DNA of 29,500 bases from Candidatus Thorarchaeota archaeon (GTDB lineage: Archaea; Asgardarchaeota; Thorarchaeia; Thorarchaeales; Thorarchaeaceae): NCBI GenBank assembly GCA_038893995.1, contig JAWAQK010000018.1, positions 10,823-40,322 of the forward strand, read 5' to 3'. The translations under genes and the position numbers were made by a program. Positions 1 through 29,500 of the stretch are shown piece by piece. How positions within the stretch are numbered: the first letter of the stretch is position 1; every line of letters starts with the position of its first letter. The notes beneath the pieces were generated by a model that was not told the origin of the DNA, ran no database searches, and saw nothing but the letters and a program-made list of their open reading frames with translations.

Positions 1-1356
1 GAATAGCTCCATCATCTCACTCTTCCTGACCTTCTCGCCTGGGTTTTCCGATATTCTCTTGATACGATTCAGGGATCTGGTCATCTCCTCCTCGGAGATA
101 CTTGGGTTTCTTCTCCTCATCTCCTGGGTTATCAGGGCGGGCGTGACCTGAGTCCATCCCTGGCTTTTTCGTAATGTCCGCTCGAGTTTGCGGTACAGCA
201 GCTTTACAGCCCTGGGATAGTCTTCTCCTGCAGTGTAGTACGCCATTCTCTCCGAGAAGTATGTCTCTCCCTTACGCATGAAAACCTCTGAAACTGACTT
301 CAGTTCTGGTTTCTTTGGCTCTGGAATGTACCTCCTCAATCCGGCAATAGTGATGAGTGGATACAACGCAGAAACATACGGCAATGTTGAGAGCCACAAC
401 ACACGACTCATGTACACGCCAAAGAAGAACTCCGTCTGATGCCAGGGCACCGCAAGAAGATTCTCGCAGAACAGAAATGGCATATCTGTCCTTCCATTGG
501 CGAGCCATTCAATGAGATTGGAACAGAATTGTCTGTTGCCTCCGCGATCTATCATGTCGTTGTTAAACAGGCTCGGATCACTCACCACAACAAGCCTTGC
601 AGGTAGTCCGATTCCCATCATCTGACCCAGATCAACAGCCCCCACAACCGGAAGGACGCCACTCCACTCGTCAGGATCCGGGTATGGCTGCGGGTCTGAT
701 ATGTTCTTCTCGCACCACGTACGTGGCGACGTCCATGCAATGCCGCTCATTCCAACGATAGTCTTGGGACTTAACGCCGTCGCCCAGTTGAGATGAAGTC
801 CTCCCGCGTCCAAAACGCCTTGCGTCAAGTATCCCCCTTCGCCTGGTGCGGCATTGAAGCGGGTAATCACAGGAAGCTTCGGAGTCTTGTCGTACGAGTC
901 CAAGTCGAGCAGGACGCCGCCAGTGAACGCCACAAAACCCTCGAGTGGAATCTGTCCTCCGATCTGGCCTGCAATAAACTGATTCAGGATATAGAAAGAC
1001 GAGTTGGCTGAACCGAAGTCATCCGCAATCAGAATTGAGCCTCCCGCCATTAGATGTTGGAAGATCACAAGGACCGTGTCCATGGTGAAATCCTTGACTG
1101 GTCCCATAATTGCCAACACCGCGTTACCCTCGTACCTTGATACCACGCTCGTGGAGGACTGAATGGGTCTTACCTCTCTGCCAGAGGTTTCAATCATGAT
1201 TCGAAACTCGCTAAGGCCATTCCATTCCTCGTTGTAGATACTGAAGTCATAGGTGTAGTTGACCGTTCCTCCAAGGAGGCTGACTGCTGCCATCATGCCC
1301 ATGGGAAACCATGTCAGCACGAATACCAGTGTCCAGAATGCCTCCCTCTTCTGCAA
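1..1356 (-). CDS. DUF4350-like membrane-anchored protein, 3'-truncated by the window edge
   Basis: Absent from the ORF track because no stop lies inside the window. Manual translation from TTG at 1356 (GAGGAGG RBS just upstream) gives MQKREAFWTLVFVLTWFPMGMMAAVSLLGG..YDFSIYNEEWNGLSEFR..GGSILIADDFGSANS. The same frame is still open at base 1 (..GEKVRKSEMMELF). The S-x-Y-N-x-x-W-N-G-L-S and GG-x-L-x-ADDFG motifs match archaeal DUF4350-type proteins as I recall them. Confidence 0.75.
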   Translation of the reverse strand, partial: MQKREAFWTLVFVLTWFPMGMMAAVSLLGGTVNYTYDFSIYNEEWNGLSEFRIMIETSGREVRPIQSSTSVVSRYEGNAVLAIMGPVKDFTMDTVLVIFQHLMAGGSILIADDFGSANSSFYILNQFIAGQIGGQIPLEGFVAFTGGVLLDLDSYDKTPKLPVITRFNAAPGEGGYLTQGVLDAGGLHLNWATALSPKTIVGMSGIAWTSPRTWCEKNISDPQPYPDPDEWSGVLPVVGAVDLGQMMGIGLPARLVVVSDPSLFNNDMIDRGGNRQFCSNLIEWLANGRTDMPFLFCENLLAVPWHQTEFFFGVYMSRVLWLSTLPYVSALYPLITIAGLRRYIPEPKKPELKSVSEVFMRKGETYFSERMAYYTAGEDYPRAVKLLYRKLERTLRKSQGWTQVTPALITQEMRRRNPSISEEEMTRSLNRIKRISENPGEKVRKSEMMELF

Positions 1357-1373
1357 CTGGTCTGCCTCCTCTA

Positions 1374-4300
1374 TTATCCCCTGGCCGTACCAATGTCGAT
1401 CCGCGGATACAGGTCTGTGAATATTCTCATGGCGTTCTCATACTTTTCCAGTGTTATTTCGTGCTTGGAGAAGCGGGCTTCCTGGTACGCCTCCAGGAAT
1501 TCGCTGACCATTGTCTGATCAATTGGGACCGATTTCATGACTCTCTCCATGTAGGCCCGCGGCGTCTCATGCCTTGCTCGCTCGGAACCCGTCTTTGCGC
1601 CGCACATTTGCTCGAATGTCTTGTAGGCCAGTATTATTGCCGCCGCATACTTTCCTGCGTCTGCAAGCTTCTTGATGTTCCTGAGCTTTCCGTAGGTGTC
1701 AACACCCGACAATGTCACGCGCCTACGACGGGGGTATATCCGTTTGAAGAAGTAAATCAGCGCAACTACCCCTGCGCCGAATCCAAATGCTCCAACAGCC
1801 ATCATTATGTCGAATGGGGACTGCGTATTACCACCTGCCTCTACTCTGACGATATAGCTACCAATGAGGATATCTCCTAGCTGCGTACGCAGTGAAACAT
1901 TAAACGAATATATCCCAATCTCAGCTCTATCAGCCAGCGTGGTACTGAATCTACCGTCCTGATCTGTCGTCGCTACAAACGTCCTATCTATACCCTCGAT
2001 CTCGACGCTCACAACTCTAGTCGCTATCGGCAACCCCACATCGTCAGTCAGCCTGCCCGAGATGGCGAGTGGTGCTCCTGCAACAATCCGGTCACTCAAT
2101 GAACTTAGAACAATGTTTCGGAAGACATGGACGGTCGTGGAGAATGTGAGGTTGCTGGGCCCCAGGTATTCGCCTCCCCCATACTCAAAGGTCAAGATAC
2201 ACTGTCCACTCCGTGGCCAGTCGTTGGGTATTGCTATCTGAAAATACTGCACCCCGTTGCCCGCAAACATGATACTGGCAATGGCAGTTGCATTCAGAAG
2301 TACGATGATTTGTCCCGGTCTATAGACACCATCTTCATCACTGAGTAGTATGGATACCGTGAATGTTTCCTGTGGCATTACGCTAATGCTGTCCCCCGAC
2401 TCACCCATCAATTGTGTCCTCAGGAATAGATCCACGGTCTTCCACGTGGTAGGGCTGCCGAGCGTGTAGAATGAACTCATGATGGCGACTCTTACTTCAT
2501 ATTGTCCACCGGCCAGAGAATGGGGGACCGTGATTTCGACATGGAATGTGCCATCAGGTCCTGTCTGAATTGTGCCTGATACCTGAGTGCCGTTGAGTGT
2601 GATCGTCAGCGGTACGTCCCCCACCCCTCCATTTGAGTTTGAGATCTGACCAACAACAAGCACGTGGTACCCCCTGTAGACTATGTCTGGCGTCACGGAA
2701 TTGACTACTATGCTAATCATATCGAATACACTGAGAGCGTTGGAGGGAGAGTTGATATTCTGATAGTAACTCTGTGGTGGTACCACACGAACACGAAACG
2801 TTAGCTCTCCGACTGGCTCACTCCACTGGATCTGATACACAAGGACGAACCGCCCATACTCATCTGTAACGTTCATCGCCCGTATTGTGTTGCGCCAGAG
2901 GAGCACGACTTGGTAACCCCCGAGTTCAGTCCCGTTGCTCAGTGTCACCGTGCCCCGAATGATCACAGTTTGCCCTCTATAGACCGGCGACTCATAGGTG
3001 ATCGTCCCCCAACTGACGATGAGGTAACTGACATTCACTTCCCTCTGAGGGCTCTCGACACTACTTACCATTGGGTCTGTACTGGTATAGTTGCATTTGA
3101 ATCGGTATATACCAGGGGCCTGAGTGGGCCAACTGAGCATGTATACAAACCGATAGTATCCCAACTGATCCGTGGTATCGTTGCCAATGAGGATCCATGA
3201 GGTCCCACTCAAGAGATAGATCCTGATGAGGACGTTCTGCATCGGTGCTGAGGTGCTGGCGTGAGTCAGGAACCCCTCTATCGTGATTGACTGGTCTATG
3301 TTCACATTAGTCGGAACAGTCATACTCAGAACTAGCTCATAGAGTGCGAGCTCGATCACACGTTCGGTCGAGGTAGCATTGTCCCACAGCGGATTCACAG
3401 TGTTTCCTAAGAACACCGCCCATAGTTGTACGACTGACTGACTGTCCTTATCTGGGGAGCAGTTGTAGAAGTAGACGAAACTTCCAGTTGGGCCAGTCGG
3501 ACCTGGATAGAGCGCCTGGATCGTACCATTGCTCCAGCGCCAATATATGACTACACTCTGTCCCTCGATAGGTGTGCTGTTGTGCTCAAATCTCAACTGT
3601 CCAGCTATGCGGACGGTCTCGTTCAGATGATACAGGGTGAGATCAGTATCGATTGTGATGGACAGTCGATATAGTCTAAGTTCCAGTCTCGTTTGGTTCG
3701 AAACGTCTTGATAGAGCAACGAGTTGGACACAAACGACACTACAACCAGGACGTTGCCCGGGCTATCTGCAAGTGAGAGATTGTAGTGGAATACGAAGGA
3801 TCCGTCGTTGCTGGTCCTCACCCGGAATGTCTGGGTCCCCATCCGGTCCGACCACTGGAGTGTCAGGTTGGTCGGCGGCAGGGCTGTCCCATTGTGTACA
3901 AGAAACAAGCCTCCGGATATGGTGACTATCTCGTCCAAGAAATAGCTATTCCGATCGGAGGTCAGGGGGAGTCTTGTGGGCCAGCTCACGACCGTGATGC
4001 TGATATTCTCCGATCTCGCCCCCTCGTAGAGCGGATCGGTCGAGATGTATTCGCTCCAGCAGAGCAGAGTGCCAACGAAATCCGCTGGCACTGCATATGA
4101 GAAGTTGTAGTATCCCCCTTGACCTGTGACAATTGTTCCAGAGTTCATCAGAACAGGGCCGCTGTATATGTATACATTCACACTCTTTCCCACTAATCCT
4201 GATGAGTTACGTCGATCTACCAAGTTTCCGTATAGATTGAAGCGCTCTGTGGGATGTGCAATGTTAGAAGGGGCGCTCGAAAATATGGATATTCGAGCTC

Positions 4301-6533
4301 CCATAGACTCTAGTCTGATGCCGATGGGTGTGGTAGTGCTGTTGGTTATGAGTGGTAATGTACTCGTCCATACTGCATAGACATAGTATACGCCATAGGT
4401 CATGTTGTCTGGAATCGGATACTCGAAAGTGAAGGATCCATCAAGCTCAGTCTGTGGGGTCCCAATCAGCACTTCCCCGAGGACAATGCCCACGGTCTGT
4501 CCAGCAAGACTCGTTCCATTCAGAAGCGTGAGGTTGCCCTCGAAACGGACTGTGTCGCCCCGGAACACAAGTGTTGCGTTGACTGTCATTCGGAGGTCTG
4601 ATCTCCCCCATATCTCTACAGTAGAGTCATCTGAGCGAGCTGGTAGAAGAAGCGGCACGCCTTCTGGAGTATAGTCACCCGTGTAATTCGAGTATACCGT
4701 GTGAATGCCGAGCCTGACTCTGGGATCAGTGGGAATTACCTGGAGCAGGTACTCATATCTCCCGTCTGACCCTATCATCACACTGGCTATCTCGATACCA
4801 TCCCAGATTATCTGAATGTACCTGTTATAGGTCGGCTGGTAGGGCTGACCGTTTACCGTGAACACTCCATGCAGGCGGAGTGTGTCAAACCAATAGGCGG
4901 TGTAGTTGTCCAGCCCCTGCTTCAAGTCTACACTGACGGTATCACTCACCATGAAGCCAGAGCTGCTGGTCGGGATGCGTAAAGGTTCTGGCACAGCAAC
5001 TACGTAGATCTGTGTTGAATTGGACACCTGCACCCCTCCGATCTGACACATTGCAGAGATCTGATGCAGCCCCACGCTCGATCCAGCTGGAAACACGTAT
5101 GTGACTGTTGCGACCCCCGACGAGTTGGTATAGGCCTGCCCCAATACCACTTGGTCCGTTACATCGAAGAATCTGATTGCCAGCGACGTTCCAGTGGGAT
5201 TGCCTCCTACGGTCAGCCTCGCGTAGAAGTTCATTGAGTGACCTATCTGTACCCATCCCTGGGGTCGGTTGTGGAATACACTCAGTTCTGCCGTACCCAG
5301 ATCAACATTCTCGGGAGGTTCGTCAAGTTGGATGGGCAGTGGAAGTACCTGGATCCACTCTCCGTCCAAGTATGGATTGTTCAGAGGGATATAGACCTCG
5401 ACCCAGAAGATCATATGTCGCACACGAACAGACCTGTACCCTCCTTCTGGATCACCGACAGCATAACCCATCGTAATCCTTGCAGGGATCTCGAGGTATC
5501 TCATGAATACACAGTAGGCTGTTGCAAAGTCCATTGGAAGCCCTCCACCCCTAGCAAGGAACCAGTCCGTGAGCTCCTGACCCGCTGGAGGTCTCTCGTA
5601 GAGATCGGGAGGCATGATCATGAGTTCGAAGTTACTTCGGAAGTATAGACTGACTGCGATGGCGGTCTCATACGCATTGCCAATATTCTCAAACTGTGAT
5701 ATGGTGTTTCTAACGTTCTGGGTCAGGACCACATCGTTCAGTGTTGGTCGGCCGTACATGGACGTGATGCTCGGTGGAGCATCGATGCCGTCCATTGCTG
5801 CGGACGCTATGTACTCGAGGTCCTGTCTTCGGTATGTTACCTCGTAGCTGACAAGCACATTCTCCCCAGTCCTGGCCTGCAACAGGGGTCTGAACAGCAG
5901 TGTGCCATAATCATCTGTCACCAGTTCGTAGTCTATCAGTCTGCTCTCAGCGTCCACCTGGTACTGTCCGTTCACTATTCGACCTGTTCTGAAGGAGTCC
6001 TCTATGACGAGGATCTCGGGGAACAGGGACGGAAGTTCTACAGTTCCGACGTACGGACCTGCAGTGATGTTCAATAGCACGATGTAGATGGGGTTCCCGA
6101 GCTGTTGCGCCTCTTCCCGAGTTACTAGTTCGGTATGTGAGAGATCTCTCTCCGATTCTGGTCTACTCTTGGCCCAAGTACTTCCATCATACGAGTCATA
6201 TGCGGTCGTTCGCCAGAGCTGTGGTGGATCCTCCGGTGCTACATAGAATATGACATTGTCAAGGTTCTGAAGAAGGTTCGCAGGAGGAGTCCAATCGAGG
6301 GGGAGATGGGTGTAGTTTGTTCCCTCAAACCAGCTGGATCTTCCCCCGGCCCAGGGGATGTCGTACGGCCACGGGCCGATGCTCTGATATTCCTCGTGAG
6401 GTATCTGAGACCGAGGTTGCCCAAACTGGACCAAGACGAAGGAGTATGTCGACCAGATTATTATCGCAAGTACCACAAATGAACCAATCAGTGTTCCGAT
6501 TCTTGTCCCGGAACGGCGTGCAACCTCAGCCAA
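1374..6533 (-). CDS. Large surface protein (1719 aa): N-terminal TM, transglutaminase-like domain (apparently inactive), tandem Ig-like modules, TM, C-terminal DUF4129-like domain
   Basis: TTG start with GAGGTGG RBS. TgpA-like motifs WRTTAYDSYDGSTW, FATAYCVFMRYLEIPARITMGY and WVEVY. Repeated T-x-x-x-G-x-F/Y motifs. Hydrophobic IMMAVGAFGFGAGVVALIYFF followed by KRIYPRRRR. Tail has HETPRAY..YQEARFSKHEIT. Confidence 0.85.
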   Translation of the reverse strand: MAEVARRSGTRIGTLIGSFVVLAIIIWSTYSFVLVQFGQPRSQIPHEEYQSIGPWPYDIPWAGGRSSWFEGTNYTHLPLDWTPPANLLQNLDNVIFYVAPEDPPQLWRTTAYDSYDGSTWAKSRPESERDLSHTELVTREEAQQLGNPIYIVLLNITAGPYVGTVELPSLFPEILVIEDSFRTGRIVNGQYQVDAESRLIDYELVTDDYGTLLFRPLLQARTGENVLVSYEVTYRRQDLEYIASAAMDGIDAPPSITSMYGRPTLNDVVLTQNVRNTISQFENIGNAYETAIAVSLYFRSNFELMIMPPDLYERPPAGQELTDWFLARGGGLPMDFATAYCVFMRYLEIPARITMGYAVGDPEGGYRSVRVRHMIFWVEVYIPLNNPYLDGEWIQVLPLPIQLDEPPENVDLGTAELSVFHNRPQGWVQIGHSMNFYARLTVGGNPTGTSLAIRFFDVTDQVVLGQAYTNSSGVATVTYVFPAGSSVGLHQISAMCQIGGVQVSNSTQIYVVAVPEPLRIPTSSSGFMVSDTVSVDLKQGLDNYTAYWFDTLRLHGVFTVNGQPYQPTYNRYIQIIWDGIEIASVMIGSDGRYEYLLQVIPTDPRVRLGIHTVYSNYTGDYTPEGVPLLLPARSDDSTVEIWGRSDLRMTVNATLVFRGDTVRFEGNLTLLNGTSLAGQTVGIVLGEVLIGTPQTELDGSFTFEYPIPDNMTYGVYYVYAVWTSTLPLITNSTTTPIGIRLESMGARISIFSSAPSNIAHPTERFNLYGNLVDRRNSSGLVGKSVNVYIYSGPVLMNSGTIVTGQGGYYNFSYAVPADFVGTLLCWSEYISTDPLYEGARSENISITVVSWPTRLPLTSDRNSYFLDEIVTISGGLFLVHNGTALPPTNLTLQWSDRMGTQTFRVRTSNDGSFVFHYNLSLADSPGNVLVVVSFVSNSLLYQDVSNQTRLELRLYRLSITIDTDLTLYHLNETVRIAGQLRFEHNSTPIEGQSVVIYWRWSNGTIQALYPGPTGPTGSFVYFYNCSPDKDSQSVVQLWAVFLGNTVNPLWDNATSTERVIELALYELVLSMTVPTNVNIDQSITIEGFLTHASTSAPMQNVLIRIYLLSGTSWILIGNDTTDQLGYYRFVYMLSWPTQAPGIYRFKCNYTSTDPMVSSVESPQREVNVSYLIVSWGTITYESPVYRGQTVIIRGTVTLSNGTELGGYQVVLLWRNTIRAMNVTDEYGRFVLVYQIQWSEPVGELTFRVRVVPPQSYYQNINSPSNALSVFDMISIVVNSVTPDIVYRGYHVLVVGQISNSNGGVGDVPLTITLNGTQVSGTIQTGPDGTFHVEITVPHSLAGGQYEVRVAIMSSFYTLGSPTTWKTVDLFLRTQLMGESGDSISVMPQETFTVSILLSDEDGVYRPGQIIVLLNATAIASIMFAGNGVQYFQIAIPNDWPRSGQCILTFEYGGGEYLGPSNLTFSTTVHVFRNIVLSSLSDRIVAGAPLAISGRLTDDVGLPIATRVVSVEIEGIDRTFVATTDQDGRFSTTLADRAEIGIYSFNVSLRTQLGDILIGSYIVRVEAGGNTQSPFDIMMAVGAFGFGAGVVALIYFFKRIYPRRRRVTLSGVDTYGKLRNIKKLADAGKYAAAIILAYKTFEQMCGAKTGSERARHETPRAYMERVMKSVPIDQTMVSEFLEAYQEARFSKHEITLEKYENAMRIFTDLYPRIDIGTARG

Positions 6534-6688
6534 CTATTGCCACCTCGTCCTCAGTGGACAACACATCTAGCAAGAACGTAGTTCCAGGGCGTTCCTCGAA
6601 CGAGTTAATTAAAGGATTTCTTGTTGATGCCGTAGTCGATATGTGACATGACACTGCATGGTGCCTATTCTGGGAGAAATGGTGTCCT

Positions 6689-7288
6689 ATGGTGACTGAC
6701 GAGGAGAAGATACCAGAGTCTGAGATTGATGGCTTTGTCAGGAGAGAACTGGACAGATGGCAACTCGGCGCACACTCATACGATCACACTCGCCGCGTGA
6801 TGCGTCTGTCTAAAGAGATGGGAAAGCCTCTTGGGGCGAACATGAGAGTGTTGGTTGCGGCTTCATTGCTACATGACATTGGTAGACCCAGAGAGGCCGC
6901 GACTGGCATATCGCACTCTATACTATCCGGTGAGATGAGTAGGGACCTTCTCTCCAGGCTGGACTACTCGCCCCAAGAGATCGACCATGTCTTGTCATGC
7001 ATCCGGACACATAGATTCAGCGAGGGTCTGCGTCCCACCTCTCTTGAGGGCGAGATCCTCAGCGATGCCGACAAGATCGATGCCATTGGGGCCATCGGGA
7101 TATACAGGGCGGTCGCAGAGTCAAGCATGAATGGACGGGGCATCAAGGGCTTTCTCGACCACGCTGAGGAGAAGTTGCTGAAACTGAAGGACATGATGTA
7201 TACAGAGATTGGCAGACAGATCGCAGGTGAACGTCACAGATTGCTACAGCAGTATGTTGAGGCTCTGAGAGCTGAACTTGACGACTGA
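6689..7288 (+). CDS. HD-domain phosphohydrolase
   Basis: HSYDHTRRV..LLHDIGR..SHS..THRF..DADKIDAIGAIG metal-binding motifs. Confidence 0.9.
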   Translation: MVTDEEKIPESEIDGFVRRELDRWQLGAHSYDHTRRVMRLSKEMGKPLGANMRVLVAASLLHDIGRPREAATGISHSILSGEMSRDLLSRLDYSPQEIDHVLSCIRTHRFSEGLRPTSLEGEILSDADKIDAIGAIGIYRAVAESSMNGRGIKGFLDHAEEKLLKLKDMMYTEIGRQIAGERHRLLQQYVEALRAELDD

Positions 7289-7867
7289 CTAGCCCGCGCG
7301 TCTGGATAGGTACAGTTCGAGATACGACTCCCGAATCGAGTTTGCTGGATCGAGGCCCAGTCTCGATACCATCGCAAGGAGTCGGTTCCTGTTGACATCA
7401 ATCTCCTCTTCTGCTTCAACGATCCTTTCAAACTCAACGAAGTGTCCGAGTTCGTCCACACTGTCCAGACCTATTGTAGTCCCCTCAAGTTGGTATACTT
7501 CCCGCTTCTTGCGGATGCGGGCCACCAGCGTGAACCCAAGTTCGGTGAGTATGGTATGCGCGGCAGTGTGATCTTCTATACCGGTTGATGACTCCACTCT
7601 CGTCTTGGTTAACGCGTCAAGTTTGGGCCCTTTGTAAGTCAGTTCCGTGATCACACCACGGCCGTCCTCTCTCAAGAAACTGCGACATCGCAGTCTGAGC
7701 GCCTCATCTGTTTCTGAGAACCGTCTACAGGGGTGTTCATAGTAGGCATCCTCATGTCTCTCCTCTTTCAATGGTGTCGCACCGAGCCTGTGAAGTGCCT
7801 GACGGAGTCTTGTCCGTTCTTCGGCTGTCAGTTTCAGTTTGACCTCCACTTCGACTAGTCTTCCCAA
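7289..7867 (-). CDS. cyaB: CYTH-domain protein (class IV adenylate cyclase CyaB family)
   Basis: EVEVK, DEALRLR, LTYKGP, KKREVY, LDSVDELGHFVEFE and SYLEL motifs. Start placed at TTG 7867 because the ExExK motif is normally at the N-terminus. The ORF-track extension to 8044 is probably intergenic. Confidence 0.85.
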   Translation of the reverse strand: MGRLVEVEVKLKLTAEERTRLRQALHRLGATPLKEERHEDAYYEHPCRRFSETDEALRLRCRSFLREDGRGVITELTYKGPKLDALTKTRVESSTGIEDHTAAHTILTELGFTLVARIRKKREVYQLEGTTIGLDSVDELGHFVEFERIVEAEEEIDVNRNRLLAMVSRLGLDPANSIRESYLELYLSRRAG

Positions 7868-8038
7868 CAGTCTTCGCCCAGTTTCCACTTGTGTTCGTGT
7901 GGATATACATATCTGCCCCCTCGACATGTCAATCAGCAACGACCGGCCATCATCCGTGTCTTTATCACCCGAGACCGAAATCTCAGATCCTCGTACGGCT
8001 GATCCTAGAGTAACATGGTCAAGAAGGTTGGATCTTGA

Positions 8039-9007
8039 ATGCAATACTCACGAGGACTCGTCAGCGATCTTGCTCGCCGTTATGGATATCTAGACTACAT
8101 GATAGAGAGGTATCTGGCTCTGTGGGGCGAGAGCGAAACGGTCCGCTTCTTGGATGCATGTGAACACCCCGTGCGTCCTTCATTACGTGTAAATACACTC
8201 AAGACGAGCCCTGGTGAACTGATCTCACTGCTTCATGAGAGAGGTGTAAGGAGTGAAAAGGTGCCCTGGTTGGAGGAGGGCCTGTGGGCAGATTTCAATG
8301 GTCTCTCTCCCGGCGCAACAATTGAACACATGAGGGGTCTATTCTACATTCAGGGCGTTCCCTCGATGACAGTTGCCCGCGTTTTGGCCCCAAGAGAGGG
8401 TGAGATCGTATTAGACATTGCAAGCGCCCCTGGAGGAAAGACGACTCACTTGGCTCAACTCATGCGGAACACTGGTCTCCTGCTCTCAATTGAGTTTGAT
8501 CGCAGCCGCATTGTCAGGCTCGAGAGCAATATCAGCAGGTGCGGAGTGACGAACTGTGTTGTCCTCAGAGGCGATGCCAAGAAGATCTCGGAATTGGGAC
8601 TGAGAGCAAGATACATACTACTGGATGCGCCGTGTTCGGGAGAGGGTCTTCTTCCCATAGACCCAACAAGGAAGACGAGCAAGACAATGGCCGACATCAG
8701 ATTCTGTGCCACACGAGAGAGTGAGATGCTTGACTCCGCGCTACGGGTACTCGAACCTGGTGGTCACATAGTCTACTCTACATGCTCAGTTGCACCCGAG
8801 GAGGGTGAATTTGTCATAGATGAGGCCCTGAAAAGACATCCCGAGGTCAAGGTCCAGCCGATTGGACTGAGTTTTGGCTCGCCGGCCTACACCAGCCCAT
8901 ATGGCGTCCCAGTCGACAGTTCCATCTCCCTGGCGAGACGATTCCTACCTCATCTCCATGGGACTGAGGGGTTCTTCATCTGTCGCATGTTGAAGGAGGC
9001 GGAGTGA
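8039..9007 (+). CDS. RsmB/NOL1/NOP2 family RNA m5C methyltransferase
   Basis: LRVNTLK, DIASAPGGKT, LLDAPCSGEG and VYSTCS (both catalytic Cys motifs present). Confidence 0.95.
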   Translation: MQYSRGLVSDLARRYGYLDYMIERYLALWGESETVRFLDACEHPVRPSLRVNTLKTSPGELISLLHERGVRSEKVPWLEEGLWADFNGLSPGATIEHMRGLFYIQGVPSMTVARVLAPREGEIVLDIASAPGGKTTHLAQLMRNTGLLLSIEFDRSRIVRLESNISRCGVTNCVVLRGDAKKISELGLRARYILLDAPCSGEGLLPIDPTRKTSKTMADIRFCATRESEMLDSALRVLEPGGHIVYSTCSVAPEEGEFVIDEALKRHPEVKVQPIGLSFGSPAYTSPYGVPVDSSISLARRFLPHLHGTEGFFICRMLKEAE

Positions 9008-9549
9008 TGCAGCTCGAGAATCCCGATCCCTCCCTGTGGGCCGACATTGTACGTCGTATTGATGGAAACTTCGGTGAGGGCGTCACTGCTGGACTTGTGG
9101 GTGAGAACCTACCCGTGGTACTACGAACAGACGGTCGTCTTTCCGTATACTTGATTCCTCCGTCTTGGCCCAGTCTGCTCGGCTCAGTCGATGGTCCCTT
9201 CACGGTGACTTCTCTCGGCGTTCATCTCTGTGACTGGGACGGTACCACACTACGGCTCGGACTGCCCATGATTGAACATCTCTCGAGGTTGACCGAGTGT
9301 AAGATCACGGTGTCCAGCAGGGGAGCACAGGCTTTCACATATGGCCGGAGTCTGATCAAGGAGTCCATTGTCAGTCTGAAGGGCGCCTCCAGAAGGGGTC
9401 AACTCGTGGTAGTCCTGGATGAGAAGAATGTCTGCCTCGGCCTGGCTGCACTATCGGTAGACCCTTCCAGGTTTGACCGACTGGGTCGTAATGATCTCGT
9501 CGCGAGGAATGTGATGGACATAGGTTGGTATATTCGACGTTCCAGTTAG
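9004..9549 (+). CDS. Nip7-like PUA-domain ribosome biogenesis protein
   Basis: AQAFTYGRSL..VVVLDEKNVCLGLA..DIGWYIRR C-terminal PUA signature. Start overlaps the methyltransferase stop (GTG 9004 or ATG 9007). Confidence 0.8.
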   Translation: MMQLENPDPSLWADIVRRIDGNFGEGVTAGLVGENLPVVLRTDGRLSVYLIPPSWPSLLGSVDGPFTVTSLGVHLCDWDGTTLRLGLPMIEHLSRLTECKITVSSRGAQAFTYGRSLIKESIVSLKGASRRGQLVVVLDEKNVCLGLAALSVDPSRFDRLGRNDLVARNVMDIGWYIRRSS

Positions 9550-10286
9550 ACGAACATATCGCTAGAGCGGTCTTCAGACTCAATAGACCTCCGCATCTTC
9601 TCCAGCCGCTCTATCTCCCTGCTCTCCTCGATGAGCTGATCAACGTCTGCATTCAGTCCGTAAACTCGGTTCAGATTCTTGAGCATTACCGCTGCAGAGC
9701 CCGGGTCCGGACGACCCCTCGTCGCGTAAGTGAGTAGCCCGATTGCAGGTTGTTCCCTCATCTCAAGCTCGGCAAGAAGGAGTGCCAGTGGACCGGCGAC
9801 AAAGAGTCCCTCCTCAAGTATTGGTATGTCCCACTTGTTCATGTATTGTCTGTACGTAGTTGTGGGAACGCAACGCATCTCTGACTCATCCTCCTTGAAG
9901 CTCGAATCAAGTCCTCCGAGCAGCACAGCCTCGGAGAAATTGTTCGCGACTATCCAGTCTGCAAGCCGGTCGATGAACGCCCATTGTTCGGACTGATGTG
10001 GTTGGAACCGGGGGACGAAGAAGACAAACTTCTCAAACGAGTATATCTCGAATGGTAGCACGAGTTTCTCGTTCTCCACCGAAACGAATAGAGGTAGCAT
10101 GTCGCTCTTGATGAATCCGACCCTCTCTGCGTTGAGTACGCGTGTCAGATGGGCGGTGCTCAGAAATCCCACCTCTCCAAGTCCATGAAAGCCGCATATG
10201 AAGATGGATCCAGGAACGACTCGGAACCCATCACGAAGTATTATCTTGAAACAAGACTCGCGTGTTGCAACAGACGCCATTTCCAT
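9546..10286 (-). CDS. PAC2 family proteasome assembly chaperone
   Basis: GFHGLGEVGFLS, LPFEIY, LLGGLD, AGPLALLL and PDPGSAA motifs. Likely start is ATG 10286 or 10280 rather than 10367. Confidence 0.85.
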   Translation of the reverse strand: MEMASVATRESCFKIILRDGFRVVPGSIFICGFHGLGEVGFLSTAHLTRVLNAERVGFIKSDMLPLFVSVENEKLVLPFEIYSFEKFVFFVPRFQPHQSEQWAFIDRLADWIVANNFSEAVLLGGLDSSFKEDESEMRCVPTTTYRQYMNKWDIPILEEGLFVAGPLALLLAELEMREQPAIGLLTYATRGRPDPGSAAVMLKNLNRVYGLNADVDQLIEESREIERLEKMRRSIESEDRSSDMFV

Positions 10287-10428
10287 TCCTCGCGTTCTTT
10301 TACTACTCGAACGACCATCAGATGAAGCGGGCTGTGCCTGGCCTTTTGTACTTGTGTATGCACCCACATAATAGTCACTGATGCCCCGCGTCCCTGTCCC
10401 TCAGGCCACACTGTAACAAAACCGAAGA

Positions 10429-10454
10429 TTAATAAGTCGATGTACTAATGTACA
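10429..10454 (+). promoter_or_regulatory. TATA-like element plus palindromic candidate operator TGTAC-N4-GTACA upstream of the ArsR-type gene
   Basis: AT-rich TTAATAAG at about 10429-10436, followed by the perfect inverted repeat TGTAC TAAT GTACA at 10441-10454, 30 nt before the ATG. Confidence 0.4.
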
Positions 10455-10483
10455 CTTATAATAATCGTCATGCGTGATGAACA

Positions 10484-11209
10484 ATGGTCGACGAAATTGA
10501 TGCCATCAGGCGTGAACTCGATGAGGTACGAAGGCTTCGTGCCGAGCTCGAGCGAGAACTTGAACAACTGAGAAGAGAGAGGCCATATCCGCCGGGACCA
10601 GATCTACACAGACCCCCTCCGCACAGCGGGCCCGGTCTCCCTCGTAGACGTCATGTTCCATGTGGCTCCCCTCCTGTCGACCTGAAACCACTCACGGACG
10701 CGCTGGAGGACATGATGGATGGAATCAGTGAGCAGGTCCGACATAGCCTTAGAGACCTGCCTGGGGTCAATTGGAGGATCTATGCTCCGCGCAGACTACA
10801 CAGACGCCGTGAAATCGAGAGTATCACTCCCGAGCGCATCGCACGCTTCATCAGTCCTCTGGGTAGCGAAGAACGGCTCAAGATCATGGACTTTCTGAAG
10901 GATGGACCCAAGACATTCAATCAGATCGAGGAGTTTACTGGACGGACTGGCAGCTCTCTGACACATCATCTCAACCCTCTCCTGGACGCTGGATATGTAG
11001 TGAAGGGCGAGGTCCGTGGGACATACCATCTGACAGTCGAGGGCCGACTCGCATACAGGTTGGCACAGTGGCTGACAAGTCGCCTTGAGTCGGAAACTGA
11101 TAATGACTCTTCGAACGGAACTGTTTCTATCTCGTTCGAGGATGAAACGGACGAAGGTCGTTCCAGCACCAGCGAAGGCGGTGATGGCGGGGGGATGGTC
11201 TCAGAATGA
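10484..11209 (+). CDS. ArsR-type winged-helix regulator with N-terminal coiled coil
   Basis: LGSEERLKIMDFLKDGPKTFNQI..GSSLTHHLNPLLDAGYV..RGTYHLTVEG. The N-terminus is heptad-like (IRRELDEVRRLRAELERELEQL). Confidence 0.85.
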   Translation: MVDEIDAIRRELDEVRRLRAELERELEQLRRERPYPPGPDLHRPPPHSGPGLPRRRHVPCGSPPVDLKPLTDALEDMMDGISEQVRHSLRDLPGVNWRIYAPRRLHRRREIESITPERIARFISPLGSEERLKIMDFLKDGPKTFNQIEEFTGRTGSSLTHHLNPLLDAGYVVKGEVRGTYHLTVEGRLAYRLAQWLTSRLESETDNDSSNGTVSISFEDETDEGRSSTSEGGDGGGMVSE

Positions 11210-11835
11210 ACGGGATCACGATTGGTACCAGACCGTTCACCGTCACGTCATCTATCAGGATAATATCCACTGACCACGCGCTGGTCGAGCTGTTGCCAGG
11301 CTGTACTTGGCTACCGCTAAAGAAGGACAATCAGAATGTGGGCATTGCCTTCAAGGGTCCCTTCAGGCTCATGGTAGACACCATCGTCGACACAGCTCGT
11401 GGAGCTATAGGCAGATCTCTTTCCTACAATCTGGACCAGACCTCGGTATACCTGGGTCGGGCGGACCCTTCTGCTGTCTCTCGTCCGTCAACAGATGATG
11501 AGACGGAGTCAGCAGGCGAAGGTAACTCTGAAACATTTCACGAGAGGATGAGGAATTCTGTCGAGGAGATCCTGTCCAGGTCAGTGAAGGAGCTGAAGGT
11601 GCTAGAGGGACGAGATATCCTCCTAGGCGAGGGAAAGGGGCGAAAGCAGATCGTCCTCATATGCAGGGGTTCCGACATGCTCTTCTCATACGAAGGAACC
11701 GCGTATATTCACGCGGGAGGAACCTCTGCGTTGGTCGATGGCAGCGTGGTCACCCTGAATCGTCATGGTGGCGGTTACGCATTGTCCCACATTGACCGTC
11801 ATGGCATCCTGAACCTCCTGTTCAAGCTACCATAG
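11206..11835 (+). CDS. Hypothetical protein, translationally coupled to the regulator
   Basis: 209-aa ORF with ATGA overlap at 11206-11209. No family recognised. Confidence 0.7.
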   Translation: MNGITIGTRPFTVTSSIRIISTDHALVELLPGCTWLPLKKDNQNVGIAFKGPFRLMVDTIVDTARGAIGRSLSYNLDQTSVYLGRADPSAVSRPSTDDETESAGEGNSETFHERMRNSVEEILSRSVKELKVLEGRDILLGEGKGRKQIVLICRGSDMLFSYEGTAYIHAGGTSALVDGSVVTLNRHGGGYALSHIDRHGILNLLFKLP

Positions 11836-11927
11836 ATCCCGGGTGTCGACCTTCTCTGCTGAGTTCTGGATATGGGTGGGCGAATGGTTCCAAGTTCTGA
11901 TCACTGCAGGGACCCTGACCTCGCCCC

Positions 11928-12347
11928 TCATTCCTTGTGACAGCTTCTGGCAAGGGCCACACCTAGTGCCCTACACTCACCAAGTGATATCTCATCTGGA
12001 TAATCCTTTGCCTTCACAGGCTTACTGATGAGTACTGCACCCCGTTTCGTCAACTCCTCAGCTATTATGTCTGGTGCCTCCCCACTCCATCCGTAGGAGC
12101 CGAAGCTTGCTGCTGGCATACCCTCCATGCTTCCCAACTCTGACAAGATCTCGCGTATCTTTGGTAGCGGTCGCTTTATCCTCGTAGAGCTCCCGAATGC
12201 CACGGCGCATGCTCCCTCAAGAGAGGTGAACTCATCGGCAGGTACGAGATCACAAGCGATACCCTGAGACCTGACTCCGTCGCATATGGCGATGGCCATG
12301 GCCCTTGTTCGGCCGAGAGTGCTCTCAAAGACTACGAGTACTCTCAT
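11928..12347 (-). CDS. Flavodoxin-like protein
   Basis: FMN phosphate loop FESTLGRTRAMA, plus FGSST and SFGSYGWSGEA as in FprA-type flavodoxin domains. Confidence 0.9.
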   Translation of the reverse strand: MRVLVVFESTLGRTRAMAIAICDGVRSQGIACDLVPADEFTSLEGACAVAFGSSTRIKRPLPKIREILSELGSMEGMPAASFGSYGWSGEAPDIIAEELTKRGAVLISKPVKAKDYPDEISLGECRALGVALARSCHKE

Positions 12348-12900
12348 GAGCCCATCTGGGTGATAGTGGAGTGAAAAGAATTGTCGTATGACCCGCGGGA
12401 TATGTTCGAATCAGAAGTTGACAAGATTCGCAACGATCAGGATGCAGAATCATTGATGTGTCCAAGACCGTTAGTATCCCACACACGACATTACTCTGAC
12501 CTTCCGCGGCAAAGTAACAAGATGTGACCTCCAGTGGCGACTCACAGATGTGGCTTGGCATTATATGTTCTTGACCGCTCCATAGTCATGGTGAGAATGC
12601 CGATGGACCGCGGTCATTGGATCAGGGTTCAAGAGCGAGGAATCTGCATCAGGTTGCATTCGCAGGAAGACAACTCCCGCTGGCAAACGATGACATTGGA
12701 GCGCTCTGATTGAGTCCGGTATGCCAGAGTTTCGACACTCAGGTGATGTCTCGTGAGACCTCATTCTCGCGAATAGTGTTCGAAACCGTTTTGGCCATCC
12801 TCTGAACACGTACGAGTTCTCTTCCTGAGGTGGCCCTCATGATGGCCTGAATCCTCCATACACAGGTCAGGCCTCTGACTGTCATAGAGGATATGTCACC

Positions 12901-13929
12901 TCAGAACTCCCTTACATACCTCATCTTGTCTTGGTATGCGTTTGGCTCATATGTGGAAGGCCATCGTGGCTTGTTGTCTAGAACATCCTCTATCTCAGCA
13001 AGTGTGGTGTTTGAGAGATGGACATCTGATGCTAGAACATTATGGGCCACCTGCTCAGGTTTCGTCGCGCCAATTATGGCCGCGGATATCTCAGGTCTTC
13101 TCAATATCCATGCAAGGGCGAGTTGTCCAAGAGTGATGTTGAGCGAAGAGGCAATGTCTACGAGTCTCCTTAACTTTGAGAGGAGGGCGTCATCAAGTTG
13201 TCGTCTGATTGACTCAGACCTTGCCCCACGACTCTGTTGTGGCACGCCGTCCAGGTACTTTCCAGTGAGTATTCCCTGAGCCAGCGGGCTCCAGACGGTC
13301 AGACCCATTCCGTGTGCGTGCACAACTGGCATTATCTCGAGTTCTATGTGACGGAAGAGCATGTTGTATTGGGGCTGTTCGACGATGGGACGTTGAGCCC
13401 CCATCTCTTTGGCAACTGCATTGACCCTCTCGATCTGTGCTGCTGACCATACAGACGTTCCCCAGTAGAGTACCTTTCCGGCATGTATGAGGTCGTCTAT
13501 GACCGAGACAGTTTCTTCAATGGGCGTAATTGGATCGAATCGGTGCATGAAGTAGATGTCAATGTAGTCCAGACCCAGACGGCGGAGCGTCCCATCTATT
13601 GCACGAGTAATGTTCTTTCTGCTCAGTCCCCATGAATTGACATCGTCACCCATCGGCCAGAATACCTTGCTTGAGATGACAAGTCTATGTCGATCCACTG
13701 TCTGGTCTCGGAGAAATGCACCTATCACCTCTTCAGCCCGACCGTGTGCGTAGATCTCAGCGGTATCGATGAAGTTGATGCCATTCTCAATGGCGGTCTC
13801 GAGGCATCGTCTAGCCGCGTCGTCATCAACAGTAGACCCGTACGTCAGCCACGAGCCAATGGCGATCTCACTGACCTTTAGGCCACTACGTCCAACTTGT
13901 CTGTATTTCATCTCAAGCTCATCTTTCAT
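12901..13929 (-). CDS. Aldo/keto reductase (Kv-beta/YghZ-like group)
   Basis: GRSGLKVSEIAIGSW, FIDTAEIY, ISSK, YFMHR and WSPLAQGILTGKY. The D-Y-K-H tetrad is present. Confidence 0.95.
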   Translation of the reverse strand: MKDELEMKYRQVGRSGLKVSEIAIGSWLTYGSTVDDDAARRCLETAIENGINFIDTAEIYAHGRAEEVIGAFLRDQTVDRHRLVISSKVFWPMGDDVNSWGLSRKNITRAIDGTLRRLGLDYIDIYFMHRFDPITPIEETVSVIDDLIHAGKVLYWGTSVWSAAQIERVNAVAKEMGAQRPIVEQPQYNMLFRHIELEIMPVVHAHGMGLTVWSPLAQGILTGKYLDGVPQQSRGARSESIRRQLDDALLSKLRRLVDIASSLNITLGQLALAWILRRPEISAAIIGATKPEQVAHNVLASDVHLSNTTLAEIEDVLDNKPRWPSTYEPNAYQDKMRYVREF

Positions 13930-14061
13930 TCATCATATTTCAGTCTGTGGACGGAGGCATAATTTCCAATGAGATTGCCAGTTGAACATGACCTTCCGCA
14001 AAGACATAATAGTATATGTAAGAACAATAGCAAAACGACGATAGAAAGGGAAGGCTCTCGA

Positions 14062-16263
14062 TTGAGTACCCTGATGGAGCTTGAAGTCGAGCAGGTGTCT
14101 GTACTACTGCTAGAGATACTCCGGAGACAGGGTATGCATGATCTGACGATGTTCCAGCGTGCTGCAGTGAAGGAGGGCATCCTCAAGAACACGAATCTGA
14201 CGCTTGTTACACAGGATTACGATGAGGCATACCAGATATCAGAAGTTGCACTACTCAATCAGGTCGCGTCAGACCTCCGGAGTCGAGTCCTCATCCTCTG
14301 TCCTAACCCACATGTTGCTGAGATGCGCATCAGGTCCCTTGGCTACAAGTGTGCTCGACTTGGCGTGGATGTTTCATCAATTGTCCGCAAAAGCGTTTCG
14401 AGTTTCCCCATGCCTGCTAGTCGTGTGACCGTTGCGACTTTCCGTTCGATGGAGGCTGCTGCCAGACTACATCCCAAGATTCTCGACGGTCTCTCAAGAG
14501 TATACATAGAGCGCATTGACCTGGTAGGCCAGACCGATGTTGGACCCGCACTTGAACGACTCATGACACTTCTGCTCACATCCTCAAGTTCCACACAGTT
14601 AATCTCGGTCACGCCGAGAGTGGCCAATCTGGACGAGCTGGCTGGGTGGTTGAGATCTCGAATCGTGGTGGACCCCAGACCAGAGGTCAGAAGGATCTTC
14701 AGTGTCAAGGCCTATGAACAGATGGACCGTGCAGTGGCAGAGCTTGCCGACTTCGTTTGCCGCAGAGGGGGCCAGAGCCTGATACTGTGTCCAAACATGT
14801 CTTCCTCCGAGTCCCTAGCCGCCCATCTCTCAGGAAGTAACAGCTCAGTCGCTCTCTCTTCACTCACGGCGGATCAGAGGAGCACGCTGAGAGCACTCGC
14901 AGAAAAGGTGCAGAAGTCATTCCCGCAATGTTCCGTCACCCACAGGCTCGCAGATTGTATCCGCAAGGGTGTTGCGTTTATTCATGAAGGGCTTCCGAAG
15001 TATCAGAGGCAGGTCCTCTCAGGCGCTTGGAATGCAGGTGTCATGCCGGTGTTGGTTGTTCCGTCAAGGTTCGTCCTGGCAAGTGAGTTGAGAGCGACGG
15101 CTGTTTTCGTGATGGGTGTGTATTCACAGGATATCTCATCTGAAATCTCTGGTCGGGGTGACATGTACATGCTCTCTGAATGGCAGCTCGCTGAGATGCT
15201 GCAGCTTGCGGGACGGCCCGGTCGCGACACCGAGGCCTACGGAACGGTAATAGTTGATAGTGACTCAGAGAAAGCCCGGGTAGTTGAGAGGTTCTTCGAA
15301 ACTGACTCCTCAGGTAGTCTCAGACCAGTTCCAAGCGAGATCGATAGCCTTCTTGATGAGCCTGACCATGTTCAGGATCTGATTCTTGGACAAGTGTGTG
15401 GTAGGTCTGAGTACGGGAGTGATCCGCTGGCCATGCTTGACAATACCTTCTGGGCATTCAGAATGAGGACTGTGAGGAGCAGGATGTCCAGTGACAAGAG
15501 TCCAGAGGATGAGGAAGCATGGGCTCTGATTCATCAGCGTACCACACGGTCCACGATCGATCGGGCAAGACGAGTGTCAGACAAGAGTGTGCGTCTCGTT
15601 TCGGTAAGTCCGACAAAGATAGAGGGTCTGGTACATAGTGGGTCCCGTGAACTCTGGCACTATGCGGCTCTCAGGACCTCTGACGGAGCTTCTTGCTCAT
15701 GCGAGTCCTGGAAGTATCAGGGGGTCAGACGACATAGGCTCTGCAAGCATTTGGCCAAGCTAGCAATGTACTCACTCTCACAGGCTGAGAGCAGGCCCTA
15801 TGCAGCATCTATCATCAGGCGATCGCTTCAGGGCCTTGGTGCACTTGAAAGCCTTGAGCAGCAGGGTTTCGTTAACAGAGACGGGTCTGCAATTCTCTGT
15901 ACTACCCTCGGAAGGCGCACTGCAATGATGGGGGTGCCGCTTCGAGAAGCGAAGATCATGATAGATATGACCTCGGGCCGCCGAGGTGACTTGGTAGAAG
16001 CGATCAGTCAGGTTGCTATAGCCAACACGGGTCTGCCCGCATCCCTTGTCAAACAGGTCGTCAAATCGGTGCGTCAGAAGAATGATGAAAGTCTGATATC
16101 ATGCGATGATCTACCCGGGATAGTGGAGAACATATTGGAAGAGCTGCATTATGTAGCTGGTCTGTTGGTCCGGATTGTGGGAGATGAGCAATATGAAGAT
16201 GGTCTGACTCCCAGAGACATGGAAGACGCAATTGGTCGACTATTGGCATCGCTCAGGAAATGA
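14062..16263 (+). CDS. Hel308/Ski2-like SF2 helicase derivative with degenerate ATPase motifs and a SWIM zinc finger
   Basis: Collinear with Hel308 (ANLDELAGWL, LADCIRKGVAFIHEGL, AGRPGRD, TTLGR), but Walker A and DExH are absent. SWIM motif CSCESWKYQGVRRHRLCKH. Start probably TTG 14062 or ATG 14074 (ORF track gives 13969). Confidence 0.8.
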   Translation: MSTLMELEVEQVSVLLLEILRRQGMHDLTMFQRAAVKEGILKNTNLTLVTQDYDEAYQISEVALLNQVASDLRSRVLILCPNPHVAEMRIRSLGYKCARLGVDVSSIVRKSVSSFPMPASRVTVATFRSMEAAARLHPKILDGLSRVYIERIDLVGQTDVGPALERLMTLLLTSSSSTQLISVTPRVANLDELAGWLRSRIVVDPRPEVRRIFSVKAYEQMDRAVAELADFVCRRGGQSLILCPNMSSSESLAAHLSGSNSSVALSSLTADQRSTLRALAEKVQKSFPQCSVTHRLADCIRKGVAFIHEGLPKYQRQVLSGAWNAGVMPVLVVPSRFVLASELRATAVFVMGVYSQDISSEISGRGDMYMLSEWQLAEMLQLAGRPGRDTEAYGTVIVDSDSEKARVVERFFETDSSGSLRPVPSEIDSLLDEPDHVQDLILGQVCGRSEYGSDPLAMLDNTFWAFRMRTVRSRMSSDKSPEDEEAWALIHQRTTRSTIDRARRVSDKSVRLVSVSPTKIEGLVHSGSRELWHYAALRTSDGASCSCESWKYQGVRRHRLCKHLAKLAMYSLSQAESRPYAASIIRRSLQGLGALESLEQQGFVNRDGSAILCTTLGRRTAMMGVPLREAKIMIDMTSGRRGDLVEAISQVAIANTGLPASLVKQVVKSVRQKNDESLISCDDLPGIVENILEELHYVAGLLVRIVGDEQYEDGLTPRDMEDAIGRLLASLRK

Positions 16264-16350
16264 TGTTCCTAACGAACCTTTTTAGGGAGTCCTACTCGTG
16301 CTTTCCCAGCCTGGAGCCTGTATGTCTTGCTCTGGTTGTGGTGATCCACA

Positions 16351-17496
16351 ATGAAGTTGTTTGAACACGAAGCCAAAGATATCTTTCGATCATTTGGTAT
16401 ACCCTTGCCGCAGGGCGGGCTTGCTACATCCCCTCAGCAGGCGAGAGACTGGGCAATGACAATCGGCAGACCTGTGGTTGTGAAGGCACAGGTACTTGCT
16501 GGAAAGAGAGGTAAGGCAGGAGGGGTCAAATTCGCAAACACTCCCGAAGAAGCCGCACAAGCAGCAGAGCTGATTCTGGGGATGCGAATCAGTGACCTAC
16601 CTGTAAACTCAGTCCTCGTGGAAGAGAAGCTGGACATAATGCAGGAGATCTATGCGGGGATCACAGTCGATAGAAACGAACGCAAGTACGTCGTCATTGG
16701 GAGTGCGTCTGGCGGTATGTCAATTGAAGAACTAGCCGCAGAGCATCCTGAGAGGATCATCAAGCGTCACATTGACCCCTCCAGCGGTCTGAATGGATAT
16801 GAGGCCCGCGAGATGGCCATAGAGATGGGCTTCAAGGGGCGGCAGATATCTGCACTGGCAGACTTCTTCACAAGATTGTGGTCGGTTGTTGAGTCCTACG
16901 ACGCCGAACTCACCGAGATCAATCCATTGATTCTAACTAAGGATGGTCGCTTTGTGGCCGCTGATGCCCGTCTGAACATCGATGACAACTCACTATTTCG
17001 CCACAAGGACATACTCCAGAAGATCAGTAGGCCACCGATGGAGCAGAACGAACGTGAGCGTCTCGCATCGGAACATGGCATGGCTTACGTCGAACTCGAT
17101 GGTGATATCGCATGTATCTGCAATGGCGCGGGTCTCACGATGGCAACTCTGGATGCAGTTGCGTTCTATGGCGGCAGGGCAAGTACGTTTCTAGATCTTG
17201 GAGGCGGGTCTGATGCAGAACGAGTACAGAAGGGAATCGAGATCGCACTGAAGTATCCGCGTGTAAGGGCAATACTTGTCAATGTCATGGGTGGGATCAC
17301 ACGTTGTGACGAGGTCGCAAAGGGCATCGTGGCTGCCCGAGAGAAGCTCAACATCAGGGTACCCATGGTGATACGGATGGTTGGAACAAATGAGGTTGAG
17401 GGTCAGAAGATTCTGGAGGACGCAGGCATTGCTTTTCTGAAGACAATGGAGGACGCAGCAAGTAGAGTTGTGAAGCTTGTGAAGGAGGTGTCTTGA
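16351..17496 (+). CDS. sucC: Succinyl-CoA synthetase beta subunit
   Basis: MKLFEHEAK, VVKAQVLAGKRGKAGGV, EINPL, NGAGLTMATLD and GGITRCDEVA. Confidence 0.97.
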   Translation: MKLFEHEAKDIFRSFGIPLPQGGLATSPQQARDWAMTIGRPVVVKAQVLAGKRGKAGGVKFANTPEEAAQAAELILGMRISDLPVNSVLVEEKLDIMQEIYAGITVDRNERKYVVIGSASGGMSIEELAAEHPERIIKRHIDPSSGLNGYEAREMAIEMGFKGRQISALADFFTRLWSVVESYDAELTEINPLILTKDGRFVAADARLNIDDNSLFRHKDILQKISRPPMEQNERERLASEHGMAYVELDGDIACICNGAGLTMATLDAVAFYGGRASTFLDLGGGSDAERVQKGIEIALKYPRVRAILVNVMGGITRCDEVAKGIVAAREKLNIRVPMVIRMVGTNEVEGQKILEDAGIAFLKTMEDAASRVVKLVKEVS

Positions 17497-18366
17497 ATGG
17501 CGGTTCTGTTGAACGAGAACACGAGAGCAATTGTCCAGAACATAACTGGAACTCAGGGTACTTTTCATTCTGCATCTATGCTGAAGTACGGGACTAAGCT
17601 GGTGGCGGGAGTGACACCTGGCAGAGGCGGCGAACTAGTCAACGGACTGCCCGTGTACGATTCTGTCAGGGCTGCCAAGAAGGCCCACAATGCAAATGCA
17701 TCCATCATCTTCGTACCCGCACCGTTTGCAATGGATGCTGCACTGGAGGCAATAGCCTCAGACCTGAATCCAATTGTGATCATTACCGAGCACATTCCTG
17801 TCCGTGATGAGATCCGGATAATACATGCTGCTAGACAGAGAGGCATCACGATCATCGGACCAAACACACCGGGGATAATTACACCAGGTTCGAAACAGAA
17901 GCTCGGAATCATGCCGGGTCATGTCTTCTCCGACGGGAAGGTGGGCCTGATGTCTAGGAGCGGAACCCTGACCTATGAGATCGCTGCAGGGCTCACGGAT
18001 GCAGGCCTTGGAGTCACTACCGCCATCGGTCTCGGAGGTGACCCTTGTGTTGGTCTGACTCCAGTGGAGGCGATTAAGCTCTTCCAGAAGGACCGAGAAA
18101 CAGAAGCATTAGTCATTGTAGGCGAGATCGGCGGCGACGCAGAGGAGAGAGCAGCAGCATACATCAAGGAGAATGTGGACATTCCTGTGGTGGCGTTCAT
18201 AGCGGGCCGCACTGCTCCTGAGGGAAAGCGAATGGGTCATGCCGGAGCAATAATCAGTGGCAGCACGGGTACGGCAGCTGCCAAGATAAGGGCATTCCAA
18301 GATGCCGGTGTTGCTGTGGCTGAACGCCCAAGTGATGTTGCCAAGTTGCTCAAGGAGCGTCTCTAG
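17497..18366 (+). CDS. sucD: Succinyl-CoA synthetase alpha subunit
   Basis: VAGVTPGRGG, IIGPNTPG, SRSGTLTYE, GEIGG and KRMGHAGA with the phospho-His. Directly abuts sucC. Confidence 0.97.
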   Translation: MAVLLNENTRAIVQNITGTQGTFHSASMLKYGTKLVAGVTPGRGGELVNGLPVYDSVRAAKKAHNANASIIFVPAPFAMDAALEAIASDLNPIVIITEHIPVRDEIRIIHAARQRGITIIGPNTPGIITPGSKQKLGIMPGHVFSDGKVGLMSRSGTLTYEIAAGLTDAGLGVTTAIGLGGDPCVGLTPVEAIKLFQKDRETEALVIVGEIGGDAEERAAAYIKENVDIPVVAFIAGRTAPEGKRMGHAGAIISGSTGTAAAKIRAFQDAGVAVAERPSDVAKLLKERL

Positions 18367-18481
18367 GTGTCTTGTCCCTCTCCAGTGCTGGACGTGGGTC
18401 TAGCGATACTTTTTTAATGGCTGGACCGGGCGTGGCATAGACGGGCCGACACATAATAGAAAAAACTGCGAGGTCATCATG

Positions 18482-18640
18482 ATGCCGGTTGCAGACATCG
18501 AAAAGCGAAGGCTTGCACAACACTACATACTTCAAAAGTCGGTGTGCAGGACATGTGGGGCCACTAATCCCCTGACGGCCAGAAAGTGCCGCAAATGCAA
18601 GACGCGGGACCTCAGGCCCAAGAAGAGCAGGAAGAAGTAG
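18482..18640 (+). CDS. rpl40e: 50S ribosomal protein L40e
   Basis: Below the ORF-track size cut-off. Manual translation: MPVADIEKRRLAQHYILQKSVCRTCGATNPLTARKCRKCKTRDLRPKKSRKK, with the CxxC..NP..CRKC..LRPK signature. GAGGT RBS upstream; alternative ATG at 18479. Confidence 0.93.
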   Translation: MPVADIEKRRLAQHYILQKSVCRTCGATNPLTARKCRKCKTRDLRPKKSRKK

Positions 18641-18695
18641 TCACATCAGAAACCCCGTCGGTGCAGGCTCTATGTCCTGTCGCCATGCATCACTC

Positions 18696-18702
18696 TTAAA
18701 TA
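18696..18702 (+). promoter_or_regulatory. TATA box of the tRNA gene
   Basis: TTAAATA ending 29 nt before tRNA position 1. Confidence 0.6.
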
Positions 18703-18730
18703 GCGAGTCGATGGATGGGGGCAGTGAAGC

Positions 18731-18872
18731 GGGCGGGTGATCTAGCGGTTAACGTGGCGTCAGTACAATGCTGATGTCCGGGCCGAGTGATGCCGCCTTC
18801 ACACGGCGGATGTCAGGGGTTCGAATGGGCCCGGGATTTCCCCGGGTACAGAATGTCCCCTCCTGCCCACCA
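18731..18872 (+). tRNA. tRNA-Val(CAC) with two non-canonical introns (18752-18787 and 18826-18855) and encoded CCA
   Basis: Exons 18731-18751, 18788-18825 and 18856-18872 join to GGGCGGG TG ATCT AGCGGTTA TGAT G CCGCC TTCACAC GGCGG ATGTC AGGGG TTCGAAT CCCCT CCTGCCC A CCA (76 nt). Acceptor, anticodon and T stems pair fully and the D stem has 3 bp. Anticodon CAC at 18800-18802. Confidence 0.93.
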
Positions 18873-18956
18873 CTGTATGATTCGTCTGCCATGCTCATGA
18901 TCGCTTTAGATCGTCCCCGTCTTGAGATCACACTACATAACCGAAGGGTCAGACAA

Positions 18957-19172
18957 ATGCCAAGACAGATCACTGATGTCGAGAAGTTCATCAAGATGAG
19001 TGAGAGCGCAAAGGAATGTCGCGTCAAGAGAGGCAGCAATGATGTCAAGCTCAAATTGAGGACGGAAAAGTACCTCTACACAATTGTGCTTGCCCCTCAA
19101 GAGGCCGAGTCTGTGATCCAGCGGGTTAAGTGCAGCATAGTAGAGGCAAGGAAGTCTCCGGAAACGAGCTAG
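18957..19172 (+). CDS. rpl38e: 50S ribosomal protein L38e
   Basis: MPRQITDVEKFI..CRVKR..VKLKLRTEKYLYTIV matches the eL38 pattern. The real start is ATG 18957; the ORF-track extension runs through the tRNA. Confidence 0.9.
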   Translation: MPRQITDVEKFIKMSESAKECRVKRGSNDVKLKLRTEKYLYTIVLAPQEAESVIQRVKCSIVEARKSPETS

Positions 19173-20434
19173 ACCTCGACGGACTCATTTCTCTCCGGGA
19201 TGTATGCCATCTTACCCTTACTCTTCAGTTCTTGAGCTAACGCCTCGCATGAGTCTGACTCAGCATGTACGATGTAGAACGTCGGATTACCCGTCTGACT
19301 CAAGAGCATGTCCATTAGTCCGCGAGAGTCCGAATGACTGCTCAAGTGGTGGAGGCAGACGTCAGCCGACACATTGTACGTTCTGTTGGCAACAGTCACT
19401 CGCCTGTGGGCAAGTAGCTCCGCTCCTGGGGTTCCGGGAACTTGGAAGCTGACCATAACCAGAGCATGTCTACTGTCACCATGCATCATCTTGAAATACG
19501 AGAAGGAAGCGCCACCCTTCAGCATTCCTGCTGGCGATACTATTATACTTCCTCCCCTTATGGCATCAATGCGGTCCTGGTCAGTGCTGATCACCCTGAC
19601 TTGCCGGACCGCTTGTTCAAACTCCTGTGGTGCGCGAAGGCTCTCGGGATGGTGCAGGAGAATCTCATTTGCGTGTCGTGCCATCCCATCGACGTACACG
19701 GGGTACTTGGACATGATCCCATGTTTGGCGAGTACACATAGTATCTCCTGGCTTCTACCCACAGCAAATGCGGGTATTAGAACTGACCCTCCGCGTTGCA
19801 TTGTTTCCACTACTGTGCGCAACAGGCCTTGTTCGATCTCATCTCTAGCTGGGTATCTCTGCCTTGCATAGGTGGCCTCTGTGACCACATAGTCATGAGA
19901 AGGCAGGTCTCTACTGGCTGCCTGGCTGAGGCGTGTTTCAATTGTATTGAAGTCGCCCGTAAACAGGATCCTCTTTCCGTTGTATTTCACAGACACCATT
20001 GCACTGCCCGGGATATGTCCCGCATTGAACAGTGTTACCTCGAACTTCCTTCCTAGGGAAACTGTCTCTCCATACCTGAGGAACTGACATTGCGTCCTGA
20101 CACGTGAGATGTCCTCCCTATCGAATGGCAGCCGTCCACCTGACAGTGAGAACATGTCCTCTATGAGGAGCGACGACAGATCCGAGGTGGCGGGGGTGCA
20201 GAAGAGGGATAGGTCCTCGTCATTCAAGAGTAGGGGAATTGCCCCTGAGTGGTCAAGATGAGCATGAGTGAGTACCACTCCCTGCAGGTCATCCGTGTCC
20301 AGTCTTGCTGGAAACAACGGATTGTCTTGGAACTTGACTCCATAGTCCACCAGTAGACTCTCTCCATCTACAGTCAGGAGAAACCCGGATCTGCCAATCT
20401 CTCTACAAGACCCTAGAAATGTTAGTTCTGCCAT
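19169..20434 (-). CDS. MBL-fold beta-CASP ribonuclease (aCPSF2-like, no KH domains)
   Basis: LGSCREIGRS, THAHLDHSG, AGHIPG, FTGD, TEATY, PAFAVGRSQE, SSHSD and VHAE motifs. Confidence 0.9.
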   Translation of the reverse strand: MAELTFLGSCREIGRSGFLLTVDGESLLVDYGVKFQDNPLFPARLDTDDLQGVVLTHAHLDHSGAIPLLLNDEDLSLFCTPATSDLSSLLIEDMFSLSGGRLPFDREDISRVRTQCQFLRYGETVSLGRKFEVTLFNAGHIPGSAMVSVKYNGKRILFTGDFNTIETRLSQAASRDLPSHDYVVTEATYARQRYPARDEIEQGLLRTVVETMQRGGSVLIPAFAVGRSQEILCVLAKHGIMSKYPVYVDGMARHANEILLHHPESLRAPQEFEQAVRQVRVISTDQDRIDAIRGGSIIVSPAGMLKGGASFSYFKMMHGDSRHALVMVSFQVPGTPGAELLAHRRVTVANRTYNVSADVCLHHLSSHSDSRGLMDMLLSQTGNPTFYIVHAESDSCEALAQELKSKGKMAYIPERNESVEV

Positions 20435-20537
20435 CTCTTGTCATAACCACAGGCGACGGCCGCCGCATGAGAGAAAAGGTTTGTGAACTGGCCAAACAAC
20501 TGTTGGTCGTGTGTTCTCTGGATGCATCGCTCTCCAC

Positions 20538-21764
20538 CTAATGCGACTGAATTGCTCTAGGCCGCTCCAGAGCACCTGATGCCAGAACACTAGAGAGCGG
20601 CTCATCGTAGACATACTCCTTGTCAGTGCGCCACTCGCCATCTCCGGCGTAGTTCTCACAGTAGAAGTAGTACGTGCGTGCGGAATCGAGCTGGAGCTGG
20701 AACGATCCGGTGTATCTCGTATGTTCCCAGAAGAACTCAGAGAACTCGGCCGCGAGCGAAGGTGGGGTTGTGATGTACACAATATACTCGCTACCATCAC
20801 TGACACACTTGCAGTCGAATGGTATCGTGCCCGAGCCTATGAACCCCATGAGGTTGCCGAGCGTGAGATCTGAGCCCTCTCGGATTCTACCTGCGATTAT
20901 CTGAGTATAGGTCAGGTCAAAGAGCCCCCGATTGAAGTACAGCATGTCCTGCGGAGCGACAAGCTCTCGAAGTTTCTTGAGCCGACGTGAGATGTTTGTT
21001 GGGTCCCTCTTGTAGATCGTTGCCAGATCCCTCACGGAAGGTTTCGCGTTGACCGTCAGTTCTCTTAGCAGTAACATATCGAGACGATCAAATCCAAACG
21101 CAGGATGTGGGTAAACCGGCGTGAGGTCATCATTCTCGTGAGTTTCCATGTACTTATTCCAGAGTGTTTCGATAATGCTCGCTGGCCCCCCGACTGAGGC
21201 CTTCGACACCTCGAGATTCCAGACATTCTCGTTGATGTTCCAGCGAGTGAAATCAGCATGTACTCCCTTGACATAGTTCGTGAAGAACTGGCTTGACTTT
21301 CGTGCCAATCCCATTCTCACGAGTTCGTCGTAGAACTCACACATGGTCTTCTCGATTGAAGGCGGAATGTCAAACTGGGCATAGAGGGTAGCACCCTTGG
21401 AGTAGGCCAGTGCCCTGTAATGAGAATACGGATGCACATCACAGATGTGCTTCAACATATCCAGTGAACGCCTGTCCGGTATGTCCTCAAAGAGCACGTG
21501 GTGTCGACGAAGTCCAAGCCTGCTTGGAGCATAGACTGCCTCGACCTCTGTCTGTGTACGAGTCCCGAGTATGACCTCGTTGATCAGCCTGGTAGGCCTG
21601 AGGAATCTCTGTTTCCTCAGGTTATTGAGTCTCTGTCTCACGGACTCTGTTGAGATTCCGATCTCTCTGGCGATCGAACTATTGCTCTGCAGAGGGTTTC
21701 GATGCAGACTGAGGAATATCCTATAGTCTGTGGAGTCGAATCTCCACTGTCTCTTTGTGCCCAT
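20538..21764 (-). CDS. Lrp/AsnC-like regulator with two winged-helix modules
   Basis: DSTDYRIFLSLHRNPLQSNSSIAREIGISTESVRQRLNNL and DRLDMLLLRELTVNAKPSVRDLA..TNISRRLKKL. Confidence 0.75.
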   Translation of the reverse strand: MGTKRQWRFDSTDYRIFLSLHRNPLQSNSSIAREIGISTESVRQRLNNLRKQRFLRPTRLINEVILGTRTQTEVEAVYAPSRLGLRRHHVLFEDIPDRRSLDMLKHICDVHPYSHYRALAYSKGATLYAQFDIPPSIEKTMCEFYDELVRMGLARKSSQFFTNYVKGVHADFTRWNINENVWNLEVSKASVGGPASIIETLWNKYMETHENDDLTPVYPHPAFGFDRLDMLLLRELTVNAKPSVRDLATIYKRDPTNISRRLKKLRELVAPQDMLYFNRGLFDLTYTQIIAGRIREGSDLTLGNLMGFIGSGTIPFDCKCVSDGSEYIVYITTPPSLAAEFSEFFWEHTRYTGSFQLQLDSARTYYFYCENYAGDGEWRTDKEYVYDEPLSSVLASGALERPRAIQSH

Positions 21765-21810
21765 GTGTTCACAGTACTCCTCTGAGTCCTCATGGTGTTC
21801 GGCTGTTCAC

Positions 21811-22329
21811 TCAGAACACCCCGAATGTTGGCTCACCGCCGTCACTGCCTCCGGGTGGATCAAACATGTATGTTGCGGTGTTGTACGCGATGCCCGGCCA
21901 TGTCAGATACGCAATCACGTTCACTGTGTAATACCCTGGTTCAGTGACGTGGTTGTAGAAGACATGATTGATTTCTACTGTGTTGGCCCAGGCCCTCACG
22001 TATATCAGGTATACGTAAGTTGTACCAGAGGGGAGCATGAACGTTATCCAATAGTAGAACGTGTTGTATGCAACAATCATTGGGTTATTGATGTTGAATC
22101 TCACTAGAACATATGCGTCGTCCGTGTAGGAGTCGAGATCGAAGTCCCCATAGCATGCACTGACTACTGTCACTTTGATATCAGAAACGCCGTCCATTGA
22201 CGCAGCGCTTGCTGGAAGTGACGCACCGAGCAGCACCACCGCAGATATCATGATGAGTATCGATCGTCTGATGAGGCGCTGAGGACTCAACGGGCACCGA
22301 AATTGAGTACGGCTCTTTGTCCCCGACAC
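21811..22329 (-). CDS. Secreted hypothetical protein
   Basis: Signal-peptide-like RRSILIMISAVVLLGASLPASAA and a beta-rich aromatic body. A TATA-like element 22-31 nt above the GTG start is compatible with a leaderless transcript. Confidence 0.75.
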   Translation of the reverse strand: MSGTKSRTQFRCPLSPQRLIRRSILIMISAVVLLGASLPASAASMDGVSDIKVTVVSACYGDFDLDSYTDDAYVLVRFNINNPMIVAYNTFYYWITFMLPSGTTYVYLIYVRAWANTVEINHVFYNHVTEPGYYTVNVIAYLTWPGIAYNTATYMFDPPGGSDGGEPTFGVF

Positions 22330-22350
22330 AACTCATGCATACATTGCCAG

Positions 22351-22407
22351 ATATATTTATCATTTTTGGAAGAAATTGCGCGCACGACTGCACACAACGT
22401 ATAAATA
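22351..22407. promoter_or_regulatory. Back-to-back TATA boxes of the divergent secreted-protein and protease genes
   Basis: Minus strand ATAAATATAT at 22351-22360, preceded by an A-rich BRE-like run. Plus strand TATAAATA at 22400-22407. Confidence 0.55.
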
Positions 22408-22490
22408 CCCGGTTGCAATAACTGCATGACAATTGCCAGCCCACGTGGCATGGCAAGGACTTCCTCCAATTGGTCACTCCGGTGATATGG

Positions 22491-24323
22491 ATGAGAAACA
22501 GAGAGAAAACACTTGTCTTTGCGGGTTTCTTCACGCTCCTCTTTCTCCTTGGAACGATACCCATGGGCAACGTGACATACAGCGGTGGTCCCGAAAACAC
22601 CATTGATGTCATCATCATGTTCAAGGACGGAGTCGACGTAAACATCAGAGGAGCCGAGATCCTGCGTCAGTATACTTCCCTGAACGGCATAGCTGCAAGG
22701 ATCCCAGTAGGAATATACGAGTTCCTGAAGAGTGCTTGGTTCGTCAGCGCGATACAGCCTGACGTGGAGATGCACATACTTGAGGACACACTCGACTGGG
22801 GCGTTGACGATGTCGACGCAGAGGTGGTCTGGGGTGGTTCTGAGAACGCCGTCAACGTGCTGCCCGGACGCATATCTGGAAATGGCGTCAAGGTGGCAAT
22901 ATTGGACACAGGCATTGACTATACTCATCCGGACCTCAGCGCCAACTACAAGGGCGGTTACGACTTTGTGAGCAACGACAACGATCCGAAAGATGGCCAC
23001 GGACATGGCACACACTGTGCCGGCATTGTTGCGGCTGCGGACAATGGGCAGGGTGTCATTGGTGTCGCGCCTAAGGCTTCCATATATGCAGTGCGAGTAC
23101 TGAACGACCAGGGCTCCGGATCTACCAGCGGGATAATCGCTGGAATTGACTGGGCCGTCAACAACGGGATGGACATCATCTCGATGAGCCTCGGTGGTGG
23201 AAGCTATGACTCGGCTTTCAATGAGGCCATCAACCGTGCCTATAACGCCGGGATAGTCGTAGTCGCTGCATCAGGCAATGACGGTAAGGGCACAATCTCC
23301 TATCCTGCAAAGTACCAGAATGCAATAGCTGTGGGTGCAACTGATAGTAATCGAAACCTTGCATCGTTTAGCAACTATGGTGCTGAGCAGGAAGTCGTTG
23401 CGCCTGGAGTCAATATCTATAGCACTACTCCTACCTATACTGTCACCATAAACTACTACGGCTACAGTAAGAACTATGCCACCATGTCCGGAACATCAAT
23501 GGCCACTCCAATGGTCGCGGGCATGGTCGCACTGATCCTCGAGAAGAACCCGAACCTCACACCTCCGGAGGTGCGAAACATTCTCCACACGACCTCTATA
23601 GATCTGGGCGCGCCAGGTTGGGACCAGTATTTCGGATATGGACTGATCAATGCACCGGCAGCAGTAGAGGCTGCTGGCGGGGGAACGCCCACTGACAACC
23701 CTCCGACCTGCACAATAGTCTCGCCGACTAACGGTGCCACGGTCTCAGGAACGAAGCGGGTCTTGATTTCTGCAACTGACGACCATGGCATATCCAAGGT
23801 CGAGGTCAGGATCGACTCTGGAACATGGGTTGATGTCACAGCGAACTTTGACGGAACAAACTACTTCTACGACTGGGCCACTACGCAGTATTCGGATGGT
23901 CCCCACACTGTGAGTGCCAGAGCAACGGACACAGCGTCCCAGACGAGTACCAGTAGCGTATCAGTGACTGTGAGCAATGGCGGCGGTTCGCCCACGACAA
24001 TGCACGTTGCAGCAATTGACATGTGGTACGTCGCGAGAACGATCTTCTTCTTCTTCAAGGTCTATGATGTCTACACCAAGATCACTGTACATGATGGCAA
24101 CGGCGTTGCGCTCGGCGGCGTGACTGTCTATCTTGACATGACCCTCCCCAGTGGAAGTCATGCTACCGGCAGTGGAACGACCGGTTCTGATGGAACTGTG
24201 ACCATTGTCTACAAGAACGGTGGTCGAGGTACCTACACATCTACTGTGACGAACCTGGTCAAGACCGACTACACCTATGTCCCCTCGGACAATATCGTGA
24301 CATCCAAGACCATAACAGTCTGA
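22491..24323 (+). CDS. Secreted S8 subtilisin-like protease with I9-type propeptide and two C-terminal beta-sandwich domains
   Basis: Triad in [16 protein letters not shown] and SGTSMATP, oxyanion Asn in AASGND. N-terminal hydrophobic segment. Ig-like [32 protein letters not shown] 22491 follows a GGTGA RBS. Confidence 0.95.
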
Positions 24324-24335
24324 ACACATCTCCCC

Positions 24336-24374
24336 GGGGAAGCGTCTGCTTAGCGGACGGTTCCCCCTCTTTCT
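24336..24374 (+). terminator. Hairpin plus pyrimidine tract after the protease gene
   Basis: GGGGAA-G-CGTCTGC TTA GCGGACG-G-TTCCCC followed by CTCTTTCT, 12 nt past the stop codon. Confidence 0.6.
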
Positions 24375-24446
24375 ATTGACTGCCCATCAGCGCGACTGAG
24401 ACAGTACTCTATCCAGTCCCGAGAAACTCCTCGGCAACCTTACATT

Positions 24447-24531
24447 CTCACCGATGAGCTATCATGGACGGTCTCTCGCCTGCGGGACCATACGTCTTTC
24501 AGTATGGATCCCCCATGATTGCTGAGGTGAG
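24447..24531. ncRNA. Candidate structured RNA of unknown class
   Basis: Nested pairings CTCACC/GGTGAG, AGC/GCT, ATCATGG/CCATGAT, GGGA/TCCC and CCATAC/GTATGG in a non-coding gap. Confidence 0.3.
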
Positions 24532-24639
24532 CTGTCGTTCTTAGTGGTCAATGTGTCCTCGGCTACATCATCACGTGGCCGAAACCAATATTAGTTGGGT
24601 GTTAAGAGTTGACCTCGAATACCTTCAACAGAGCAGGGA

Positions 24640-24957
24640 GTGACAAGGGTGACGGAGGAGAACACAGAGAAGACCTCCAACAACAAGCATCATGAGTCAG
24701 CAATCCTCGTGGGCTCGAAGAACGTAATGTCTTATGTCCTGGCCTGTAAGACCCTCTTTGACAAGGGGAAGAATGAAGTTGTCATAAGGGCGAGGGGCCG
24801 TCTGATAAGTAGGGCGGTCGATGTGGCAGAGATCACAAGGCGAAGATTCATGCCCGACCTGAAGGTCAAAGAGATCCTCATTGGTACGAGTACAGTCCAG
24901 ACAGACAAGGGAAGCGAACTCAACGTTTCAACGATAGACATAGTCCTATCAAGATAG
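24640..24957 (+). CDS. albA: DNA/RNA-binding protein Alba
   Basis: [32 protein letters not shown] and NVSTIDIVL. Start is GTG 24640 or 24649. Confidence 0.95.
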
Positions 24958-25024
24958 CCCTATCACAACTTTGATATGATTCAGGCCTACCCCTGCTACT
25001 GGTTGCAGGAACCGTCAGCGGGGA

Positions 25025-25615
25025 ATGGCCGTGAAGCTGCCCGTATGCATCTTTGATCTTGAGTCGGACATGTTGTGTCCGAGCTGTCAGAGCAGACTAG
25101 ACAATCGACAGATCGCCGAATTCGACATCGAGTTCAGCAGATGGATGCTTGACCGTAGCTCTAGGTATGCAGGCCTAGAATCTCTCATCTTGGCGAGGGC
25201 TATCCGGCTAGATCAGCGTATCGTACTGGTCGTAAAGAAACATGGAAAGGAACTACTTGAGTCTGCTGACGGCCTGCTCGAGGAGATCCGTCACTACTTT
25301 GGTGAGCCCATTATCTTTGAGATCCCCATCACACTGAGGAGCCTCGTGAGGCAGATGGTCCATCCCGCAACAGAAATAGGATTCAACACACTCTATCTGC
25401 CTGATGGGACAAGAGAAACCAAAGTCGTCCTGAGGAGCGAGGACCAGCCAAGGATAGTGTACTCCCTGTCTGAGATGAAGGTGATTGCATCGAGTATCAT
25501 GGGAGAGCCAGTACTGTTCGAATATCAGTCAGCCAACAGCAGGTCTCACGCGGTGTCCCAGTCGGACAATCTTATGGACCTGAAAATGAGAGAGTTGATG
25601 ACAGGACGGAGGTAG
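25025..25615 (+). CDS. Archaeal NusA-like protein with N-terminal Cys cluster and degenerate KH-type domains
   Basis: KLPVCIFDLESDMLCPSCQSRL N-terminus and VHPATEIGFNTLYLPDG motif resemble the archaeal NusA paralog family. Lies next to alba. Confidence 0.65.
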   Translation: MAVKLPVCIFDLESDMLCPSCQSRLDNRQIAEFDIEFSRWMLDRSSRYAGLESLILARAIRLDQRIVLVVKKHGKELLESADGLLEEIRHYFGEPIIFEIPITLRSLVRQMVHPATEIGFNTLYLPDGTRETKVVLRSEDQPRIVYSLSEMKVIASSIMGEPVLFEYQSANSRSHAVSQSDNLMDLKMRELMTGRR

Positions 25616-25616
25616 A

Positions 25617-26969
25617 TCACGACCTGTTTATGGGATGATTCCTCATGATCTCTCTAAGCACAACAGTTGCGTATGATCCCTTTCTCAGTGCGAAGCTCAG
25701 TTTCAGCCCACATTCTTCCACGCTGACGCTTGGGCAAATTGCCCTCATAGAGACCGGATGAAGTCCTCCCGGTGAGTCCAGAGCCCTGATGCTGGGATTT
25801 CTGAAGCTTGTCAGACCGATGTCCTCTTTGCTCAGTACTCTGAGCAGCACCTCTGTCTGTCTTGATGGCGGGGTCTTGGTCGAGTATCCTGGAACAGGAG
25901 CCGCAAGTACACACTGGCCGCTCACGACCAACTCCCTGGCCTGGTCCTGCCCTCTCTCTGTGACGAATGACCATGAGTCTCGGCCCGAGTGAGTCTGATC
26001 AAGTCGAATCAAGAAGTCGCCTGGTTCTGGCTCTACGATCGACATTCCCTGCCGTGCTCTCTCACTTATGAGCCGGTTGAACAGGTACGACTGATATGCA
26101 TGTACAAACAATGTCAACACACGGGGAGGGATCTTCTTTACTGCTCCGCGGAAATCGCCAGTGCGTCGGATCAAGTGTTTCAAGACAGCACGCTCATACC
26201 ACATACCCTTGGTGAACACATTCAACATGTACTCCGTAGGGACCATGTTCGAAGCGAGTTTCATCCGGACTTCAGTCAGTTCAGGTGGTTCATGTTCACT
26301 ACATGTGGTCAGGAGCAGTCGAATAGCCTCTTCGGGGTCCCGCCTCACGAGGGCACGACCAACCAGATGTGTGTAGGGCCGTGCCACGCCAAACCTCTGT
26401 TCACCAAAGTAGTTCAGCAGTGGTGTTTCGAGAACAGTGGTTGCAGCCCTTGCTATCTCATCAGGTTGTGGTTCTGAGAATCTGATCGTGATCCTGAAGT
26501 GGTTTCCCCAGAGGTCGCCTACCTGTATCGGACGTCGTGCATATGCAAAGTCTCTGAGGATGGCACGTGGTGACCTGAAGCCGAGGAGGCCCGTCTCGTT
26601 TCCAGACGGGACTGACATGGCCTGCGTTGTCACAGCTCTCTTGTCCTTCAGTCCTGCATATGTCACCATATAGGTGGGTATCCCGAGATGTGAAGCTATG
26701 AGAGACGCCAGTTCTACAGTCGTCATTCCGATCTTCTGTGCTGTGAACCGAACATACCTGGACCGCGCACCAGCGACAGTTGCCGTCTGGTCTCGTTGTT
26801 CCACATCGCTGACATTCAAGACAGTCCCCTCTGGGGTGATCTCCTCAACTATGAAGTCATACGGCGTAGTCTTGGTCCGGCCTCCAAAACCCGATATGTC
26901 GGTGGAGTAGAGCTCTATTCCCATCTGTCGTTCGATCGGTTGGACTGTATCTGAGAACTGCTGACTCAT
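25617..26969 (-). CDS. truD: tRNA pseudouridine(13) synthase TruD/Pus7
   Basis: DFIVEEI, YAGLKDKRAVTTQ, GDLWGNHF, NYFGEQRFG, HAYQSYLFN and GSYATVVLRE. Confidence 0.96.
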   Translation of the reverse strand: MSQQFSDTVQPIERQMGIELYSTDISGFGGRTKTTPYDFIVEEITPEGTVLNVSDVEQRDQTATVAGARSRYVRFTAQKIGMTTVELASLIASHLGIPTYMVTYAGLKDKRAVTTQAMSVPSGNETGLLGFRSPRAILRDFAYARRPIQVGDLWGNHFRITIRFSEPQPDEIARAATTVLETPLLNYFGEQRFGVARPYTHLVGRALVRRDPEEAIRLLLTTCSEHEPPELTEVRMKLASNMVPTEYMLNVFTKGMWYERAVLKHLIRRTGDFRGAVKKIPPRVLTLFVHAYQSYLFNRLISERARQGMSIVEPEPGDFLIRLDQTHSGRDSWSFVTERGQDQARELVVSGQCVLAAPVPGYSTKTPPSRQTEVLLRVLSKEDIGLTSFRNPSIRALDSPGGLHPVSMRAICPSVSVEECGLKLSFALRKGSYATVVLREIMRNHPINRS

Positions 26970-27334
26970 AGTAGCTTCAACTGCCCCGTCACTTGGTCGA
27001 TCTGTTCTGATCGTGCGGGTCCCAGGCCCAGCACTGTCATTGTTCCAGGTTCCAGTTCTGTCAGTCCTGCATCCTGAATGAGAACGTGAGGTATTCTATG
27101 CAGGTCCGCCATCCGCCTCAGCTCAAGTAGCTCGTCGGCAGTCTTGACCTTCACGACCACCTTCTTTTGACCTTCACTGAGCCACTCCTTCAGTACGCCG
27201 GGGTCAGTGAGTCGTACGCGTTCAGCAGCACTTACGGCACCATGTGCAACCTGTACTGCGATTTTGCCGCGGCTCATTCCCAGATCTGTCCTGACCACTA
27301 TCACCTGCTTATACTTGAAGGTCCGCTCGACCAA
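26966..27334 (-). CDS. pth2: Peptidyl-tRNA hydrolase Pth2
   Basis: KQVIVVRTDLGMSRGKIAVQVAH, GQKKVVVK, DAGLTE and LGLGP. ATGA overlap with truD. Confidence 0.96.
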   Translation of the reverse strand: MVERTFKYKQVIVVRTDLGMSRGKIAVQVAHGAVSAAERVRLTDPGVLKEWLSEGQKKVVVKVKTADELLELRRMADLHRIPHVLIQDAGLTELEPGTMTVLGLGPARSEQIDQVTGQLKLL

Positions 27335-27424
27335 CTACCTAGACCCCCATTGGGACGGTATCACCCCCACGCTGTGCAAGAGGTAAAAAGGATGTAGGTA
27401 GGTTTCGCATCGTGGGCTACCGAC

Positions 27425-28621
27425 TTGAAGTATGATGTCATTGTCATTGGTGCTGGCCCCGCTGGGCTTATCACGGCTCACGAGGCATCGAAGCGTCTTG
27501 ATGGTGTCCTGGTCCTTGAAGAGCATGAGGAGATCGGCAGGCCCGATCACTGCGCTGGCATTCTCAGCGTTACAGGGCTGGACTCACTGGGGCTCAGACC
27601 TCCCGATGACGTTGTTCAAAACATGGTCAACAAAGCAAGGATCTACAGCCCCTCTGGATATCAGGTCGAGGTTGGGCGAGGGAAGTCTGAAGCACTAGTT
27701 GTGGACAGAGCTCTGTTCGATCGTTGGCTTGCGGACAGGGCCGCGGACAATGGTTCAGATATAGTGGTAGGCTGTCGTGTCCGGTCTGTGATTCTGAACG
27801 GTCGCGAGGGGAATGAGATCGTTGACAGCCAAGGTGACAGAAGGTGCGCGAGCATTGTGATCGATGCAGAGGGGTTCCGTTGCGTCCTGTCCTCCCGCAT
27901 TGGTCTGCCTCGTGTAAACCGACTTTCGAGACTCCCCGCTTACCAGTACGAGGTCAGGGGTGCAAAGCTAGACGATGACACGGTGGAGATGTTCTACAGT
28001 CGACGTTTCGCACCAGGTTTCTTTGCGTGGCTTGTGCCACTGGGCGACGGGCGCGCCAGAGTTGGTCTGGCAAGCAAGAGTCGATCAAGAATACGTCTTG
28101 ATGCTGCAATGAGACATCACCCCATCCTATCTGCCTCATTGAAGCATGCAAAGGTGGAACGCGGCCTTGGAGGCGTAGTCCTAGCGGGTCTTCCAATCAG
28201 GACGACTTACGCGAAAGGCATCATGATCGTGGGTGATGCGGCTGGAATGACCAAGCCCACGACAGGTGGCGGTGTGATATATGGTGGTATTGCTGGAAGG
28301 ATTGCAGGTCGGGTGGCAGTGAGTGCCGTTCTTGCTCAAGACACCTCTGAAGAGAGAATGAGTGACTATCAAAGAAGGTGGCGTGGTGCGATGATGTCAG
28401 AACTCAGGACAATGTATGTCGCATACAAGTTTCTCTCATCTCTGGGTGACAGAGGAATGGACACACTCATCCGAAACGCAAGTCAGTCTGGGTTAGTCGA
28501 TGTGGTACAGAGGCATGGAGACATGGATCGGCAGAAACAGGTCATATGGCGTCTCATCCGTGAACCCACCGCCGTATTGTCAGTACTCAGCGCCCTGCGC
28601 TTCTTGAGCCCACACTTGTGA
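27425..28621 (+). CDS. Geranylgeranyl reductase family flavoprotein
   Basis: VIGAGPAG, PDHCAG, DRALFDRWL, FFAWLVP and VGDAAGMTKPTTGGGV. Confidence 0.9.
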   Translation: MKYDVIVIGAGPAGLITAHEASKRLDGVLVLEEHEEIGRPDHCAGILSVTGLDSLGLRPPDDVVQNMVNKARIYSPSGYQVEVGRGKSEALVVDRALFDRWLADRAADNGSDIVVGCRVRSVILNGREGNEIVDSQGDRRCASIVIDAEGFRCVLSSRIGLPRVNRLSRLPAYQYEVRGAKLDDDTVEMFYSRRFAPGFFAWLVPLGDGRARVGLASKSRSRIRLDAAMRHHPILSASLKHAKVERGLGGVVLAGLPIRTTYAKGIMIVGDAAGMTKPTTGGGVIYGGIAGRIAGRVAVSAVLAQDTSEERMSDYQRRWRGAMMSELRTMYVAYKFLSSLGDRGMDTLIRNASQSGLVDVVQRHGDMDRQKQVIWRLIREPTAVLSVLSALRFLSPHL

Positions 28622-28688
28622 TGTAAGGTCATGTTTATGAAACATCGGCCCTCTGCCTCCATGTGGGGCCCTATCTATGATAGGTTCA

Positions 28689-29500
28689 GTGACCAAAGAA
28701 CCCTTAGAACTTGCGCTCCGAGTGCTGGAGACACACAGCCTCTGTGACCATTGTCTGGGACGACAGTTTGGCTGGCTCGGCACTGCAATGACGAATGAGG
28801 AGCGTGGTCGCTCGATGAAACTTGTCCTGACGCTCAGGGCAGACTACAAGCTCCGATCTGGTGAAACGGCTGCAGGAAGTCAGATCCTGAGAACATTGGC
28901 CGGAAACGGGATGTTTGCACCTGCCAGAGAATTATCAAGACGAAATGCGATAGAGTTTCCTGCAATAACTGAATGTCATATATGCACGATCTCTGGTATC
29001 AGTATCTTCCTTAGACTGCAGGACATGGTCACGAAGTGTGTAGATTCCCTCAGGGGTATAGAGTTCGACAACTTTCTAGTGGGCTCAATCCCCCCTCCTG
29101 CCTTGGCTGAACGAGAGGATGAGCTGAAGGCCTCATTCGGCCTTATACACGGTGAAACCCTCAGATCGCACATCAATCGCGAATTGGGAAAACGGCTCGG
29201 CGAAGTGATCAACAAGCCAGTGGAGTTTCGTCGTCCGCATGTCGTCCTAGTTTATGATGTTCAGAATGACTCGGTGAATGTCCAGATCAGTCCGTTGTTT
29301 GTCTCAGGTCGATACAGGAAGCTTCAGAGGGGGATTCCTCAGAGCAGATGGGACTGCAAGGCATGCCGGGGAAAGGGTTGCGACGAGTGTGGACATACAG
29401 GTAGGAGATATCCCGATTCCATCTCCGAGTACATTGGAGAACCCATACGAGAAGCGTCATCCGGGACATCTTTCAAGTTTCATGCAGCAGGCCGAGAAGA
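28689..29500 (+). CDS. pus10: tRNA pseudouridine(54/55) synthase Pus10, 3'-truncated by the window edge
   Basis: Absent from the ORF track. From GTG 28689 (or ATG 28677): MTKEPLELALRVLETHSLCDHCLGRQF..TNEERG..GRYRKLQRGIPQSRWDCKACRGKGCDEC..FHAAGRE. The window ends at the expected GRED catalytic motif. Confidence 0.92.
   Translation, partial: MTKEPLELALRVLETHSLCDHCLGRQFGWLGTAMTNEERGRSMKLVLTLRADYKLRSGETAAGSQILRTLAGNGMFAPARELSRRNAIEFPAITECHICTISGISIFLRLQDMVTKCVDSLRGIEFDNFLVGSIPPPALAEREDELKASFGLIHGETLRSHINRELGKRLGEVINKPVEFRRPHVVLVYDVQNDSVNVQISPLFVSGRYRKLQRGIPQSRWDCKACRGKGCDECGHTGRRYPDSISEYIGEPIREASSGTSFKFHAAGRE

Follow-up and report, generated by a model that had tools for sequence, protein, structure and literature searches.

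The 29,500-nt window analyzed here, a segment of contig JAWAQK010000018.1 from “Candidatus Thorarchaeota,” contains a gene that raises the question of why an organism would keep a Hel308-type helicase whose ATPase motifs have been erased. All coordinates below refer to positions in this window, and all features lie on its plus strand. The mechanical open reading frame (13969 to 16263) comprises 764 codons with no stops, in agreement with the intact frame of more than 700 codons described in the initial annotation. Within it, the coding sequence of the ATPase-dead paralog (hereafter, dead SWIM-Hel308) occupies positions 14062 to 16263, stop codon included, and encodes 733 amino acid residues. 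The TTG at 14062 is most likely the true start, because the orthologs begin with MSTL or LSTL at this point and a TTG-type start recurs in those that were fetched. The ATG at 13969 was dropped in its favor; orthologs align upstream of the TTG only by chance extensions. The in-frame upstream extension (13969 to 14061), modeled with pLDDT below 50, is probably untranslated and contains an A/T-rich TATA-like box (14006 to 14018) located ~45 to 55 nt 5′ of the TTG, which, going by the usual layout of archaeal promoters, may be the promoter of this gene. A T5 tract (16279 to 16283), 16 nt past the stop codon, is a possible archaeal termination signal, as oligo-T terminates archaeal RNA polymerase; its placement suggests that the gene is not cotranscribed with sucCD (16351 to 18366). 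The interval originally assigned to the pseudo-helicase, 14062 to 15240, thus had the correct start coordinate but covered only the two RecA-like domains of a gene that runs to 16263.

Homology to Hel308 is much stronger than chance would give, both in sequence and in fold. A phmmer comparison with the Hel308 structure 2zj2 gave an E value of 1.5e-14. No match to the Pfam DEAD or Helicase_C domains was found in this protein, and the NCBIfam Hel308 models (NF040935, PRK02362, and PRK00254) match it weakly, with E values of 1e-18 to 5e-27 and scores far below the cut-offs (66.7 bits versus a cut-off of 1200 and, for the best model, 94.4 versus 887), the shortfall being reported as 13- to 20-fold; the canonical Hel308 of the same genome scores 595.7. 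The AlphaFold model of the dead protein (pLDDT, 76; pTM, 0.72), compared with Hel308 as the initial annotation had advised, aligns with structures 9b15, 2p6r, and 2zj8 with Z scores of 33.8 to 34.1 and rmsd of 3.4 to 3.7 over 550 to 568 residues; across the Hel308 structures overall, the respective values are Z of 30 to 34 over ~550 residues, with 17 to 20% identity. The model includes Hel308 domains 1 to 4 (RecA1, RecA2, winged helix, and ratchet), which form the four-domain ring that the dead protein has in common with Hel308/Hjm (2p6r, 2zj2, 2va8; NF040935) and the helicase domains of human POLQ and HELQ. It differs from Hel308/Hjm in lacking the P-loop, DExH, SAT, motif V, and the helix-hairpin-helix (HhH) domain 5, and in having an ~110-aa SWIM insert in the winged-helix domain. 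As had been noted from the sequence, the C-terminal HhH domain is missing (in the alignment, in Pfam searches, and in the model), and the chain ends with the ratchet domain; Pfam HHH_5 was found in 3 of 23 relatives, the dead protein not being among them. In the equivalent of the ratchet helix in domain 4 (PGIVEN..EELHYV; 16114 to 16155), residues G717, E720, N721, and E724 do not vary, and the aromatic Y728 stands where active relatives have Trp.

The motifs of the dead protein were paired with those of Hel308 through HMMER alignments to structures 2zj2 and 2p6r and through a MAFFT alignment with the canonical Hel308 of the same genome and with active relatives. All seven motif strings quoted in the initial annotation occur once each, in the frame and order claimed, and this pairing, together with the phmmer match, bears out its central proposal of a Hel308-type pseudo-helicase with erased ATPase motifs and a retained Q motif. 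The latter (LTMFQ; 14143 to 14157) has L59, T60, F62, and Q63 invariant in the dead family. At the former Walker A position, there is now an acidic QDYDEAY (14212 to 14232) with invariant D83, E86, and A87 and no GK[ST]; in the predicted model, a helix begins at this position (E77-80, H84-101). The former motif Ia reads CPNPH (14299 to 14313) and belongs to the segment (residues 110 to 118) with the highest column identity, 0.92, among the motif segments measured. The former motif II (DExH) is now ERID (14509 to 14520), with the family consensus [DE]R[LI]D and invariant R182 and D184, and the former motif III (SAT) is TPR (14611 to 14619), with xPP or TPR in the family and P216 invariant. Motif IVa (F/YHHAGL) is partly kept as F-I-H-E-G-L, with the second His and the Ala changed (IHEGL, 14980 to 14994; F337, H339, and G341 invariant). 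In the alignments to Hel308 structures and relatives, RFVLASE (15067 to 15087) takes the place of motif V (TxTLAAGVN), and EMLQLAGR (15193 to 15216) that of motif VI (QxxGRAGR), which no longer has its Gln and first Arg; its G415 never varies, and the last Arg is still mostly there. Also shared with Hel308 are the GQ of motif IV and the AGR of motif VI.

These losses are shared by the entire family. The outcome that the initial annotation had set against its own proposal, close orthologs with intact GKT and DExH next to a neutrally evolving copy, is not what we found: in all 72 of the 72 full-length orthologs, DExH is missing and the Walker A position reads D-[YF]-x-E-A, and none of them has the Walker A Lys and Thr, the Walker B Asp-Glu, SAT, or the first arginine finger. 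Judging from these sequences, dead SWIM-Hel308 is predicted to be incapable of binding or hydrolyzing ATP in the canonical manner. In addition, four motifs that touch nucleic acid in SF2 helicases (Ia, Ib, IV, and V) have all been rewritten, so that binding of nucleic acid via the old channel is not assured.

The gene itself shows no sign of decay. Its orthologs, which share 39 to 49% identity across the class, are present as a single copy without stops in 83 of 87 genomes, in 16 of 17 genera, and in 23 of 24 high-quality genomes. The ratio dN/dS is 0.06 to 0.15 for pairs with dS of 0.2 to 0.5, and it is similarly low by domain (0.03 to 0.15 in RecA1, 0.04 to 0.14 in RecA2, and 0 to 0.11 in the SWIM finger). 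In the same three genome pairs, dN is 0.27 to 0.33 for the dead gene versus 0.33 to 0.38 for the canonical Hel308. Segments that used to be motifs have column identities of 0.69 to 0.92 (including 0.88 for the former motif II and 0.82 for the former motif I) versus a protein mean of 0.68, the only exception being the former motif Ic, at 0.64. Dead SWIM-Hel308 is therefore a core single-copy gene of the class that is under strong purifying selection, retained rather than decaying, as the initial annotation had it. The loss of the motor residues from a gene kept under such selection implies a job that needs no motor. The protein also has the hallmark of a pseudohelicase, catalytic residues lost under purifying selection, and joins other degenerate-motif helicase folds with nonmotor roles, such as Utp25 (PMC9539457) and Deinococcus radiodurans PriA (PMC4504706); by their descriptions, however, these belong to other helicase families (DEAD-box-like in the case of Utp25), come from other organisms, and lack a SWIM insert.

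Within the protein, constraint is strongest in the SWIM finger. It is carried by the ~110-aa insert (residues 513 to 622; 15505 to 15834) within the winged-helix domain, which faces a gap in the alignment with the genome's own Hel308 and is thus missing from the canonical enzyme. The signature CxC-x13-CxH (15694 to 15750) consists of C576, C578, C592, and H594, all four invariant in the 26 aligned sequences and in 72 of the 72 full-length orthologs, and the column identity of the finger is 0.81. The Pfam SWIM model PF04434 scores 19.3 bits on the dead protein, 0.3 bit short of the gathering cut-off of 19.6 (E value of 8e-4), and matches 6 of 23 family members at E values of 0.01 or less, the best being 2e-6. 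In the C-terminal model (pLDDT, 88), the insert folds into four strands followed by helices and superposes on the SWIM region of ZSWIM8 (PDB 9rwz) with a Z score of 7.8, which is only middling, and rmsd of 3.2 over 94 residues. The CxC-xn-CxH signature is common to ZSWIM8, SWS1/ZSWIM7, Shu2, and the dead protein; SWS1/ZSWIM7 and Shu2 are SWIM partners of Rad51 paralogs. An accessory module inside the winged-helix domain of a Ski2-like helicase is also seen in the KOW-containing arch of Mtr4 and Ski2 (PMC10946056), although the inserted fold is different, the insertion points can be likened only roughly, and both these proteins, unlike the dead one, are active RNA helicases.

The SWIM insert defines a clade of Hel308 relatives in which all named members come from Asgard archaea and most retain all the motifs. 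SWIM-bearing proteins with intact GKT, DEIH, SAT, HHAGL, and GRAGR are encoded in Loki-, Heimdall-, Hermod-, Jord-, Baldr-, and Asgardarchaeia. In trees built with FastTree and with IQ-TREE (the latter from 36 to 37 rows), support for this clade is 100 by SH-aLRT and 99 to 100 by FastTree and IQ-TREE C20, and the dead protein is placed inside it, its family sitting on a stem of 2.2 to 2.5 substitutions per site. Dead SWIM-Hel308 is the fully eroded member of this clade. The active SWIM-Hel308 proteins (P0097, P0098 from Jordarchaeum, P0102 from Baldrarchaeia, P0113 from Lokiarchaeota, and P0251 from a Thor genome) have the insert at the same place but, in contrast to the dead protein, keep all ATPase motifs and, in some cases, HhH. 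Forms from Hod-, Ran-, and Odinarchaeia (P0090, P0094, P0095, and P0101) are intermediate, with GK[ST] kept and DExH, SAT, and motifs V and VI eroded; in the Hod-like family, no SWIM copy other than the eroded form was found.

Most Thor genomes have three relatives: the canonical Hel308, an active SWIM-Hel308, and the dead copy. Of the 87 genomes in the class, ~55 carry a full-length active SWIM-Hel308, as does Thor genome G074; this active protein belongs to a different subclade than the dead one. In some of these matches, an in-frame stop was reported; in the one copy that was inspected (G043/L037), the frame is open over the full 736 aa, and the reported stop is most likely the natural end of the gene, past which the aligner read. 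The canonical Hel308 is encoded in the source genome (C2:27273-29384), and matches consistent with it are present in most of the listed genomes, having been directly checked in 4 of the 5 g2 genomes. No active SWIM-Hel308 was found in the source genome, which is one of at least 8 genomes, each at least 90% complete, that keep the dead copy with no active SWIM-Hel308 detected. This means that any partner of the dead protein would be the canonical Hel308 or something else. With respect to origin, the dead Thor proteins group with the eroded forms from Hod, Ran, and Odin at an SH-aLRT of 99, whereas the AU test does not reject a single clade of dead and active Thor proteins (P = 0.214); long-branch attraction among the eroded sequences is possible and bears on the timing of the duplication.

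That this stand-alone pseudo-helicase with a SWIM finger serves as an ATP-independent binding module is, in our view, the best overall explanation of these data, and a reasonably probable one. Its most likely function would be that of a scaffold that binds nucleic acid or protein via the SWIM surface. In this model, a partner protein or nucleic acid would be gripped by the closed ring, by the SWIM surface with its basic and aromatic character, or by both, the nucleic acid most likely being single-stranded or branched DNA, as is the case for Hel308. In DNA repair or recombination, the protein would then serve as a clamp, an adaptor, or an aid to annealing rather than translocate. Fixed acidic and arginine residues (D83, E86, R182, and D184) appear to refill what was once the ATP cleft and probably hold both RecA domains in a single state. 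Control of strand annealing and unwinding by motif IVa has been described for Hel308 (PMC10484726), and we count this precedent in favor of the binding module because the dead protein partly keeps this motif. Counting against the model are the rewriting of motifs Ia, Ib, IV, and V noted above and the invariance of the Q motif, the usual job of which is adenine recognition and which the model leaves unexplained.

Gene context was set aside as a guide to the function of the proposed binding module. Within one family of genomes, the dead gene belongs to a conserved Thor block of PAC2, the dead gene, sucC and sucD, the genes for L40e and L38e, beta-CASP, Alba, and TruD, in which the conserved neighbors (PAC2, sucCD, L40e, and L38e) are housekeeping genes, and outside Thor, no neighbor is shared, the relatives there having other neighbors.

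A rival idea is that the dead protein is a protein-only regulator, acting in trans as a separate polypeptide on the canonical Hel308 or the active SWIM-Hel308, much as the inactive C-terminal cassette of Brr2, invoked in the initial annotation, acts on the N-terminal one. The C-terminal cassette of Brr2 (SNRNP200) is also a conserved Ski2-like unit that has lost hydrolysis, and human Brr2 chains align with the dead-protein model mostly via this cassette (residues ~1313 to 2057; Z of 28 to 30), although the gap from the active cassette (Z of 26.8) is small. However, in Brr2 this cassette is joined in tandem with the active one and has a Sec63 unit (ratchet, HhH, and FN3), whereas the dead protein stands alone and has neither HhH nor FN3. 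The inactive cassette of Brr2, fused to the active one, still has a nucleotide-binding pocket (PMC8220420), in contrast to the dead protein, where the pocket, judged by sequence, has no P-loop, that position being acidic and, in the model, helical. The analogy thus extends to lost hydrolysis, conservation, and structural likeness but not to fusion or the nucleotide pocket, and is a loose one. Potential targets are at hand in the canonical Hel308 and, in the genomes that have it, the active SWIM-Hel308; nevertheless, the source genome and seven others keep the dead copy with no active SWIM copy detected, and the dead gene never adjoins either helicase gene, which makes a purely regulatory role in trans fairly unlikely.

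Two further possibilities concern the former ATP cleft. It might have been retooled as a new ligand-binding or catalytic site, built from C111, N113, H115, D83, E86, R182, D184, H339, and E340. Conservation at the replaced motif positions is among the highest in the protein, beyond what simple relaxation after loss of function would produce, but no recognizable catalytic constellation was detected in Pfam or NCBIfam, and the structural lock proposed above predicts equally high conservation, so that we view such a site as improbable. Noncanonical binding or hydrolysis of nucleotide, to which the invariant F62 and Q63 and the mostly kept G415-R416 might point, is highly improbable given the family-wide loss of the Walker A Lys and Thr, Walker B Asp-Glu, SAT, and the first arginine finger and the acidic helix start modeled at the P-loop position. 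Finally, a neutrally evolving relic or pseudogene, for which nothing speaks except the motif loss, is virtually ruled out by the intact frames and low dN/dS, by evolution slower than that of the canonical Hel308, and by a long stem that is followed by short crown branches (0.26 to 0.77).

As far as we could find, the SWIM-Hel308 clade and its dead family have not been described: no SWIM-bearing or dead Hel308 of Asgard archaea appeared in the literature searched, which comprised papers available without subscription, and the one systematic survey of Ski2-like helicases in archaea that we came upon discarded sequences lacking the motifs (PMC10946056). Both groups thus appear to have gone unremarked so far. 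In the Thor class, the Hel308 family is split into a canonical enzyme, a SWIM enzyme, and a SWIM pseudo-enzyme, and it is the pseudo-enzyme that is kept more universally than the active SWIM copy and evolves more slowly than the canonical helicase. With eroded intermediates occurring in other Asgard classes, dead SWIM-Hel308 offers a clear example from nature of a helicase fold preserved for a nonmotor function, and this reading is open to ordinary biochemistry. Its importance derives from the control of recombination outcomes by Hel308/HELQ/POLQ-type helicases and from the position of Asgard archaea as the closest known relatives of eukaryotes. A more specific scenario, which we regard as quite unlikely, is that the protein might pair in trans with an active motor of the Hel308 family or, via its SWIM finger, with RadA or paralogs of RadA, in the way that SWS1 and Shu2 pair with Rad51 paralogs. 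If this were true, Asgard archaea would keep, at a still unfused stage, the pairing of an active with an inactive cassette that is seen in eukaryotic Brr2 and ASCC3 or, alternatively, an archaeal forerunner of the link between SWIM proteins and recombinase paralogs.

The gene at 14062-16263 on the forward strand of the window encodes a Hel308-derived protein of 733 amino acids, here termed dead SWIM-Hel308, in which the ATPase motifs are replaced and a SWIM zinc finger is inserted. Its homologs are named almost exclusively as “Candidatus Thorarchaeota” (Asgard archaea). These boundaries, which lie within a mechanical open reading frame of 764 codons (13969-16263, forward strand), were chosen because ortholog N termini (M/L-STL) align to the TTG at 14062 and a Leu-coded (TTG) start recurs in most of the 20 orthologs fetched from four genera (loci L012 to L031). 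An A/T-rich TATA-like box at 14006-14018, upstream of this TTG, and a T5 tract at 16279-16283, 3' of the stop codon, suggest that the gene is probably transcribed alone.

The initial annotation described a Hel308-type pseudohelicase with erased ATPase motifs. Each motif string that it quoted occurs once, in the order stated, and the pairing with Hel308 motifs is backed by alignments (phmmer; the genome's own canonical Hel308, which has no SWIM insert, and active relatives). Dead SWIM-Hel308 matches Pyrococcus furiosus Hjm (2zj2) with an E value of 1.5e-14 and Archaeoglobus fulgidus Hel308 (2p6r) with 3.5e-14, and the alignment places TQDYDEA at Hel308 PTSSGKT, ERID at DEIH, TPR at SAT, IHEGL at HHAGL, PSRFVLASE at TPTLAAGVN, and EMLQLAGR at QMAGRAGR. 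The Q motif is invariant; the C-terminal HhH domain is indeed absent, as first noted. A Pfam scan detects neither the DEAD nor the Helicase_C domain, the sole match being a borderline SWIM finger (19.3 bits; cut-off, 19.6), and the NCBIfam Hel308 models score 52 to 94 bits, below their cut-offs of 887 to 1216. The AlphaFold model (pLDDT 76, pTM 0.72) superposes on Hel308/Hjm over domains 1 to 4 (Z 34; rmsd, 3.4 to 3.7; 550 to 568 residues); the same model gives Z 31 to 33 with POLQ-helicase, 26 to 30 with Brr2 cassettes, and 26 to 29 with Mtr4/Ski2.

The insert comprises ~110 residues (513 to 622) within the winged-helix domain, opposite a gap in canonical Hel308, and carries the signature CxC-x13-CxH (C576, C578, C592, and H594). 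In a separate model of residues 440 to 764 (pLDDT 88), the best matches among structural representatives are the Hel308 winged-helix and ratchet domains (Z 9.5 to 9.7). The insert alone best matches the SWIM region of ZSWIM8, with a middling score (Z 7.8, rmsd 3.2, 94 residues) that is concordant with the SWIM sequence signature. Many invariant K, R, W, Y, and H residues line the SWIM surface.

Dead SWIM-Hel308 is found once, stop-free, in 83 of the 87 genomes of the class Thorarchaeia that were searched, in 16 of 17 genera and in 23 of 24 high-quality genomes; it is absent from the single genome of the order's other family. None of the 72 full-length orthologs has a DExH motif; all 72 carry the SWIM signature, and their residues at the Walker A position follow D-[YF]-x-E-A-[YH]. 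A stray GK[ST] tripeptide turns up six times in this set; in the two cases checked by alignment (proteins P0016 and P0030), it precedes the P-loop column by several residues. Pairwise dN/dS (NG86; pairs with unsaturated dS of 0.2 to 0.5) is 0.06 to 0.15, with 0.03 to 0.15 for RecA1, 0.04 to 0.14 for RecA2, 0 to 0.11 for SWIM, and 0.09 to 0.30 for the ratchet; in three genomes from which both genes were fetched, dN is lower for dead SWIM-Hel308 (0.27 to 0.33) than for canonical Hel308 (0.33 to 0.38). The claim that the protein is retained thus holds: it is near-universal in the class, intact, and under strong selection, with the motor residues lost and the Hel308 fold and ring kept. Within-family column identity is 0.69 to 0.92 in the segments standing where Hel308 has its motifs (0.64 at motif Ic) and 0.81 in the SWIM core (protein mean, 0.68). 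Since the former motif segments mostly exceed the mean, the lost catalytic residues have been swapped for newly fixed ones. Constraint is strongest in the SWIM finger and in the refilled cleft.

Ortholog identity to the window copy is only 39 to 49%, so the window genome (2.33 Mb, 91% complete) is a deep lineage within its family; both its dead SWIM-Hel308 (at most 49% identity) and its canonical Hel308 (51 to 52%) are far from those of all other genera searched. The thorarchaeal neighborhood is a conserved housekeeping block (PAC2, dead SWIM-Hel308, sucC-sucD, L40e, L38e, beta-CASP, Alba, and TruD), the neighbors of SWIM-bearing relatives outside the class differ, and we draw no functional inference from them. 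In the window, ~3.6 kb (10484-13929) separate PAC2 (9546-10367, reverse strand) from dead SWIM-Hel308; this stretch encodes an ArsR-type HTH protein, a 209-aa protein without a family, a flavodoxin, and an aldo-keto reductase, and is missing at the equivalent place in three other thorarchaeal genomes. In the frame at 18768-19172, only residues 65 to 114 match Pfam L38e, and L38e has 71 to 76 aa in other genomes of the class, so the true gene is probably shorter. The 1,719-aa frame at 1374-6533 (reverse strand) has as its syntenic counterpart in another thorarchaeal locus (L010) a 2,261-aa protein with transglutaminase-core and DUF4129 domains. ARAGORN finds no tRNA in the window.

A profile search over 1.84 billion cluster representatives recovered the thorarchaeal dead family as one tight cluster, followed by full-length relatives with the SWIM signature at the matching place. 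Most of these are motif-intact (PSxSGKT, DEIH, SAT, HHAGL, TTTLxAGIN, and QxLGRAGRP), and some also keep the HhH domain. All 17 source-named clusters looked up are from Asgard archaea, with sources named as Loki-, Heimdall-, Hod-, Hermod-, Odin-, Jord-, Baldr-, Ran-, and Asgardarchaeia and Promethearchaeota. Four intermediates, from Hodarchaeota (P0090), Ranarchaeia (P0094), and Odinarchaeia (P0095 and P0101), have an intact GK[ST], a motif II of DETY, DDAQ, EECD, or DEFQ, and eroded motifs III, V, and VI; in two Hod-like genomes (G335 and G336) no SWIM copy other than the eroded form was found. FastTree and IQ-TREE (LG+C20 PMSF) both recover the SWIM proteins as a single clade (support, 99 to 100), within which the dead proteins join the eroded forms (99 to 100); the thorarchaeal stem measures 1.6 to 2.5 substitutions per site, versus 0.26 to 0.77 for crown branches.

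One thorarchaeal genome (G074) yielded a second, weaker match, an intact SWIM-Hel308 at 27820-29988 of contig C7 (421-2592 of locus L036) with GKT, DEIQ, SAT, HHAGL, and GRAGR. With this protein as the query, full-length, apparently active copies are found in ~55 of the 87 genomes of the class (E below 1e-190), and the single genome of the order's other family has a match at 39% identity. Most genomes also give shorter matches over the RecA region, with E values of about 1e-70 to 1e-84 and in frames of ~740 to 800 aa, that fit canonical Hel308. Because the active copy coexists with the dead one and falls elsewhere in the tree, among other active SWIM proteins, dead SWIM-Hel308 is an extra paralog in Thorarchaeia. 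A tree uniting dead and active thorarchaeal proteins is not rejected by an AU test (P = 0.214), and Hod-like genomes have the eroded copy as their sole SWIM protein found; the duplication may be ancient or specific to Thorarchaeia, and erosion may have occurred once or more than once. The window genome has a canonical Hel308 (contig C2, 27273-29384); full-length and C-terminal queries found no active SWIM-Hel308 there, nor was one found in seven other genomes at least 90% complete.

We infer that dead SWIM-Hel308 is an ATP-independent binding protein. It is rather likely a passive clamp, adaptor, or annealing aid that would hold or anneal DNA intermediates without ATP, with the SWIM surface as its main interaction site. 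This reading is favored because Hel308 has a strand-annealing activity under the control of motif IVa (PMC10484726), motif IVa is partly kept, and the autoinhibitory HhH domain is gone; counting against it, the nucleic acid contact motifs Ia, Ib, IV, and V are rewritten, and the reading does not account for the invariant Q motif. A Brr2-like regulator of an active paralog, as originally proposed, seems less likely; any such regulation would have to be independent of the active SWIM copy, which is missing from many genomes. Less probable still is a re-tooled pocket in the old ATP cleft, which would account for why CPNPH and [DE]RLD are so highly conserved. Decay to a neutral relic is ruled out by the intact frame and the low dN/dS.

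Pseudohelicases are a known kind, exemplified by the C-terminal cassette of Brr2, Utp25 (PMC9539457), and Deinococcus radiodurans PriA (PMC4504706). No description of a SWIM-bearing Hel308 or of the dead family turned up in our literature searches. The dead family would fall outside the set of a 2024 survey of archaeal Ski2-like helicases because that survey discarded sequences without the characteristic motifs (PMC10946056). As far as these searches showed, the active SWIM-Hel308 proteins, whose named members are all from Asgard archaea, likewise constitute a previously undescribed helicase family.

Follow-up and report, generated by a model that had tools for sequence, protein, structure and literature searches.

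Hidden multi-intron tRNA genes have already been published for Asgard archaea. In Atabeyarchaeia and Freyarchaeia, 92-95% of the tRNA genes contain introns (Valentin-Alvarado et al. 2024, PMC11291895), and a census of 90 Asgard genomes revealed that the inserts lie at BHB sites and have been gained repeatedly (bioRxiv 10.64898/2026.10.13.758758). Kaneta et al. (2018, PMC5829648) reported that the predicted tRNA sets of Asgard archaea are incomplete, pointing to unidentified disrupted genes, and inferred an (alpha-beta)2 EndA with an L1 loop in Asgard archaea, a Thorarchaeote included. Non-canonical and multiple tRNA introns, cut by a heterotetrameric EndA that bears a specificity loop, are also classic for Thermoproteales and other Crenarchaeota (PMC3241643). 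In Aeropyrum pernix, pre-tRNA-Thr carries a BHB intron in the D-loop, and in vitro cleavage of a D-loop intron was shown for the enzyme type of this organism (PMC3241643). The crenarchaea-specific loop of the enzyme, K44 in particular, confers cleavage of D-loop introns and of introns in relaxed motifs (Hirata et al. 2011, PMC3241643).

Here we analysed a window of 29,500 nucleotides from a Thorarchaeota genome. We consider it about 90% probable that positions 18731-18872 of its plus strand are a functional, single-copy Thorarchaeota tRNA-Val(CAC) gene with two introns that are spliced by EndA and RtcB. The gene and its genome share several features with the Asgard tRNAs described previously (PMC11291895; bioRxiv 10.64898/2026.10.13.758758): several short protein-spliced introns per gene, often in the D-arm or T-arm, D-arm introns that escape standard finders, BHB-compatible sites, two EndA paralogues, and intron positions that turn over among relatives. 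They differ from the preprint (bioRxiv 10.64898/2026.10.13.758758) in lineage, since Thorarchaeota are unnamed in its main text, in the length of the T-loop introns (about 30 nt here versus a median of 22-23 nt), and in that the introns of this genome are concentrated at two places, one after nt 20-22 and the other at 55-61 within the T-loop. Multi-intron tRNAs of Thermoproteales and other Crenarchaeota have D-loop and T-loop introns as well, as far as the citation of Sugahara et al. 2008 in PMC11291895 goes. The A. pernix EndA is likewise an alpha2-beta2 enzyme whose alpha subunit bears the crenarchaea-specific loop with Lys44 (PMC3241643); however, Crenarchaeota are another phylum, and the predicted beta chain here is less like theirs than like the proteins of M. 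kandleri and M. jannaschii. The incomplete tRNA set and the (alpha-beta)2 layout of Kaneta et al. 2018 (PMC5829648) are both seen in this genome, but the hidden genes were not resolved in that study, whereas 45 of 46 anticodons are accounted for here. A sequence-only reading of this DNA had named multi-intron tRNAs as characteristic of Thermoproteales, in agreement with the literature above, and had also pointed to a link with Thorarchaeia. The latter is consistent with the Thorarchaeote included by Kaneta et al. and with the nearest homologues of EndA alpha, which come from Candidatus Thorarchaeota MAGs (up to 75% identity).

All parts of the gene lie on the plus strand. Exon 1 (18731-18751, 21 nt) contains the 5' strand of the acceptor stem, U8, the 5' strand of the D-stem and the D-loop up to A21. 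It is followed by intron 1 (18752-18787), which is 36 nt long and separates nt 21 from nt 22 of the D-loop. Exon 2 (18788-18825, 38 nt) contains the 3' strand of the D-stem, the anticodon arm with the anticodon CAC at 18800-18802, the variable loop, the 5' strand of the T-stem and the T-loop up to A59. Intron 2 (18826-18855), 30 nt long, interrupts the T-loop at 59/60, and its junction may slide by one position (59/60 or 60/61) with the mature RNA unchanged. Exon 3 (18856-18872, 17 nt) consists of U60, the 3' strands of the T-stem and the acceptor stem, the discriminator A73 and an encoded CCA at its 3' end (18870-18872). In linear numbering the inserts thus follow nt 21 and nt 59, and neither is at 37/38. 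When joined, the three exons form a 76-nt RNA that ARAGORN calls as a full-length tRNA-Val(cac), with the cloverleaf of a class I tRNA. All stems are paired: the acceptor stem has 7 bp with a single G.U (5:68), the anticodon stem has 5 GC-rich bp and a 7-nt loop with U33, CAC and a purine at 37, and the T-stem has 5 bp and the loop UUCGAAU. The variable loop is 5 nt long, and U8, A14, the GG of the D-loop and A21 are kept. The sequence-only reading, which had proposed a tRNA-Val(CAC) with non-canonical introns of 36 and 30 nt and none at 37/38, had the coordinates exactly right. It had also noted a TATA box upstream; a TATA-like box, CTTAAATA, can be read from the sequence at 18695-18702, which places it about 29-36 nt ahead of the first mature nucleotide. 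This box is a putative promoter of the gene. Most of the genome's other tRNA genes, Pro(TGG), Gly(TCC) and Pro(CGG) among them, are preceded by similar A/T boxes in the same register.

The gene escapes the two standard tRNA finders that we applied, ARAGORN and Rfam; the sequence-only reading had suggested that ordinary tRNA scans could miss it. In the raw DNA of the region, no tRNA was found by ARAGORN, by Rfam at the gathering score or by Rfam at E<=10, and the silence of the Rfam tRNA model RF00005 on the unspliced locus, even at E<=10, is expected given 66 nt of inserts. ARAGORN in intron mode, applied to the raw region or to versions with one intron removed, returned nothing or a false Arg(ccg). 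Two other candidates were rejected. A sul1 match on the hairpin of intron 2 (Rfam, E<=10) is due to chance, with 14.3 bits against a cut-off of 36.2, and a C/D-box guide RNA in intron 1, which has CUGA and UGAUG words, was excluded because 36 nt is too short.

We searched the genome with an anchor scan that looks for a T-stem, a T-loop consensus (an interruption being allowed), a 7-bp acceptor stem, U8 and CCA. The real genome yielded 49 distinct 3' ends, 42 of which belong to genes of 200 nt or less. The reversed, non-complemented genome, which served as a control, yielded three ends, none of them in a gene this short. At every anchor, the D-arm and the anticodon arm were then fitted by an interior solver that permits optional inserts, and the spliced products were checked in ARAGORN. 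Solutions were ranked by the fewest introns first and by BHB pairing score second; an earlier ranking was dropped because it favoured extra introns and cut intron 1 in two. The first-ranked two-intron solution of the motif-independent solver places introns of 36 and 30 nt behind nt 21 and nt 59, respectively. The junctions of the sequence-only reading are therefore the top solution of an independent structure-plus-BHB search.

Comparison with relatives revealed that the gene is conserved. The region was BLASTed against 40 related genomes, and spliced alignment then gave the orthologous gene at 16 loci. Exon 2 matched in many relatives, with 85-97% identity in the best five matches. In 15 relatives, as here, rpl38e directly follows tRNA-Val(CAC) in the same orientation, and this conserved position establishes orthology. 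The orthologue of genome G021 (L004), likewise located upstream of rpl38e, is intronless; the counterparts of exons 1 and 2 adjoin in it precisely where the junction is predicted, it is scored as a tRNA by Rfam (62.8 bits), and its D-loop and T-loop are those of the predicted mature Val(CAC). Comparison with this orthologue supports the junctions, which as cut sites are predictions. L004 differs from the gene here by four bases, all of which fall in two compensatory pairs: pair 5:68 is G.U here and C-G in L004, and pair 52:62 is G-C here and A-U in L004. Pair 5:68 joins exons 1 and 3, and pair 52:62 joins exons 2 and 3. This indicates that selection acted on the assembled molecule. Across the 15 spliced orthologues, both partners have changed in 7 of the 21 stem pairs, that is, these pairs covary.

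The intron content of the locus varies among these orthologues. No intron is present in L004 and L006-L008. A T-loop intron alone is found in L005, L012, L021 and L022, and a D-arm intron alone, near 22-25, in L011, L014, L015, L018 and L019. L013 and L017 have one intron in the variable region or at the edge of the anticodon stem, L009 and L016 have introns in the variable region and the T-loop, and the source Thorarchaeota genome has the combination of D-loop 21/22 and T-loop 59/60. The intron at 59/60 also occurs in L021 and L022, where its 4-bp helix is perfect. L017, L021 and L022 were read by eye and not by spliced alignment; L010, which is without CCA and has G37, and L020 were left out as orthologues. 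Since the intron content at Val(CAC)-rpl38e varies among genera of one family, the locus offers a compact natural series for the study of intron gain and loss. No homology of the two introns to the introns of relatives or of other tRNA genes in this genome was evident beyond the pairs that the motif requires.

Both introns are in relaxed BHB motifs, and intron 2 is near-canonical. The canonical BHB has a helix of four exon and four intron nucleotides, which end two nucleotides before the 5' cut and the 3' cut, respectively. This two-nucleotide spacing to each cut was observed in both introns. The central helix of intron 1 is formed by 18746-18749 and 18782-18785 (C-G, G-C, G-C, U.G) with four of four pairs, and its BHB score is H=4, h=0, h'=1. 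A proper outer exon helix is absent: instead of a bulge, a 3x3 internal loop next to the D-stem contains the 3' cut. In intron 2, 18820-18823 pair with 18850-18853 (U-A, U-A, C-G and a G.A mismatch), which gives three of four pairs. The score is H=3, h=5, h'=1; the outer exon helix is the whole 5-bp T-stem, and h' is broken after 1 bp. Thus a central 4-bp helix with canonical cut spacing is present in both introns (with the G.A mismatch in intron 2), and neither has the strict hBHBh' form with both outer helices and true 3-nt bulges. Such relaxed motifs at both introns are what a broad-specificity EndA is needed for. The 142-nt precursor folds with an MFE of -69.7 kcal/mol (z = -3.3). In the MFE fold the acceptor stem, the anticodon arm and the T-stem are retained and each intron is folded on itself; the internal hairpin of intron 1 pairs 18756-18765 with 18769-18778, and a 6-bp hairpin in intron 2 pairs 18830-18835 with 18841-18846. 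The fold also contains the exon-intron helix of intron 1. For intron 2, an alternative register shifted by one base has a G.U and three Watson-Crick pairs (H=4, h=4, h'=2). It would place the cuts at 58/59 and 60/61, and A59 and U60 would be lost from the T-loop. As far as sequence comparison can tell, the orthologues argue for the predicted register over the shifted one.

The genome encodes enzymes that would suit these motifs. Two genes match PF01974, and they encode EndA alpha and EndA beta. EndA alpha (L001:1474-2052, minus strand, 192 aa; PF02778 and PF01974) is nearest to the catalytic alpha of the A. pernix heterotetramer (3P1Z_B, E 7.6e-44). Alignments revealed that the Tyr/His/Lys triad is kept, with its His at the position that is Ala in entry 3AJV, and that the specificity loop IRKPR aligns to VEKPR of A. 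pernix, that is, to K44 and R46, two residues whose role is described in PMC3241643. EndA beta (L002:1450-2097, minus strand, 215 aa) has both EndA domains. In alignments to M. jannaschii EndA and to alpha, it has Thr where the catalytic His would be; the alignment to alpha also shows a gap of nine residues at the specificity loop. It is more similar to the proteins of M. kandleri and M. jannaschii than to the beta chains of Crenarchaeota. A catalytic alpha with the triad and the loop Lys/Arg and a separate non-catalytic beta are thus both present. These alignments support an (alpha-beta)2 layout of the broad-specificity type, made up of a loop-bearing alpha and a non-catalytic beta, in line with the relaxed-specificity EndA that the sequence-only reading had predicted. 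An RtcB ligase is also encoded in the genome (598 bits).

We propose the following pathway. The gene would be transcribed from its own TATA-type promoter into a precursor that comprises a short leader and about 142 nt, within which the acceptor stem, the anticodon arm and the T-stem would form. The 3' part of each intron would pair with four exon nucleotides located two nucleotides upstream of the 5' cut, giving a relaxed BHB. A heterotetramer-type EndA, with a catalytic alpha bearing the crenarchaeal-type loop and a structural beta, would then cut both introns, and RtcB would join the three exons into the 76-nt tRNA. From the gene, the motifs and the enzymes we infer that the RNA is transcribed, cleaved at precisely these phosphates and ligated. 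It is also conceivable, though we give it little credence, that Asgard EndA selects where to cut in part by docking on the body of the folded tRNA, like a ruler, as eukaryotic Sen does. This idea comes from two observations, namely that both motifs are imperfect and that the better-paired register of intron 2 would give a dead tRNA. If it were true, thorarchaeal multi-intron tRNAs would illuminate the origin of the eukaryotic mode of tRNA splicing.

The same imperfect motifs raise the question of whether a real Val(CAC) gene might be processed in another way, with another cut register (for example, removal of A59 and U60) or with one insert retained. The shifted register of intron 2 is indeed the better paired one, and D-arm inserts without a canonical motif may not all be introns (bioRxiv 10.64898/2026.10.13.758758). 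However, the alternative cuts would leave a 5-nt T-loop or a D-loop without UUA, whereas the predicted junctions give exactly the loops of the intronless orthologue. The contact between the D-loop and the T-loop is needed by every tRNA, and retention of the 36-nt D-loop insert and the 30-nt T-loop insert would break it. Different processing is therefore unlikely, and splicing at the predicted junctions is preferred. That the locus is no gene at all, but a cloverleaf formed by chance in intergenic DNA, hardly deserves credence: apart from the silence of the two standard tools, nothing speaks for it. It is refuted by the reversed-genome control, in which no short anchor occurred, and by orthologues that are both syntenic and covarying; in addition, the gene supplies an anticodon that the set would otherwise lack.

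A decaying relic is very improbable too, although intron 2 has a mismatch in its central helix, a helix that is perfect in Asn(GTT), L021 and L022. Its function would then be covered by Val(UAC), whose U34 can in principle read G and would wobble on GUG, or by a second copy in the unassembled 9% of this incomplete genome. Against decay, all stems are intact, the differences from the nearest orthologue are solely compensatory, and the promoter box is retained. The sequence-only reading had left it in question whether another Val(CAC) gene exists; exon BLAST and two structural scans of the 91%-complete assembly found no second copy. The locus is thus apparently the sole copy in the genome, with the reservation that the missing DNA could hold another. 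The other anticodons found are also single-copy apart from Met, and Val(CAC) fits this set. Among the other valine genes, Val(GAC) is intronless, and the T-loop of Val(UAC) is interrupted by an intron of 44 nt. We therefore retain the reading of a functional, two-intron Val(CAC) gene.

The tRNA gene is flanked by genes for two small ribosomal proteins of the eukaryote type, both in its own orientation. Upstream is the gene for L40e (18479-18640, plus strand, 53 aa; PF01020, E 9.8e-8), and downstream is rpl38e, encoding L38e (18957-19172, plus strand, 71 aa; PF01781, E 2.1e-11). A gene for a beta-CASP/metallo-beta-lactamase RNase (19169-20434, minus strand, 421 aa) converges on rpl38e, and the stop regions of the two overlap by 4 nt. 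An ORF at 18768-19172 (134 aa) is an in-frame upstream extension of L38e, whose true start is 18957, and the extension is without a Pfam match. The sequence-only reading had held that a spurious ORF masks the tRNA gene. This was not borne out, because the recorded gene call is the 71-aa L38e alone and the 134-aa product is not on record; Val(CAC) therefore lies in unannotated intergenic DNA in this record. The cluster of the 71-aa L38e includes a 115-aa member from a Logan assembly (equivalent to 18825-19169, plus strand) that runs into the tRNA gene. It is probably an upstream extension made by a gene caller.

Val(CAC) is one of many such genes in this genome. ARAGORN and Rfam report about 28-31 tRNAs in the 91%-complete genome, several of them mistyped, a count that would wrongly suggest a defective decoding set. 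Our scan, together with manual reading of three loci, accounts for 45 of 46 expected anticodons, with one gene each and three for Met; it is the hidden genes, Val(CAC) included, that bring the set to this number. At least 17 tRNA genes were missed or mistyped by ARAGORN and Rfam. The census includes an Asn gene with four introns, Arg(UCU) and one Met gene with three each, and Pro(GGG) and Ala(GGC) with two each. The sequence-only reading had expected other cryptic tRNAs, and here it was correct; it had also called the two-intron layout unusual, whereas such genes are the norm in this genome. Thr(UGU) was not found by any scan of the 91%-complete genome, and it may lie on unassembled DNA or have a stem-internal intron that is invisible to the scan. 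To look for a second Val(CAC) or for Thr(TGT), a loose regex scan of anticodon stems was tried but proved unspecific; a CCA-free structural scan, used in its place, gave no additional tRNA-like candidate in the genome. D-arm introns were observed in 11 genes, mostly after nt 20, and T-loop or T-arm introns in 13 genes, the junctions outside Val(CAC) being approximate. In 12 of the 13 genes the T-loop or T-arm intron measures 29-31 nt; the length is thus nearly constant, although the sequences are unrelated. The solver mishandles class II tRNAs, and for Leu(CAG) an 88-nt reading is more plausible than the 78-nt reading of the solver.

Several other tRNA genes of this genome deserve mention. Arg(CCG) and Arg(GCG) are tandem duplicates (G000:C19:5562-5699 and C19:6131-6268), and ARAGORN mistyped one of them and missed the other. 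Their 31-nt D-loop introns differ at one base, which indicates that the intron was copied by gene duplication, and this pair is the exception to the absent homology between introns. Four genes are without an encoded CCA, namely Gly(CCC) (G000:C2:19667-19767), Glu(UUC) (C2:108488-108562), Leu(CAA) (C5:52384-52483) and Leu(UAA) (C39:4392-4505), whereas about 40 other tRNA genes encode it. Finally, Glu(CUC) (G000:C2:12009-12122, minus strand), read by eye, has an apparent 36-nt intron that separates nt 9 from nt 10, ahead of the D-stem, which is a rare position for a tRNA intron.
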